From the IMG/VR virus record IMGVR_UViG_3300028920_000694, positions 40,201-104,200 of that record: 64,000 nucleotides of DNA; one strand, written 5' to 3'. Each line of letters opens with the position of its first letter. Positions within the stretch are counted from its first letter, which is position 1. Of this stretch, positions 1 through 64,000 are shown piece by piece. The notes under the pieces were generated by a model. It saw only the letters and a list, made by a program, of their open reading frames with translations, did no database searches and was not told the DNA's origin. The DNA is from a virus. The translations under genes were made by a program, and so were the position numbers.

Positions 1-1
1 T

Positions 2-670
2 ATAATATATCCACTGATTGTGGATAGTATTGATTATGATACATCAATTCTTGGAGAATATGTAAATGTATCTGGAATTGAACCACCACCAGTCTTTACT
101 ATGGGAAAGTATAATGCACAGGACTATCTATTCCAGACTATGTATCCTAAACCATTCAAAATAGAGAGGATGCTTGACTTTGGAGCAGGATATGGAAGAC
201 AGATTAATCTATGGAGTCAACATCATAGAGATGACCTAACATATGTAGGAATGGATTCAGTGCCACAATCATACTGTCTTCAGAATCTATACTATAGATA
301 TGCAGATATGCCTATGTATGAATATATGGAGAAGAAGAGATTGAAGATAAAGAAGAAAGGTATCTATCATATACCTACATGGAGAACTGATTTACTTCCA
401 AGTAAGTATTTTGATATGGTGAGTGCAGTTCAAGTTATGCAAGAGATAAATGAAGAGCTAGTGAAACACATGTTAGATGAATTTAAGAGAGTTCTGAAGG
501 TAGGTGGAGAATTGTATATAAGAGACCATGGAATGGCATTTAAATATTCAGCACATAAATTAGATATAGAAGAAATACTTTGGGATATGGACTTCACACT
601 AGAGTATGAACCAGACTATGTAGATTATGAAGAGATACATGGTATACCTAGAATCTGGAGGAAGAATTAG
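2..670 (+). CDS. Class I SAM-dependent methyltransferase, probably a sugar O-methyltransferase (5'-truncated by the window edge)
   Basis: Motif I LDFGAGYGR, followed by DSVPQSYCLQNLYY and a post-II region VLKVGGELYI. The frame is open from position 2, so the GTG at 20 is not necessarily the start. First gene of a sugar cluster. Confidence 0.75.
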   Translation: MIYPLIVDSIDYDTSILGEYVNVSGIEPPPVFTMGKYNAQDYLFQTMYPKPFKIERMLDFGAGYGRQINLWSQHHRDDLTYVGMDSVPQSYCLQNLYYRYADMPMYEYMEKKRLKIKKKGIYHIPTWRTDLLPSKYFDMVSAVQVMQEINEELVKHMLDEFKRVLKVGGELYIRDHGMAFKYSAHKLDIEEILWDMDFTLEYEPDYVDYEEIHGIPRIWRKN

Positions 671-1539
671 TGAAACATATACTAGTAACTGGTGGATTAG
701 GATTCATAGGAAAGCATCTAGTGAAAAGACTAGAGAAAGAAGGACATAATATTCATATCATAGACATCAAGGGTGGTTCTAATCTATTAGATATAGATGA
801 GATAACCAATAAACATTATGATATCATCTATCATCTTGCAGCTAATGCAGATGTCAGAGGTGGAATAGATAACACAACGATAGATTTGGAGAATAATATC
901 AGAGCTACACATAGACTTCTAGAATATATGAGGATGCATAATTGTAAGAATCTAGTATTTACATCATCAGCTACAATCTATGGAGAAAGAGATGATTTCC
1001 CAATACCAGAAGATGCACCTGACTTGAGACCTATCTCACTCTATGGAGCAAGTAAACTATCTGCAGAACATCTGATAGAGGCATATTCACATATGTTTGG
1101 AATCAATGCAAATATCTTCAGATTTGGGAACATTGTTGGTGAAGGAAACACTCATGGAGTAATTAATGACTTTGTGAGGAAACTACAGAAGAATCCAAAG
1201 AAACTAGAGATTCTAGGAAATGGAAATCAGATTAAGCAGTATCTTCATGTGAATGATTGTATTAATGCATTGATGAATATATCTATAGAAGAAGGAGTTA
1301 ATATATATAATCTAGCACATGATGATACCATGCCAGTAAGTAGACTAGCATCTATAGTTATAGATGAGATGGAATTAGATGCAGAAATAGAATATACTGG
1401 TGGAGATAGAGGATGGATAGGAGATGTTCCAGTTACTATCATAGATAATTCTAAGATGAAGGAATGTGGTTGGAAACCAACTGTAAGTGTAGAAGATGGA
1501 ATAAGAAGAACTGTGAGGTGGCTAATTGATAATCAGTAG
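670..1539 (+). CDS. NAD-dependent nucleotide-sugar epimerase/dehydratase (extended SDR)
   Basis: GGLGFIG Rossmann motif, TSSATIYG, catalytic YGASK, FRFGNIVG. Confidence 0.95.
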   Translation: MKHILVTGGLGFIGKHLVKRLEKEGHNIHIIDIKGGSNLLDIDEITNKHYDIIYHLAANADVRGGIDNTTIDLENNIRATHRLLEYMRMHNCKNLVFTSSATIYGERDDFPIPEDAPDLRPISLYGASKLSAEHLIEAYSHMFGINANIFRFGNIVGEGNTHGVINDFVRKLQKNPKKLEILGNGNQIKQYLHVNDCINALMNISIEEGVNIYNLAHDDTMPVSRLASIVIDEMELDAEIEYTGGDRGWIGDVPVTIIDNSKMKECGWKPTVSVEDGIRRTVRWLIDNQ

Positions 1540-2485
1540 AACTCCATATAGAATATCATTTGCAGGTGGTCTATCTGACCTAGAAGCATATTATAAGTAT
1601 CAGGATGGACATGTAGTATCTACTACTATAGATAAATATCTCTACCTATTCGTGACTAAGAATCTAATAGGCAAGTATAGAGCAGTTTATAGAAATGTAG
1701 AAGAAGTGGATGAGATAGATGACATTAAGCATCCATTAGTAAGAGAATGTCTTAAGATGGCTAAGATAGATGAACCAGTAGAGATAATGTGTCTATCTGA
1801 TGCACCTGGAGGAACAGGTTTAGGTTCTTCATCTGCATTCACTGTAGGACTTCTTAATGCTTTATATAGATATAATGGAATCCAATGTAACAAAGCCAAA
1901 CTAGCAGAGGATGCATGTAAGATAGAAATAGATATACTAGGTGAGCCTATAGGAAAGCAGGATCAATATAACTGTGCTTTTGGTGGACTGAATCATTATG
2001 TATTTACTAAGAAGAGAATCAGAATCCATCCTATACTAGCAGATATAGAGACAATTAATAGATTACAAGACAATCTAATGTTATTCTATACAAACATTCA
2101 GAGAAAAGCATCTGATATTCTAAATAATCAGAAGAAGAATATGCATGATATAGTTCCAATAGTCAAAGATATGACTTGGATGGCTAGCTGTATATCTAGT
2201 GACTTACATCATAATACACTAGATAACATAGGTGCATATATAGGTGAAGAGTGGAATCTAAAGAAGAAGACTGGAAATGTATCTAATGAGATGATAGATG
2301 AGATAATAGATAGAACATATGATGCAGGAGCTACAGGAGCAAAGTTATGTGGAGCAGGTTCAGGTGGATTTCTGATGGTATATTGTGAACCAGCATATCA
2401 AGATGCAGTTAGAAAAAGACTATCTGATCTGACAGAGTTTCCATTTAGATTTGATGAACATGGGAGTAGGATAATACATGCCTGA
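1526..2485 (+). CDS. hddA: GHMP kinase, D-glycero-alpha-D-manno-heptose-7-phosphate kinase (HddA-like)
   Basis: N-terminus IISRTPYRISFAGG, GHMP motif PGGTGLGSSSA, IGKQDQY and GAKLCGAGSGGF, all typical of the HddA subfamily. Confidence 0.85.
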   Translation: MIISRTPYRISFAGGLSDLEAYYKYQDGHVVSTTIDKYLYLFVTKNLIGKYRAVYRNVEEVDEIDDIKHPLVRECLKMAKIDEPVEIMCLSDAPGGTGLGSSSAFTVGLLNALYRYNGIQCNKAKLAEDACKIEIDILGEPIGKQDQYNCAFGGLNHYVFTKKRIRIHPILADIETINRLQDNLMLFYTNIQRKASDILNNQKKNMHDIVPIVKDMTWMASCISSDLHHNTLDNIGAYIGEEWNLKKKTGNVSNEMIDEIIDRTYDAGATGAKLCGAGSGGFLMVYCEPAYQDAVRKRLSDLTEFPFRFDEHGSRIIHA

Positions 2486-3530
2486 AGTATCTATAATCAT
2501 ACCAACAAATAGAAGAAATAAAGTCATGATACCTAAGATAAGGAATATCCAGAGTGCACTTCTAAGGAACCATTTCAGTAGAACATTCACTAATGAATTC
2601 ATAGATTTGATTACCCAGAGAACATTTGATGTCAATCATTATCTAGAACTTACACTCAGCTCTCTATCATATCAAACATTCAAAGACTTTGAAGTTATTA
2701 TCTCACATAGATATCCAGAAGATGCTCTAGAGACAGTTAAGATGGAATGGGGATTTCCTATCAAGCTAGTAAAAGAGAAACCATCTATATGGCATGATTT
2801 AGGTGAGAAGTATCCTACACTCTGTAACAACATCAACACTGGAGTCATTCATTCTTCTGGAGAACTTCTCTGGAGACTAGATGACTTGACATTCTTTAAT
2901 AATAGAGCTTTAGAAGAATTGTGGAGTAACTGGAAGAATGGATACTATTCCACCAGTAGAGGATTCAGATGTATTGACTTTGAAGAGAAATGTCTTGGTA
3001 TGAAGGAGAGGTCAGTAAGAGTAGGACCTAATAAATATAACTGTTACTATAATGGATGGCTAGGTCAACTGAAGCCCCTGACTATGGAAGGTAATGAAAT
3101 TCCTAGCTGGATGATGTGGGGATTCTCTAGTACAATGTCTATAGATGATTTCCTTGAGGTTAATGGACAAGATGAGATATATGATGGAAGCATATCAGGT
3201 ACAGATATAGAAATCGCAATGAGGATAGCAAAGATAAATAAACAGAGGAGACTAGCTACACAGAACTTTGTATATGAGATAAATGATGTTCCATACAAGT
3301 ATATGGCCAGAGATGATGTTGCAATGAGAAGACTCTGGCAAGTGAATAATCTGACTGCTAATGATTGGAAGCCTACAGAAAAGCAGATGAAACTATATGA
3401 AAGGTGGCATAAAAAGAAACTAGGTGAATTAGATGAGTATTGGAATCAGTTCATGAATGTGCCTTATCTGGACATGAAAAAAGAGTATAAAGACAAGAAA
3501 TTGGGGAAAATAGTCTATGAAAGTGAATAA
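2478..3530 (+). CDS. Glycosyltransferase, GT-A fold (GT2-like)
   Basis: N-terminal VSIIIPT, LSSLSYQTFKDFEVII, SSGELLWRLDDL (DxD-like) and GQDEIYDG..GTDIEIAMR (GxxDED-like). Confidence 0.8.
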   Translation: MPEVSIIIPTNRRNKVMIPKIRNIQSALLRNHFSRTFTNEFIDLITQRTFDVNHYLELTLSSLSYQTFKDFEVIISHRYPEDALETVKMEWGFPIKLVKEKPSIWHDLGEKYPTLCNNINTGVIHSSGELLWRLDDLTFFNNRALEELWSNWKNGYYSTSRGFRCIDFEEKCLGMKERSVRVGPNKYNCYYNGWLGQLKPLTMEGNEIPSWMMWGFSSTMSIDDFLEVNGQDEIYDGSISGTDIEIAMRIAKINKQRRLATQNFVYEINDVPYKYMARDDVAMRRLWQVNNLTANDWKPTEKQMKLYERWHKKKLGELDEYWNQFMNVPYLDMKKEYKDKKLGKIVYESE

Positions 3531-3711
3531 TGTAGAATGTAGTCGAGGATATGCCTCAGAAATCGATTTAAAGGGGTCATACAGCCACGTAGAAGCAAAA
3601 ACTATTTTTACTAATGGTATTATACCTGTGGCATATCCAAATGCGTTAGCGTGGCTCTTTGGTGCCTTTAAATGGAAATTAGGGTTTTTTGATGAAAATG
3701 AACATAAATAA
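3517..3711 (+). CDS. Possible short ORF read through repeat copy A; may be non-coding
   Basis: The ATG overlaps the end of the GT gene and the ORF end overlaps the gmhA start, but nearly all of it is the 130-bp repeat and it has no recognisable motif. Confidence 0.2.
   Translation: MKVNNVECSRGYASEIDLKGSYSHVEAKTIFTNGIIPVAYPNALAWLFGAFKWKLGFFDENEHK
3541..3675 (-). repeat. Dispersed ~130-bp quasi-palindromic element, copy A
   Basis: The reverse complement reads CCATTTAAAGG..CAAAGAGC...ATACCATTAG...TGCTTCTACGTGGCT...CATATCCTCGACT and is colinear with copies B and C. Internal inverted arms are TTTAAAGG..AGCCACG and CGTGGCT..CCTTTAAA. Confidence 0.8.
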
Positions 3712-4216
3712 GTATTTAGATGAATTTAAGAGTGTGTTTGAAGATATAAAGAAGCAGTATAACAAGTTAGATGAGATAGTAGATATTATAAAGCAATCAG
3801 AGAAGATATACATAGCAGGTAATGGAGCATCTGCATTGATATCATCACATCTAGCCCTGCATCTGAGACAGTTAGGATATGATGCAATATCTCTAACAGA
3901 TAATGTAGGACTAGTGACTGCAGAAGCTAATGATGATGAATATAAAAATATATTTATGAACCAACTATATTCTACATCAGATAGAGGAGACATTCTAATC
4001 ATCTTCTCTGGTTCTGGTAATTCAGAGAATGTAGTGACTGGTGCAAAGTATATGATAGATATAGGAGAGAAGGTAATTGCATTTGTAGGAACAGATGGTG
4101 GAGAATTAAGTATGATGGAAGATGTAGAGTGTTTTCATGTGAATGGGGATATGCAGCACGCTGAAGATGCATTCTCAATTATATGTCACTTGCTTTTGAG
4201 GTGTTTAGATGAGTAA
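3689..4216 (+). CDS. gmhA: Phosphoheptose (sedoheptulose-7-phosphate) isomerase, SIS domain
   Basis: IYIAGNGASA, TAEAND, GDILIIFSGSGNSENV and GTDGG, as in GmhA. The C-terminal QE.H motif is diverged (QHAEDAF). Confidence 0.85.
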   Translation: MMKMNINKYLDEFKSVFEDIKKQYNKLDEIVDIIKQSEKIYIAGNGASALISSHLALHLRQLGYDAISLTDNVGLVTAEANDDEYKNIFMNQLYSTSDRGDILIIFSGSGNSENVVTGAKYMIDIGEKVIAFVGTDGGELSMMEDVECFHVNGDMQHAEDAFSIICHLLLRCLDE

Positions 4217-4427
4217 ACTTGAATTTAAATGTCCATTTTGTGATGCAGATATGGAAATTATAAGCCAGAATATTAGTATACCATTGAATTATTTATTTGG
4301 TACAAAAAACAAATTAACAGAAGAGTGGATTTGTATGAATGAAGAATGTCAATGTAGACTTGAGATAAATGCAGAATCTGTATCAATGATACCAATAGAA
4401 AGACAATGGAGACCAACAAATGAGTAA
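4209..4427 (+). CDS. Small zinc-ribbon protein
   Basis: CPFC ... CMNEEC; overlaps both neighbouring genes. Confidence 0.6.
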   Translation: MSKLEFKCPFCDADMEIISQNISIPLNYLFGTKNKLTEEWICMNEECQCRLEINAESVSMIPIERQWRPTNE

Positions 4428-5244
4428 ACCAAGAATTGGCATTTGTGGATTCGGAGTTGTGGGTAGAGCTATCCATGCAGGATTCTATACTAAAGCAAAG
4501 TTCAGGATATATGATATTAATCCAGATGTATCAGTTAATGACCTAGAAGATGTATGCATAGATAGTGAATTCATATTCATATGTGTTCCTACTCCTATGA
4601 AAGAGAATGGAGAGGCAGACACTTCTATAGTAGAAGAGACTGTTCAGAGATGTTTAGATTACATCAACCACACAGATACTATTCTAATAATCAAATCAAC
4701 TATTCCACCAGAGACTACAAAGATGCTTCAGGAGAGGCATCCAGATATACATATAGTCTTCTCACCAGAGTTCTTAACTGCTAGGTGTGCTAGACTAGAC
4801 TTCATTAATAATGCTAGAATCATTCTGGGTGGAGATATAGGAGATACAAAAAGAGTAGAGAGTCTCTTCAGATTGAGATTTCCACATACACCAATCATTC
4901 ACACAGATCCAACAACTGCAGAGATTGTAAAGTATGCAGCTAACTGTTTCTTTACCACAAAACTATCTTACTTCAATGAGATTTATCAGGTATGCCAGAA
5001 ATTAGGAGTTGATTATGAAGATGTGAAGAAGATGGTTCTACTTGATGGTAGGATAGGTAATTCACATGTTGATGTACCTGGATTTGATGGCCATCTAGGA
5101 TGGGGACAAGCATGTTTCACCAAAGACCATAATGCATTAATAAAAAAAGAAGAAGAACTAGGAATCGAACCTAGTGTTCTAAAAGGAGTATGGAAGAAGA
5201 ACGAAGAAGTTAGAGGAAAAAGATATTGGAAAAAAGGACTTTAA
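4420..5244 (+). CDS. UDP-glucose/GDP-mannose dehydrogenase family protein (short form without the C-terminal domain)
   Basis: GFGVVG, FICVPTP, IKSTIPP, SPEFL, EIVKYAANCF, GWGQACFTKD (GxGGxCxPKD-like). Confidence 0.9.
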   Translation: MSKPRIGICGFGVVGRAIHAGFYTKAKFRIYDINPDVSVNDLEDVCIDSEFIFICVPTPMKENGEADTSIVEETVQRCLDYINHTDTILIIKSTIPPETTKMLQERHPDIHIVFSPEFLTARCARLDFINNARIILGGDIGDTKRVESLFRLRFPHTPIIHTDPTTAEIVKYAANCFFTTKLSYFNEIYQVCQKLGVDYEDVKKMVLLDGRIGNSHVDVPGFDGHLGWGQACFTKDHNALIKKEEELGIEPSVLKGVWKKNEEVRGKRYWKKGL

Positions 5245-7869
5245 TTAAACTTCTGCTCTCCATGAAAATGATTGTGCATCTGGAGAAGAATGATACACAG
5301 TGATGTTTGTGGCATCCACTGTGAATGAATACATGATTGGATTTGCACCTGATGGAGATAGATTAACATAAGATGGTTTGCTTGGGCACCCATGTGCTAT
5401 AGTTCCTGCATCTGAAACATTAGCCCATCCTCTATATAAACTTTGTAAGGAACCTTTGATTGTGCCTCCTGATATTGTAGTTCCAGATATACCATCTGCA
5501 TCAATACCTGCAGCAGTCAACACACCTGTTGTTGTATCATCTGCATTATCTTTTAGATAGTCAGAAGCACCCACTAAGTTTGTATTGTTACCAGATACCC
5601 AATCTGCATAGATACCTGTCTGTGAGGAATACAGACCAGCTTTTATATTACCACCAGAGATTGCTTGAGTAGATATGCATTGTGAAGAGAAATTACCTTG
5701 GAAGTATGCATCTCCTTTAAATAGTGCATCACCTGCATCTATATAAAGTCCATAGTTATTTGTAGCACCACCAGCATAAGCATATATTCCTATGTTTGTG
5801 GTATTAGCCCCTACAGCAGTACCATTAAATCCATATAAAGTATCTAATCCAGCTTTATTAGCATGCATTTTAATAGCTTGGATAAAGTCGGTATTATCAT
5901 CTGGAGTTAATTGAACATTAACAAACCCCCTTAAAGTTCCTGTCATAGAATTATGCCCAAATGATGCTCCACCTGAATGTTGCATATGGAATGGTGAAGA
6001 AGGTGTGAACTTTGCCATATTCACCCCTAGAGAATTAGTTATTATAGAACCTCCAGAGATAGTTTGAGAAGAAAGAAAAGTCATATTATGAATACCCTTA
6101 CTATTCCAATCCTTATCAGCATTTATAGTCAAATCAGAAAGGTTAGATACTCCATCTCCCCCACCACCTATCATAGTGTTCCAACCACCACTATTAGCAC
6201 TACAAATATATAAATTTGATAATGAAGTAGTTCCAGATAACCAAAGAACTCCAGCTCTCTGTGATGGTTCATCTGTGCTTGGAATTATTTCAATCATAGA
6301 ACCAGAAAATCTGTGAGTAGTTATTCCTCTTTTTGTTAATATAAGTCTTCCACCACTATCATTATAGTTAAGTTGCATTGCTCCACTACCTTCCATATAT
6401 ACAAATGGACTATATGTTTGAGCAATATCATTGCAGTAGATATACATATCATCAGTGACTAGACTACCACCTTTTAAGACTGTATTATCATCTGATTTCT
6501 GTATACTAAATAATGCAGTATTTCCGCTTTCAATAGTAAGTGGTTGATTTCCATGAAGTCTTATATCTATATTTCCAGCATCAAATAAAGCAATAGCAGG
6601 CTGTGCATCTATATCATTAGCTAATAACTTAAGATTCTTTCCATCAATACCACCTTCAATAATAGATGTTGTTCCATCATATGTGAAATCAAATATCTGA
6701 GTAGAACCACTTTTCATAGTAATTCTACTAGGGCTATTAGTTATTAAATCAGTTAATCTTATTGATCCACCTGAAATTGATGCGGAAGAAATACCTGCAG
6801 CATTATAAATAGTCTTTGAATTCCAATCCTTATCAGCGTCTATAGTTAAATCTGATAAATTAGAAGCACCAGCACCAACACTTGGTCCATTATATACAGA
6901 ACAAGAAATAGTATGTGCTTGTAATTGACTGGATATAGATATCTTATTACCAGATAAAAGAATGTTACTACTAGCTTTTATACGGATATCACCTGGATGA
7001 GTAGCATGATCTTCACCATAAAAAGAAATATATGATTGTTCAGTTGTATAATGTCTAAATCTAGCTTCTTGGTCACTCCAACCAATCATCAAGTCTGTTC
7101 TTTTAGATGCAGTAGATGGATTAAAGATTAATATAGGTGTTCCATCTCTCCATATTCTAAATGTATGTGGAGTCTCACTACCTAGACCGACTCCAACAGT
7201 TGATGAATCGCCTACTGAGATATATTGAGTATTACTTGTATTACCCTTTATGACTATCTTCTCATCATGACTACCCCCGTATAGATTACTAGTTGTTCTA
7301 TTGTGAGTAAACTGAAATGTCTCACTACCAGTCTTATAGAAATACACATCATCATTTGTATCTAAGATTATATCTCCAGCACCATTTAATTTAATGTAAG
7401 GATATGTATCTGAACTATTCGCATTAATTATCATATCATCATTAGCATCATCACCACCGAATAAACGGCTATCATCTCCATCCACATCAAATTGGAATAT
7501 CTTAGATCCCTGTTCCTCTATATCAAAATCTCCACCAGTAGCCAAATCAATTCCAACATCACTGGCACCTTGTATTTGAATAAATGGGTAGGTATCTTTA
7601 TCATTAGCCTTAATAATCATAATAGAATCATTCTCATCTGTTCCATATATTGTAGTACCCTGCGCTTCAAGAGCAACCTTTAGCATTTGATCGCCATCAT
7701 CTTTCATTATTATCTTACTACTAGCATCTAGTATTATATCATCTGGGGCATCCATATTATACCAATCAGAACCAGTATTGTTATGTCTAATTTCTGGAAC
7801 CATTGTATTCCAATTACTATAAGTGATTGTATTGCCAGATTCCATTGAATCGTACCAATTAGTTGCCAT
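5245..7869 (-). CDS. Tail fibre / receptor-binding protein (874 aa, modular)
   Basis: Last gene of the tail-tip block. Rich in Gly/Ser/Asp, with repeated SSxxISGG and SNLSDLTI.ADKDWNSK modules. A ~110-aa module and the C-terminal domain are shared with 24439..27147. Confidence 0.7.
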   Translation of the reverse strand: MATNWYDSMESGNTITYSNWNTMVPEIRHNNTGSDWYNMDAPDDIILDASSKIIMKDDGDQMLKVALEAQGTTIYGTDENDSIMIIKANDKDTYPFIQIQGASDVGIDLATGGDFDIEEQGSKIFQFDVDGDDSRLFGGDDANDDMIINANSSDTYPYIKLNGAGDIILDTNDDVYFYKTGSETFQFTHNRTTSNLYGGSHDEKIVIKGNTSNTQYISVGDSSTVGVGLGSETPHTFRIWRDGTPILIFNPSTASKRTDLMIGWSDQEARFRHYTTEQSYISFYGEDHATHPGDIRIKASSNILLSGNKISISSQLQAHTISCSVYNGPSVGAGASNLSDLTIDADKDWNSKTIYNAAGISSASISGGSIRLTDLITNSPSRITMKSGSTQIFDFTYDGTTSIIEGGIDGKNLKLLANDIDAQPAIALFDAGNIDIRLHGNQPLTIESGNTALFSIQKSDDNTVLKGGSLVTDDMYIYCNDIAQTYSPFVYMEGSGAMQLNYNDSGGRLILTKRGITTHRFSGSMIEIIPSTDEPSQRAGVLWLSGTTSLSNLYICSANSGGWNTMIGGGGDGVSNLSDLTINADKDWNSKGIHNMTFLSSQTISGGSIITNSLGVNMAKFTPSSPFHMQHSGGASFGHNSMTGTLRGFVNVQLTPDDNTDFIQAIKMHANKAGLDTLYGFNGTAVGANTTNIGIYAYAGGATNNYGLYIDAGDALFKGDAYFQGNFSSQCISTQAISGGNIKAGLYSSQTGIYADWVSGNNTNLVGASDYLKDNADDTTTGVLTAAGIDADGISGTTISGGTIKGSLQSLYRGWANVSDAGTIAHGCPSKPSYVNLSPSGANPIMYSFTVDATNITVYHSSPDAQSFSWRAEV

Positions 7870-7885
7870 ATTTATCTACCTCTCA

Positions 7886-8410
7886 TTATAAATCTCCACT
7901 TCCACTAACCATTGCTTCTATCTTACATCCTATCCATCCTTCTGCTGAATTTGGAATTGGATGAAGAACTACATTCTTCACAAAAGCAATCGTTTCTTTT
8001 CTCATGTTCCTTAATGTGCTTGCTCCCATATCATTAGATGATGGTGTAGGCAAGAATTTGATAGTGTTCTCTGCACTCCAAGTAGTATCATACATATGTC
8101 TTCTTCCAAGTATTTTAAACAGTTCACCAACTGCACCTGGAATGATATTATCCATTAGAGTATCCACATCTGATTTTTTCATCCATGTTTCTATTATAAC
8201 AGAGTAATCTTGAACATCCCATCTGCTACACTTGACATCTAAGAAATCACTTGTTCCCATATTTCCATAATAGATAGCCAAGTCATTATCATATTTGAAT
8301 GGTGGAGAAGGTGGAAGAGCACATGGACCAAAGCAGAATCCAAAATCATCATCAAAATAATAAGGAAATGTTCTATGAGATGCCTGAGGATGAGTATCAA
8401 ATGCAGACAT
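7886..8410 (-). CDS. Tail-tip protein, paralog 3 of a tandem triplet (possibly distal-tail-like)
   Basis: Shares CSRWD..Y..I.ETW...GAVGELFKILGR...YDTTWS.ENTI with the two preceding genes. Confidence 0.55.
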   Translation of the reverse strand: MSAFDTHPQASHRTFPYYFDDDFGFCFGPCALPPSPPFKYDNDLAIYYGNMGTSDFLDVKCSRWDVQDYSVIIETWMKKSDVDTLMDNIIPGAVGELFKILGRRHMYDTTWSAENTIKFLPTPSSNDMGASTLRNMRKETIAFVKNVVLHPIPNSAEGWIGCKIEAMVSGSGDL

Positions 8411-9255
8411 TATAAATCTCCACTTCCACTAGCTACGCATTCTATCTTCACATGAATCCATCCTTTATCTCCTTCAACTGGTGAATCTGTGATATTCTTT
8501 ACAAAAACAACTTCTTTACTTCTCATATTTGATAATTGTCTATCTGGAATAGGAATTAATTCAATTGTATTTTCACCTGACCATGTAGTATCATAGTGAT
8601 GAGGTCTACCTAATATCTTAAATAATTCACCCACTGCTTGTGGAGTTATGCTATCTCTTAATGATTGCAAATCAGATTTATTTAGCCATGTCTCTAAAAT
8701 CATTCCATAATCTCCAACATCCCATCTAGAACACCAACATTGAATTACACATGAATGTCCTGTTATTAACATATCACCTGTTTCATTATCCCAAGATACT
8801 CTAATTTGTACCATACTAACTGCATTACCTGATGATGTATTTATTGCTTGAACATCACATTTAAGATTAACTATATCTTCCCATGTCCAATGAGAAGGAG
8901 CATTTGTATCTGAAGTTATATCATACCATTCAGTCCAATATAACCACATACTAATCCAATCATGAATATGATTATCTCCATCACCATCAGCAAATACTGG
9001 TCTTAATTCTACTTTATTATTATCAGTATTTCCTGGAATTTCTCTACCTCTCATTCTAATCTCTACTTTAGTTATCTTCCCATATGATATACCAGGACAT
9101 GTATTAGAATTTAATGCACATATATCTCCACTACTTCCACCAGATTCATCTCCAGCATCTCCATCTACCATATCACCTGGAACAGTTGGACCACCATCCC
9201 ATCCATTTGTTTCACTAGGATCATATCCATCAAAATAATATATCTCACTTGGCAT
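8410..9255 (-). CDS. Tail-tip protein, paralog 2, with an extra N-terminal module
   Basis: C-terminal ~120 aa are paralogous to 7886..8410; both end SGSGDL. Confidence 0.55.
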   Translation of the reverse strand: MPSEIYYFDGYDPSETNGWDGGPTVPGDMVDGDAGDESGGSSGDICALNSNTCPGISYGKITKVEIRMRGREIPGNTDNNKVELRPVFADGDGDNHIHDWISMWLYWTEWYDITSDTNAPSHWTWEDIVNLKCDVQAINTSSGNAVSMVQIRVSWDNETGDMLITGHSCVIQCWCSRWDVGDYGMILETWLNKSDLQSLRDSITPQAVGELFKILGRPHHYDTTWSGENTIELIPIPDRQLSNMRSKEVVFVKNITDSPVEGDKGWIHVKIECVASGSGDL

Positions 9256-9256
9256 A

Positions 9257-10273
9257 TTAATCTATGTCCAATCTTATTCCTTCAACTTTTATACCAAACT
9301 TATTTGGAGTCACAAATGTATCTGATATATTTCTCACAGCAACAGTTCTCTTTTCTCTAAGACTAGATAGTCCATATCCATAGATAGGTTCTAGAATAAG
9401 AGTATTTCCAGATGAATAAGTTGTATCAATGAATGTTGGCTTTCCAAGTATCTTATATAATTCTCTATATGCACCTGGAGTCACATTTCTGAATAAGAAG
9501 TTTCTATCACAAGCATCCACAAATGTCTCCATAATCACGTTATAGTTATCTTCATCCCATCTACTGTTCCAACATCTTATCTTTCTCTCATACCAAGTAG
9601 CTCCTTCTATATTTCCATCTATTCCATTAACAGAATCTGTTAGAGTGGTATTTTCCCTATCTAGAAACTTATAATGTACTGTAGGAGTTGTTGGTGTAAT
9701 TCCATTATAGATTCGATTAACCTCACTAGAGTCAAAAGCAGTGCCACTCCAAAACACAAACTCGCAGATATCACCATTAAAATGATTATTATAAGCCTTC
9801 CACTCTCCTAATCTAAATTCATGAGTAGTATCAGTAGCTGGTGTATAATTAGCACCTACTGTTTTGTTAACTTTAGAAACACCATCAACATATAATCTAA
9901 AATCTTTAGTAGAATGGTTGTAGACTACTGTACCAGTATGCCATTTACCATCACCAACTGCTGTATTAGTATCTAAACTTATACCACCAGCTGTGCCAGA
10001 ACCCATTCTAGCAAATAAATCAGTAGAACTACTAGCAACCCATATATGATAGTTATCATCATATCCACTACCAGTATCATTCTTAGCAAACAAAGTCCAA
10101 TATACTTTATCAGCTGAACCAGTCCCTCTATATCTAAATGTTACACTAGCAGTATATGAATTAGCAACAGTTAAATAGTCTGAAGTAGCAGTCACATAAT
10201 CATCTGAACCATCAAATGATAAACATCCTTGTGGAACTATAATATATTGACTACCCTTTTCTCTTACTTCCAT
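9257..10273 (-). CDS. Tail-tip protein, paralog 1, with a LamG/ConA-like lectin domain
   Basis: LSFDGSDDYV...DGKWHTGTVVY...RLYVDGV...FNGDICEF is a LamG signature; it is followed by the shared SRWD domain. Confidence 0.7.
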   Translation of the reverse strand: MEVREKGSQYIIVPQGCLSFDGSDDYVTATSDYLTVANSYTASVTFRYRGTGSADKVYWTLFAKNDTGSGYDDNYHIWVASSSTDLFARMGSGTAGGISLDTNTAVGDGKWHTGTVVYNHSTKDFRLYVDGVSKVNKTVGANYTPATDTTHEFRLGEWKAYNNHFNGDICEFVFWSGTAFDSSEVNRIYNGITPTTPTVHYKFLDRENTTLTDSVNGIDGNIEGATWYERKIRCWNSRWDEDNYNVIMETFVDACDRNFLFRNVTPGAYRELYKILGKPTFIDTTYSSGNTLILEPIYGYGLSSLREKRTVAVRNISDTFVTPNKFGIKVEGIRLDID

Positions 10274-12727
10274 CTATCCACCATATACCTTCTTCTCTAA
10301 ATCAGAGAGTTTCTTCATTATATCAAAATTCTGTTTTCCATAGTTAATCACAGTAACAAATCCTTCTTCATCAGAGATTCTTTGTGTGTAGCTCACTATA
10401 TCAAATATATCATGAATTCCAAAGTTAGTTAGATTAGATGAGAATCTGTAATCAGTCTCTATATCAGTTCTTCCATTTATTGTAATCACTCCTTTCTTTT
10501 TAGGTTTAATGTTACTTCCAGATGTTTCTATTCTGGCTCTTTCATCTGCCATCTCTTGTGTAACTATACTATCATCATATATCTTTCTTAATTGAACTCC
10601 ATATGAATTAATACTATTATCATCAGTTCTAGTTGCAGTGATTTCATGCTCATACCATCCAAGTTTAAATGCTAAATCACCTGATGGACATGCATTATTA
10701 TCCGAATAACCTAACCATGAACTACCTGACTTCAGAAGTATCTGTCCACTTGCATAATTTCTTTGATTACTTGCATAATACAACTCCCACTTTTTAGGAT
10801 TAGCATCATTTGCCCCACTAATAACTAGCCAATAATTTGCTCCAACATTCAGATTCTTTAATTTAGGAGAATCATAACTCTGCCACTCACACCATCCAGA
10901 TGGATATGGTAAATCAGATGGAATAAAAGATATGTCATTACTCCATGGTATTGGAGTTCCTGCAGGCATACCAGCTGTATATGTAGAATCTTTTGTTGAT
11001 ACAGTCACATTTTCAATGTATGGTGGATCAGATGCATCAAATGTAGTTGAATTCAGAGATGAGAATATATATTTAATTGTGACATTGGAACCTTCATCAC
11101 CTAAATCATTCTCTATTCCATTAGTTAATCCTGACCACCATCCTAATCCAAGACTACCAGATAATAAAATGTGTTGTCCAGAATAAGTTTGTGCTGATAT
11201 AGTTATGTATTGTGCTCTTTGAGTAAATGTTGTTGTTTTTATATTTCCAGTTCTATCATAGTTCTTACCATAAACAAAATAACTAGTAGGTTGATATCTT
11301 CTAGCACTATAAGAATCTTTAGTCCAAGTAGTTCCATCAGCACTGGTGTATATAGCAAAATCAGTATCACTTGTTGTATTTGGCCTAAATTCCCATGTTC
11401 CATCAGATGCTATTGGTTGATGTAATGCCACAAAGAATTGTTGTCCTGATTTAACTAATGCTCTCTGTGACCATGAAATATCAAAATGTAAATGTTGATA
11501 ATATGCACTCATAGTTGTTGATGCAGATGCAAATGCAGCAGATATATCTTTATCACATCCACTAATAAGATAACACCATACTGTCTTAGGTAATGCATAA
11601 CTGTCATTATGAACTACATATGCTTCCACTCTAGTTACTCTTGCATCAAATGAGAATGGTTTCCATATATCACTAGAACCTCCACCTGACACTTGCCATC
11701 CTATATAATAATTTGCTGTTGAATCATTTTGTGGTGCTCCACCAGCACCAGTCTGTCCTAATTTTTTAGATGAAGACTCTGTTGTAGTTAGGAATGAATC
11801 ACTTCCACCTGTAAATATGTCTGCATTGTCCTTAGTGGATGTATTTAAATATGTGTAATCTTCAAATTCATCTGTATAAACATGAGAATCTGCATCTGGA
11901 AAAATACTAAATATTAAAGTATCTGGCTCATCATCATCTTCTGTTCTATCCATGTAGAATTTAACAGCTGATAGAATATCATCTTCGGCACAAATTCTCT
12001 GTGCAATCACTGCATTTGAAGTCAATGCAAATGAATGATTAAGATTAGGTTGGGATGTTATTGTAGAATATCCTGTTCCACCAACAACTAAAACCTTATT
12101 AGTTATATCCTCATCAGCTTCCTCTAATGGATCCATCTTAAAAATATCTGATTCAGAGATAGTGAAATCATAGCTATCTCCTCTAAATTCAGGTTGATAA
12201 TAATGCATTTGTCCACTATTATCTATATAGAATTTAAATCCATCAATCTTAGTCAAATCAATAAGTGCATCACCAACTATTGTATTAGAGAAATCAATTG
12301 AGTCAGTCATTGTTGTTCCACTATTGTTCCAAATGTGTGACCCAGAGATTCCAGGACAATAATCAGCTATAAGAGAAGATGCTATATAACAGGTATTTCC
12401 AGAATATTCAGCAGAAGCACTAGTATGATATCTCCATAAATCATATGTTCTACCAACTACCTGATATATATGTGTCTTCTTTCCCTGAACAATTTCTTGT
12501 TGTATCCTAGATATATATCCATCAAATTCTAAATCATCATTTATAAAAAGAAGAACTTTATCCCCAATCAATCTATTTGTGGTGACATCAAATGCATTTA
12601 TCACTCCATTCTGAAAATATTCATTATCTGAATTAGTTATCTCAATGAGAGATATATTTCCACCAGCAGAATAATGATTTGCATCTGCTGAACCTGAACC
12701 CAAATAGATATCGTATGAGATAGTCAT
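10274..12727 (-). CDS. Tail hub / Tal-like baseplate protein (817 aa)
   Basis: Directly after the tape measure. FDGYISRI, FKFYIDNSGQMHYY, ITNKVLVVGG and SINSYGVQLRKIYDDSI..QEMA..RA match the phage tail-hub pattern, with a large inserted beta-rich region. Confidence 0.7.
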   Translation of the reverse strand: MTISYDIYLGSGSADANHYSAGGNISLIEITNSDNEYFQNGVINAFDVTTNRLIGDKVLLFINDDLEFDGYISRIQQEIVQGKKTHIYQVVGRTYDLWRYHTSASAEYSGNTCYIASSLIADYCPGISGSHIWNNSGTTMTDSIDFSNTIVGDALIDLTKIDGFKFYIDNSGQMHYYQPEFRGDSYDFTISESDIFKMDPLEEADEDITNKVLVVGGTGYSTITSQPNLNHSFALTSNAVIAQRICAEDDILSAVKFYMDRTEDDDEPDTLIFSIFPDADSHVYTDEFEDYTYLNTSTKDNADIFTGGSDSFLTTTESSSKKLGQTGAGGAPQNDSTANYYIGWQVSGGGSSDIWKPFSFDARVTRVEAYVVHNDSYALPKTVWCYLISGCDKDISAAFASASTTMSAYYQHLHFDISWSQRALVKSGQQFFVALHQPIASDGTWEFRPNTTSDTDFAIYTSADGTTWTKDSYSARRYQPTSYFVYGKNYDRTGNIKTTTFTQRAQYITISAQTYSGQHILLSGSLGLGWWSGLTNGIENDLGDEGSNVTIKYIFSSLNSTTFDASDPPYIENVTVSTKDSTYTAGMPAGTPIPWSNDISFIPSDLPYPSGWCEWQSYDSPKLKNLNVGANYWLVISGANDANPKKWELYYASNQRNYASGQILLKSGSSWLGYSDNNACPSGDLAFKLGWYEHEITATRTDDNSINSYGVQLRKIYDDSIVTQEMADERARIETSGSNIKPKKKGVITINGRTDIETDYRFSSNLTNFGIHDIFDIVSYTQRISDEEGFVTVINYGKQNFDIMKKLSDLEKKVYGG

Positions 12728-12729
12728 AA

Positions 12730-15700
12730 TTATCTAGTATTCCGATACCTAAACTTTAATTGATTTGTAAATGCACCAACATCCTGAATTCCATGAACAT
12801 TTATAGGTCCATACATATTATAATTCTCACTCATTGTATCTCCAGAATATGTCACATTTCTATTATAGGATGTTCCACCGAACACTCCACCTTTCTGCAT
12901 TCCAAGCAGATTAGAATAATGTGTAGAGAGTAAATATTTCATGATATTCTCACCATATTTACGATTAGTTCCCTCTAATGGAACAAGTGCCTCTGCTCCT
13001 TTTTCACCAAACACTCCAGCAGTTGGAGAATTAAATATTCCACCTCTTTCTCCAAATACTAGATTTCTAGCAACATTTCCAAATTCATCAAACATTGCTC
13101 CTGGATTTCTTATGGTATTCATCACAATCTCAAATGCAGTTCCTGTTGAAGTATTGATATTATTCATTAGATTAAATATATTCTGTAATTCATTCTTTAA
13201 ATCTATTACCTTGAGATTTAATTTATCAACATCGGATTGAGTATATCCGATTACTCTATCTACAGCCAACCATGCATCTTCTAATTCATAAGTGATGGTA
13301 GTACCTTCATCTGTAGCCTGTGCCATATCATTAGCTTTATCTTTTATCTTAGTAACTGTTGTAGCAACATCATTAGAAGCAATACCTATATCCATATAGT
13401 GTTCTGCAGTATCCATTGCCACATCATTGTATTCCTTCTGTTCTTTAGTTGCAGCATCTATATATTCTTGTAATTCTGCCTCTGTTATGTCACCCCTAGC
13501 ATATGCTGCCCTAGCCTTAGCTAAATCACCTTCTGCTTCTTTCCATTCTTTATACTGTTCAATTATATCTTCAGTGAGAAGTGCTTGTTCAGCTAACCCT
13601 TCAAATAATTCATCATCCAGTTTCTTTTTATCTTCTGCTATCTTATATTTCTCTAATTCAATCTTAAGTAGTTTATCTTCTAATTCATAGACATCCAACA
13701 TTGCCTCTGCTTTATATTTCTCTTTATTAGTGACTATATCCAATACCTTAGCATATTCTGACATTGCTGAATTCAATTCACTCTGAACTTCTAGTAATTC
13801 ACCCCTTCTATTTATTATATCAGTGACCTGTTCCAGAATTGCTAATTCATTCTCATTTAATTTTTCAGATAGAGAATTATATGTAGCAGTAGCAACTCCC
13901 AGTTCTTCTCTTCTAATTCTCAATTCATCAGTTACATCAGATAAATCCTGAGTTATTCTATTAGCTTGATTTAATAATAAATTATATTCCTCTTCTCTAT
14001 CAGGCCCAAGTCTATTCATTTCTTCTCTGGTGTCAATCAATCTCTGATTCAGATTCGTTTGTTTTCCTGATAATCTATTAATGTCTTTATTAATGTTATA
14101 TAGATTTGTATATGCATCAACTGCATCTCCAACTTCTGGACTCAAATCATGCATCAATTTAAGAATGTCTGATGATACACTTAATACATCACTTTCACTA
14201 TCAGCATATTTCCTTGTAGCATCACCCAAATCTATAAGTAAATCATTATATTCTTCATTTCCCTTTTTACCTTCTGCAGTTAATTCATTTAATCTATTCT
14301 GAATCCTGACTACCCTTGATAATCCATCTAACCAATCAGGTATAGCTTTATTTGAATATCTTTGTATTACAGTCATTCCATCTTCACCAGTTTTTGTTAA
14401 TTTCTCCCATGCTTCATAACTTAATGTCAAACTCTCTTGAACACCTTTAATCTTATCTATCATACCAAGTGCACTATCAATCATTGATGCAATTGAACCA
14501 ATAAATGGAATAGCTTTCACCATATCTTTTATTGTCCCAAAGAAATCAAAATCACCTTCACCACTAATAATCCCTTGGAGTGATTTTACTGATTCAATTA
14601 ATTTCCATAATGCACCAGTTAATTCTTCACCAATAGCTGCACCTAATTCCTGTGCATCACCAGCTAATTGTTTGAATTTGCCTGACATTGTATCCATCTG
14701 TTTCTCAGCAATAAATTCAGTGATTCCAGACATTTCCTTAGTGATAAGGACATAATCTTCTATTTCATCAACTGCACTCACTAGAGTAGCTGCAGCAGCA
14801 GCAGTTCTTGCTCTAAACATCTGTGAAGCATCAGCCACACTAAATTGAGCATTCTTTAATTTTCTAAGTATGTCTACTATACTATTAACTGTTGGATCTA
14901 TATCAGATAGAGTTAATCCTAATGCAGCAAGTGCTCTCTGTCCCTTATCTGTTGGAGTCAGAAGTTTAGTAAATATCATATTTAGACGTTGACCTGCTTG
15001 TGCACCCTCATAACCTCTATCAGCAAGCAATGTCAATGTAGCTCCTATTTCTCTAAAGTCTTGATTCAATTCACCTGCTATCTGTCCAACATACTGGAAT
15101 GCATTAGCCATCTTTTCTGCAGTCATAAATGAATTAGTAATCAAAGCAGTGAATGTATCTACAACCATACCAGTATCATCAAGTTCAAGTCTAAATTGTT
15201 TTAGAACTGTAATTACATATTTAACTGCTTCTTCTAGATTTGTTTGTGTAGCAGTAGCATATTGTAAAATAGGAAGTAATTCTTTAGTAGATGATATAAC
15301 TGGATCAATTCCAGCACTGGCAACTGTATACATTGCCTTAGCTACTTCTGTCATAGTGAATATGGTCTTACTAGCAAGTTCTCTAGAAAGTTTACTTATT
15401 GCATTAACTGCTTTATCAAAGCTATGACCTAAATATCCTGAAACAGCAGCAGCATTCACTACTGCACTCTCAAATTCCTTAAATATCTCTATAGAATTCT
15501 CTAGTCCTTGCCTTATAGCCATCACCATCTGAACACCTATAGAGAATGAAATGTAGTGGACAATCTTCAACATGAACTTCTGCCAGCTAAGCATATACTT
15601 CAATTGCTGTGCAAAGCTCTGTTGCATACCTTTGGTAGATTTATTTACTGTCTTGTGAATTGCAGTCATTGACTTGTTCATCTCAGCCTTGACTCGATTC

Positions 15701-15762
15701 AAGCCAGTTGTCTTTATCTGCAAATCAACATATATACTACCAGCTTTAGTTCCAGTTACCAT
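12730..15762 (-). CDS. Tail tape measure protein (TP901-type core, 1010 aa)
   Basis: N-terminus AGSIYVDL, core FESAVVNAAAVSG...EVAKAMYTVASAG, GYEGAQAGQRL, long coiled coil, and C-terminal GGIFNSPTAGVFGEKGAEALVPL motif. Confidence 0.95.
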   Translation of the reverse strand: MVTGTKAGSIYVDLQIKTTGLNRVKAEMNKSMTAIHKTVNKSTKGMQQSFAQQLKYMLSWQKFMLKIVHYISFSIGVQMVMAIRQGLENSIEIFKEFESAVVNAAAVSGYLGHSFDKAVNAISKLSRELASKTIFTMTEVAKAMYTVASAGIDPVISSTKELLPILQYATATQTNLEEAVKYVITVLKQFRLELDDTGMVVDTFTALITNSFMTAEKMANAFQYVGQIAGELNQDFREIGATLTLLADRGYEGAQAGQRLNMIFTKLLTPTDKGQRALAALGLTLSDIDPTVNSIVDILRKLKNAQFSVADASQMFRARTAAAAATLVSAVDEIEDYVLITKEMSGITEFIAEKQMDTMSGKFKQLAGDAQELGAAIGEELTGALWKLIESVKSLQGIISGEGDFDFFGTIKDMVKAIPFIGSIASMIDSALGMIDKIKGVQESLTLSYEAWEKLTKTGEDGMTVIQRYSNKAIPDWLDGLSRVVRIQNRLNELTAEGKKGNEEYNDLLIDLGDATRKYADSESDVLSVSSDILKLMHDLSPEVGDAVDAYTNLYNINKDINRLSGKQTNLNQRLIDTREEMNRLGPDREEEYNLLLNQANRITQDLSDVTDELRIRREELGVATATYNSLSEKLNENELAILEQVTDIINRRGELLEVQSELNSAMSEYAKVLDIVTNKEKYKAEAMLDVYELEDKLLKIELEKYKIAEDKKKLDDELFEGLAEQALLTEDIIEQYKEWKEAEGDLAKARAAYARGDITEAELQEYIDAATKEQKEYNDVAMDTAEHYMDIGIASNDVATTVTKIKDKANDMAQATDEGTTITYELEDAWLAVDRVIGYTQSDVDKLNLKVIDLKNELQNIFNLMNNINTSTGTAFEIVMNTIRNPGAMFDEFGNVARNLVFGERGGIFNSPTAGVFGEKGAEALVPLEGTNRKYGENIMKYLLSTHYSNLLGMQKGGVFGGTSYNRNVTYSGDTMSENYNMYGPINVHGIQDVGAFTNQLKFRYRNTR

Positions 15763-15808
15763 ATCTATCTATTCATTTATCTTTAATTTTATACATAATT
15801 CACATTTT

Positions 15809-15940
15809 CCATTTAAAGGGGTCAAAGAGCTATTCTGAGAGACCTTGCATTGCACCCTACCTATACCATTAGATAACTTTTAAAGTGCTTCAGCGTGGCT
15901 CTCTGTTAATCCTCAGCGATGTTTCAGACATATCCTAAAC
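15809..15940 (+). repeat. Dispersed ~130-bp quasi-palindromic element, copy B
   Basis: AGCTATTCTGAG at 15828, TGCTTCAGCGTGGCT 49-nt register downstream, then AATCCTCAG and TATCCT, in the same spacing as copies C, D and F. Intergenic, just upstream of the tape measure gene. Confidence 0.85.
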
Positions 15941-15961
15941 CTCATTTCCTAATATATCAGT

Positions 15962-16402
15962 TTATATAACAACCATCAGAGGTTCCCAATTACTTGGTAG
16001 TTTAGATATATTATCATTTTGAGGTTCAACTATCCATACATCTAAATTATCATCTACAAATATATTCACAGCATGTGGATATGTGAACATAGGAGTATTA
16101 GATATCAATATACCAAATGGTAAACTAGACCAGTGTTTGATAGAGAACTGTCCATATAGTCTAATACTAAAATCATCACAATCCAAATATTCAGAAATAT
16201 ATGACTCTTTATCTGTATCATCTTGTGATATGAATCTAGCATACTCTGTGAGAGATGTAAGTTTGTATTTACTATCATATATGTAGATAACACAACTCTC
16301 TCCTAATTCAGCTCTTAATGTAGACATTAATTCAGTATATTCTACATCCACTAATGGACTAGGCTTTCCTAGCTTACTCTTACTAAACCATCCTAAACAC
16401 AT
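15962..16402 (-). CDS. Papain/transglutaminase-like cysteine protease (agglutinin C-terminal-like)
   Basis: Putative catalytic triad in YLDCDDF, HAVN and IVEPQND. Confidence 0.7.
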   Translation of the reverse strand: MCLGWFSKSKLGKPSPLVDVEYTELMSTLRAELGESCVIYIYDSKYKLTSLTEYARFISQDDTDKESYISEYLDCDDFSIRLYGQFSIKHWSSLPFGILISNTPMFTYPHAVNIFVDDNLDVWIVEPQNDNISKLPSNWEPLMVVI

Positions 16403-17854
16403 TTAACTTACACCTGAATAGAAGTTCCAATCATCATAGTCAGTACAATTAACCCTAGCATTACATTGATATATTGGATATTGAATACCATTCATGCTGT
16501 TAAACATTATATAACAATTTGTATCACTATTTGCTCCATATACACCAAGATTAGGATATCGTGTACCTGTTCCAACAATTGTATTTAGAAATATTTTAGA
16601 ATCCTCTGTACTTGCAATTGATATTCCAGCTGACCATTGGCCACATCTCTCTATATGATTACCACAAACTGTTGCATTGTCTCCACCCAATGAAATACCG
16701 TTACTTCCTATATCAGCAATCACATTATTATAAATATATGTATATGAACCAGCTAAATTCATAGCATAACTAGTTATGTTTGTGAATTCACATCCTATTA
16801 CTTCAATCCAATTAGGGCTTCCAGTTACACCTCTATAAGTGTCTCTTATGATACTATTAGATATTGTTACATGATAAACATCCGAAGCTATAAAGAAACC
16901 TCTTGCAGTGCTAGCACCATAACATGCATCATCTGTTCCACACGATACCATACAATCATCAAATAATACATGTGATGTGTCTTCCATATAATATCCTACA
17001 CCAGAATCATATACAGAACAACCTGTTACTGATACATTCTGAGTTGCTTCAGCATATGTTGCAGCTAGAGCAGATTCTACAACGAAACCTCCAGAGAATG
17101 CATTATCTACAATACATCCACTTATCACTGAATCATATGTTTCCCAATACCAAACACCAAATGCAGCATAATGCTTAAGACCACTTTCATCAAATGCACT
17201 AGCTAAATCAATGAACATACAATCATGTACATTAATTTGACTTCCTTCTTTGACGAATATTCCCATATTTTGGGTATCGTATATAGTCACACTGTATATC
17301 TCAACAAATTCACATTTCAAAAGATATATACCATTAGTATAGGAATAAAAACAATCATACCATACATCCTGTCCACCACTATTTCCATCTAGGATTATAT
17401 CATGTATTGTTATATTTGCATTACCATTTGTTTGGTCATAATTTCTAATCATAGTACAATTAGCATCATCATCAAGATAAAGTCTAACATTATATAATTC
17501 ACAGTTATCACCAACATAGAGTATACCATCTTGTGTAATAAGATTATTACCACCATTAACCCATCCTGATTCGTTATCAAGATCATCAATAGCATTTTGT
17601 AGATTAGCAAACGAAGCTACCCAGTAATGTCCTTCACTATTTGAAATTAAAGTTTCTGTTGGAGGTCTATACCCTCCTGGTAGTAAGTCTGTCATCACCC
17701 CAGCTCCACCAGCACCTAGAATAGCACCAGTAGTTAGGACTGCAGCAGCTTTCTTCTTATTCCTCTTAAACCAATTTTGTATATCATCTCTAAATAGATA
17801 TATTAAACTAACTGTGATTAGTATACCTATTAATAGAATTATCCATCCTATCAT
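16403..17854 (-). CDS. Membrane-anchored right-handed beta-helix (pectate-lyase-like) protein
   Basis: N-terminal hydrophobic helix, then WFKRNKKK, then parallel beta-helix repeats (ITIHDIILDGN, INVHDCMF, VTISNSII, NNVIADIG). Confidence 0.7.
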   Translation of the reverse strand: MIGWIILLIGILITVSLIYLFRDDIQNWFKRNKKKAAAVLTTGAILGAGGAGVMTDLLPGGYRPPTETLISNSEGHYWVASFANLQNAIDDLDNESGWVNGGNNLITQDGILYVGDNCELYNVRLYLDDDANCTMIRNYDQTNGNANITIHDIILDGNSGGQDVWYDCFYSYTNGIYLLKCEFVEIYSVTIYDTQNMGIFVKEGSQINVHDCMFIDLASAFDESGLKHYAAFGVWYWETYDSVISGCIVDNAFSGGFVVESALAATYAEATQNVSVTGCSVYDSGVGYYMEDTSHVLFDDCMVSCGTDDACYGASTARGFFIASDVYHVTISNSIIRDTYRGVTGSPNWIEVIGCEFTNITSYAMNLAGSYTYIYNNVIADIGSNGISLGGDNATVCGNHIERCGQWSAGISIASTEDSKIFLNTIVGTGTRYPNLGVYGANSDTNCYIMFNSMNGIQYPIYQCNARVNCTDYDDWNFYSGVS

Positions 17855-17889
17855 TTATTTCAGTCTCCAAAATATAACATATAACATCT

Positions 17890-19851
17890 TTAAATTATAT
17901 ACCAATTAGTTCCATCACTTATAACAGTGACAGATTCATATTGAAATTGCATATCATAATCAACATCACCATCTATAGTATCACCACTCTGTCCAGATAC
18001 AGTAACAGTTCCTGTACCTATATTCTTAACAGTTATATTATCACCACTATTATGTGAGTCTGGTAGTTTAATAGTTATAGTATTAGAAGCTAGAACATAT
18101 TCTCCAACTAATGCTGAATAATTAGCAGTCTTGGTTTGTACTATATATCTATGATGACCATAGATAGTACCACCAGAGAATGCTGCTGATGATATTCCAG
18201 TTGAATCATATATGGGTTTATCATTTGCATCTAAATCTCCACCAAGTTGAGGTGTTGTATCTTCCACTACATTAGATAATCCTGCACCAGGAACTAGATT
18301 AGTGGCATTTCCTGAAACCCAATCTGCATATATTCCAGTTTGGGATGAAATCAGATTAGTTTGAATCGAACCTCCAGATATTCCTTGAGATGACAGTCCA
18401 TAACATCTTATTTTATGACTCCAACTATCTCCTGAAACAAATAATTGATAATCACGAACATCTATATTTTGAAATTCTTTGGTAGAAGACATTCCATCAA
18501 AGTTAACTCTAAAGCTTGGTTTATTATTATTTTGACTCAAAAACAATGAATAATTGGGTACAGAACTTGCTATGATAAATGGATATGTAGCAGTTTGTTT
18601 TAAATCCTTTATATAAAACCACCCAGAATTATTAACACCAAACCTATAATGAGCGTTAGAACCTGTTAATTCATAATTATCAGTAAATCTAGTAAATTCA
18701 CCAAATTGATTTTTGTCTTGTCCTATGTAAGTAGTCTTAGTTCCACTATCATAAAATGCAGATGGAACATTTAACCAAGCATCCGTACCTATAAATGTAA
18801 TATCTGTTGCACTACTATAAATAGACCAAGCGAAATTTGGATTATCAGCATTACCCCAATCATACACCACACATTTATTAAATTGATGTCCACCAGTCGA
18901 AATATTTTTAAATCCATCTGTAGTTCTACCTAAAGTTTGTATTTCTACACAATCAAAGCAAAATTCTCCCATTATAGCACTTGTTCCACCTCGAGTGAGA
19001 TTATTATCAAATTCTACACCAATTCTTGGACAATTAATCCATATGTTTTTAAACCATAATGAATTTATCCATGCATTATTATTTAGATTTCCAGTACTAG
19101 TATATATATGTATTCCTCTTGATACTCCATTTATATCAATATCTCTACACATAGTATTAAATATGCAACTTCGACTACCTGTTGCTGAATATCGAATTGC
19201 AGTAGCTCCTGATAGTATGCCATCATCCCAATTATCTGGAGATCCAGCATGGATATATATTTTTTCAACTGTAGTCTGAACTATACTAGATCTTTCCTTC
19301 CAATCATCTACATCACTATGAGAATAATGATGTACAATATTTCCAGAATACCAATTAGTTCCTGGAGTTGGTAAATGAACTGAGAAATTACCTAATAGAA
19401 TATTTCTTGTTCTATTATTAGTAGTACCTCTACGTTGACCAGTGATATAAAAACCATCATATGTACCTTCTGCAAATTTAAATTGTGTACCAGCACCACC
19501 ACCATATAAAGTAGAATGATTAGGTATATTTATAGTGGAAGAAATATTATATGTTCCAGATGCTACATATGTATATGTGAATGGAGAGAGAACACTATTA
19601 AATAATGTAGAAGCATCTACATCAGAGTTTATAATTGTTCCATCAGTTCCTCTCTTTGCATAATATGTATTACTGCTTTTATATATGATAATATCAGCAG
19701 CATAATATGAACCCCCTCCAGCTACGCTATCAGCATATGTTTTATTAGCTACATCAGTCCCAGCTACAGGTGTATATCCAGTTGTGATATGTCCACCTGA
19801 GATGGCTTGTGAGCTTACACTATCTATATTATAAAGGATTCCTTCTCCCAT
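17890..19851 (-). CDS. Tailspike/fibre with a pectate-lyase-like beta-helix
   Basis: YVASGTYNISSTINIPNHSTLYGGG (pectate_lyase_3-like start), shared ISGG modules, and a C-terminal TITIKLP...GDNITVKN...DTIDG phage fibre domain. Confidence 0.7.
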   Translation of the reverse strand: MGEGILYNIDSVSSQAISGGHITTGYTPVAGTDVANKTYADSVAGGGSYYAADIIIYKSSNTYYAKRGTDGTIINSDVDASTLFNSVLSPFTYTYVASGTYNISSTINIPNHSTLYGGGAGTQFKFAEGTYDGFYITGQRRGTTNNRTRNILLGNFSVHLPTPGTNWYSGNIVHHYSHSDVDDWKERSSIVQTTVEKIYIHAGSPDNWDDGILSGATAIRYSATGSRSCIFNTMCRDIDINGVSRGIHIYTSTGNLNNNAWINSLWFKNIWINCPRIGVEFDNNLTRGGTSAIMGEFCFDCVEIQTLGRTTDGFKNISTGGHQFNKCVVYDWGNADNPNFAWSIYSSATDITFIGTDAWLNVPSAFYDSGTKTTYIGQDKNQFGEFTRFTDNYELTGSNAHYRFGVNNSGWFYIKDLKQTATYPFIIASSVPNYSLFLSQNNNKPSFRVNFDGMSSTKEFQNIDVRDYQLFVSGDSWSHKIRCYGLSSQGISGGSIQTNLISSQTGIYADWVSGNATNLVPGAGLSNVVEDTTPQLGGDLDANDKPIYDSTGISSAAFSGGTIYGHHRYIVQTKTANYSALVGEYVLASNTITIKLPDSHNSGDNITVKNIGTGTVTVSGQSGDTIDGDVDYDMQFQYESVTVISDGTNWYII

Positions 19852-19908
19852 CTAGTTACCATCCATTTAATTTCATAATTCATTTCTTTTAGACATCCTA
19901 AACATTTA

Positions 19909-20295
19909 TTAATCATAATCTATAGTCTTTAAATGTCCTTTTTGTATATTAGAATTAAAGATATAAACTTCATTTCCATATTTTCTATATGTATTCAATG
20001 ATATGTCATTTACTAGATTAGCCTCTTCTAGAGTGATATTCAAATTCTTACCCATATCACTTACCACCAATTTGAATGTAGATGAATATGTTTCTCCTTT
20101 ACCATCCGCATTAACAGTCATAGTGCATCCAGAATAAGCATAATCCATCAGATTATCCACATACTTTCCAATAGAATTACTAGTCATTGTCAAGGCTTTA
20201 TTTCCACTATTAGCTATAATAGTTCCACTAGCAAGTATATCTCCATTAGAATCATATAGATATCCATACATAGGATATGGAAATGGAAGTGGCAT
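19909..20295 (-). CDS. Small beta-sandwich (carboxypeptidase-regulatory-like) protein
   Basis: PYPMYGYLYDSNG...MTSNSIGKY pattern; lies in the fibre block. Confidence 0.4.
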   Translation of the reverse strand: MPLPFPYPMYGYLYDSNGDILASGTIIANSGNKALTMTSNSIGKYVDNLMDYAYSGCTMTVNADGKGETYSSTFKLVVSDMGKNLNITLEEANLVNDISLNTYRKYGNEVYIFNSNIQKGHLKTIDYD

Positions 20296-22388
20296 TACTT
20301 ACCACCTATATCTAATGTCTCTTGATCTTCTACTCTTATAAATACCACATCATCTTCACTAATTGTAATTGATGGTTCCATAAATCCAACTATATAATAT
20401 TCCCATTCATAATTAGTTTCATTCCAATACCATATTTGTTCATTATCATCTAGAGTAGTGGAGATATCTGACGTAGCCATATCAGAAGCTGTTGTAGATT
20501 CATCATCTGTCCACCCAACATAATTACCACCATTATTTACACCAAATGTTAGAGTAACTTCTCTTGCATCTGAATATGTTGTTCCAGAATCTTCAGGCAT
20601 ATCTATCTCTATATCACCTACATCATCAGTTATATACACTTTAATTACCATAAATGTATCAATATTAAAATTAGTTCCAGATTCATCATGTGGATAGTAA
20701 GTTTGCCATAAACCATCATCCCCCCAAGAAGTTGCAGTCCAAGATGCTATATATTCACCATCACTCCAAGTTATCCCTTCATCATCAATGATATCAGCAA
20801 CACCAGATGCATCTTCATCATCATCTCCCAACCATATAAAATAATCAATGCCATCTGTTCTTATAGTAGATTTATATACAGACAATGTAGTAAAATGAAA
20901 AGTACTATTACACCAGCCACCCTCACCATCAGAAACATTCATGCTCCACCAATATTTTGTATTGTAACTACTGAAATTACTTGTAGGTTGCGAGATATTT
21001 GTATTATTAGCAACAGAAGTATTAGATGCAAACTGTACCCAACTACCACTACTATTACTCCACCAAGTTACATCCATACTGTCACCATTAGGGTCAGTAA
21101 CAATACCATATAAGGTAGGATTCAAAGAAATACCTATGCTACCATTCGTAGGACATTCACCAGATACCCCATCAGGTGCAGCGTTTACAATATAAGTACA
21201 ATACAACAGATATTCCCAATTAGTATTTTCAGCGTTCTTTGTATAAGGATTACTCCATGTAGGATATGTTTGATAATCTTGAGCAAACCACTTATCATCA
21301 CCCTCTACAGTATATCCTATCCTACCAACATTTTCACCACTTCCAAAACATACAACCATATATTCTGTATCATCATATACATCGACATCTTCATCTAAAG
21401 TAAAACTCACCCAGCCCCAATCTTGATTAATAACTTTTTCTTCAGTAGTCTCAATAAATGCTAATGTATCATAATCATATAAAGCACATTTAACATTAAT
21501 GTTAGCACTAGAATAAAGATATGCATGAATTGTTTTAGCTACACCATCTGATGCTGGAGTATCTTTACATGCAAATTCACGTATATTTATAGGACTATAC
21601 CATCCATATGCACCACCATTATATCCAAATTCTGGGTCAATTTCAAAACTATTACCAGACTGTAATGGGTTACGACTCATATTTTGTGTTAATCTAAACC
21701 AGAAAACATCATTGCCATTGATATTCTTAATACCATGATTAGCCAAAATTACCCCATCCTGAATTAAAGGTTTGACATCCGAGAAGTTGAAAAGCACATT
21801 ATAATCTTCAGTAGCATTAGCTGGATATGTGATTTCGTATTCATACAATGATGTTTTATTTACATAGTTTTTAACAGCAATGTCAATACCAAATGTGAAT
21901 CTAAAATAAGTATCTATAGGTGCATTATTAGTAACCTTTAATGTAATTTTTTCGCTAGTATTATCCTCAGACCTAATTCTATTTATATCAAGCCAGTTAT
22001 TAAGGTTCTCACCTTGGAACTCAGTAACCCACTCCTCGAGAATAGGATGCCAAGCCTCTAACTGCCATGCACTATGAGCCAGGAATAACTGCCAGAAATA
22101 AGACCAGTTAACTGTTTTAAATATTGTTTCACCAATACCAAAACTATCTACAGGAGGGACAATATATTCATACAAATAAGGTTCATCATCAGGTGGATCA
22201 TCAACAGGACCACCTACTGGTAATAATGATATGCTAGCTGAACCTATAGTTATTATTGATGCAACCGTTACAATCTTTTTCCAATTTCTCTTCCACCAGC
22301 CCTTCTTTGTGAAGAACATTACAAGTAATGGAACTTCTATAAATGTAATTATTAATACTAATAATAGTATATAAACTAATTCAATCAT
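20295..22388 (-). CDS. Membrane-anchored, Asn/Asp-rich multi-domain surface (adhesin-like) protein
   Basis: N-terminal TM helix, then WWKRNWKK. Contains an Ig/FN3-like module VTDPNGDSMDVTWW...YNTKYWWSMNVSDG and many N-x-S/T sequons. Confidence 0.6.
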   Translation of the reverse strand: MIELVYILLLVLIITFIEVPLLVMFFTKKGWWKRNWKKIVTVASIITIGSASISLLPVGGPVDDPPDDEPYLYEYIVPPVDSFGIGETIFKTVNWSYFWQLFLAHSAWQLEAWHPILEEWVTEFQGENLNNWLDINRIRSEDNTSEKITLKVTNNAPIDTYFRFTFGIDIAVKNYVNKTSLYEYEITYPANATEDYNVLFNFSDVKPLIQDGVILANHGIKNINGNDVFWFRLTQNMSRNPLQSGNSFEIDPEFGYNGGAYGWYSPINIREFACKDTPASDGVAKTIHAYLYSSANINVKCALYDYDTLAFIETTEEKVINQDWGWVSFTLDEDVDVYDDTEYMVVCFGSGENVGRIGYTVEGDDKWFAQDYQTYPTWSNPYTKNAENTNWEYLLYCTYIVNAAPDGVSGECPTNGSIGISLNPTLYGIVTDPNGDSMDVTWWSNSSGSWVQFASNTSVANNTNISQPTSNFSSYNTKYWWSMNVSDGEGGWCNSTFHFTTLSVYKSTIRTDGIDYFIWLGDDDEDASGVADIIDDEGITWSDGEYIASWTATSWGDDGLWQTYYPHDESGTNFNIDTFMVIKVYITDDVGDIEIDMPEDSGTTYSDAREVTLTFGVNNGGNYVGWTDDESTTASDMATSDISTTLDDNEQIWYWNETNYEWEYYIVGFMEPSITISEDDVVFIRVEDQETLDIGGK

Positions 22389-22419
22389 AATTTTCTTAAA
22401 GATATTATATCTGACATAA

Positions 22420-23559
22420 TTAATAAATACTTACTTGTGCAAATGCAGTACAATATTCTAATTGACTTCCTTGGCTACCATAAGTATGAGTTCCACTATA
22501 CATTGCCCTAATTTCTATATTACTATCTATATCAGAAACTCCTAGAGGATATCCTTGTGATATTGTAGAACTGGTCTTATAGATAGAACTCCAAGTTCCA
22601 TCTTGAGTATTCCCACTTAAGAATTGAATTTGTAAGCCAGATACACTTATACCCCCAGAATTTGCTATTCCACATTGCCAAAGATACGCTTTCTTTCCTG
22701 TTGGGCATTTCATCCTACATAGATTTAAATTCTGTCCAGAAAGTAAACGAACTGTTGGAGTTGAAAAAACAAGTGGAGGTAATTCATTCTCCCATTTAGC
22801 ATCATTTTGTTTATATACAAGAATTTCTCCACTAGCAGGAGATGTTAGATTTGTATCAGTTAGACTATCTAAATCACTAGAACCAGACTTCCAAGCAACC
22901 CAATTGGAGCCATCCCATATGAGTCCAGAATTCTCCCAATTAGATGAATCCCAACTAGAAATATCATCTGCTTGAATAATTTCATACATAGCAGTTTGGC
23001 TGGATGCTGAAAGTTTAGCGGATGATGCCTCATACCAATCATTTACTAACTTTAAATTACTACTAACTCCAACTCCTAAATCACTAGGATAGAAATTAGA
23101 TAAAGCTTGTGTAGATTTGATATAATTAGATATAATATTTGAGCTAGTCATATAATCAGTTGGGTCAAATGAACCCAATGCATCTATCTTAGTATCAAGT
23201 GCACCCGATATAGTATCTACATAAATCTTGTTAGCAGCTCCTGAATTATAGGTAGGTTGAGTTAAACCTGATATCATATCTGCATATATCTCAAGTGAAT
23301 TAACTAATATAGTCCCACCTGAAATAGTTGCTGATGAAAGATAAGCCATATTATAAATACCTTTAGAATCCCAATCTTTATTATCATCAATTGTTAATTC
23401 GGACAAATTAGATGCACCAGTTCCTCCACCTGATGCCATAGCTACCCAATTGGAACCATCCCAAATTAAACCAGAATTTTCCCATAAGGAGGAATCCCAA
23501 GACGAAATGTCTGTTGCTCCTGTTAATTTATATTCTTTTAATCTACTCATATTATCCAC
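22420..23559 (-). CDS. Modular fibre protein
   Basis: Internal duplicate DISSWDSS.WENSGLIWDGSNWVA (x2), SNLSELTIDDNKDWDSK module, and LDSLTDTNLTSPASGEILVY repeat. Confidence 0.6.
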   Translation of the reverse strand: MDNMSRLKEYKLTGATDISSWDSSLWENSGLIWDGSNWVAMASGGGTGASNLSELTIDDNKDWDSKGIYNMAYLSSATISGGTILVNSLEIYADMISGLTQPTYNSGAANKIYVDTISGALDTKIDALGSFDPTDYMTSSNIISNYIKSTQALSNFYPSDLGVGVSSNLKLVNDWYEASSAKLSASSQTAMYEIIQADDISSWDSSNWENSGLIWDGSNWVAWKSGSSDLDSLTDTNLTSPASGEILVYKQNDAKWENELPPLVFSTPTVRLLSGQNLNLCRMKCPTGKKAYLWQCGIANSGGISVSGLQIQFLSGNTQDGTWSSIYKTSSTISQGYPLGVSDIDSNIEIRAMYSGTHTYGSQGSQLEYCTAFAQVSIY

Positions 23560-24457
23560 CTATAAATTTTAACAATCTTTTATTTCCATAAAATTTCATA
23601 TGCCTATTCTTAGTATTAATAAATCCTAATATTCTTGTAGTTGACTCTTCTTCTGAAGTTATATGATATGTATAATAATCTTCATGCCAACTATCACCAC
23701 CACCATTTGGTGAATCATTATCCTTATCTGGATTATCACAAGTAAAGTTTGCAATTAGTATTCCTGAACCATTAATCGTAGCTTCAGCACCCCAATTACC
23801 ACCTCCATATGGAGAAGGATCAAGACACGAAGCTGCAAGTGGATGGTCAGCATTGGAATCACCTAATTGTGGATTACCAGACCCATATGTAAGTTGGTTT
23901 CCCCTTGTACCTGAACGTACCTTTATTCCATTTATCCACAAACCCATATCCCCCTGTGCACCACCTTCTGAGCAAAACTGAAAACTAACTACAAACCAAC
24001 CAGGTAAATCTGCATCTAGTATTTCGTGAATAACATTGTCTTGTGGTGTACCACCAGTATTATGAGTACAGCATATTTCCACACCAGTTTCTGTAGCTCT
24101 TAAAAAACCAGCTTGTGCATGTGTTCCACCACCATTGTGAAATAGTCCATAAACTTGGTCATGTGTTAACCCATCTGGAATATACAATAACATCGCTGCA
24201 TCAGTGATAATGTAAATATCCATCCACCCACTATTAGGTGGATTGTTGTTACTATTCATTCCTTCATAATCCTCTTGAGTGGATATGTCTTCAGAGCCTA
24301 CATTAGAATTATCATCATTACCTGATTCATCTCTACCGAAATTGGTACCAAGATTAGTTGAATTTAATTCCCAATAAGTATGAGGATTATGAGCTGAAAT
24401 GAAATCTTCTCTCCCATTATTAGGTGTAATAGATGCCATTAGACTACAGCCCTCCAA
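23552..24457 (-). CDS. LamG/ConA-like lectin domain protein
   Basis: PHTYWELN...WFVVSFQF...MGLWINGIKVRSG, typical of ConA-like modules. The start may be the ATG at 24439. Confidence 0.55.
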   Translation of the reverse strand: MEGCSLMASITPNNGREDFISAHNPHTYWELNSTNLGTNFGRDESGNDDNSNVGSEDISTQEDYEGMNSNNNPPNSGWMDIYIITDAAMLLYIPDGLTHDQVYGLFHNGGGTHAQAGFLRATETGVEICCTHNTGGTPQDNVIHEILDADLPGWFVVSFQFCSEGGAQGDMGLWINGIKVRSGTRGNQLTYGSGNPQLGDSNADHPLAASCLDPSPYGGGNWGAEATINGSGILIANFTCDNPDKDNDSPNGGGDSWHEDYYTYHITSEEESTTRILGFINTKNRHMKFYGNKRLLKFIGG

Positions 24458-27147
24458 CTAAAAGTTTCTGAATCAGGTGATGTATGTCTAACAGTGATGT
24501 TTGTGGCATCAACAGTAAATGCATATGATATTGGATTAGCTCCACTAGGAGCAATACTTACCCAAGATGGTTTAGAACTGCAAGTATGAGCTATAGTTCC
24601 TCCATCCGATACTTCTCCCCAACCATATCTAGTTTGATTTGAAGGGGAATATTTACCTATAAGTGTGGTACTTGCTGCATAATTAGATATGATATTTGCT
24701 GAAGTCATATAGCTTTCTGGAGTAAAAGAAACTATAGCATCTAATCTTGTATCAATATTACCTGAGAAAGCATCAACCCACGCTTGATTATATAAGTTAG
24801 CACTTTTAGCATAATTAGTGATGATATTTGTAGATGTCATATATAAATCTACACTAAAGCTATGTAGTGCTGAGTTTGCACTATGCTTCATATTAGCTAA
24901 AACCTGTGAAGAAATTCCTCTTCCAAGGGAAGATGGATAATACTCACTTCCATCTAGTAAATCTTGTTTGGTATTAATTTTTGTAGATAAAGAACCTGAT
25001 ATGGTGGATAATTTCTCACCAGATGCATTATACCAATCAGTTAAAGCTAATACTTGGGAAGATATCCCTTTACCTAATGAAGATGGATAATATCCTAGAT
25101 GTATATGTAGAGAATCTGCATCTGAACCATCTGTTAGAGTTTCTAACTCAGTTGCAGTTGCATTAGTCTTTCCAGTGAATGTAGTAAATTTAATAGTTCC
25201 ACCAGATACACTAGTACCACTTATGGCTCCATCAGCAAAAATGTGTCCAGTCACATCTAAATCATCATCATGAGCATGAACCATCTTAAGTGTTCCTGCA
25301 CCTGTTCCATCACTCATTCCTTCTGCCATACCATCGAAATGACTTGTGATTTCATCTCCTGATGCTACATTAAACCCGTAATTATTAGCAAAGTCTTCAA
25401 TATGCATATCATTGGCTAAACAGTGAACTTCTCCATTATTACCTGCAGTATCCATATACACTGCATAACTAGTTCCATTTCCTGCTGAAGTTAAATGAAG
25501 ATGATTATAATTAACGTGTTTATCTGTTCCTGCACCATGTAGATATAAAATACCACAAGTGCCATTATAAGAGGCACTCTTCATATCCATATCTACAGTA
25601 TTATGGTCAAAATAAGATTCTACAGTGAATGTGGTTGCTTCATTTACTAATGCTGCTGTATCTCCAGCATCGCTAATTTCTATCTGAAACTCATTATCCC
25701 ACATACTCCAAGTGGTAGTTCCTAAGAAATCAAATATCCAATGACTATTAGTTCCTGCAGCAGTTCCATCGAAATCATATTTTGACCAACATCTCCTCAT
25801 ACGGAATGTTGTTCCACTAAATCTTCCTAATGAACCAATATGACCATTTTCTGAATTTGAAAGGATTAGACGACAATTATCTACAGAATGTCTTCCACCA
25901 GATGCAGAAATTAGATGGGTATTATCAGTAGATGTATTGTAAGCTATAGTTAAATCTCTAATTGCTGATTTATTACCAGCATCTGAAGCGAAATAAAGTG
26001 TTCCACTTATTATTATGTCACTTCTTTTGCCTTCACCATCTAAAGATACCCAATCTTCCATCTTGATGTCTTCGGTATAGACTCCTGGATATATCATAAT
26101 GCTATAAGGCTTAGAAGAACTATTATCTGTAATTGAATCTATTGCATCTTGAATTGAAGTAAAGTGAGCACCTGATTTAGCAACAGTTACTATATTTTCA
26201 TAATCACCGGATGGAGCATAAAGACTAGTAGCATTGGAAGAAAAACCATAGAATTCACTGGCACCTGACCAAGCAACATCACTGACAGCTGCATGAGTAT
26301 GAAGAGTGGTTTCAGATCCATCTGTCAATTCCTCTAATTCCGCAGCGGTAGCATCAGTTTTCCCAGTAAATTCTGTAAATTTAATAATATTACTGGATAT
26401 AGATTGAGTAGAAATAGCTTGAGATGATAAATTGCCTTCAATATACATATCTTCTTTGAATAGTGCATTTCCAGCCTCTATATATAGTCCATAATTATTA
26501 GTGGCACCATCAGCATATCCATAAATAGCTATATTAGTAGTATTAGCACCAATAACTGTCCCATTAAATCCATAAAGTGTTGAAATTCCTGTTTTATTTG
26601 CATGCATCTTAAGAGCTTGTGTATATCCAAGACCATCGTCTGGAGTTAATTCTATATTAACAAATCCTCTAAGATTAGGTGAGACAGCTTGTAATCCAAA
26701 GGCTGCTCCAGATAAAACATGTAATGGATATAATGGATTAGTAGTACCTATACCAACCTTCTTTGATGTACCAGAGTAATATATAGAGTCCCCAACCTTT
26801 TTCCATATACCTGATGGAGCAAATCTAGAAATTGCTGATGTACTAGTTATATATAGAGTAGAGTCAAATACATCATATCCCTCTAAAGTATCTATTCTAG
26901 TATCAATTGAGCCTGATAAAGTATCTATCCAATTTTTATTGTAGAGATTGGTACTCTTAGCATAGTTAGCTATGATATTGGCAGATGTCATATAATTATC
27001 AGGTGTGAATAATGTAACACTAGATGACCATCCAAACAATGCTGTTATGTTTCCAGAAGCTATCTTACCTAATGTTGATGGATAGTAATCTCCTGGACTC
27101 ATTGTAGAGCCTTGATTACTTCCTTGCTTAATAAATATATGTCCCAT
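24439..27147 (-). CDS. Large tail fibre (902 aa) with a pectinesterase-like beta-helix
   Basis: IVTVAKSGAHFTSIQDAIDSI...IMIYPGVYTED (pectinesterase-like start), KVGIGTTNP motif, YYPSSLG and YMTS.NII.NY repeats. C-terminal domain shared with 5245..7869. Confidence 0.7.
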   Translation of the reverse strand: MGHIFIKQGSNQGSTMSPGDYYPSTLGKIASGNITALFGWSSSVTLFTPDNYMTSANIIANYAKSTNLYNKNWIDTLSGSIDTRIDTLEGYDVFDSTLYITSTSAISRFAPSGIWKKVGDSIYYSGTSKKVGIGTTNPLYPLHVLSGAAFGLQAVSPNLRGFVNIELTPDDGLGYTQALKMHANKTGISTLYGFNGTVIGANTTNIAIYGYADGATNNYGLYIEAGNALFKEDMYIEGNLSSQAISTQSISSNIIKFTEFTGKTDATAAELEELTDGSETTLHTHAAVSDVAWSGASEFYGFSSNATSLYAPSGDYENIVTVAKSGAHFTSIQDAIDSITDNSSSKPYSIMIYPGVYTEDIKMEDWVSLDGEGKRSDIIISGTLYFASDAGNKSAIRDLTIAYNTSTDNTHLISASGGRHSVDNCRLILSNSENGHIGSLGRFSGTTFRMRRCWSKYDFDGTAAGTNSHWIFDFLGTTTWSMWDNEFQIEISDAGDTAALVNEATTFTVESYFDHNTVDMDMKSASYNGTCGILYLHGAGTDKHVNYNHLHLTSAGNGTSYAVYMDTAGNNGEVHCLANDMHIEDFANNYGFNVASGDEITSHFDGMAEGMSDGTGAGTLKMVHAHDDDLDVTGHIFADGAISGTSVSGGTIKFTTFTGKTNATATELETLTDGSDADSLHIHLGYYPSSLGKGISSQVLALTDWYNASGEKLSTISGSLSTKINTKQDLLDGSEYYPSSLGRGISSQVLANMKHSANSALHSFSVDLYMTSTNIITNYAKSANLYNQAWVDAFSGNIDTRLDAIVSFTPESYMTSANIISNYAASTTLIGKYSPSNQTRYGWGEVSDGGTIAHTCSSKPSWVSIAPSGANPISYAFTVDATNITVRHTSPDSETFSWRAVV

Positions 27148-27299
27148 TTATTTTACCTTTAATTTAATTTTAATCTAAATTTATCTTAATCTAAAAACAG
27201 AATACATAGTTATCTACATTCCTATATTCCAAGCGTATCTAGAAAATGTATTTCTGCATTGGATATATAAAAACATAGAAACTGACATAGTTACAGACA

Positions 27300-27521
27300 T
27301 TATCTTCCTATTCGACCTCTTCCTTTGCTTGCTGCAGCCTTAGACTTTCTTTCCATTTCTTTATAATCTTCTTGTCTTTTCTTTGCTTCCCAGATAATTC
27401 TCTTCTCCAGAAAGCGTATGTCCATCGGTTTATCTCTTCTCAATTCACCAATTTCACTTGGAGTCCGATTGAGAATCTTACATAGCTCATATTCCAGAGC
27501 ACCAAAACCACCTTCAACGAA
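27300..27521 (-). CDS. Frameshift extension of the tail assembly chaperone (gpGT-like)
   Basis: The +1 frame, entered at TTT-CGT-TGA, is open for 73 codons and encodes LEYELCKILNRTPSEIGEL, resembling gpT halves. There is no independent SD/start at its 5' end. Confidence 0.65.
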   Translation of the reverse strand, partial: FVEGGFGALEYELCKILNRTPSEIGELRRDKPMDIRFLEKRIIWEAKKRQEDYKEMERKSKAAASKGRGRIGR

Positions 27522-27957
27522 ATTTATCTAACTCACCCTCAGAGAGTGGTCCTTGAATCGCTACCATCATCAATTCATTAATGAAACTTATCAAAGTGTT
27601 TGTTGATGTTCTATTTCCCCAGAACTCTTCATTTAATTGCTTATTCAGAGTCAATTCAGAAGCAAGTTCAACAAACTTCTTGATTGTAGTTTCACTGTTT
27701 GGTTTAGAGAGGAATATCATCATCTCACCCAATTGATTAGGTGTTGGTTTATGACAGAGTAGTTTCCTTTTAGTTGAAGGAGAGGATTTGAAGATTACTT
27801 CTACAGTATCTTCTTTATAATCCCTCTCAAGTATATCTCTTGTAGCAATCTGGTCTATGATTTCTTTTTTACTTACTCGGTCTTTCTTCTCAATCTTTTC
27901 TTTGAATTCTTTCACCTTTTCTTGATGAATCTCAGCTTTTGTTTTTTCTTCAGGCAC
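27514..27957 (-). CDS. Tail assembly chaperone (gpG-like)
   Basis: Directly after the tail tube genes; GTG start with a GGAGGTGA SD; ends ...LDKFR* at a slippery TTT-CGT. Confidence 0.7.
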   Translation of the reverse strand: MPEEKTKAEIHQEKVKEFKEKIEKKDRVSKKEIIDQIATRDILERDYKEDTVEVIFKSSPSTKRKLLCHKPTPNQLGEMMIFLSKPNSETTIKKFVELASELTLNKQLNEEFWGNRTSTNTLISFINELMMVAIQGPLSEGELDKFR

Positions 27958-27995
27958 TAATGAATCACCTCCTTCACATGCCTACCACATTAATC

Positions 27996-28454
27996 CTAAT
28001 GCCCAGCATCCGATATGTATGTATGACCAGCTGGTTCACTAAGTCTTATACCAGATACCTTATATGGATATAACACACTGAAGTTTACAGTTCCTTCTGC
28101 AATATCGCTAGCAGTTCCTAGAGTAAAATCAAATCCAGTTATCTGTGTGCTAGCAAAGTAGAAGTATAATGAATTAGAACCACAATTACCAGATACCCAT
28201 ACATGTTCACCATCAATCATGTTTCCAACTATCTTACCTACTGCTGTAGAGTGTAATTTACAAGATGTTAATGAACCATCTGCAGTGACTGCACCCTTCA
28301 TTCTGAAATTACCTTTCTCACCAATAAGTTCTTGTTCAGCTATTCCAGCACCTAATGTTAGAGTGAAATCAGATAATGCTAGTGTTGAATGAGTCATTCC
28401 ACTAATCCATACTGATGCATCTTCACCTGTGTATATTGTTGGAGTTCCTACCAT
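27996..28454 (-). CDS. Tail tube protein, paralog 2
   Basis: YTGEDASVWI...DFTLTL...EQELIG...G.VTADGSLT, colinear with paralog 1. Confidence 0.75.
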   Translation of the reverse strand: MVGTPTIYTGEDASVWISGMTHSTLALSDFTLTLGAGIAEQELIGEKGNFRMKGAVTADGSLTSCKLHSTAVGKIVGNMIDGEHVWVSGNCGSNSLYFYFASTQITGFDFTLGTASDIAEGTVNFSVLYPYKVSGIRLSEPAGHTYISDAGH

Positions 28455-28460
28455 ATCTCA

Positions 28461-28949
28461 TCACCCCGTAATTACGCCAGAAGTGTATTTGATATCTTGT
28501 GGATTCATTAATGTGAAATCCATGCTTGCAGTTGTTACTGTATCTGCATCTCCAATTGCAACTTCGTATCCAGTGACTTGACAAGATGGTAATACCCAAG
28601 CTAAATACACTACATCAGTCTTTGTAGACACACAACCTGAAATAGCAAGATATTCATACTTATTCCAAGTATCATGATTATGAAGTAAGTTATATAGCAT
28701 ATCAGCTATACCAGATGTAGCAAACTTAGCTGCAGTTAATGAACCTTCAATTGAAAGTGATCCCTGGTCAAAGTAATTTCCAGGCATACCAATCAATGGT
28801 TGTTCTATAGTTCCTCTATCAAATGTAAGAGAGAAGTCTCCTATACCGAATGTCTCATGATTGTGATAAAGTGCAGTTGGGTTTCCTGTTCCACCAGAGT
28901 GAGCAGCCAATTTAACTGTTGCATTTTTACCTGTGACTGTACCAACCAT
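28461..28949 (-). CDS. Tail tube protein, paralog 1
   Basis: VTGKNATVKL...DFSLTFDRG.IEQPLIG...SIEGSLT...CQVTGYEVAIGDADTVTTASMDF, a tail-tube fold pattern. Confidence 0.8.
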   Translation of the reverse strand: MVGTVTGKNATVKLAAHSGGTGNPTALYHNHETFGIGDFSLTFDRGTIEQPLIGMPGNYFDQGSLSIEGSLTAAKFATSGIADMLYNLLHNHDTWNKYEYLAISGCVSTKTDVVYLAWVLPSCQVTGYEVAIGDADTVTTASMDFTLMNPQDIKYTSGVITG

Positions 28950-29065
28950 TTTAATCCACCTGCCTTGTATTTAGGATAATCATTCTTTCTGACCTTTTCT
29001 ATATAAAAATAAATACATACATATCAACCAATTATTTCACTTAATCATTAAATAAATCTAACATT

Positions 29066-29467
29066 TTAATCATCATGATGGTATGTTCTACTGAATACTA
29101 GTATCTTTCTATATATTCTTCTAGCATCATCATTATCATCATTATCTGAATCTTTTCTACATGCACCAGATGCAATGAACATAGGGATTATTGTATCTGA
29201 TAAATCATATGTCTGCTTTTTACTTCTAGAAATCACATCCACCTGAGTGACTAGTTCCTCTTTTCTCATTCTGGAACCTTTTGGTGAACTCTTATATCCA
29301 AGATATCCTGTATCTGAACCACCTACTTGAGATAGAATGATACATGGAAACTTCTCTAGTTCATCAGGCCATCCATATCTAATCTCTGATTTAGAAACTG
29401 TATCTGTTATTGCAGAACAACTTTTTAGATATCCACCTAATTCACGAAGAGCATCTGAAGAAATGAT
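29066..29467 (-). CDS. Tail terminator / completion protein (non-canonical ATC/ATT start inferred)
   Basis: The frame is open 66 codons upstream of the tracked ATG (29269) and encodes IRYGWPDELEKFPCIILSQVGG...TQVDVIS, a tail-terminator pattern. No ATG/GTG/TTG lies in that stretch. Canonical position between neck and tube genes. Confidence 0.7.
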   Translation of the reverse strand: MISSDALRELGGYLKSCSAITDTVSKSEIRYGWPDELEKFPCIILSQVGGSDTGYLGYKSSPKGSRMRKEELVTQVDVISRSKKQTYDLSDTIIPMFIASGACRKDSDNDDNDDARRIYRKILVFSRTYHHDD

Positions 29468-29468
29468 A

Positions 29469-29987
29469 TCACCTCACCCTCAATGATATTCCAAATAAGC
29501 CTTGACTTATACTTTGTGTTATTTCCTGCAATATCTGTCTATGAACATATGGAGATTCAATTGCTCTAGTCAGATAATTATATCCCTTTTGGACTGCAAA
29601 TCTCTGTCTATACATTGGTGGATTCAATCCTTGCTGCTTACCTATAGGGAATGGTGGACTTGAGCCAGGTCTTTCAACCATAGCAGCTCCAATTGCTCCA
29701 AATTCAACAACTGCAGCATGTTTAGATTTACAGAATAATCTGAATTTATCTGCCATGCCTTGTTTACCCCATGTTGTTTTGCTTCTAATAGAATCTGTGG
29801 ATACTCCAAGAGATGGCCATCTACCAGTTCCGACACTCATATCTAGATATTCAATAGCAGAATCTCTAACAATGTCACATGATTTATCCAATCCAGTATA
29901 TGCAGATGAATGTATCTTCTGTACAATGTTGTCTATGTTCTGAAGAACTGTATTTAGATTACTAATCCTATAGTCTATAGTCATCAT
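29469..29987 (-). CDS. HK97 gp10-like neck/tail completion protein
   Basis: SKHAAVVEFGA and KGYNYLTRAIE motifs; gene position. Confidence 0.7.
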   Translation of the reverse strand: MMTIDYRISNLNTVLQNIDNIVQKIHSSAYTGLDKSCDIVRDSAIEYLDMSVGTGRWPSLGVSTDSIRSKTTWGKQGMADKFRLFCKSKHAAVVEFGAIGAAMVERPGSSPPFPIGKQQGLNPPMYRQRFAVQKGYNYLTRAIESPYVHRQILQEITQSISQGLFGISLRVR

Positions 29988-30307
29988 ACTTTTAACTCAC
30001 TTATTAAACATTCCTTGTGATGACCCTCTGCATCAACAATCACTTCTCTGATTATATATCTATCTCCATTAAATGTCAATTGCTCTCCCTCTCTTATTGC
30101 AGCAGATGATTGGAAGTATCCAAAGTATCTTATATCATCATGTCTTCCAAACTGTTCTAGGGTTTCATACTCTGAAACTGCAGTCATTCTACAAGATGTA
30201 TCTGAAGCAGCTGATGAATAGGTATATGTCCAATCACCCCATTCATTCTGAGATGAATAGGATGTAAGTAAATTACATTTCTGTTTGAGTAAATCATTAT
30301 AACTCAT
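29984..30307 (-). CDS. Head closure (head-tail joining, SPP1 gp16-like) protein
   Basis: QNEWGDW...EQLTFNGDRYIIREV....GHHKECLI; gene position. Confidence 0.75.
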   Translation of the reverse strand: MSYNDLLKQKCNLLTSYSSQNEWGDWTYTYSSAASDTSCRMTAVSEYETLEQFGRHDDIRYFGYFQSSAAIREGEQLTFNGDRYIIREVIVDAEGHHKECLISELKV

Positions 30308-30576
30308 TTTCTTCTTCCTTTACAATTCCTTAGATTTAAGAGAGGTCCCTTATACTTTCCTGAGTGAATAAACTCATGACACTCTTTACATACTGGAACC
30401 ATATTCCTTGGATGATGATTTCCACCACATCCAACTGGAATTATATGATGCAGATGTAGATTCCCTTTAGAGAACTTCCCACATCTCTGACATATATATC
30501 CCATACCTTTGAATATGGCATGTCTTTGTTTATTCCATCCAACTGGATATCTGACATCTGGTCTGATATATGTTAT
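30304..30576 (-). CDS. HNH endonuclease (ATA start inferred upstream of the tracked ATG)
   Basis: CQRCG...LHLHHIIPVGCGGNHHPRNMVPVCKECHEFIH. The in-frame upstream segment YPVGWNKQRHAIFK is a typical HNH N-terminus; an AGGTGA SD precedes the ATA at 30576. Confidence 0.85.
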   Translation of the reverse strand: MTYIRPDVRYPVGWNKQRHAIFKGMGYICQRCGKFSKGNLHLHHIIPVGCGGNHHPRNMVPVCKECHEFIHSGKYKGPLLNLRNCKGRRK

Positions 30577-30584
30577 AGAATCAC

Positions 30585-30968
30585 CTATAGATTAGATATG
30601 TATATCTTTAATTTATCATCCTTTACATAAGACCTAGCATTGAGAATTCTATGTGCCATATCTTCTAGTGTAACACTGATTCTGTTTGGAGAACCTGTGA
30701 TATCTAACTCATAAGAGTAATTTCTCACGGTTTCTCTTCTTAATGTGTAATGACTAGATGCAATTGAAGGTAGATTAATAATCCTAGAAACAACTAATAG
30801 GAGTGCAGGATATTTTGCATCTGATGCTGATGTAAGTTCATATACTTTCTTAATATAATCCTCTACATAAGCTATATGAGTTGCCATTGCAGTAGTTCCT
30901 AATGTTGCAGTAGGCAGACTTGGTTCAAACCATTCTCTGATTTCAGTATCTGAAATAAAATCACCCAT
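30585..30968 (-). CDS. Head-tail adaptor (SPP1 gp15-like)
   Basis: Helical N-terminus, RETVRNYSYEL motif; gene position after the capsid. Confidence 0.65.
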   Translation of the reverse strand: MGDFISDTEIREWFEPSLPTATLGTTAMATHIAYVEDYIKKVYELTSASDAKYPALLLVVSRIINLPSIASSHYTLRRETVRNYSYELDITGSPNRISVTLEDMAHRILNARSYVKDDKLKIYISNL

Positions 30969-30973
30969 ACATA

Positions 30974-31222
30974 TCACCCTATTTCTGGTAAATCTCTAAT
31001 ATCTACAGTTTTCTTTGACCTAATAGAAACATCAACAGGATAAGGATTCTGCTTTCTTTCAAATGAATCAGGATTAGTTAAACCACCACCCTTATTTCCA
31101 GATATACCATACCAATCATGCATATCAGAATCTATATTATCTTCATCAAGAAGTCCTCGTCTACGTTTCTTCTCAAATTTCTTACTGAGAAAACGTAAGT
31201 CACCTTTTCCTGTTTGTGTCAT
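30974..31222 (-). CDS. Hypothetical protein
   Basis: ORF with an SD, tightly packed in the late operon. Confidence 0.5.
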   Translation of the reverse strand: MTQTGKGDLRFLSKKFEKKRRRGLLDEDNIDSDMHDWYGISGNKGGGLTNPDSFERKQNPYPVDVSIRSKKTVDIRDLPEIG

Positions 31223-31232
31223 CTAATCAGTC

Positions 31233-31484
31233 CTATGCTTTTTTAGCATAGAATGGTATATACATACTAGCTCCACTAGCACCATATGTACTACCAGATA
31301 CAATTCTGATTCTTAGATATCCAACTGCTGGATTTGTACTAGAGACTCCAGATGGGAATATAGTTAGAAAAGATGATGTATCATATAGCAGATTATCATC
31401 ATCACTATAGAATGTTAATCCTCTGCCATCCTTTGATACACTTAATCTTTCTACTGTCTGTACTTCTATATTAGACCCTGGCAT
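31233..31484 (-). CDS. Small virion protein (head fibre/decoration-like)
   Basis: C-terminus GYLRIRIVSGS...MYIPFY is paralogous to 31497..31958. Confidence 0.45.
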   Translation of the reverse strand: MPGSNIEVQTVERLSVSKDGRGLTFYSDDDNLLYDTSSFLTIFPSGVSSTNPAVGYLRIRIVSGSTYGASGASMYIPFYAKKA

Positions 31485-31496
31485 ATTTCATCCTCC

Positions 31497-31958
31497 TTAC
31501 GTTGCCCATGTAGTGCTGCTAAATAATGGAGCATACATTGTATGCCATGTACCAGCTGAACCACTAGGTCCGACTTTCACTCTTAACCAACCACAGACTG
31601 CACCACTAGTTAAATGTGTTTTCCACATTGTTGCACTAGAATTAAAGAATTGTCCAGATGCAATCACACCATCATTTGGAAATCTCATGGATTCTGAACC
31701 AGGTGAGAACTGTAAATAATTATTGTCTGCTAATACTGTATTGCCACTATGATATGTATTACCAGAAAGAATAATTGCAGTGCTACCTTGTAGTTTGCAT
31801 GTAGGAGCAGTTACCTTAACTGTAGTATCTCCAGCAACATCTAATTGTCCATCTGCAGATGAAGATATAAGAACATCTCTATCTCTGAATGATACACTAC
31901 CACTCTTTATGTTTAATTCATCCCTGACATTTAAATAATTATATTTAGGACCAGGCAT
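31497..31958 (-). CDS. Small virion protein (head fibre/decoration-like)
   Basis: Ser/Gly-rich beta protein; C-terminus GWLRVKVGPSGS...MYAPLF. Confidence 0.45.
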   Translation of the reverse strand: MPGPKYNYLNVRDELNIKSGSVSFRDRDVLISSSADGQLDVAGDTTVKVTAPTCKLQGSTAIILSGNTYHSGNTVLADNNYLQFSPGSESMRFPNDGVIASGQFFNSSATMWKTHLTSGAVCGWLRVKVGPSGSAGTWHTMYAPLFSSTTWAT

Positions 31959-32004
31959 TTTCTTTCCTTTTATATAACATGACTAAATACTTAATGAACA
32001 TAAA

Positions 32005-32056
32005 TTCTTATTGCGAGGCTGCGAACCTCGACCCTATATAAGAGTCGCAATAAGAA
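32005..32056 (-). ncRNA. Three-way-junction RNA structure in the 3' UTR of the major capsid gene
   Basis: Minus strand reads UUCUUAUUGC [GACUC-uuauaua-GGGUC] [GAGGU-ucgca-GCCUC] GCAAUAAGAA. Both inner stems need a G.U pair, which forms only on the minus (sense) strand. Confidence 0.6.
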
Positions 32057-32094
32057 CATCTACATCAATTACCTATATACCGTGCTAATTATCA

Positions 32095-33195
32095 TCATTT
32101 GTGGTATATTTTACAGCCTGCAGATTCGTTAATGACACGAACACCGTATCTCATGAGTAGAGATATTCCTACTAGGTCATGAATTGGGTCATCATAGTTT
32201 GTGACTTTCAAATCATGTCTCATTCGTATCATGGCTAATGGTGCAGTGTTTGAGAATATGAGTCCAGTTACGTTAGTTCCAGCTGTAGTGTCTCCCCATA
32301 TTGCACTAGATGCTAAATCAGTTGCAGTACAAGTATATGGAGTTAATCCCATAAGTTTTGGAACTGTTCCACTTGTCAATGGTCCAGCTGTTCCCATGTA
32401 TGCAGCATATGCAATGTTTGAATCTTGTAGTAAGTATCCCTCTGCTGTTGGATGAGTGACTAATTTATCTACTCCACCCCAGTTCTGCTTGATGACCTTT
32501 GACCTAGCGAGTGCTAAATCAGATACTGCAATATGTGTTCCCTCTGGATTCAATGTATTTGTAGATATAGCTCTGGATGAATTTAGAATCTCATTTAAGC
32601 ATACCCTATTCAACTTGTTCTCCATAGCCATTCCTGCTTTCCTTAACTCAATATCAACAATATCGAATTGGCAATCATCTATTAACTCATTCGTAATTAT
32701 TGGTCGAATACCATACTTGGTGATTGGGATATCAACTTTTGAGTATTCTTGTGTATCAACTGTGATTGCACCAGCTTCTGCAACTTCGTATGCATAGTAT
32801 CCAGATTCTCCCTTGACTACTCTAGTAGAGTATGATTCTGCAGTTGTGATTGGTAGAACTTCTCTGAAACACTTGTATGGTTCTGCTCCATCAATGATAG
32901 TGTTGTAAACCTCTTCTTGAACAAGTGTAGATTCTGCAACAGCTTCTTCCTCTGATTGTAATAGAGCCTTGTAAGCATCCATTCTCTCATAGGGAGTGTT
33001 TAAGCCAAATGACTTATAGTTGAATGGAAATCTAACTGACTTGCCTTCGAGAGCTTTCTTGAACCATTCTTTGCCTAGCATAGACTTTCTCTCACCATTT
33101 GTTGCATTTGCATACATCAGAACCTTTGGTAGTGTCTTTGTGCTATTCCTTATGATGCTGTCCTTATTTATTTGCCTTTTACTTTGACTAACCAT
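32095..33195 (-). CDS. Major capsid protein, HK97 fold
   Basis: FREVLP...YEVAEAGAI...VDIPITKYGIRPIITNELIDDCQFDIVDIELRKAG.AM..KLN..CL. Start placed at the ATG after an AGGTGA SD. Confidence 0.95.
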   Translation of the reverse strand: MVSQSKRQINKDSIIRNSTKTLPKVLMYANATNGERKSMLGKEWFKKALEGKSVRFPFNYKSFGLNTPYERMDAYKALLQSEEEAVAESTLVQEEVYNTIIDGAEPYKCFREVLPITTAESYSTRVVKGESGYYAYEVAEAGAITVDTQEYSKVDIPITKYGIRPIITNELIDDCQFDIVDIELRKAGMAMENKLNRVCLNEILNSSRAISTNTLNPEGTHIAVSDLALARSKVIKQNWGGVDKLVTHPTAEGYLLQDSNIAYAAYMGTAGPLTSGTVPKLMGLTPYTCTATDLASSAIWGDTTAGTNVTGLIFSNTAPLAMIRMRHDLKVTNYDDPIHDLVGISLLMRYGVRVINESAGCKIYHK

Positions 33196-33251
33196 AAATT
33201 TCACCTAAATTATTGAATAAACATAATAAACATACAAACATTAAAAAATAA

Positions 33252-33656
33252 TTAGTGTAACAATACTCTTGCAGTTCCATCAGCAGTAGCTTGGTCTTCT
33301 AATGCAATTGCAGATATACCTGATGGTTGAGAACCTATATTAGCCTTGTGAGCAAACTTTCCTTCATTGACACAAAGCAAATGTTCACCAAAGCTACAGT
33401 TGTTTGAACCAGATATAATGACTCTAACTATTGCACCAGGGCCATAGACACCAATCCAGTCTCCATCAGTTTGTTTATATTCAGCAACTCCTACACAACC
33501 AGAAGCCATGTGATTTTGATAAGAGCCTGGAGCCTTGACTTGCATATCCCCACAGCATATAACTCCTTGTCCCCTATAGATGGTTCCAGAGCATTCATAA
33601 CTGAGTGGTAAAGTACCTTGTAAGCCTATCTCACTTGTTGGTCCAGTAAATGACAT
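33252..33656 (-). CDS. Capsid decoration/cement protein
   Basis: Between protease/scaffold and MCP; CSGTIYRGQGV...CVGVAEY...IGVYGPG...AIALEDQAT.GTARVLL beta-tulip-like pattern. Confidence 0.7.
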   Translation of the reverse strand: MSFTGPTSEIGLQGTLPLSYECSGTIYRGQGVICCGDMQVKAPGSYQNHMASGCVGVAEYKQTDGDWIGVYGPGAIVRVIISGSNNCSFGEHLLCVNEGKFAHKANIGSQPSGISAIALEDQATADGTARVLLH

Positions 33657-33704
33657 TCATTCACCTTTTATTTATAACAGATTTACAGTCACATCAGAAA
33701 GACA

Positions 33705-34928
33705 TCAATAACGTAAATATACTTCACCATGGTCACTAACAAATGGATCATCAAGAACTAAATCAACAGATTCATCATCCTCTTCCTCTTTAAGAGTTTT
33801 GGATTCCTTCTCTTCTTTTTCTGATTTAGTCAGAACCTCGATTTTCTTGTTTAGTGCATCTATCTGGTCATCCCTAGCCTTAATTGCAAGTTTAAGTTCC
33901 TCTATGTCATCTCCCTCACTCTTTTCAGTGAACAATCCATTTAGTTTCTCAACTGCAACATTTAGATGTTCAGAAATATCATTAACTGATTTCCTTAGCT
34001 CATCTAATTCACTAGTCTCCTCTTTAACCTCTTCTGATTTCTCTTCTTCTTTTGATTCCTCTTCAGTCTTTTCTTCTGTTTCTTCTTTAGGTTCTTCAGA
34101 TACTTCATCATCTGATTTCTCTTCTTCCTGAGGAGATAATTTAGTTAATGCAGCTTCCATATTTAGGATTGCCCTCTCTAATTTCTCGATTCTGTCCTCT
34201 ACTGAAAGTTCTACTTCCTCTGATTTCTCTTGCTCTTCAACAGCCTCAGAAGATTCTTCTTTAACTTCTTCCTCTTCCTTAGCTTCTGCTTTGACCTTTT
34301 TCTTTGACATTCTATCTTTATTTATACCACATTCATCACATACATTCTCATAAGATTTAAAGTCTAAATTCCCTTCATCATATTTAGATTTAGAGATGAC
34401 AACAAATCCAGACATTTCATTCGCTGGAAAGTTAGTTAGTGAAACCTCAAATATATTTATCTTATCTAGAACTTCTATGCAGTTCTTTCCATCAGCATCA
34501 CATCTATCATGTGAATCAAGAACCTCACATCCAATAGAGAATCCATTTATTTCACCATCAATTATCTGTTGCCAGATATCATTAGAAATCTCTGTATCAC
34601 TTCTTATCTTAGCAACAATAAAGAGCCCCTTATCATCTACATGAGTCTTTAGTTCTCCATATTCAGGTAGTATCTTTCCTATCTGGATATTCTTGTGAAA
34701 CAACATTAGATTAGCATATGATAAATCACTCATTAGAGTCTCTATTCCAGCCTTTAGAGATTCTGTTGGAATTAATTGATTCTGGCTATCAACCACAGCT
34801 AAATTAGCATATCCAGCAATTATCCTATCTCCTTTCTCTTTGCTAACTATCTTAGCCATTCCCATCAGATTCACTGGAATTCTAATTGGATGGATTTCTT
34901 CTTTCATAGTTAATTCTTTTATATTCAT
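33705..34928 (-). CDS. Prohead protease (HK97 family) fused to an acidic scaffold
   Basis: IIAGYANLAVVDSQNQLI, catalytic His (MLFHK), catalytic Ser (GEINGFSIG), EVSLTNFPAN, and an E/K-rich coiled-coil C-terminus. Confidence 0.92.
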   Translation of the reverse strand: MNIKELTMKEEIHPIRIPVNLMGMAKIVSKEKGDRIIAGYANLAVVDSQNQLIPTESLKAGIETLMSDLSYANLMLFHKNIQIGKILPEYGELKTHVDDKGLFIVAKIRSDTEISNDIWQQIIDGEINGFSIGCEVLDSHDRCDADGKNCIEVLDKINIFEVSLTNFPANEMSGFVVISKSKYDEGNLDFKSYENVCDECGINKDRMSKKKVKAEAKEEEEVKEESSEAVEEQEKSEEVELSVEDRIEKLERAILNMEAALTKLSPQEEEKSDDEVSEEPKEETEEKTEEESKEEEKSEEVKEETSELDELRKSVNDISEHLNVAVEKLNGLFTEKSEGDDIEELKLAIKARDDQIDALNKKIEVLTKSEKEEKESKTLKEEEDDESVDLVLDDPFVSDHGEVYLRY

Positions 34929-35149
34929 AACAAGCTAGTAATTATAACAGAAGCAATTAAGCCACATATTAATCCAATAGAACCACCTAAACCAGCAGCC
35001 TTAATCTGCACACCAACCATTCTCTTCTTGATGTCTTTGACATCAGTCTTGATTTCATCTATATCTTTATTGAGGTCTTCTAGTGCTTTAAGAGTTTCTC
35101 CTCTCCATTGAGCTATCTTCATATCCCACTCAGTATAATTATTTGTCAT
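34925..35149 (-). CDS. Coiled-coil plus C-terminal TM protein (XhlA/holin-like)
   Basis: WRGETLKALEDL...IKTDVKDIKKR coiled coil, then hydrophobic AAGLGGSIGLICGLIASVII. Confidence 0.55.
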   Translation of the reverse strand: MTNNYTEWDMKIAQWRGETLKALEDLNKDIDEIKTDVKDIKKRMVGVQIKAAGLGGSIGLICGLIASVIITSLL

Positions 35150-35570
35150 TGTTCTTCACTCTCTTTATTGGATTTAGAATTTCAATCACTCCAGAAACAC
35201 CATCATATATCAGTGGAATATCAGTCACCATATATTTAATTCCTGATACTGGAGAAATCCATTCTGTATTCTCTATTTGTTTAGACTTTAATGCTCTCTT
35301 TGCTGGGCAACCCTTACATGGAGAATTAATCCCCATAACTGCCTCATAACAATGCACATATAAAGAAGTATCTATTCCATACTTCTCACCCATAGCAATT
35401 GCAAGTGGATTTAGATATATAGTTTTAAAATCATTAGATATTATAACTACAGGTGATTTGACTGAATCTAGAATCAATTTGATGAATTTGAATGAAGGAC
35501 CTTCCTCATGATATTCTATCTCTTCAGCAAGTTCCTTGGTTAATCTTTTAAGTCCATCTAAATTAGCCAT
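35139..35570 (-). CDS. Stand-alone PAS-domain protein with a Cys motif
   Basis: ILDSVKSPVVIISNDFKTIYLN (PAS start), CYEAVMGINSPCKGCP, and a terminal GVIEILNPI strand. Confidence 0.8.
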   Translation of the reverse strand: MANLDGLKRLTKELAEEIEYHEEGPSFKFIKLILDSVKSPVVIISNDFKTIYLNPLAIAMGEKYGIDTSLYVHCYEAVMGINSPCKGCPAKRALKSKQIENTEWISPVSGIKYMVTDIPLIYDGVSGVIEILNPIKRVKNNDK

Positions 35571-35624
35571 GGTTCTTGTACCATCCTAGTCTCTTTAAAT
35601 TCTCAAATCCCATACATCAGTACC

Positions 35625-35825
35625 TTAACTAGTCCATTCTCTTCTAAATGGAACCCAATCTCCATCAGCATTAGTTCCTGACCAGATATACATACAAACT
35701 GCTAATGCATTTCCGTATGTAATCCCACTCGGCTTGAATCCAGTGAAATCAATTATTCCAGCTGAACTTGATATACTTGTTGATGCTATATTACTAGATT
35801 CTCTATATGAACCTATGATAGTCAT
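35625..35825 (-). CDS. Hypothetical protein
   Basis: ORF with an SD, in the late operon. Confidence 0.5.
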   Translation of the reverse strand: MTIIGSYRESSNIASTSISSSAGIIDFTGFKPSGITYGNALAVCMYIWSGTNADGDWVPFRREWTS

Positions 35826-35836
35826 CTCACTCTCTC

Positions 35837-36466
35837 TTATCTATCAACATCATCACCCCAAACTAGAGCCATATATGAATATTCACCATCTTCTTGTTTA
35901 GGCTCAATCCAGAATGATTCTTTACTCACATACATATCTTTTAGTTTAACTACATCATCTATTGGAATGTCCCACTTTAGATTAGCAACTAGTTCTTCTC
36001 TCTTAGTGTAGAATCTAATAACTCCATCTATTCTATAGTCAATTAATTCTTCAAATGGATTGAAGTCTTTGTCCTTGAGTTCTTCATACTTTTCTTTTTC
36101 TATCTCACAGAATCTTAATTGAACTAATGCAATGTCTCTGGCTTTCATCATGGTGAATTTCTCAATGCATTCTTTGCTTGCCATTTTAATGTCATCCTTA
36201 GTAACTAATTCATAAGTTCCATCTCCCATTTCAAGTAAGTAATCATATTTGTGAACATAATTAGAGAGTATTTCATTTTCCCTTTGAAGTAATTTATTAA
36301 ACTTCTCCTCAACTTGAGATATCTGTGACTCGTATTCTTTGATGGTGGTATCTAATTCATCTAATTTCTTTATTCTTTCTTCATATATAGCATTTTTCTC
36401 TTCTAGTTCCTTCTTTCTCTGAGATAACCTCTTATTCAGCTCTTTCAATGCCAAATCCTTAATCAT
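35837..36466 (-). CDS. Coiled-coil hypothetical protein
   Basis: Long heptad-rich N-terminus. Confidence 0.55.
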   Translation of the reverse strand: MIKDLALKELNKRLSQRKKELEEKNAIYEERIKKLDELDTTIKEYESQISQVEEKFNKLLQRENEILSNYVHKYDYLLEMGDGTYELVTKDDIKMASKECIEKFTMMKARDIALVQLRFCEIEKEKYEELKDKDFNPFEELIDYRIDGVIRFYTKREELVANLKWDIPIDDVVKLKDMYVSKESFWIEPKQEDGEYSYMALVWGDDVDR

Positions 36467-37103
36467 TAATTTCCTCTATAATTTCATCATCTAACATACT
36501 AAACATAGATTTTGCAAGCTCCTTAATGTCATCATTCATTTTCTTTAAATCATCAGATGTCAACTTTTCCAGATGATTCTTACTTTCACCTATAGCATGT
36601 ATGGTATCATCTATCTTATCTAATATCTCCTTAGAATCCTCTTTAGATGATAGTTTTATCTTCATGCCTTCCAAGAAGAGTAATAATTCATTAATACTTT
36701 CAGCCATATCCTTTAACATCTTTCTAGTTTCTTTAGTATCTTTAAGAATCCTATCTCGTTGCTTATGAGTCCATGGAGACTTATTTCCAAAGGCCATTAC
36801 TTTAGTTCCTCCACCACCTCCACCTAATGATACTTGGTCTACTTCATTAGTAGCAAACATGTATCTTTCACTAGTAGGTTGTGTAGCACCTCCATCTGCT
36901 CTGAAGCAATAGTTATTAGCTGGTGTATATGTTGAGAATGTATATTTGTAATATCCACCTGCAATCTCCGTCATAGTCTGTGAAGTAATTACTTGGCTCC
37001 CATCTGTCTCCCATCCATCAAGAATTGGAGATAATCCTGTAGCAGCAACACCACCAGAAGTAAAGTAAGCTACTATCTCATTTCCATATGCCATTTTAAT
37101 CAA
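36459..37103 (-). CDS. Hypothetical virion protein (beta-rich N-terminal domain plus coiled coil)
   Basis: FTSGGVAATGLSP...MTEIAGGYYKYTF...ADGG, followed by a helical C-terminus. Confidence 0.5.
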   Translation of the reverse strand: MIKMAYGNEIVAYFTSGGVAATGLSPILDGWETDGSQVITSQTMTEIAGGYYKYTFSTYTPANNYCFRADGGATQPTSERYMFATNEVDQVSLGGGGGGTKVMAFGNKSPWTHKQRDRILKDTKETRKMLKDMAESINELLLFLEGMKIKLSSKEDSKEILDKIDDTIHAIGESKNHLEKLTSDDLKKMNDDIKELAKSMFSMLDDEIIEEIND

Positions 37104-37398
37104 TAACCTTGATTATCTTACCAACCTTTCCATCATAAATAACTATGTCATCAACTTCATATTTCTCTTTTGACCTAATTGTTGCATCAGGAACAAAGTC
37201 TTGTTGTCCACTCACTGTCTGATAATCTTCAGCCTTATTTCCTTTCTTTTTCCACTGTGAATAACACACAGCACTTCTCTGTTTCATATCTGGAAATTCT
37301 TTCTTCATCGTTGCATTTCCCATGCAGGAACTGATGAATTTACTTTGAGATTGTCCAGCCCTTGGTGTTGGAAGTGGTTTTTCTACTATATCAACCAT
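37096..37398 (-). CDS. Small head-associated protein
   Basis: PTPRAGQSQSKFISSCM...KEFPD.KQRSAVCYSQW, a small domain often seen in phage head-morphogenesis genes. Confidence 0.55.
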   Translation of the reverse strand: MVDIVEKPLPTPRAGQSQSKFISSCMGNATMKKEFPDMKQRSAVCYSQWKKKGNKAEDYQTVSGQQDFVPDATIRSKEKYEVDDIVIYDGKVGKIIKVID

Positions 37399-37425
37399 AA
37401 TAATTTCTATATATCATATACATAT

Positions 37426-37734
37426 CTACATCTTATGAAAATGAGCATGGTCTCGTATTTTACGCATATGAGTCCTTAATCTCATCCCCTTACCAAACAG
37501 TTGTCTACATTCCCGAAGAATCTTACCCCAGAGTTCCTTAGGAATTTCAGTTACATGATTCTTGACCACCACCATAGGAACTTTACATGTCTTGCAGTCC
37601 AGAATCACAAATTCAGATTCAGATACCTTATCTGTGCTTTCAGGATAGTATAGTTTGGTCTTTATATTCTCTTCAGGATGAAGGAATATCTCACAAAGTG
37701 GACATCCAGACACTAGCAAAATCTTATCAGTCAT
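37426..37734 (-). CDS. HIT-like protein with a zinc site
   Basis: CPLC ... CKTC and a C-terminal histidine triad HAHFH. Confidence 0.6.
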   Translation of the reverse strand: MTDKILLVSGCPLCEIFLHPEENIKTKLYYPESTDKVSESEFVILDCKTCKVPMVVVKNHVTEIPKELWGKILRECRQLFGKGMRLRTHMRKIRDHAHFHKM

Positions 37735-37888
37735 CAGAGTTCTTTTCCAGATACCTTATAGACTTTCCTTTTTCATTCTTTATCTGAAGGTTATTCTTAA
37801 GTGCATTTGCAGAATTCCACTTGCAGTTTCCACATCCATTTGGATGATTGTTGCATACATGTATAAATGAACAAATTATTTCACTCAT
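37727..37888 (-). CDS. Small Cys-rich protein (53 aa; below the ORF-track cutoff)
   Basis: MSEIICSFIHVCNNHPNGCGNCKWN...; overlaps both neighbouring genes. Confidence 0.45.
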   Translation of the reverse strand: MSEIICSFIHVCNNHPNGCGNCKWNSANALKNNLQIKNEKGKSIRYLEKNSDD

Positions 37889-38412
37889 TTCTTAATTCGT
37901 GCTAAATCATCTGCAGGATAGGTAACAAGTGCCAGTCCAACTAATTCTATATCCTTAGCACACAGTTTCTGGTCTTCCCATTCATCCATAGTAAGAATCT
38001 CTACACTTAATCCACTAACAAAGTCTGCATCTATCATTGCAATAGCATCTTTTGATGCAGATGTTAGTCTATGTAGATATAAATCTCCTTTCAATGAATC
38101 TTTTGAGAAGTATAGATTATGAACATATCCAATTCTATTTAGAACCTTACTTGGTTCATGATCTAAATTCAGATATATTCTATCATGGTCTAAATCAAAG
38201 TATTTGCTCTTTTCCATCGCTGTATTTGCAGCCTTAGCTAATTCTTGTGGACTATAGTAAATCTCTGTTCTAGATATAGAATCAGCATATCCACCAACAT
38301 GAAGTAATTCACATTCTGAATATCTTCTTGCATCTCCACTCTTAGCAAATATCTTTTTGTTATACTTGAATGGAACCATCAATCTTCTTAATTTCTTTTC
38401 TTCTGTCATCAT
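37885..38412 (-). CDS. Second prohead protease (assemblin-like fold)
   Basis: YYSPQELAKA, His in NLDHE, IGYV, Ser in SGLSVEI, and GLALVTYPA; directly after the portal. Confidence 0.8.
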   Translation of the reverse strand: MMTEEKKLRRLMVPFKYNKKIFAKSGDARRYSECELLHVGGYADSISRTEIYYSPQELAKAANTAMEKSKYFDLDHDRIYLNLDHEPSKVLNRIGYVHNLYFSKDSLKGDLYLHRLTSASKDAIAMIDADFVSGLSVEILTMDEWEDQKLCAKDIELVGLALVTYPADDLARIKK

Positions 38413-38418
38413 ATCTCC

Positions 38419-39843
38419 TTATTCATCACTTGTAGGTTGAATCTTGGGTTTCATTTCTCCACCCCAACTCAAATCATCTCCACCTTCTATTGGTGGTAAT
38501 CCAAATGCATCACGTATCTCATTTATGGTAACAGGTTTTTGTGGACTGAATTGGAATCCTCTCATTAAGTTGCCAAACCATTTAGCAAATCCTTCCTCAT
38601 CTCTAGTAGTAACTGACCTGAATTTCATATGAACTATATTCTTTTCAAATCCAGCCTCCTCTAGAAGTGGATTTATCAAATCTGTTCTTAATTTCGTAGA
38701 TATCTTATGTTGTAGTGCTCGAATAAATCTCTCATACATAATCTCCCTAACTGAAGATGATGCATCAGAAGAACTTCGAGTACTCATCCCGATTCCTTCT
38801 TCATTGACCATTAATCCAACAATTGCCTTCTTCTGGAACAGAGTTGCCTGTTGTTCAATTCCTGGAAGTCCACCTTCATCTATAGTATCCATTTTGATGA
38901 TTGCTGGAACTATATATTCATTCTTAGCAGTTACATCCTCTAAGTCATTCTTTATCTTGTCAAATACATCCTTTGGAGGTAATGGTTCTTCTTCTGTGCC
39001 TATAGTAACCACATATTTCCTTCCACTGTGCCTAATTGCAGTGTGAAATGATGCCTCATCAACACCAACCATTCTATCTATAGTATCCTTAGATGGACCT
39101 ATCAAAGAGATGTGATATGGTGAATTAGACTGTGGAAAGAACCCTATATGGATTATTTCATCTGTATCTAGAACTGGAGTTTTCCTTCCAGTGATATTTT
39201 GCTGATATCCAGTGATTTCACCTGTTTTCTTATCCGTAATTGCTTCCATAGTGATTGGATCTACTGTAATTACATAAGAAATGTATCCTTTTGGCTTATC
39301 TCCATTAGATTGCATAGTTTTCAGCTGTTCTAGTCTATTTTGGTAGTTTCTCTTCAATTCTGGATGCTTTGGTTTGTTACTGTTCTCTTGTAATTTGCTT
39401 TGAAGCCTAGAAATTGATGGAGCAATGTATTTTTCAACAGAATCCTCTTTCTTTCTGGTGGCCATGACCTTTTCCATAAATGAATCCCCAAATACAAGTG
39501 TATAAATAACATTATCAAATAGAATACCATCTATATCCATCTCATTAAATCTTGTTTCAATGAGTTTCTTGGCATCTTCATTCTCAGAAGATAGATGATA
39601 TCCTACCATCACAGTATTACTTGCAATGTTGTTTATAGAAGCAAATATAGTTCCTTCACCCTGATAATACTTCCAATAGTTCTGTAGAACTTTCTTATTC
39701 CTTTTGAATGGACTTATTCCCTTGAGACTAAATCCACCAGTTCCACCAACACTAACTGTTTTTTGAGTGCCATCAGAATTTAGATATATACTTCTTTTGC
39801 TTCCTAGTAATCTACTATTTCTAATAGAATCAACAATTCCCAT
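38419..39843 (-). CDS. Portal protein
   Basis: After TerL; DNVIYTLVFGDSFMEKV, TVDPITM, EIIHIGF, SPYHISLIGP, and terminal TINEIRDAFGLPPIEGGD. Confidence 0.92.
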   Translation of the reverse strand: MGIVDSIRNSRLLGSKRSIYLNSDGTQKTVSVGGTGGFSLKGISPFKRNKKVLQNYWKYYQGEGTIFASINNIASNTVMVGYHLSSENEDAKKLIETRFNEMDIDGILFDNVIYTLVFGDSFMEKVMATRKKEDSVEKYIAPSISRLQSKLQENSNKPKHPELKRNYQNRLEQLKTMQSNGDKPKGYISYVITVDPITMEAITDKKTGEITGYQQNITGRKTPVLDTDEIIHIGFFPQSNSPYHISLIGPSKDTIDRMVGVDEASFHTAIRHSGRKYVVTIGTEEEPLPPKDVFDKIKNDLEDVTAKNEYIVPAIIKMDTIDEGGLPGIEQQATLFQKKAIVGLMVNEEGIGMSTRSSSDASSSVREIMYERFIRALQHKISTKLRTDLINPLLEEAGFEKNIVHMKFRSVTTRDEEGFAKWFGNLMRGFQFSPQKPVTINEIRDAFGLPPIEGGDDLSWGGEMKPKIQPTSDE

Positions 39844-39862
39844 TTATAATCTTTTTCCTTAT

Positions 39863-40159
39863 CTACTTTTTATTAAATTTATCTTTTTTGATTCCTGATA
39901 ATGTAATATCTAGTGTAGTTACCTTTCGAGTCTCTCCAGATTCATCCTTAAACTCTTGAGTATCCACAATTATATTATATTTAGCATCATCCAGATATTC
40001 TCTAATCAGAATCGCCAATACATCCAATGCATTCTTATTGTTCTTGCCCCTAGATTGAATCTTTATCTCATTTGCCTTGCTTAGAGCAAAGAAACAGCCT
40101 GTGATGTAGTGTTTTATCTCCTTTGGACCTATAAATACTATGTTATTTGAGTTAACCAT
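39863..40159 (-). CDS. albA: Alba (Sac10b) nucleoid-associated protein
   Basis: NIVFIGPK...YI...EIKIQSRG.N..NALDV...IIVDTQEF..E.GETRKVTTLDITL is colinear with the Alba consensus. Start at ATG 40159 after a GGAGG SD. Confidence 0.85.
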   Translation of the reverse strand: MVNSNNIVFIGPKEIKHYITGCFFALSKANEIKIQSRGKNNKNALDVLAILIREYLDDAKYNIIVDTQEFKDESGETRKVTTLDITLSGIKKDKFNKK

Positions 40160-40169
40160 ACTTATCCTC

Positions 40170-41714
40170 CTATATTTTTGTGAATCTATATTTATTACTA
40201 ACATGTGGAACAGTTTTCTTTGCTGATACCATTCCTACAGCATCAGCCCAATTTATAGGTTTGTTTTCATCTTCTACCCTAGAAACTTGAATTGCAAAGG
40301 ATAATGAATCAATTGTATCCTCATGTGCTCCCCTAGGATAAGATGCTAATTCATCAATCCAGTCAACTAAATCTGGATTGAGAAACATTCTTCCTGTCTC
40401 AAATAGCTGAGACAAGACCTGCACTCTACCTAATTTATCATTAACCGATGAAGATTTCACTGGAATAATTGGATATCCAACCAATCTGTCCTGTAAATCC
40501 TCAACTACTATCTTTTGTGGTCCAACCTGTTCTATTCCTATTCTTGATACAGGTGCCCATTTCATAAATAATCTTCTAATTTCTTCAGATTGTGCATGTA
40601 GAGAGAGTCTATCTCTAAATCCATCAATCACATATATGAGTCCATCCTTAATTGCAGTCATTGTAATGGTGAAATAATCACCAGTTCCTTCTCTGGAAGC
40701 TAAATCTACCCCCATAAATATCTCATATGGTCTCTCTGGTAGCTTATATGCATCAGTAGATGCTTGAATCCACTCCCATTTGATTGGATTGTCCTCTCCA
40801 GAAACGAATTCATTCTGATATTGCATCATGAATGAGACATTTCCATAGTTTCTTCTTATTTTGCAGAGTTTCTCATAAGGCATCTTTTCTTTCCAGAGAA
40901 CTTCTGGCCTTTCTTCAGGTGGAAGTCTCTGAACATATGCTTTTATGGTATCCATATACTCTGTATCAGGTAAATTCTTCACCGATTCAACATAATTCCT
41001 TATTTTGTCTGATTCAGTAACAATTGCCTGATATTTCTTGCCTCGATAGTCTGGAATCTTCATTAAATAGGAATAAAGGTCAGCTTGGTGCCATCTGGTC
41101 CCAATAACGATGATTTTCTCGTATTTTCTCTTAGACATTCGATTATATGGCTCCAACATAGGCATAATCTCATTCTCGAACTGGAAAATGAGGTTTTTTC
41201 TCTGATTCTCTGTCTTACACTTCTCTTTGTCCACCACATCGTCTAGGATAATCATATCTGGATGAGATCCTACCATCCCACCAGTGATTCCAAGCACTTT
41301 AAGTGTCTCATCCTTCCTATTCTTGGATTTAGAAACAATTAATTTCTCATTTGACCATAATGCATTTCCTCTTTGCTGTCCAAATAGGTCAATTAACTTC
41401 TCATTGCCCTCTAGATTCCTCTTAATCTCCCTCATGATGCCATTTGCCATGTCTTGATTGATAGTTATGATGAGAACCCGTATATTTGGATCCTGAATTA
41501 TCTTCCAAGTGATGTATGCAGCCACCATAAAGGTTTTTCCATGTCCTCTAGGAGCAAGTAATAGATTAGTATTATATTTCTCAATAGACTCAATCCACTC
41601 TCTATGAAAATGTTTGTAGTCTAAATTAAGAATTTCAGTTACAAATGCACCGAAATCTCTTAAATATCTAATTTTATCCCTCATCTTGAGGAATTCTTCA
41701 CCAGCAGTTGCCAT
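40170..41714 (-). CDS. terL: Terminase large subunit
   Basis: Walker A APRGHGKT, Walker B IILDD, IGTRWH, nuclease motifs GVDLA/GDY, IEQV and HEDTIDSL. Confidence 0.97.
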   Translation of the reverse strand: MATAGEEFLKMRDKIRYLRDFGAFVTEILNLDYKHFHREWIESIEKYNTNLLLAPRGHGKTFMVAAYITWKIIQDPNIRVLIITINQDMANGIMREIKRNLEGNEKLIDLFGQQRGNALWSNEKLIVSKSKNRKDETLKVLGITGGMVGSHPDMIILDDVVDKEKCKTENQRKNLIFQFENEIMPMLEPYNRMSKRKYEKIIVIGTRWHQADLYSYLMKIPDYRGKKYQAIVTESDKIRNYVESVKNLPDTEYMDTIKAYVQRLPPEERPEVLWKEKMPYEKLCKIRRNYGNVSFMMQYQNEFVSGEDNPIKWEWIQASTDAYKLPERPYEIFMGVDLASREGTGDYFTITMTAIKDGLIYVIDGFRDRLSLHAQSEEIRRLFMKWAPVSRIGIEQVGPQKIVVEDLQDRLVGYPIIPVKSSSVNDKLGRVQVLSQLFETGRMFLNPDLVDWIDELASYPRGAHEDTIDSLSFAIQVSRVEDENKPINWADAVGMVSAKKTVPHVSNKYRFTKI

Positions 41715-41776
41715 ATTGATTTAAAGAAAGTCACATAATTTACATGAAAGGTTTAAAGTCCTATTCAGAAACTTAC

Positions 41777-41965
41777 CTATTCGTCAGTCCAGCCAACAAT
41801 GAAACCGAACAAAGCACCTAGGAATATGAATATTTCTTCCCATGCTAATGAAGAAACAAATCCCATATCACCAAAGATAGCTCCACCAATTCCACCGAAA
41901 GTTAAACCGATGACTGCACCTAAGAATGCTTTAGGTATTTTCTTTACTAAATCAACTTTTACCAT
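41777..41965 (-). CDS. Small two-TM membrane protein (holin-like)
   Basis: Two Gly-rich hydrophobic helices. Confidence 0.5.
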   Translation of the reverse strand: MVKVDLVKKIPKAFLGAVIGLTFGGIGGAIFGDMGFVSSLAWEEIFIFLGALFGFIVGWTDE

Positions 41966-42134
41966 TCTATCTTTTTCTATTCATCACATTAAATATACAT
42001 ACCTGTTTGTTTTTTACGAAATGTGTCCATCACTTGTTTGTTGTAGTAGATGAGTCACCTGGCATGATATCCATGTCATAAATAGACTCTTCATCGTTAT
42101 CATCGTTTAGAGTTCTTGTATTTATTTAAGAAGT

Positions 42135-42338
42135 TTAATCATTCCAGTGCTTTGTCATATTGGTTATTAAATGCAATATACCAATAGCTAGTGTTATGTA
42201 AGCAGCGTATTCAGGTGGAAACTCTTCAGTTTCCAGAAATCCAATAGCGTATGTTAGAGTGAAAGGTATTGCAGCATATGTAAGTCCAGTGAAGAACTTC
42301 TTTACAGAAATCTTCCAGTCAAATCCAGTTCCTGGCAT
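42135..42338 (-). CDS. Small two-TM membrane protein (holin-like)
   Basis: FDWKISVKKF, two hydrophobic helices, and a charged C-terminus. Confidence 0.5.
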   Translation of the reverse strand: MPGTGFDWKISVKKFFTGLTYAAIPFTLTYAIGFLETEEFPPEYAAYITLAIGILHLITNMTKHWND

Positions 42339-42383
42339 ATATCTCCTCCATTTATATCTATTTAAGAATCTACATAAGATACA

Positions 42384-42995
42384 TCAATTATCATTAGCTA
42401 TTTTAGTCATAAGAGCTTCAATTCTTTTGAGATATCCTTCTCTGCACTCATCACAAAGATCCTTTTCTATATCCATCAATTCATTTGAAAAGTTCAGCAT
42501 AAGCACCTTCACCTCTTTATCCTTCTTGAGGTTGATATCTCCTATATTTGAAACCTGTCTGATAGTGAACTGTTGTAGAGACTCCCAGTGCTTTCGTATC
42601 TCTTCAAATCTCTTTAATTCAGCTAGATTAGCCTTGACCATATCGTTGACATTGCCACTCTCTTCAGCTATCTTTCTGACTTTCTTGAAATCCTTCTCTA
42701 GCCTATGTAGAGATTTGATTATCTTGAGGATTGCATCATTATATTCACTCTGCATCACCTCTATGATATCTTCTTCACCTTTTTCAATAATCTGAGTCAG
42801 GTTCTTTTTGTCATATCCTTGGATGCCTCTTTTGATTGCCATGTGAGATAGAGGTTCTCCAAAAGTATCATATATCAAATCATGATGCCTTTCATTTAGA
42901 ATCTGGGCAGTGACTTCCCATCCATGTCCTTCCTTTCTAATCTCACTTGCTTCTTTTTCTAGCCCTAATTCTGCTAGTTTAGATTTTCTTGCCAT
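42384..42995 (-). CDS. terS: Terminase small subunit (putative)
   Basis: Upstream of TerL; N-terminal HTH-like region (RKSKLAELGLEKEA...HGWEVTAQIL...LSHMAIKR) plus a coiled coil. Confidence 0.65.
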   Translation of the reverse strand: MARKSKLAELGLEKEASEIRKEGHGWEVTAQILNERHHDLIYDTFGEPLSHMAIKRGIQGYDKKNLTQIIEKGEEDIIEVMQSEYNDAILKIIKSLHRLEKDFKKVRKIAEESGNVNDMVKANLAELKRFEEIRKHWESLQQFTIRQVSNIGDINLKKDKEVKVLMLNFSNELMDIEKDLCDECREGYLKRIEALMTKIANDN

Positions 42996-42999
42996 ATCT

Positions 43000-44255
43000 A
43001 CTCCAAAATAAGAATTTTGCCCACCATCACCCTCGGCTTAGCTTGCCTCTCCTGCTTGACATATGGTCGAATATGAAATCATATATTCTTTTCTATATAT
43101 CCTCAATCATATTATATGTTGGGGAGCAAGGTTTATAGATATATATATTTCTCGAAGGGAGTCAATGCATGCCTTTATATAGGGGTATTTCGTTATTCTG
43201 GCCTGAAACGGGTCTAGAGATCCAGTGGAAAAGTGAGCCTGTGAGGGCTGAAAGTGTGGCGTGGAGAGAGGGACAAGAGCGGGACAGAGGTAAGTATATA
43301 TCCATTTCGTTAATTTAGAATTTTTTAACTAAGCAGGTAATTGAAATATATTCCCCCTACATATCCCTCTTTATGTTTATATATAAGCCTGAAGATAAAT
43401 ATACCCCTGCCATCCATGAATTAATATATATTTAATTAGATAAATCTAATCCTACATGCTCAACTACATATATATCTGACCATGAATATATATCTACTTT
43501 TATAGAAGTAAGCCTATATAAATGAATCTATATTCCCCCCTGTATAGAAGCCTGTATATAGAAGCCTAAGTATAGAGATAAGTATATAATTCTCTAAATA
43601 TATAATTAATTTAATTCTATTTCCCTCTATATATCTTATACTATAATTCTATTTATATAAAGCCCGTAACATTAACCCCTCTATTTACTTTTATCTTATC
43701 TATTGAATATATTTATTTAACGCTATCTTTGACCCCTAGACCTAGACCCCTACTTTTATCTAGTGTTATACATATATATCTCTATTGTTACATTTGTTTG
43801 AATACAGCATTTTTATTTAGAACAGCCCTATAAATATATGCAGAACCCAGAATTTGAATATATCCATTTTTTGAGAATACCCCGAAATTTTGCCTGAGGA
43901 AGCCCATATATAGCCCATAGAAGCAATATCTTTTCTTAGCCTTATCGTTCTTAAGCCTAAGGTTTAGACCTCTCAGAATCGCTTATATGCAATCTTTGTT
44001 TGCATTTTGATTATTATCCCCCTCTATGAATATAATTGTTTTTGAAACAAATTGATTTATACCCCTAGACCCCTTATATCTATTCAGGTATTTATATATT
44101 AGAATAGAGATATTTATCAGATTGAAAAAAATATATAGAGGTATAAATTTAATTATACCCCTATACTTATTTTAGATATTGGTATTATTTTCCTTATTAT
44201 CTGTCCCTCTTTATTCTGTGTATAAAGTGTAATTATGTTATTCCTTGATTTATCT
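43000..44255. other. Long AT-rich non-coding region (candidate late promoter / pac / genome end)
   Basis: About 1.25 kb without a credible ORF, upstream of terS; TATA-rich, with short C-tract repeats (GAAGCC, GACCCCTAG) and repeat copy F. Confidence 0.55.
43872..44000 (-). repeat. Dispersed ~130-bp quasi-palindromic element, copy F
   Basis: The reverse complement has AGCGATTCTGAGAGG, then AAAAGATATTGC exactly 49 nt later, then CCTCAGGCAAAA and GGGGTATTCT, in register with copies C and D. Confidence 0.85.
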
Positions 44256-44261
44256 ATTTTC

Positions 44262-44468
44262 TTAATCATCTATTCTCTCTAATGGAATCAATATTTTCCC
44301 TGTTTTATCTATTATATTCCTATCAATTAGTGTTTTTGCTGTTCTACCATAAGACCCCTGTAAATTCCAACAATAGCCTGTTTTGATTAATTCGCTAAAT
44401 AGTTCTAATATTCCCCTATTTGATAAATTCCCTGTTTCATATTCGATGATTTTTGTTGTTAAATCCAT
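44262..44468 (-). CDS. Conserved phage hypothetical protein
   Basis: IIEYETG.L....LELFSELIKTG.CWNLQGSYGRTA..LI motif, common in tailed phages. Confidence 0.65.
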   Translation of the reverse strand: MDLTTKIIEYETGNLSNRGILELFSELIKTGYCWNLQGSYGRTAKTLIDRNIIDKTGKILIPLERIDD

Positions 44469-44469
44469 T

Positions 44470-44838
44470 TTAAATATACCCCCTTAATGATTCTTTGCTT
44501 ATTGGGGTGAATTCCTCTTGATTCTTTGCTTCCATTACTGTTCTAACTGCCTTCATTCTTTCGATATCTGCGACGAGAAACATAAACGCTAATTCTCTCT
44601 TAGAAAATTTTGTTTCGAACAGTTCTATAACTTGAGAATCTTTTACATGATTTCTTAATGTGTATTCCCCTATTGCTTCAAATCTCTCTTGTATTTCCTT
44701 TGTATTCACATCTACAGCGATATCTGTTCTCTTTAAATCATGGTTATATGCTCTATGCCTTTTAATATCCCTAGAAGGCACAGAAGCCTTTTTATTGGCT
44801 TCTGAATTGATTTTTTTCAATGTTTCTAAATCGTGCAT
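44470..44838 (-). CDS. Hypothetical protein
   Basis: SD present; shares the FSKREL motif with 44851..45123. Confidence 0.55.
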   Translation of the reverse strand: MHDLETLKKINSEANKKASVPSRDIKRHRAYNHDLKRTDIAVDVNTKEIQERFEAIGEYTLRNHVKDSQVIELFETKFSKRELAFMFLVADIERMKAVRTVMEAKNQEEFTPISKESLRGYI

Positions 44839-44850
44839 ATTTATCTACCT

Positions 44851-45123
44851 CTAGAATGGATTATTCATTTTTTGCACTAGTAAGAAGGTTAATTCTCTCT
44901 TTGAAAAGTGTTTCTCTATGTATTCCCCGAACTCTGAAGCATTAAAATCTTGCTTATTCGCATGTATACATGCTTCTTGAATCCTATTCATTAACTCAAT
45001 CCCTTCAGGTATTCGAAAAGCAGAATCCATATTTTCTTCTTCATGTGCATATGGTAAATTTATCTCATGTGTAACTATATTTCCTGCTTCTATTATATTT
45101 TCCTTTATTGTTTCTTTTTGCAT
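44851..45123 (-). CDS. Hypothetical protein
   Basis: GAGGTAG SD; shares the FSKREL motif with 44470..44838. Confidence 0.55.
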   Translation of the reverse strand: MQKETIKENIIEAGNIVTHEINLPYAHEEENMDSAFRIPEGIELMNRIQEACIHANKQDFNASEFGEYIEKHFSKRELTFLLVQKMNNPF

Positions 45124-45129
45124 TTTTAT

Positions 45130-46125
45130 CTACCTCATTTTATATATTTGTTTAATTGTGTATATCTCTAATCCTTTGACCTCTTATCATTGACCCCATA
45201 AAAGCCTAATTAGAAGCCCGTTAACCTGTGTCCAAAGATTGATTTTTTGCGTATCCGTTTAAGAGTTGTCAGGTATCCTCTTAAACCCGTTAAACCTGTG
45301 TTCCATATGGGATATTTACTTATATACTTATGCCTGTTTTTGATTGTTAATATACTTAAGTGAAAAACTTTAAATATAAATACTTACTATATACTAAGTT
45401 AAGGTTCATGCTTAACTTATCTATATAGATTAGTGGTGACTAGAGATATGAATATTAATATATTTAGAGTTAGATATAAAGCCTTATTTCAGGCATATCT
45501 AGAGGTATTTATATATTTCATTTTATATTCTCTCATTTATTCATTTAGATATATCTTCAGGCATAGATATTTTATACCCATCTATTTAAATTCAGACCCC
45601 AAGATATATATCCCTAGAGCATTTATATCCAGAGATTTATATATATTTGTTTTTACTTTAATTAATATATACTTAAGATATTATAGAACTAGTGATATAG
45701 ATTCAGATTTATATATAAGATTCTATAGAACAATAGATTTAGATTCTAATAGATATATAGATTTAGAATTATATAGAACTAGAGATATAAGTTTTACTAG
45801 AGATATAGATATATGTTATTTTATATAAGTGGTTCTATAGTAATACTTCTATGATAATACTACTATAATACTACTTATATATCTACCCCCCTATATAGTT
45901 CCCCCCCTTCTTTTACAAAATGCTGTGTATATCGTGATTAGATTTTTGAACTCAAAACTTTTTCTAAATTCTGATTCAAAATCTTTTGCAGATGGTGATT
46001 AGATTCCCTTACAAAAGAGGATGTAGATAGTGATTAGATATTTATATTCGATCAAAAATATAAAAGTCCAAGAATAGAATACCCAAAAGTATTTAAACAC
46101 ATAACCCTTACGGTATCTCAAAATT
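45130..46125. promoter_or_regulatory. Divergent AT-rich control region (candidate origin/early promoters)
   Basis: About 1 kb without a credible ORF between divergent operons. BRE-TATA-like GAAAAACTTTAAATA at 45362, direct repeat CCCGTTAA(A)CCTGTGT x2, iterated TATAGA/TAGATT units, and GTGATTAG x3. Confidence 0.6.
46085..46098 (+). promoter_or_regulatory. Archaeal BRE-TATA promoter of the early operon
   Basis: AAAAGTATTTAAAC about 40 nt upstream of the ATG at 46137. Confidence 0.65.
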
Positions 46126-46136
46126 AGGTGAAAAAT

Positions 46137-46346
46137 ATGGAAAAAGAAAACCAAAACCAAGAAGTAGAGGCTGTTGAGAAAGAAACATTTATTTGCACAG
46201 AGATGGATTTAAGAAAGGGAATTATGGGAGAGATAGTGAAAGAGATTCAGTTATTATCCTATAGTGGCTATGAAAAGATTGATAATATAATTAAAGAGGA
46301 ATTAAAGAAGTATTACATTGAGAAATTAAAGAAAGAGGTGAACTAA
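46137..46346 (+). CDS. Early hypothetical protein
   Basis: AGGTGA SD; first gene of a TAA-ATG-coupled operon. Confidence 0.6.
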   Translation: MEKENQNQEVEAVEKETFICTEMDLRKGIMGEIVKEIQLLSYSGYEKIDNIIKEELKKYYIEKLKKEVN

Positions 46347-46583
46347 ATGCAAACATATAAAACAACTGTGGTCTGTGATTGTGGAGAGGCAATTGAATTA
46401 GAGGTCTGTTTGATGAACGCATCTTTCTATGATGCTTGTGGAGGTGTAAAAACAGAATATAAGGTGATTAAAGAATCTTGTGAATGTTCAAAAGAAAATC
46501 TAACAGATAAAATCTGGAAACAGAATGTCTATGAGGAAAAAAATAAATTAGTTGAAGATGAATTAAAGCCAGAGGTGGATTAA
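46347..46583 (+). CDS. Early small Cys-containing protein
   Basis: CDCG...C; TAAATG junctions on both sides. Confidence 0.55.
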   Translation: MQTYKTTVVCDCGEAIELEVCLMNASFYDACGGVKTEYKVIKESCECSKENLTDKIWKQNVYEEKNKLVEDELKPEVD

Positions 46584-46742
46584 ATGGACAGATATACCAA
46601 ATCAGATATAACTAGACTAAAGAATCTTCTTTATCTTTATCGTGATTATATCATAACCAATCTAGCCACCAAAGAAACAATCACTAGTGTAATTGTAGAG
46701 GTTGATGAATCTATTGAGTTCTTAATTAAGGGGTTGGATTAA
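46584..46742 (+). CDS. Early small protein (52 aa)
   Basis: Fills the gap exactly between two TAAATG junctions. Confidence 0.55.
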   Translation: MDRYTKSDITRLKNLLYLYRDYIITNLATKETITSVIVEVDESIEFLIKGLD

Positions 46743-46973
46743 ATGAAGCCAATTACATTAGAACAAGCCAAGAAATTGACTAGAGGAACAATCCTTTATT
46801 GTATGATATGTGATAATGCAGATGGAACACCTCAGAGATGGAGAGTTAATGGAAAAGTCAAGAGATGGAAAAGGAATCCAGATAGGATAGAGATACCTAT
46901 TAAAAGAGGTTTATATGAATGCTATTATCTAACAAATGCAAACATTGATTGTTTTTCTTTGGAGGCTGATTAA
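46743..46973 (+). CDS. Conserved phage hypothetical protein
   Basis: NADGTPQRWRVNG..K.WKR.P....IP.K.GLY motif. Confidence 0.6.
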   Translation: MKPITLEQAKKLTRGTILYCMICDNADGTPQRWRVNGKVKRWKRNPDRIEIPIKRGLYECYYLTNANIDCFSLEAD

Positions 46974-47156
46974 ATGAGAGAAGAAAAATACATTCTCACT
47001 CTTTATTTACCTGATGACTATCCCCAGATGACTAAAACAGAAATCTTTGGGAAATTAATGAAGTCCACATCTAAACTATACAAAGAGGCAATAGACATAT
47101 CAATTACTGACTTATCTATACAGAGCAAGATAAATGAACATCTAGGAGGTGATTAA
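46974..47156 (+). CDS. Early small protein
   Basis: Translationally coupled ORF. Confidence 0.5.
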   Translation: MREEKYILTLYLPDDYPQMTKTEIFGKLMKSTSKLYKEAIDISITDLSIQSKINEHLGGD

Positions 47157-47327
47157 GTGAAATCTTATGACATTGTTGGATATATTGAAGAATCAGATAT
47201 ATATTGTCCTGAATGTGCTAAAGATAAATCTACCCCAATCTTTGCAGGTGATGAGTTCGAATGCAAACAGTATTGTGGAAATTGTTATACTGAATTAGAT
47301 GTTAATGTATATGGAGAGGATGATTAA
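47157..47327 (+). CDS. Early zinc-ribbon protein (56 aa)
   Basis: GTG start directly after TAA; CPEC ... CGNC. Confidence 0.55.
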   Translation: MKSYDIVGYIEESDIYCPECAKDKSTPIFAGDEFECKQYCGNCYTELDVNVYGEDD

Positions 47328-47744
47328 ATGGTCAAGAGAACAGTTGAAATAGATGATACACTAGAGGAAACAGTTGAGTGTGTAAAATATGACCTCAGAC
47401 ATGACTTTATTGATTATTTAAAGGAAAATCCAGAGATAGAGGACTTTGATGAATACTACAAAGATAGCGATATGATACATGAAATAGTTGATTCTGCTGT
47501 CCCGATATATTACTCTGAAATTGATGGACTTTACTACCTCTATGGTGATGAATTTGAGGAGGCATATCAAAATGCAGGGATTGGAGATGGAACAGAGGAT
47601 AATCACAGGCAAGTGACTATCTATTGCTATCTAGAGGAACAGGCATTTGACTACCTCAGGGAACTAGAGGATTTGTTTGATGAATTCGTTGATGAGAAAA
47701 ATGGTATAAAAAAGTTGATTAAAGAACTAGAGGAGGAGAATTAA
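47328..47744 (+). CDS. Ocr (T7 gp0.3)-like acidic DNA-mimic anti-restriction protein
   Basis: IHEIVDSAVPIYYSEI aligns with T7 Ocr IHMAADNAVPHYYADI; very D/E-rich, 138 aa, early operon. Confidence 0.7.
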   Translation: MVKRTVEIDDTLEETVECVKYDLRHDFIDYLKENPEIEDFDEYYKDSDMIHEIVDSAVPIYYSEIDGLYYLYGDEFEEAYQNAGIGDGTEDNHRQVTIYCYLEEQAFDYLRELEDLFDEFVDEKNGIKKLIKELEEEN

Positions 47745-47999
47745 ATGGTCAAGTGTCCTTATTGTGATGAAGAAATAACCTCATTAACTCATTTAGTGAG
47801 TGAGGGTTATACTGCATATGATGTTGTTTCTGGGAATATCGTTGAGGAGGAAATAAACCTTCAGGAATTCATAGATTCAACAAATGTATATCATTGCCCA
47901 ATTTGTTATATGTATCTATTTGATTATATCTCTGAATCAGACCTAAAAAAACTCTATGATGGAACACTAACACAGGAGGAATTTGATAAATATGTATAG
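47745..47999 (+). CDS. Early zinc-ribbon protein
   Basis: CPYC ... CPIC. Confidence 0.6.
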   Translation: MVKCPYCDEEITSLTHLVSEGYTAYDVVSGNIVEEEINLQEFIDSTNVYHCPICYMYLFDYISESDLKKLYDGTLTQEEFDKYV

Positions 48000-48130
48000 A
48001 GATACCTATCAATCATTAGAGAATTTGTTTGTAGATGTTGCACAGTTGATTCTTGATAATTACGGTGTTTCAATTGATGACTTACATGACATTCTAAAGG
48101 ACAGATTAGAATTAATTGACTAAACAGCCT

Positions 48131-48179
48131 AAGGTGAGGGGTTTCCTTGTTTTCCTCTCACCTAATCGTTTTTTTTTTT
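48131..48179 (+). terminator. Hairpin plus T10 terminator of the early + operon
   Basis: AGGTGAGG...TCTCACCT stem followed by TTTTTTTTTT. Confidence 0.65.
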
Positions 48180-48204
48180 GAATCTTATTTTTATTCAAGA
48201 TCAA

Positions 48205-48311
48205 AATAAAAACACCAAAGAGCAATGCTGAGGCACTTTAATCTTACCCTTACCTAACCATAGGGTGAGAGAGATATGCTCTCAGAATCCATCTATGACA
48301 ATCCTCAGAGG
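48205..48311 (+). repeat. Dispersed quasi-palindromic element, copy E (arm variants swapped)
   Basis: CAAAGAGCAATGCTGAGGCACTTTAATCTTACCCTTAC...AGATATGCTCTCAGAATCC...ACAATCCTCAG; the spacer closely matches copy D. Confidence 0.8.
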
Positions 48312-48387
48312 TTCTGCTTCATCACTAGAAACCCCACATCCAGAGTGCATACTTATCGACAATTGCAGTAGAACATATAGGCATATT

Positions 48388-48521
48388 CCAGAATCTTCAT
48401 TTTAAGCCATTCTGAGCCACTTTAATGTTCACCCTTACTCTACCATTAGGAAGAAAAGATATTGCGTCAGCGTTGCTCTCTGTCAATCCTCAGGCAAATC
48501 TAGAGGGTATCCTAGACCCAG
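48388..48521 (+). repeat. Dispersed ~130-bp quasi-palindromic element, copy D
   Basis: Shares exact 12-, 24- and 13-nt blocks (AGCCATTCTGAG, AAAAGATATTGCGTCAGCGTTGCT, TAGAGGGTATCCT) with copy C at identical spacing. Confidence 0.9.
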
Positions 48522-48532
48522 ATTCTATATCT

Positions 48533-48550
48533 AAAAAAAAAAGAAAAAGA
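48533..48550 (-). terminator. Oligo-T terminator of the convergent - operon
   Basis: The minus strand reads TCTTTTTCTTTTTTTTTT just after the stop at 48555. Confidence 0.55.
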
Positions 48551-48554
48551 GAAT

Positions 48555-48752
48555 TTAATTAATGATTTGAAACGTCAATCCATATCTCTCTAGATTCTTA
48601 ACGAATCCATCATCTTTATTATATCCATTAATGTGTTCTTTTTGTTCTTCAAGATATTCAACTATATCATCTGCTGTTCCAAACCAAGCAACATAACTAC
48701 TATCACCACTATCAAATATCCTGTATATTGTTTCTAATTGACATATTCTCAT
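48555..48752 (-). CDS. Small hypothetical protein
   Basis: GAGGTGA SD; last gene of the - operon. Confidence 0.55.
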   Translation of the reverse strand: MRICQLETIYRIFDSGDSSYVAWFGTADDIVEYLEEQKEHINGYNKDDGFVKNLERYGLTFQIIN

Positions 48753-48771
48753 TCTTCACTCACCTCATAAA

Positions 48772-48984
48772 TTATTTTCTATATTTCTCCAGAATCCCTC
48801 TTGACATAGTTTCAAATCCCTTAAATATCTCTTTTCCATCATCATATGCTTTGTAATATGCTTCTAAATCATAGGGGAAATCAGGTTTCTCTTGACATTC
48901 ACAACAGAATCCTAGTTCATTTCCATCTTCACCCATCATAAATTCTTTACCACAGAGAATGCAATAATCTACATCTTCACACAT
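48772..48984 (-). CDS. Zinc-ribbon protein
   Basis: CILC ... CCEC; TAG-ATG coupling. Confidence 0.6.
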   Translation of the reverse strand: MCEDVDYCILCGKEFMMGEDGNELGFCCECQEKPDFPYDLEAYYKAYDDGKEIFKGFETMSRGILEKYRK

Positions 48985-49170
48985 CTATTCCACATCCTGT
49001 GACTTTAAATGTTCAAGTATATCCTGAAATTCCCAGTCATAGAATTCATCTATACAGACAGGATACCAACCCTCTGAATATCTATCTTCATCATTAGCCT
49101 CCTGAATGTATCTATCATACTCTCCAATCAAGAGCATAAGTTCTGATTTAGATATATCTGAAGGAATCAT
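48985..49170 (-). CDS. Small acidic hypothetical protein
   Basis: TAG-ATG coupling on both sides. Confidence 0.55.
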   Translation of the reverse strand: MIPSDISKSELMLLIGEYDRYIQEANDEDRYSEGWYPVCIDEFYDWEFQDILEHLKSQDVE

Positions 49171-49440
49171 CTAGTAATCACCTTCTTCAGTAAATACAAT
49201 CTTGCCATTTAAATATACATTGAAAACTTCAGCCTCAAAGTAATCTTCCACATGTTTCTTTGCCTCCTCTATGGATTTAGCCTCAAATTCTTCAGCACAA
49301 TTGCCATCTAACCATCCATCTGGCTCTATCCAATGGTGGACATAAGGATATGAATCTAGTATCTTCTTAATACCTTCTTCAGCAGTATCTCCCCAATTCT
49401 CTGGATTATGACATTCTGTCCAACTAATAGTGAATTTCAT
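49171..49440 (-). CDS. Small acidic hypothetical protein
   Basis: Translationally coupled ORF. Confidence 0.55.
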   Translation of the reverse strand: MKFTISWTECHNPENWGDTAEEGIKKILDSYPYVHHWIEPDGWLDGNCAEEFEAKSIEEAKKHVEDYFEAEVFNVYLNGKIVFTEEGDY

Positions 49441-49859
49441 TCTTCAACCTCCTCATCCATAAGACACATTTCATTTGGACAATAGAAATATCCTTTCTTA
49501 TCTGGAATCTCTAGCATTTCACTACCACAAGCCCAACATTTCATTCAATCACCCACCAAAGTCTTAACTCTTTTCAAATCTGGATTCATGTCTACCACTT
49601 CAAATTCAATATCATCTAGCCAGAAGGTATCACCTATCTGGAAATCAGATTTAGATACAGCATTTATAAATTCTTCTATCTTCATCCTATCACCCATCAC
49701 ACCTGAATGTAAGTTCTCTTTCTATTCCCAGAATCCTAGAGAGTGCTTGAACTTCATCATCTGAACTGTCTTTGCCATGTGTAAGATAATTCCAGAGTTC
49801 ATCAAATTCCTTCATCAATTCCTCATTAGTCATATCTTCATAATCTTTGCTCATTCATA

Positions 49860-50423
49860 TCACCAACTAGAATGATAATATAATTCATAATCATCAGGCA
49901 ATTTAAGACACCTCTCAATGATTTCAATAGTCAGTTCAATATCTTTCATATACCATTGGTCATAATCAGTAGAGCCAAAGAAGAACCCTTCCTCTGTTGG
50001 TAAGAGCCTCTGTGCAGTAGTTGAATCAACTATATATTCACCTGCTTCAAGTATAGGAACTCTCCCACTTTCCTCTATTCTATATCCATTAGTAACTGTT
50101 CCCTCTCTCATCTCTGAATCTTTAACTACCTGCTTACATAGTTCTAATAGTTCTTTTAATTGTTCTCTAGATACATAACTATCTCTGCAATCATCATTTC
50201 CATCCTGACAGTTATCCACAAACCACTTGTGTATATGATTAGCCTTTCTCCAATAGCCTACCTCATGCCTGATAGTTATACTGTCTAAGTTATCTGTCTT
50301 AATCATCTCTGGAAATATATCTCTAATCTGCTGATTCTCTGGATTAATCACTTTCTTGTGGTCTTTAGTGTAGTCATATCCTGAAATATACTTTTCTGCA
50401 TACAGATACATATCTAATCCCAT
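49860..50423 (-). CDS. Conserved phage protein of unknown function
   Basis: MGLDMY...YWRKANHIHKWF...LLPT.EGFFFGS..YD...YYHSSW, a widespread phage family signature. Confidence 0.75.
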   Translation of the reverse strand: MGLDMYLYAEKYISGYDYTKDHKKVINPENQQIRDIFPEMIKTDNLDSITIRHEVGYWRKANHIHKWFVDNCQDGNDDCRDSYVSREQLKELLELCKQVVKDSEMREGTVTNGYRIEESGRVPILEAGEYIVDSTTAQRLLPTEEGFFFGSTDYDQWYMKDIELTIEIIERCLKLPDDYELYYHSSW

Positions 50424-50591
50424 TTATTTCACCTTCTCTAATTTAGATATTAAATCTTTCAGGAAAGATATATCTTCTTTCCATTCATCATCATTATTGT
50501 AACCATCTTTTGAAGTTTCAGCAATTTCTAATTCTGTAATCATAGCCCAATAAATTCTCTTTAATTCTTCACCTGTTAAGTCTAATTCCAT

Positions 50592-50798
50592 CTATTGTTC
50601 CCCCTCTGGATAATATTCTAATCTAGTTCTACATTTAGCACATCTCTGTTCAAATTCTACATTATCTATATTAGAATCATATAGAGCATAGTAAGTTCCA
50701 TCCCATTCTCTTTGTTCTTCAATAGGCTCTGTGTACATCTCAATTATCTTATCTGGATATACTTTACATTGTGGACAATAAAGAACTTTCTTATTCAT
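50592..50798 (-). CDS. Zinc-ribbon protein
   Basis: CPQC ... CAKC; the ATG overlaps the upstream TAA. Confidence 0.6.
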   Translation of the reverse strand: MNKKVLYCPQCKVYPDKIIEMYTEPIEEQREWDGTYYALYDSNIDNVEFEQRCAKCRTRLEYYPEGEQ

Positions 50799-50917
50799 TA
50801 TTCTTTCACCTCTGCTAAAGTCATTATAAATTCCTTCCATGTAAGTCCACTTGCCTCTTTTGGAACATTCAATCTATCAAACTCTGAATCTTCTAGATGT
50901 AGTTTAATCATTTTCAT
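50798..50917 (-). CDS. Ribbon-helix-helix-like small DNA-binding protein (39 aa)
   Basis: MKMIKLHLEDSEFDRL...KEASGLTWKEFIM, a CopG/RHH pattern; GGAGG SD. Confidence 0.5.
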   Translation of the reverse strand: MKMIKLHLEDSEFDRLNVPKEASGLTWKEFIMTLAEVKE

Positions 50918-51215
50918 ATTCAAATCCCTCCTCATTAAAGAATACATCTCTAGCAAAGTATAGATATTCTTCTTCATCTTCAATGATTCCATCATCTTTC
51001 TCTAATCCTGCTTTCTCTAGAATAGGTCTAACTACTTCCCAGAGCCTATCATTCAATACTTCATCTAGATAATCCATTTCGCCTTCAACAGCTTCTTTTA
51101 TTTGTTCTTTCAAATTTCTTGGTATTTTCAATATATCACCAACCACCCTAATGCGTTTGGGGTATATAAACCTTCCTACTGACTTACCTACTGCCGAAAA
51201 TGTATATAAACTCAT
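50904..51215 (-). CDS. Acidic hypothetical protein
   Basis: First ORF of the - operon. Confidence 0.5.
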   Translation of the reverse strand: MSLYTFSAVGKSVGRFIYPKRIRVVGDILKIPRNLKEQIKEAVEGEMDYLDEVLNDRLWEVVRPILEKAGLEKDDGIIEDEEEYLYFARDVFFNEEGFEYEND

Positions 51216-51904
51216 GCTCTATTAGGGTATCAGAATGAAAGACAGAATCTCAATCATATACACCAAAGTAAATGGATTTGATGGCTTGGTGTATGTAAAT
51301 AAGAAATTACATCGTGATTCAAAAGATTCACAAAAGGTGATTAGGAATCGTGATTCAGATTCTTGGAGAGATTCTTCTGAATCAAAAACTATATATACCC
51401 CAAATGACATATAGGTATATGAAAAAACACATAAAAAAGGTGATTAGAAAATGAAGAGAAAAATGTATTCACTAGCAGAAGAAATTGGAATAGTCTTTAA
51501 GCAAGGCTGGAGGCAGATGAATGAACACCAACAGAATCAGATAGTTAAGGCTCTGACTCTGAAGAATCGAGAAGATGTAGAACATGTATTAGATAGTTTG
51601 GAGAAGTTGAAATGAAACTCACATATGAGCAAGAGGATCTGATTCTAGAGCAAGGATTAGAGAGATGGAGGAAAGAAAGAGATGAAAGTTAGGGATTATG
51701 CAGAATGTCTGTTCATGGATTGGTCTAAAGAGGCACTGGTAGATGTGATTCTGGATAAGATGACTAAAGCAGATATGATTCAGTTCATTATGGGACAAGA
51801 CTTGAATGCAGATAAGAATCTAGTTGAGTGTGATGACCTGGAGCTTGGGGATTTATGAAAAAGAAGATTCCAGAAGTGATTGAGATAGTGTTTGTTCAGG
51901 AGAT

Positions 51905-52345
51905 GTGATAATTATCCAAACATTCCTACCATATGAAGATTTTGAAGAGACTGCTAAATGTCTGGACTATAGAAGATTAGGTAAACAGAGAATTGAAGCA
52001 AAGCAGATAATTAATCTACTTGAGAAACATGACAGGGGAGAAGATATATCTAAGGAACCATGGGGTAATCATCCTGCTGTAAAGATGTGGATGGAATGCA
52101 CACTTGCCTTGAAGATATACTACAATGCAATAGTTCAAGAATGGATTGATAGAGGATACAAGAATACTCTACCTCTATATCATATAGAAAGAGGTCAATG
52201 CTACAGAATACCTGATGTGATGGGGAATCAAGAGTTCCATGATTCACACAGGTCTAATCTGCTAAGAAAGGACAAGGAGTTCTACTCTAAATATGGATGG
52301 AATGTTCCAGATGATTTAAAGTATATATGGAGAGTGAAGAAATGA
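51905..52345 (+). CDS. Pyrimidine-dimer DNA glycosylase-like protein (T4 DenV / MSMEG_6728 family)
   Basis: QTFLPY..F...A..LD.RRLGKQR.EA.QI, HPAVKMW, EW..RGY, SHRSNLLRKD..FY. Confidence 0.8.
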   Translation: MIIIQTFLPYEDFEETAKCLDYRRLGKQRIEAKQIINLLEKHDRGEDISKEPWGNHPAVKMWMECTLALKIYYNAIVQEWIDRGYKNTLPLYHIERGQCYRIPDVMGNQEFHDSHRSNLLRKDKEFYSKYGWNVPDDLKYIWRVKK

Positions 52346-52637
52346 GAAAGAGATGGAGAAGAATCATTGCTATAATCATGACACTTATTCTGATATTCCT
52401 AATCATCACTGTTCTTGGAGGAGATGGATCTTCAATCAATAGTGCAGAGATAGGTCAAGGATATGGAGTGTGAATAGAATGAGAAGAATAATGTTTAAGT
52501 GTCCTGAATGTGGGAATGTCTACCTACCTAAAAGAATACAGATATGGGTAGATATAACTACGCACCTGATTGTGAGTGTAGCAAGTTTCTTTGCTGGTGT
52601 AGTTTATTGGAGTTGATAGAATAAGGGGTGATTTAAT

Positions 52638-53222
52638 ATAACTAAAGTATATTTCACAGCAGATACTCACTTCAATCATGCAAACATCATTGCATACACA
52701 AACAGACCATATGCTAAAAAGGATAGGGATTATTTCATCCTAGATGATGGAAATGTAGTGTGGAAATCAGATAAAGTCAAATTTGATAGGTGCAGATATA
52801 TGAATGAGGATCTGATTGAGAAGTGGAACTCTGTTGTGGAACCTGAAGATGTTGTTTATCATCTAGGTGATTTTGGATTTCTCAACTCCAAAGAATATGA
52901 TGAGTTTCTTAATAGATTGAATGGAAGAATTGTTTTGTTCAGTGGAAATCATGACAAGCAGAATAAGATAAAGGGTTATCTTGAGATGGCTATGATGGAA
53001 TTTGGAAGCAAGAAGGTATTTGCACAGCATACACCACCTCAGATAATTCCTGAATGTGATTTCTGCATATGTGGGCATGTTCATGATAAGTGGAAACATA
53101 AAGTCTACAGGAAGCAACCAAATATACCAATCATCAATGTTGGGGTGGATGTTTGGAATCATCAACCTGTATCAACATTGAGCTTGTTGAAATATTATAA
53201 TGAAATATTAAAGGAGATGTGA
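52638..53222 (+). CDS. Calcineurin-like metallophosphoesterase (ATA start inferred)
   Basis: Motif I FTADTHF lies upstream of the tracked GTG, followed by HLGDF, GNHD, QH and GHVH. Only an ATA lies between the in-frame TGA (52629) and motif I, after a GGGGTGA SD. Confidence 0.88.
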   Translation: MTKVYFTADTHFNHANIIAYTNRPYAKKDRDYFILDDGNVVWKSDKVKFDRCRYMNEDLIEKWNSVVEPEDVVYHLGDFGFLNSKEYDEFLNRLNGRIVLFSGNHDKQNKIKGYLEMAMMEFGSKKVFAQHTPPQIIPECDFCICGHVHDKWKHKVYRKQPNIPIINVGVDVWNHQPVSTLSLLKYYNEILKEM

Positions 53223-53294
53223 TTATAATGAATGTCAAAAGATTAAGGGAACTAGATGAAAATCATCATCTATATAGATATTATGTAGAAGGAT

Positions 53295-53510
53295 ATGGGA
53301 TTTAGAATGAATAAGATACAGTTTATATGCCCTAAATGTGAGTGTATAGGAATCATAGGGGTAGAAGATATAGTTAATCATGCAGTCATCTGTGGAGCAT
53401 GTGGCAAGTCATTTCATCTGCTGGAGAGCCAGTGGAATGTGATGCCACAATTCGATATGTTTAGTAAGAACAATAAAAATAGGAATAACTGGAGTGATTT
53501 GAATGAATAA
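53295..53510 (+). CDS. Zinc-ribbon protein
   Basis: CPKC ... CGAC. Confidence 0.55.
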   Translation: MGFRMNKIQFICPKCECIGIIGVEDIVNHAVICGACGKSFHLLESQWNVMPQFDMFSKNNKNRNNWSDLNE

Positions 53511-53691
53511 GAAAATGAATGATGAAGTATTTAAGAAGACAGTCTTAACAAGTCTGTTGAGACTGCTTGAGGAGAGATTGATTGACTTGGAGAGATATCG
53601 AGTCTATAATGGAAGGCTGGATAAGGAGATTCTGGACACAAGGAATGATATAAATAGATATAAAAGATTGTTGGAGGAATTAGATGGTTAA
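53503..53691 (+). CDS. Small helical hypothetical protein
   Basis: Translationally coupled ORF. Confidence 0.5.
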   Translation: MNKKMNDEVFKKTVLTSLLRLLEERLIDLERYRVYNGRLDKEILDTRNDINRYKRLLEELDG

Positions 53692-53878
53692 GATAGGAGA
53701 TAAGATAAAGACTGAGCATGGAAAGACTGGAACAGTGGTGGACATACATGACACAGATGATGGAAGATACGTGATTCTCTACAAGAAGAGGAAAAATCTA
53801 CGTGCTTTAGTTGAAGGTGATGAGGAATTCAAAGTCATTAGAGGAACCAAAAACTATATAAAGGACAATAAGTTATAA
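53684..53878 (+). CDS. Small SH3/KOW-like beta protein
   Basis: KIGDKIKTEHGKTGTVVDI pattern. Confidence 0.45.
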   Translation: MVKIGDKIKTEHGKTGTVVDIHDTDDGRYVILYKKRKNLRALVEGDEEFKVIRGTKNYIKDNKL

Positions 53879-53895
53879 AAGGACAGTGAAGAGAA

Positions 53896-54834
53896 GTGAA
53901 AAAGAAAAAGATTGAATTTAAGGTGAATGAAGATTATTCTAAATGGTGTTTTAGATTAGATGTTGCAGACTATGGTAGACTAGAAAAAAGTATAAAGAAG
54001 AATGGAATCAAAACAGAGCTTCATGTTCTTCCTGATGGAACCATTCTCTGTGGGCATCACAGATATGAAATAGCCAAGAAACTAGGAATTCCAGATGAAA
54101 AAATTCCATATAAAATAATTGATTTACCAAATGAATACGATAGATTACTTTACTTAATTGATGATAATCTATCAAGAAGACAATTAAATCTAGCACAGAA
54201 GATTAGATTAGGAACTCAATATGAAGAGATTGAGAAGGTGAAAGCGAAACAGAGACAGAAAGAACATGGTGGAACAGCACCTGGTAAGGAAAAAGACACT
54301 TCGGGAAATATTTCCCAGAGTGATACAGGTCGAGCAAGAGACAAAGTCGGAGAGAAGATAGGGGTATCTGGTAAGCTCTATGATATGGGTAAAACAGTAA
54401 TGGAAGAAAACCCAGAAGATTTCAAGAGAGCTGAAGCTGGTGAAGTATCTATTAGTAAGTTATATTCAGAAATTCAGGAAGAAAAAGCAAAAAAGAAGAT
54501 ACAAGAGATGAAAGAGAGTTGGAGTAGGATTAATACTGAACCTAATCCTAAAAATGATTTAAGAGAGATTTATCGAGTATACTATGAAGGGCTATTTGAA
54601 TTTGGAGAGGCATTAGTTGATGCACTCTCTAACTTTGAATTCATCACGAAAGAGGAATTTATGGGTGGTGAGGAAATTAATCTAACGAAGATAACTAAAT
54701 CTATTATAGATGATGACTACTTTATAGATGAGAAGGATAAGTCACTTGAATTACTCAAAAATCTAACAAAGAAAATGGAGAATGCAATCAAATCATGTAA
54801 GAAAATATTAAAATATAATGATATGGAGGAATAA
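53896..54834 (+). CDS. ParB/Srx-like domain protein with an HTH
   Basis: RLEKSIKKNGI...TILCGHHRY.IAK.LG, DNLSRRQLN..QK, RARDKVGEKIGVSG. Confidence 0.85.
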   Translation: MKKKKIEFKVNEDYSKWCFRLDVADYGRLEKSIKKNGIKTELHVLPDGTILCGHHRYEIAKKLGIPDEKIPYKIIDLPNEYDRLLYLIDDNLSRRQLNLAQKIRLGTQYEEIEKVKAKQRQKEHGGTAPGKEKDTSGNISQSDTGRARDKVGEKIGVSGKLYDMGKTVMEENPEDFKRAEAGEVSISKLYSEIQEEKAKKKIQEMKESWSRINTEPNPKNDLREIYRVYYEGLFEFGEALVDALSNFEFITKEEFMGGEEINLTKITKSIIDDDYFIDEKDKSLELLKNLTKKMENAIKSCKKILKYNDMEE

Positions 54835-54835
54835 A

Positions 54836-55087
54836 ATGTTCTGTAAAGAATGTAAAACATTGATGTATCCAAAAGAAGATATGTTTATATGTCCAAAATG
54901 TGGATTGAAAAAGAAAAAGAATAAGAGAATTCAGATTATTTCTCATCAACTTGAAACTGAAGAGATAGAAGTATATAATGACAACCCAATTAAGAAAAAG
55001 ATGGAAGAGATTGATGAGGAGATAGATGGATATTTCTTTAAGAAACATGAAAACAAAGATAAAAAAGAGGAGATTGATGAAGAGTAA
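54836..55087 (+). CDS. Truncated TFS/RpoM-like protein (N-terminal zinc ribbon only)
   Basis: MFCKECKTLMYPKEDMFICPKCG matches the archaeal TFS N-ribbon (FCPKCG.LM.P....VC.KCG). The second ribbon and the catalytic DE hairpin are absent, replaced by an acidic tail. Confidence 0.7.
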   Translation: MFCKECKTLMYPKEDMFICPKCGLKKKKNKRIQIISHQLETEEIEVYNDNPIKKKMEEIDEEIDGYFFKKHENKDKKEEIDEE

Positions 55088-55655
55088 ATTTAAAGGCAGG
55101 TCAACTAGAACGAGTGGATGGGAGACACAAACTAATTATGATTGGATGCTTTCAGATTTGGATGTTTCTAGTCTACGATTCTTAAGTGATGAATATACAA
55201 AGAGGATAAGAGATTTTTCTAATCATTTTGATTTAGGAGACAAAGAAACCCAACATGAATATCAAGAACTCTTACAGAGAAAAAAGATGATTATTGAGGA
55301 ACTGGATCATAGATATATGGACATTTACGCTTCACCATCATATCAGGATAGAGAAAAATATTTTGATTCAGAGACTGGTTTAGTTCTGGATGAGAATAAT
55401 AATATTCTATATGGAGTATCACTTAATGAAAATGAGGATGATTATGTTTATCATCACATAGAGACTGAGCATAGAACTGAAGGCTCATATGATACATCTA
55501 AAGATATATTTGATGACATCACAAATGATATAGAAATAATACCTATGAAAGTTGGAAAGAAAGTAATTGGATTAAAAGTAATTGAGAAAGAAAGAAGTCT
55601 CAAAGATGTATACAGTGATTGGAACTATTACGAGAATGAAGAAGAAGAGAACTAG
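55077..55655 (+). CDS. Acidic hypothetical protein
   Basis: GAGGAG SD; overlaps the TFS-like gene. Confidence 0.55.
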   Translation: MKSKFKGRSTRTSGWETQTNYDWMLSDLDVSSLRFLSDEYTKRIRDFSNHFDLGDKETQHEYQELLQRKKMIIEELDHRYMDIYASPSYQDREKYFDSETGLVLDENNNILYGVSLNENEDDYVYHHIETEHRTEGSYDTSKDIFDDITNDIEIIPMKVGKKVIGLKVIEKERSLKDVYSDWNYYENEEEEN

Positions 55656-55956
55656 TATTGATAAAGGTAGGACTATATTAACAACAACAACGAAAGAGAT
55701 TGTGTTTGGACCCAAAAGAGCAGAAGAGATAGAGGTAGTTAATGAAGAACCTAGGTCTGCTAGAGCAAACAAAAGGAATTGGGATATGTGGAAATTTGCA
55801 GAGGAATTGAATCCAGAGGAGATTCAGTTTCTGATAACAAGAAGAAAAGAAAAATTAAGATATGAAACTAACACAGATGAGGTTAGGAATTTGAGGACTG
55901 ATATAAGCATTCTTGAGGATGCATATAGAATAATTAAACGTAGGAGAAAGAAATGA
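55582..55956 (+). CDS. Hypothetical protein
   Basis: ORF within the operon; start uncertain. Confidence 0.45.
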   Translation: MRKKEVSKMYTVIGTITRMKKKRTSIDKGRTILTTTTKEIVFGPKRAEEIEVVNEEPRSARANKRNWDMWKFAEELNPEEIQFLITRRKEKLRYETNTDEVRNLRTDISILEDAYRIIKRRRKK

Positions 55957-56168
55957 AATTAATCAAGACAGTATTTGAAGGAGTGGATGATGGAGTTGGA
56001 TTGTTAATTGCAGGACTAATTACAGTTGCAATCCTTCTGGTGATTGGAATAGTGATCGGAATGATAGAATATTGGTTGCTTGGAATTGCATTTCCAGAAT
56101 ATGTTACCTTTGGGTGGCATTGGTGGAGATTTCTTGCATTGGGATTATTATCAATTGTATTTGTATGA
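55953..56168 (+). CDS. Small membrane protein
   Basis: Two long hydrophobic segments. Confidence 0.55.
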   Translation: MKLIKTVFEGVDDGVGLLIAGLITVAILLVIGIVIGMIEYWLLGIAFPEYVTFGWHWWRFLALGLLSIVFV

Positions 56169-56180
56169 GGTGAAGAAAAA

Positions 56181-56906
56181 ATGGCTAAGTTTTTAAATCC
56201 AGAAGATTTGAATAAGATATTGAAAGAGAAGAGGAAACCACAATACTTCTTTCAGAGGACAAGAAAGACAGATAGAGAAGAGTTTGCAGACTTCTATGAG
56301 AATGATGACTCAGTGATTATTACATTCACTACAAACATAGCAGAGATAGAACCAAATAAGGAAGACCTAATAGGTAGAATATGGGAACCTAATCTAAAGG
56401 ACAAGGATGGGAATCCTAAGATAGACAAGTTCACAGGCAAGGTGATGGAGGCATGGTCTAAGTTTGAGGCTAAGTGTGTCATCAATGATACAGAGATAGT
56501 ATATGGATTCGGAAGTGATTGGGCTTCTCTACTTAGGGGAGTTGCTAATGAGATGCTCAAAAACGACATCAAAGACTTGACTGGAACCAGATGGAAGATT
56601 AGATGTATAGATATCAATAAGTATAACTGGGATATAGAATATATAGGCAAGGGAGATAAACCTGCACCTAAGCCTACAAAAGAAGACAAAAAAGATGATT
56701 CAACATATGATAAGGCAGTTGAGGCAATAAAGAGGATGGCACAGAGGAACAAGGCAAAGATACTTGCAGGATTAGATGAGGATGAATTTGCACCTGCTAT
56801 TGGATTGATGATTGAAGTGGATCCAAAGGAGATTCAAAAGATGATTCCTCAGTTAATTGAAAATGATGTAATTTCTGTTGAAGAAGATAAGATATATATA
56901 CAATAG
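56181..56906 (+). CDS. Putative single-stranded DNA-binding protein (beta-rich N-terminal domain plus C-terminal winged helix)
   Basis: Beta-rich N-terminal domain, Lys/Pro linker, and C-terminal DPKEIQKMIPQLIENDVISVEEDKIY wHTH, the layout of RPA32; lies in the replication block. Confidence 0.45.
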   Translation: MAKFLNPEDLNKILKEKRKPQYFFQRTRKTDREEFADFYENDDSVIITFTTNIAEIEPNKEDLIGRIWEPNLKDKDGNPKIDKFTGKVMEAWSKFEAKCVINDTEIVYGFGSDWASLLRGVANEMLKNDIKDLTGTRWKIRCIDINKYNWDIEYIGKGDKPAPKPTKEDKKDDSTYDKAVEAIKRMAQRNKAKILAGLDEDEFAPAIGLMIEVDPKEIQKMIPQLIENDVISVEEDKIYIQ

Positions 56907-56919
56907 GAGAAAAAAGAAA

Positions 56920-57549
56920 ATGGAAAAGAAAGATGGCATAGTTGCAGTTCTGCTAATCATTGCATTGATGATTGGAGGAGTTGCTCTATGGATAGGAAAC
57001 ATAAATGATGAAGAGTTTAGAACAAACCTGAATGAAATAGAACTAACTCCAGGACCAGAAGGAATTCCTGGAATACAAGGACCTCAAGGTGAGAAAGGAG
57101 ATAAAGGAGACACTGGAGATACTGGACCTCAAGGACCACAAGGAGAACAAGGTGAAAGAGGAAAGAGAGGACCACAAGGACCAGCAGGTGAAGATTTAGA
57201 ACCTAATGAAGCACCTGTCATATATGTAAATGATTCTGCTAGTTATGTTGAAGGATGTTGGTGGAATGATGACTTTGTATTCTGCATAGATATATCCACC
57301 ACAGATTTAGAGAATGACTACAGAAAAATAACTGTGTATTATAGATATGACACAGAAGATGAGTGGAACATCCATGAATCATATCCATTCTTAGATGATG
57401 AAGCATACCTAAGCATTTGCAAAGAGAAGAGTGGCAACTGCTATTGGGGTGAGAAGACAATCCACTGGTTGATTGAAGTTATGGATGGAGAGAATCTGGT
57501 ATATCTAAACTGGGACACAACCTTGCTTAAGGAACATTGTCCTGATTAG
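56920..57549 (+). CDS. Membrane-anchored collagen-like protein
   Basis: N-terminal TM helix, about 16 consecutive Gly-X-Y triplets, and an Ig-like C-terminal domain. Confidence 0.8.
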   Translation: MEKKDGIVAVLLIIALMIGGVALWIGNINDEEFRTNLNEIELTPGPEGIPGIQGPQGEKGDKGDTGDTGPQGPQGEQGERGKRGPQGPAGEDLEPNEAPVIYVNDSASYVEGCWWNDDFVFCIDISTTDLENDYRKITVYYRYDTEDEWNIHESYPFLDDEAYLSICKEKSGNCYWGEKTIHWLIEVMDGENLVYLNWDTTLLKEHCPD

Positions 57550-57732
57550 ATGTGGAGCAGACTAGTAGCTTATGGAATGTGCATAGGAATAGAGATAATG
57601 GTTGGGCTGATTGGTTCACCATTTCTCTTGCTCTATACAGTATATCTAATATTTAGAGGAATGTTTAAGTATGAAAGAGGCATTTCTGGGTTCACTTCCA
57701 GACTTGCTTATAAATAAAAGGAGAAATGAAAA

Positions 57733-58662
57733 ATGAGTAATGATGTAGTTATCCGACACCATCATGATTCGGATGGTATCACCACAGCATTCTTTACAGC
57801 CCATCATCTAGACTGGAACTGTAAATTAGAGTGCTGGGATGGGAAGTTTGGAGAAAGTAAAGGACTTAAGAAAGGAGACTGGATGGTAGACATGCATCCA
57901 ACAGAGATAATTCCTGGAATGAATATAGTAGACCATCATGGAGAATATGGTCTGGTGACTAACTATCACCTAATCTATGGACCAGAGCCTGCTAGCTTTC
58001 TAGCATGGAGAGAGTTCAAAGAAGATATACCTAAAGATCAGTGGTGGAAACTCTGCATTGGAGTAGTTGGAGATGGACAGCCTGAATTGATTCCTTATGA
58101 AGTATTTGAATCATGTCCTAGACTATTAGTTCCACACAAGACATGGGGTGGAGCCAAGAACTATGGAAAGGATGTAGCTTTGTATTTCTATCCAACATAC
58201 AAGATGCTCTCATCACCAATCAATAGACTGCTAAAGACAGGCAATTCAGATGGTGCATTGAGATTAATCACAGAGGCAAAGTCACCAATAGATATACTTG
58301 AGGATAAAGAAGCAGGTGTTGCTAAGACTACACTCAAAAAAGAAAGAGATATAATTCTTAGAGATTGTGATGTGAAGAAATTTAACAATCTAAATCTAGT
58401 ATTATTCTATTCTAAATATAGAATGCAAGGTGAAGTAGCATCTATTATAGAAGGCATAGATAACATCACTACACTAGCAATCAATGTAGAGAGTGGTAGA
58501 GGCAGTCTTAGAGGAGAACTTGCACTCTACTGGAAAGAGAAACTGAAAGGACTAGAGTATCTAAACATAGATGGGCATCCTGGATTCATGGGAGCCAGCC
58601 TAGATATGAAGAAGAAGAACCCTGAAGGACTAGTGGATGACTTGATTAGTTTGTTATCCTAA
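57733..58662 (+). CDS. DHH-family phosphoesterase/nuclease (RecJ/GAN-like) with a DHHA1 domain
   Basis: HHDSDG, VDMH, VDHH, IGVVGD and GHPGFMGA motifs. Confidence 0.8.
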   Translation: MSNDVVIRHHHDSDGITTAFFTAHHLDWNCKLECWDGKFGESKGLKKGDWMVDMHPTEIIPGMNIVDHHGEYGLVTNYHLIYGPEPASFLAWREFKEDIPKDQWWKLCIGVVGDGQPELIPYEVFESCPRLLVPHKTWGGAKNYGKDVALYFYPTYKMLSSPINRLLKTGNSDGALRLITEAKSPIDILEDKEAGVAKTTLKKERDIILRDCDVKKFNNLNLVLFYSKYRMQGEVASIIEGIDNITTLAINVESGRGSLRGELALYWKEKLKGLEYLNIDGHPGFMGASLDMKKKNPEGLVDDLISLLS

Positions 58663-58685
58663 ATTAAAACAACAAAGGAAATAAT

Positions 58686-59246
58686 ATGGAAAAAAAACAT
58701 TTATCAATAGTTGGATATGGAAATAATCGTGCTGAAAATGATTATTATCCAACTCCAAAAGAAACTACTGAAGCGTTATTGATTAGAGAATCTTTTGATG
58801 GCAGTATATGGGAATGTGCTTCAGGTGATGGATGGATGGCTAAAGTTTTAGAGAATTGGGGATATGATATTTATTCTTCTGATATTAGAACTGATAATAA
58901 TGTTTATGGTGATAAAGGGATTGATTTCTTAAAAACTAATAAATTTGTAGATAATATAATTACCAATCCGCCTTATAAATATGCAAAAGATTTTTTAGAA
59001 CATAGTTTAAAATGCTCAAGAAAGAAAGTAGCATTATTATTAAAATTAGTATTTCTTGAAAGTGTAAATCGTTATCCACTTTTTATGTTGAATAATCTTG
59101 AACATATTTTTGTGTTTTCTAAAAGACAAAAAATATATCGTTTAGGTGAAGTTGGTAAAAATTCTGGTTTGATTGCTTATGCTTGGTTTGTTTGGAATAA
59201 GAATTATTATGGTAAACCAATGATTGATTGGATAAATGAAATATAA
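58686..59246 (+). CDS. Phage-type DNA (probably N6-adenine) methyltransferase
   Basis: NDYYPTP, IWECASGDG (SAM-binding) and IITNPPY (catalytic). Confidence 0.85.
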   Translation: MEKKHLSIVGYGNNRAENDYYPTPKETTEALLIRESFDGSIWECASGDGWMAKVLENWGYDIYSSDIRTDNNVYGDKGIDFLKTNKFVDNIITNPPYKYAKDFLEHSLKCSRKKVALLLKLVFLESVNRYPLFMLNNLEHIFVFSKRQKIYRLGEVGKNSGLIAYAWFVWNKNYYGKPMIDWINEI

Positions 59247-59593
59247 ATTAGAATAACATAGGAATGATTAATATGGAAGAAGATTTGGAATATAAATTGG
59301 ATATAATTATGGGAATGTTGAAATCAATGAATGAACAATTGGATGAAATTGACGCAATTAGAATACAATTAGATAGGTTTGAAGTTAAAATAAATAACTT
59401 ACCCCCCAAAAACACAAGTTAAAAATAAATCCAGAAAGGTTTGATAATGATTAATAAATTAAAAGGACAAAGATAAAATGAATGAGATAGTTAAACTATA
59501 TTTGAAAGAGATTGGTTTTGTTACTTCGATGTTGGTTTTGGCTTTCTTGATTATGTGGACTTGGAAATAATAAATTAAAATAACAACTAAAAG

Positions 59594-59637
59594 GTGTTAC
59601 ACAAAACAAAAGTTTTATATACTAATAAGTGTTACAC
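59594..59637 (+). promoter_or_regulatory. BRE-TATA promoter bracketed by two GTGTTACAC near-palindromic operators
   Basis: GTGTTACAC at 59594 and 59629 flank AAAAGTTTTATATA; ATG at 59650. Confidence 0.6.
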
Positions 59638-60229
59638 TATATTGATAATATGAAAAAAATATTTGTTTGTGAGTTCTGTGGGTTCAAAACAGAACCAAAA
59701 GAAGAAGCAGGTCTTACAGCATTTCGTTGTATGAAATGTTGGAATTGGAATGATATTGCTGATATGGATAAAGAAGTAAACAGAGTGACGATAAATGAAA
59801 TGTAAATGTGAAAAGCAGATGAGTAAGGTTTATGTTCATCATAATCAACATCATCCTAAAGGTCAGTGGGAAGTGATTGGTTTTTATTGTAAATCGTGTA
59901 ATACGATTAAATTAAATTACAAAGACATGGTTTAAAGGAGAAATAAAAAGATGAAATTAAAATGTGAATTATGTGGTGCTGAAATAAATCATATTGATAC
60001 AAAATTTAATTGTCCATATTGTAAAGTTAGAATGTGGAGGGTTATTAAGATTTAAATTAAAATGAGGTATAAAAATGTTCGATATGTATTGTCCGTTTTG
60101 CCAAAAAACAATGGAGATAGTTAATGAAAAGGATATTTTTTGGTGTCCTAATTGTAAGAGGAAATGGTGGATAACATTATTAGAGCAGTATATAAAATAA
60201 ATTAAAACATCATATAAAAAGGTGATTTA

Positions 60230-60568
60230 ATGTTGATAAAAGGGAATGAATTAATAAGATTGTTTGAAAAACAGATATATGATTTACATTTCTGGAATAT
60301 ATTTAAAAAGAAAAAATTAAGAGAGAGGATTGATAGAGTTCATAACTTTGATTATTATGATAAAAATACTAATGGAACTTATAGGATTGTTGAATTTTTT
60401 GATCCAGATTTGTTAGTTAGAAATAGGATTAAATCTAAACTGATTGTTGATGGTAATGAGTATATTGGTAAATGTTTAAACTGTAAAATAGGTGGAATAT
60501 TTGAAATTGATCCAATTGAAAAAATAGGTCAATGTTATCGTTGTTTTACTGAATTTAAACTATCTTAA
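60230..60568 (+). CDS. Hypothetical protein with a C-terminal zinc ribbon
   Basis: AGGTGA SD; CLNC ... CYRC. Confidence 0.6.
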   Translation: MLIKGNELIRLFEKQIYDLHFWNIFKKKKLRERIDRVHNFDYYDKNTNGTYRIVEFFDPDLLVRNRIKSKLIVDGNEYIGKCLNCKIGGIFEIDPIEKIGQCYRCFTEFKLS

Positions 60569-60991
60569 ATTAAAAGGATATAGATAATATGAAAGAAAGT
60601 GAATATATGAAAGGATATTTAGATGCTGTTAATGACATAATTCTACAATGTAAGAATTATCAAGTTATGATTGAAAAGATAAAGAATATGGAATTACAAA
60701 AATAAATTATTAAGACAAACTTTAGAGGAATAGATATGAATAGAATATGGTGTGAAAAATGTGATGCTGAGATGGATACAATTTATGCTGATGGTGTTTT
60801 TCGTTGTGTAGGATGTAATGGTATTGTATATGAATCATAAATTAGCCAAACAAACAAATGAAGATGAGAGCAAAGAAGAGAATCAGAATGATTAAAACAA
60901 CAAACAAAAGATACGTAGCAAAAGTTGATGATATATAAATCTTACCTATGTATGAGAATGAATGTTTGTTATAATTATAAAAGGATAAAGA

Positions 60992-62053
60992 ATGTGGATA
61001 GAGGAACTCTTCTATGACTCGATGGGAACAGCCAGAACCAGAATCCTTAGCGATTCAGGCAAGGAATACATCACCAACATCAGAAAGGATTGGATATCTT
61101 GGTGTTCCTGTCCTAGTTGGATATACAACAAACTCCCCTGCAAGCACATAAAGTTCCTGTATTCAAAATTGGAGAAAGAAAAAATGGTTGATAAATCAGA
61201 TAAATTAGTTAGGATTCCAACTGAGAGTAAGATAATTGATGATATGATTGGAGGAGGATTCCCCCAGAAGTTAATCACTGCTATCTTTGCTCCACCTGCA
61301 ACAGGAAAGAGTTGGTTAGCCTATCAGGCAGGTGTGAGTAACATTAAGACTACAGGTCAGGAGACTCTACTCATAGATACAGAAGGAATCACTAGAGAGG
61401 ATTTAGATAACATCCTCACAAAACTATCTAAGAGATATGATGCAGATGCTAAGACAGTGAAGAAGAAGTTCAAGATGATAAAGACATATGATGATCCTAA
61501 TGCTATGTCGATTCAGAAGCTACTCATGATGTTCGGATTCTTTGTGAAGCTAGAGTTAAGTGAGAAAGGTAAATATAAAGTAACATTCCAGCCATATGAC
61601 CAGACACTTAAGGTGAATGAGTTAGAGAACATCTCTATGATTATCATAGACTCTCTAACTAAACCTATCAAGGACTCTATTGGAAGTGAGACAGCAAACC
61701 TACCTGCGAGAGCTCAGATAGTAGAGAGAATGTTCGGGAAGCTCTATCAGATAGCAGAGTTATATAACATTTCAGTGATTGTGAATCATCATGCATCTGT
61801 TCCACCACCAGTGGGGTATGTTAAAGCACCTTATGCATATGGGGGTAATCCGATCTACTATAACTCTAAGTATATTCTAGAACTCTTTGACTCTACTAAA
61901 GCAGAGAGAGATATCAAGTGTGTGGAGAACAAGAAGAAGACATGGGACCTTGAAGCCAGAAGAATCAGATTGGTTAGAAGACCAGATGAACAACCCACTG
62001 GAGAGAAGGTTCCTATCAGATTAAAGAAAGATATTGGATTCGTGGATGAATGA
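60992..62053 (+). CDS. SWIM zinc finger fused to a RecA/RadB-like ATPase
   Basis: CSCPSWIYNKLPCKH (SWIM CxC-xn-CxH), then IPTESKIIDDMIGGG, Walker A APPATGKS, LIDTEG, Walker B IIIDS, PYAYGGNPIYYNSK. Confidence 0.85.
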   Translation: MWIEELFYDSMGTARTRILSDSGKEYITNIRKDWISWCSCPSWIYNKLPCKHIKFLYSKLEKEKMVDKSDKLVRIPTESKIIDDMIGGGFPQKLITAIFAPPATGKSWLAYQAGVSNIKTTGQETLLIDTEGITREDLDNILTKLSKRYDADAKTVKKKFKMIKTYDDPNAMSIQKLLMMFGFFVKLELSEKGKYKVTFQPYDQTLKVNELENISMIIIDSLTKPIKDSIGSETANLPARAQIVERMFGKLYQIAELYNISVIVNHHASVPPPVGYVKAPYAYGGNPIYYNSKYILELFDSTKAERDIKCVENKKKTWDLEARRIRLVRRPDEQPTGEKVPIRLKKDIGFVDE

Positions 62054-62337
62054 GAACAGATAAGTATTTGTGGGATAAAGTAGTTATGAATATCTACAGG
62101 CAAATGTTCAAGGAAGCAGAGCCTTCAGCAGACTTTGATGAATTGATTGAAATCGGTGAAACAAAGCAGGATAATTTCTTTATGAATTACTATCTTCATC
62201 AAGATAGACAACAGGAAATTATAGATGAATGGTGCAAGAAATATAGATGCAGTAAATTGGAGAAACAGAAGATAAGTGTAGAAGTGAATTTAGGATGTGC
62301 ACCAAATACTGTTAGGAGAGAAGATAATGAAACCTAA
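62050..62337 (+). CDS. Hypothetical protein
   Basis: Translationally coupled ORF. Confidence 0.55.
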   Translation: MRTDKYLWDKVVMNIYRQMFKEAEPSADFDELIEIGETKQDNFFMNYYLHQDRQQEIIDEWCKKYRCSKLEKQKISVEVNLGCAPNTVRREDNET

Positions 62338-62506
62338 ACCTATGCCACATTTTGATGAGATACACATAGAATTCTATGATGTGGATGAAATGAATCTTTG
62401 GCTGGATGATGCTAAAGAAGGATTGATAGCAGAATTACAAGAAGGATGTTTGGATGAAGAATCTAAAGAGTATATGAGGAAGACAGTAGAGAAGTGGTTA
62501 TCTTAG
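62327..62506 (+). CDS. Small hypothetical protein
   Basis: Start inferred at MKPKP after a GGAG SD; the stop abuts the eS17 ATG. Confidence 0.45.
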   Translation: MKPKPMPHFDEIHIEFYDVDEMNLWLDDAKEGLIAELQEGCLDEESKEYMRKTVEKWLS

Positions 62507-62788
62507 ATGGCAGTTAGGCAGTTCTATATCAAAAGAATATGCAATGAAATCATGAAGAAGTTTCCTGAAATGGCAACAGAAGACTTTGAATTGAACAAGC
62601 AATTAGTTAATGAAATTACAGATGTTCAATCTAAGAAGATAAGAAATAGAATAGCAGGTATGTTGGTCTGCTACAAAAAGAATGAGAATAAGGTGTTTAT
62701 CCCACCTAAGACTGGAAAGCCTCGAAAGAAGAAGGGCTGGAAAAAGAAGGAGAAGAATCGTTTAAGAAGAAGGAGAAGAAATAAATGA
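62507..62788 (+). CDS. rps17e: Ribosomal protein eS17 (S17e) homolog with a basic C-terminal extension
   Basis: VRQFYIKRIC.EI...F....T.DFE.NK..V.EITDV.SKKIRNRIAG is colinear with archaeal S17e (IR...VKR.A.E.......FT.DF..NK..V......SK..RN.IAGY). Confidence 0.88.
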   Translation: MAVRQFYIKRICNEIMKKFPEMATEDFELNKQLVNEITDVQSKKIRNRIAGMLVCYKKNENKVFIPPKTGKPRKKKGWKKKEKNRLRRRRRNK

Positions 62789-63012
62789 AGAGAGAGGCTG
62801 AAGAGAATGGATATGGTAAATATCGGGTGCTTAATGTAGGCAAGAGAAAGAAACCAACTACTATTAAATACTATGTCACGTGTGGAGAGTGTGGAGAGAT
62901 GGTATCATTCACCAGTTCACCAACCATGAGAGAAGAGTTCATGAAGAACACGTATATGCCTGTCTGTCCTCATTGTGGATGCATAATCAGCAAAAAAGAG
63001 AGGAATCGCTGA
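62785..63012 (+). CDS. Zinc-ribbon protein
   Basis: CGEC ... CPHC. Confidence 0.6.
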   Translation: MKREAEENGYGKYRVLNVGKRKKPTTIKYYVTCGECGEMVSFTSSPTMREEFMKNTYMPVCPHCGCIISKKERNR

Positions 63013-63138
63013 GGATTGATTCTTAGCCATTCTGAGAGGTTTAGATGTTAGGAGGTATAATACCATTGGCAGAAAAAGATATTGCGTCAGCGTTGCTTAT
63101 ATGCAATCCTCGAGCAAAATTAGAGGGTATCCTCGACT
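63004..63138 (+). repeat. Dispersed ~130-bp quasi-palindromic element, copy C
   Basis: Exact blocks shared with copy D at identical spacing; inverted arms GCTGAGGATTG / CAATCCTCGAGC. Confidence 0.9.
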
Positions 63139-63151
63139 GGAAGTGTGAAAT

Positions 63152-63361
63152 ATGAAGATTGGAGATAAAATGAAGGTTCTAGGCTTTGATTGTGGAGCCA
63201 GAGCATACCATAAATTCAATGTGATGGGCATCAGAATCGGAAGCATTCTAGTTCTAGAGGCAGTTCAGCCTCATGGTCCATATACATTTAGAATGAAAGG
63301 AATGAAGTTAACAATAGGTAGAGGTTTGCTTGAGAAATTAAGGTATGAGGTGATTGAATGA
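63152..63361 (+). CDS. feoA: FeoA-like SH3-fold protein
   Basis: MKIGD..KV......A.....VMGIRIGS.L.L....P.GP.......KLTIGRG, the FeoA consensus. Confidence 0.8.
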   Translation: MKIGDKMKVLGFDCGARAYHKFNVMGIRIGSILVLEAVQPHGPYTFRMKGMKLTIGRGLLEKLRYEVIE

Positions 63362-64000
63362 TTATCATAGACGATAGAAAGGAAACAGATACATATGAAG
63401 GTCTCAAGAAGAGAGGCATTCTAGATGCAGAGGTTCAAAGAATAGAGGTTGCAGATGTGCTTCTGGATGATGGTGTTGCAGTAGAGAGAAAGGGACATGA
63501 CTTGTTTGGATCTCTAACTACTGGAAGAATCTGGGAACAGTTGAATGGACTTAATGAATATGAGCATCCAATCCTCTGCATAGTTAATGAGAACATCTGG
63601 AGAGATATGTATTACATCAGAAGCAATTGGATACATAAGTCCTATCAAGGATTCCTAACTACTCTGGCACTGAGATATCCAAAGCTAAAGGTGTTTCAGT
63701 TCGGGTGCATGGAAGACTATCTTGATTTCATTGTTGCACTGGATAAGAAAATACATAAGGAAGGTAAATCTACAAGACCAACACCGATTCATCGAAAGAC
63801 TAAGAAGATTCAGGTGAGAATGGAAGACTGTCTAGCTATGGCAGATGGGATTTCTATAGGCAAGGCAAAGATTCCACTTAAGAAATACAACACTGTATAT
63901 GATGTAGCTAGCCAACCACTTAAGGAGTTAGAGAAGATGGATGGCTATGGTAAGAAATTAGCAAAGAATCTATATGATTTATTGCATGGTCAATATAAGG
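63358..64000 (+). CDS. ERCC4/XPF (Hef-like) structure-specific nuclease with an HhH2 domain (3'-truncated)
   Basis: IIIDDRKE, VAD..L...VAVERK, GRIWEQL, then GISIGKAK and DGYGKKLAK HhH motifs; frame open to the window end. Confidence 0.9.
   Translation, partial: MIIIDDRKETDTYEGLKKRGILDAEVQRIEVADVLLDDGVAVERKGHDLFGSLTTGRIWEQLNGLNEYEHPILCIVNENIWRDMYYIRSNWIHKSYQGFLTTLALRYPKLKVFQFGCMEDYLDFIVALDKKIHKEGKSTRPTPIHRKTKKIQVRMEDCLAMADGISIGKAKIPLKKYNTVYDVASQPLKELEKMDGYGKKLAKNLYDLLHGQYK

What the first reader, a model, noticed from the sequence alone, without database searches (positions are those of the whole stretch)
62507..62788. Virus-encoded ribosomal protein eS17 with a Lys/Arg-rich tail
Seen: a full S17e core followed by about 30 residues of extreme basicity (KPRKKKGWKKKEKNRLRRRRRNK), translationally coupled among viral genes with no other ribosomal genes nearby. 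Known: the viral ribosomal proteins I know of are mainly bS21, bL12 and a few others; eS17 sits on the small-subunit head near the mRNA exit. Inference: it may replace the host protein and bias initiation toward viral mRNAs, including those with non-AUG starts. I am not aware of a described viral eS17, but this needs checking.
Basis: partly seen in the sequence, partly recalled or inferred. Interest (0 to 1): 0.8.

Follow-up and report, generated by a model that had tools for sequence, protein, structure and literature searches.

The report
Virus-encoded eS17 with basic tail
A group of large uncultivated archaeal tailed viruses from marine sediment carries its own copy of small-subunit ribosomal protein eS17, lengthened by a conserved, strongly basic tail that its closest cellular counterparts lack, which suggests the viruses alter their host's ribosomes.

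Summary
ORF 62507-62788 (+) encodes a 93-aa protein. Residues 1-60 are a genuine eS17 core: Pfam PF00833 E 5e-10, NCBIfam equivalog above its cut-off, and a predicted fold that superposes on eS17 in solved archaeal 30S subunits. Residues 61-93 are a basic extension with 18 K/R.

The gene is viral. The window lies in a 115-kb IMG/VR record with terminase, portal, protease, capsid and tape-measure genes. The same gene, after a SWIM-RadA gene and usually ahead of an ERCC4 nuclease gene, recurs in at least four other large virus records (116-155 kb) and several metagenome contigs from many samples.

The 24 viral sequences fall on one side of a tree branch with moderate support. They keep nearly all family-invariant residues. 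dN is 0.19 where dS is saturated.

Their tails carry net charge +5 to +19 in 23 of 24. The nearest cellular eS17 (Thermoplasmata, Asgard) are at most 56% identical, with no tail or an acidic one. One unrelated cellular lineage does have a polybasic tail.

No eS17 was found in 50,697 GenBank phage records or in papers on viral ribosomal proteins.

Incorporation into host 30S, with the tail reaching the mRNA exit region, is the most likely mechanism but is untested. The host is unknown.

The parts
62507..62788 (+). Viral eS17 gene (93 codons plus stop)
   Evidence: Pfam PF00833 and NCBIfam NF002242 both above their cut-offs.
62507..62686 (+). eS17 core, residues 1-60: three helices (5-18, 27-37, 43-60)
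   Evidence: AlphaFold model with pLDDT about 90 over the core. Foldseek top hits are eS17 chains of archaeal 30S subunits, TM by target 0.79-0.94. Family-invariant residues are kept.
62687..62737 (+). Linker, residues 61-77, holding the virus-conserved hydrophobic-Pro-Pro-Lys motif (residues 63-68)
   Evidence: Alignments. P66, P67 and G70 are invariant among the closest relatives. pLDDT is about 73.
62738..62785 (+). Polybasic C-terminal segment, residues 78-93, predicted helix
   Evidence: helix 78-92, pLDDT 80-90. (tail net charge +17).
62297..62506 (+). Upstream 69-aa ORF whose stop abuts the eS17 start codon
   Evidence: No Pfam family.
62785..63012 (+). Downstream 75-aa zinc-ribbon ORF. 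Its ATG overlaps the eS17 stop, and its SD-like GAAGGAG lies inside the tail-coding sequence.
60992..62053 (+). SWIM zinc finger fused to a RadA/Rad51-type ATPase; the conserved upstream neighbour of eS17 in all related viral contigs
   Evidence: Synteny.
63358..64000 (+). Short ERCC4/XPF-type nuclease with HhH tail (216 aa; runs 8 nt past the window end); a recurrent downstream neighbour
   Evidence: Synteny.

Best explanation
This is a genuine virus-encoded homologue of archaeal small-subunit ribosomal protein eS17. An ancestor of a clade of large tailed archaeal viruses from marine sediment appears to have acquired it once, and the clade has kept it under purifying selection. The most likely action (inferred) is that the protein is made during infection and takes the eS17 site on the host 30S head. 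That site is surface-exposed and, in yeast, is filled late in assembly. The virus-specific 33-residue extension, a conserved Pro-Pro-Lys linker followed by a polybasic helix, would then add contacts to 16S rRNA or to mRNA near the exit channel, where the Shine-Dalgarno duplex sits. This would be functionally analogous to the C-terminal extension of eukaryotic eS17 and would tune initiation or ribosome stability in the virus's favour. Shown: the homology, the fold, the viral location, recurrence across the clade, and the virus-specific conservation of the tail. Inferred: ribosome incorporation, what the tail contacts, and any selectivity for viral mRNA.
For: Homology and fold. All 13 tested family members match PF00833 and NF002242. 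Viral setting: IMG/VR record of 115,333 b with TerL, portal, protease, MCP and tape measure. Recurrence with the same neighbours in independent contigs and samples. Of five virus records sharing 45-48% identical TerL, both large ones (155 and 138 kb) carry it. Two further IMG/VR records of 116 and 145 kb carry it too. The viral sequences form one side of a branch (77/90; 76% of bootstrap trees). dN is 0.19 with dS saturated for the 71%-identical pair, in both core and tail. Column entropies of viral and cellular sets correlate (r = 0.71), and K9, D26, F27, N30, K31, R46, N47, R48, A50 and G51 are retained. This is what continued binding to the same rRNA site would predict. Positions 53-60 and the linker are more conserved in viruses than in cells. 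Viral tails have net charge +5 to +19 in 23 of 24; the cellular tails in that comparison range from +3 to strongly acidic. Published structures place eS17 at the mRNA exit side, and the eukaryotic C-terminal extension contacts mRNA. In yeast eS17 joins late and has only two protein partners (PMC9932298, PMC7005279). This fits the rule that viruses carry exchangeable ribosomal proteins (PMC6375957 abstract). SD-like motifs are enriched upstream of the virus's genes.
Against: There is no expression or ribosome-association data, and no RNA run was listed. The host is unknown, so the host's own eS17 cannot be compared. The gene always sits in a DNA replication/recombination block (RadA, ERCC4, PolB), not among translation genes. 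Y52 is invariant in all 41 cellular sequences but replaced in 8 of 24 viral ones, including this window (Met), so one constraint has loosened. The tail shows no detectable homology to the eukaryotic extension: the Pfam match stops at model position 57 of 122, and Foldseek alignments that span the eukaryotic extension have rmsd of 12 A or more. A polybasic tail binds any nucleic acid.
Confidence: 0.55

Rival explanations
1. Exapted nucleic-acid-binding protein working off the ribosome. The eS17 three-helix core plus polybasic tail would serve as a DNA/RNA chaperone, a genome-condensing protein, or an accessory of the neighbouring RadA/ERCC4 recombination genes.
For: Constant position between the SWIM-RadA and ERCC4 genes. 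Extreme basicity, pI 10.7. Loss of the otherwise invariant Y52 in part of the viral clade.
Against: Almost every residue that is invariant in cellular eS17 remains conserved across viral sequences that are only 35-70% identical to one another. That is hard to explain if the rRNA site were no longer the ligand. Gene order in viral early or middle regions often reflects timing rather than function. No DNA-binding family matches the protein.
Confidence: 0.25
2. Decoy or inhibitor. The protein occupies the eS17 site, or binds pre-16S rRNA, and the tail blocks a host step such as assembly, hibernation-factor binding or host mRNA loading. This would shut off host translation rather than specialise ribosomes.
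For: The same evidence for site retention as the main explanation. The added bulky basic segment lies near the mRNA exit side.
Against: The virus needs working ribosomes, so a general inhibitor would harm it unless selective. There is no evidence either way.
Confidence: 0.12
3. Host fragment, chimeric assembly, or a recently captured passenger gene with no role.
For: Metagenome-assembled record, classed as linear and 68% complete.
Against: The gene has the same neighbourhood in more than eight independent contigs from different samples and sequencing centres. Its start and stop are coupled to viral neighbours, and its GC equals the window's. The nearest cellular protein is only 56% identical and has no tail. 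Divergence within the viral clade is deep, with purifying selection.
Confidence: 0.03

Closest known systems
Cellular archaeal eS17 (for example chain S of the Pyrococcus abyssi 30S initiation complex, PDB 6SW9/7ZHG; Saccharolobus 9FHL)
   Same: The same family by curated models, the same three-helix fold, and the same invariant residues, including the DFxxNK and RNRIAG motifs.
   Different: Encoded by a virus. At most 56% identical to any cellular protein found. Carries a conserved 20-35-residue basic extension where Thermoplasmatota proteins stop at about 63 aa and Thor/Jord Asgard proteins have acidic tails. Y52 is replaced.
Virus-encoded ribosomal proteins of bacteriophages (bS21, bL12 and others; Mizuno et al. 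2019, PMC6375957)
   Same: A single ribosomal-protein gene in a viral genome. The protein is peripheral and plausibly exchangeable. The proposed role is replacement of the host copy.
   Different: An archaeal/eukaryotic-specific protein in an archaeal virus. It is conserved as a clade-wide gene and has a virus-specific appended segment. Incorporation was shown experimentally for the two most common phage proteins but not here.
Ribosomal proteins reported in archaeal viruses: L21e in archaeal viruses and bL19 in the Bathyarchaeia virus Kunpengvirus (PMC10541130); S6e, L15, L15e and L30 in archaeal proviruses (PMC13573593)
   Same: Archaeal viruses carrying one host-type ribosomal protein.
   Different: A different protein (small-subunit head, mRNA exit side), a different virus lineage, and a conserved tail. 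eS17 is not mentioned in those papers.
Eukaryotic eS17 C-terminal extension
   Same: An extension from the same end of the same core. In eukaryotes it runs to the mRNA exit channel and touches mRNA, so a tail here could reach a similar place.
   Different: No sequence or structural homology was detected between the two extensions. The viral one is much shorter and far more basic. The resemblance is one of position only.
Cellular eS17 with a polybasic tail (P0279/P0115 cluster, 89 aa, on a 144-kb contig beside eRF1, Rpb5 and a tRNA synthetase)
   Same: An eS17 core followed by a run of K/R, which shows that such a tail is compatible with a cell's only eS17.
   Different: Only 38% identical in the core. 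It lacks the Pro-Pro-Lys linker and falls outside the group that holds the viral sequences. Its lineage was not identified.

Membership tests
Ribosomal protein eS17 (Pfam PF00833, NCBIfam NF002242) | Sequence match above the curated thresholds | tested here: met
   39.9 bits against 22.8. 75 bits against 72 for the equivalog model. 13 of 13 viral relatives match both models.
Ribosomal protein eS17 (Pfam PF00833, NCBIfam NF002242) | Three-helix fold superposable on eS17 in solved small subunits | tested here: met
   Model pLDDT 85.8. Top Foldseek hits are archaeal eS17 chains, TM by target 0.79-0.94, rmsd 0.9-2.7 A over 56-63 columns.
Ribosomal protein eS17 (Pfam PF00833, NCBIfam NF002242) | Retention of the residues invariant in cellular members | tested here: met
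   K9, D26, F27, N30, K31, R46, N47, R48, A50 and G51 are kept. The exception is Y52, which is Met in the window and non-Tyr in 8 of 24 viral sequences.
Ribosomal protein eS17 (Pfam PF00833, NCBIfam NF002242) | Physically part of the small ribosomal subunit | not testable with these tools
   Needs biochemistry or cryo-EM. No RNA or protein data were found.
Virus-encoded ribosomal proteins | Encoded on a bona fide viral genome with hallmark genes | tested here: met
   TerL, portal, prohead protease, HK97-type capsid and tape measure lie on the same contig. The record is an IMG/VR virus record.
Virus-encoded ribosomal proteins | Recurrent in related viruses rather than a one-off | tested here: met
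   Five large IMG/VR records and several metagenome contigs.
Virus-encoded ribosomal proteins | Protein is peripheral or exchangeable on the ribosome | not tested
   From the literature only: in yeast, eS17 is added in the cytoplasm, and it has two protein partners (PMC9932298).
Eukaryote-type eS17 (long C-terminal extension that contacts mRNA) | Extension homologous to the eukaryotic one | tested here: not met
   The Pfam alignment ends at model position 57 of 122. Foldseek alignments to eukaryotic chains that reach 78-88 columns have rmsd 10.7-16.9 A.

The most novel reading that the evidence does not exclude
A lineage of archaeal viruses has independently built an equivalent of the eukaryotic eS17 C-terminal extension. 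Its tailed eS17 would replace the host protein and place a polybasic arm in the mRNA exit / Shine-Dalgarno chamber of the archaeal 30S, creating virus-specialised ribosomes that favour viral leaders. These may include genes that seem to start at ATA or ATT in this virus group.
Probability: 0.2. Interest if true: 0.85.

Novelty: new member of a known kind. Interest (0 to 1): 0.62.

Why it matters
Virus-encoded ribosomal proteins are known mainly from bacteriophages. For archaeal viruses, the papers I could search report only L21e and bL19, plus a few proteins in proviruses. This is an archaea/eukaryote-specific small-subunit protein kept by a whole clade of large archaeal viruses, with a virus-specific conserved appendage at the mRNA exit side of the ribosome. 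It offers a concrete, testable case of a virus remodelling an archaeal ribosome. It is also a natural experiment on what a C-terminal extension of eS17 does, which bears on how the eukaryotic extension arose. The gene is a handy marker for this virus clade.

Tried and rejected
- IMG/VR pattern scans with the closest eS17 alignment and with the RadA protein found nothing. Relatives were reached through TerL and a second eS17 alignment.
- The genome-contig scan with the single protein found nothing. Two alignments were too variable to use.
- In one search, tblastn matches that seemed to run into the tail were read-through of stop codons. My script shows the stops, and the cellular proteins end at about 63-68 aa.
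- Host search failed. TerL was not found in the 401 Thermoplasmatota genomes searched. The ERCC4 search returned only unnamed virus-like proteins. There is no tRNA in the window.
- The source lineage of the gene is unresolved. A single-sequence search ranks Thermoplasmata first. A viral-profile search ranks Asgard (Thor, Baldr, Jord, Loki) first. AU tests reject neither grouping (p 0.34 and 0.30). A larger tree is poorly resolved.
- The lineage of the cellular polybasic-tailed eS17 was not found among 301 Thermoproteota genomes; best identity was 57%. An Atlas label of Nanobdellota for a similar-sized cluster is only a lead.
- A precomputed eRF1_1 label on a neighbour gene in L002 was not reproduced. 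PF03463 was not found in three virus records.
- No RNA run was listed.
- dS is saturated for nearly all pairs, so only an upper bound on dN/dS can be given.
- Complex prediction was not used, because the host partners are unknown and ribosomal protein contacts are mostly mediated by rRNA.

Full report
**The observation**

The ORF at 62507-62788 on the plus strand starts with ATG and encodes 93 residues. The stop codon of the preceding 69-aa ORF abuts its ATG.

Residues 3-56 match Pfam Ribosomal_S17e (E 4.7e-10, 39.9 bits against a gathering score of 22.8). Residues 1-61 match the NCBIfam equivalog for archaeal S17e just above its cut-off (75 against 72 bits). The best matches among solved structures are eS17 chains of Pyrococcus and Thermococcus small subunits (E about 1e-13).

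An AlphaFold model built on 13 relatives has mean pLDDT 85.8. It shows three helices (5-18, 27-37, 43-60), a linker, and a C-terminal helix at 78-92. Foldseek places the core on eS17 in archaeal 30S structures, with TM by target 0.79-0.94 and rmsd 0.9-2.7 A.

The extension, residues 61-93, has 18 Lys/Arg and one acidic residue. The last 23 residues hold 16 Lys/Arg.

**It is viral, and not a one-off**

The window is bases 40201-104200 of an IMG/VR virus record of 115,333 bases, classed as linear with CheckV completeness 68%. The same contig carries a large terminase, portal, prohead protease, HK97-type capsid protein and tape-measure protein. The terminase is only about 25% identical to any GenBank phage. 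The eS17 gene has the GC content of the window (0.344 against 0.341).

The close homologues in the large protein collections have the same length and the same kind of tail. Wherever context is available it is the same viral block: a SWIM-zinc-finger/RadA ATPase gene, one or a few small ORFs, eS17, then usually an ERCC4/XPF-type nuclease, often with family B DNA polymerase further on.
- The 22.7-kb contig L002.
- The 29-kb contig L003.
- L005.
- An 18-kb JGI contig (the downstream nuclease is not evident there).
- L103.

Three short contigs have flanks homologous to these viruses' RadA or MazG-like genes.

Five IMG/VR records sharing a 45-48% identical terminase were searched. Both large ones (155 and 138 kb, 87% complete) carry an eS17 gene right after the SWIM-RadA gene. 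The three fragments of 28-54 kb showed none. Two further IMG/VR records of 116 and 145 kb carry it too. The contigs come from many samples and several sequencing centres. The window's DNA is held by two marine-sediment runs from two studies. Misassembly or host contamination is therefore excluded for practical purposes.

**Relation to cellular eS17**

An exhaustive HMMER search of 1.84 billion representative proteins gave 263 hits. The tail-bearing relatives rank at the top. The best clearly cellular protein is a 66-aa Thermoplasmata eS17, 56% identical, lying among housekeeping genes.

A profile of the viral sequences instead ranks Asgard proteins (Thor-, Baldr-, Jord- and Promethearchaeota) first among named hits. 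These share the TTDFE-x-NK and AGYLV motifs with the viruses.

On the 64 core columns the 24 viral sequences form one side of a branch (support 77/90; 76% of bootstrap trees). A Thermoplasmatota-plus-Halobacteria clade excludes them (96/87). AU tests reject neither a virus+Asgard grouping nor a virus+Thermoplasmatota grouping, and a larger tree is poorly resolved. One ancient capture is the simplest reading. The donor lineage, and hence the host, remains open.

The terminase was not found in the 401 Thermoplasmatota genomes searched. This says little, because a lytic virus would not be expected there.

**The tail**

In 23 of 24 viral sequences the segment after residue 60 has net charge +5 to +19. 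In the 41 cellular sequences compared it is absent, neutral or acidic. Thermoplasmatota proteins stop at about 63 aa, while Thorarchaeota and Jordarchaeum proteins have acidic tails.

The end of helix 3 and the linker (consensus KKNE-x-R-I-I-I-P-P-K) are much more conserved among viruses than the same columns among cells. So the extension is a constrained module, not drifting low-complexity sequence.

A basic tail is not unique to viruses. An 89-aa eS17 ending in a run of Arg/Lys sits beside eRF1, Rpb5 and a tRNA synthetase on a 144-kb cellular contig. It is only 38% identical to the window protein and lies outside the group holding the viral sequences. Earlier notes of this scan likewise report acidic, RGG-rich and Lys/Glu/Pro-rich tails on cellular eS17 (unchecked). 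The C-terminus of eS17 is evidently a place where extensions are tolerated on a working ribosome.

**Selection**

Against the 71%-identical relative, dN is 0.19 in both core and tail while dS is saturated (at least 2.2 where it could be computed). dN/dS is therefore well below 0.1-0.2.

Column entropies of the viral and cellular sets correlate (r = 0.71). Every residue invariant in cells is retained in the viruses except Tyr52, which is Met here and non-Tyr in 8 of 24 viral sequences. Continued conservation of the basic and polar surface residues, across viral proteins that are only 35-70% identical to each other, is what continued binding to the same rRNA site would predict.

**Mechanism**

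Published structures place archaeal eS17 at the mRNA exit side of the 30S, where bacterial uS2 has an extra domain. [quoted passage not shown] In yeast eS17 is among the last small-subunit proteins added, and it has only two protein partners. This fits the published generalisation that viruses carry exchangeable ribosomal proteins (PMC6375957).

My best explanation (confidence 0.55) is that the viral protein takes the eS17 site and that its basic arm adds contacts with rRNA or mRNA near the Shine-Dalgarno chamber. SD-like motifs are enriched upstream of this virus's genes, so that chamber matters for its mRNAs. The extension is analogous, not homologous, to the eukaryotic one: the Pfam alignment stops at model position 57 of 122, and the eukaryotic extensions do not superpose.

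The main rival (0.25) is an off-ribosome nucleic-acid-binding role. The constant position among recombination genes and the relaxed Tyr52 suggest it. A decoy or inhibitor role (0.12) is also possible. No expression data exist.

**Novelty**

No eS17 homologue exists in 50,697 GenBank phage and archaeal-virus records.
- The survey of viral ribosomal proteins does not mention S17.
- A 2023 paper states that L21e was until then the only ribosomal protein seen in archaeal viruses, and adds bL19.
- A 2026 provirus survey lists S6e, L15, L15e and L30.
- Full-text searches for eS17/S17e with virus terms found nothing relevant.

Within the limits of that library, a viral eS17 appears undescribed. It is a new member of the known class of virus-encoded ribosomal proteins. 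It is made more interesting by clade-wide conservation and by its virus-specific tail.

Noticed in passing
L101 1474-1767 (IMG/VR record G006:C1, about 36.65-36.95 kb): The eS17 homologue of this 155-kb relative has no ATG/GTG/TTG before its conserved N-terminus. An ATA about 9 nt after GGAGGA, overlapping the TAG stop of the upstream zinc-ribbon ORF, is the likely start. In L102 an ATT may serve likewise.
   Followed up: partly
window 60992-62053; also L002 3097-4143, L005 85-1131, L101 11-1060, L103 8257-9303: A RadA/Rad51-type ATPase precedes eS17 in every related viral contig. In the window and L005 Pfam finds a SWIM zinc finger fused to its N-terminus.
   Followed up: partly
L002 6373-7896; L003 12532-13404: Related viral contigs encode a Ro60/TROVE protein with a vWA domain (Pfam E 1e-43) and a proteasome-type subunit (E 3e-9). 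Both are unusual cargo for prokaryotic viruses.
   Followed up: partly
L105 8001-8270: A cellular contig (neighbours eRF1, Rpb5, a class I tRNA synthetase and malic enzyme) encodes an 89-aa eS17 ending in a polybasic run. Its lineage was not identified. An Atlas cluster of similar size is labelled mostly Nanobdellota.
   Followed up: partly
L043, L053, L057, L059 and other genome-contig loci; P0193-P0227: Some Thermoplasmatota MAGs have eS17 with acidic, Ala/Glu-rich tails ending in Ala-Ala-Ala. Thorarchaeota and Jordarchaeum eS17 also carry acidic tails. The eS17 C-terminus is a hot spot for lineage-specific extensions.
   Followed up: no
window 62768-62788: The SD-like GAAGGAG and the ATG of the downstream zinc-ribbon gene lie inside the last codons of the eS17 tail, so the tail-coding sequence doubles as the next gene's initiation region.
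   Followed up: no
window 2-5244: A run of sugar-modification genes (methyltransferase, NAD-dependent epimerase/dehydratase, GHMP kinase, SIS-domain isomerase, and a UDP-glucose/GDP-mannose dehydrogenase lacking part of its N-terminal domain) lies next to the tail genes.
   Followed up: partly
window 62785-63012: The 75-aa zinc-ribbon protein weakly matches the C-terminal end of the phage terminase gpA ATPase domain model (E 3.5e-6, just above the cut-off). This is probably just a shared zinc ribbon.
   Followed up: no
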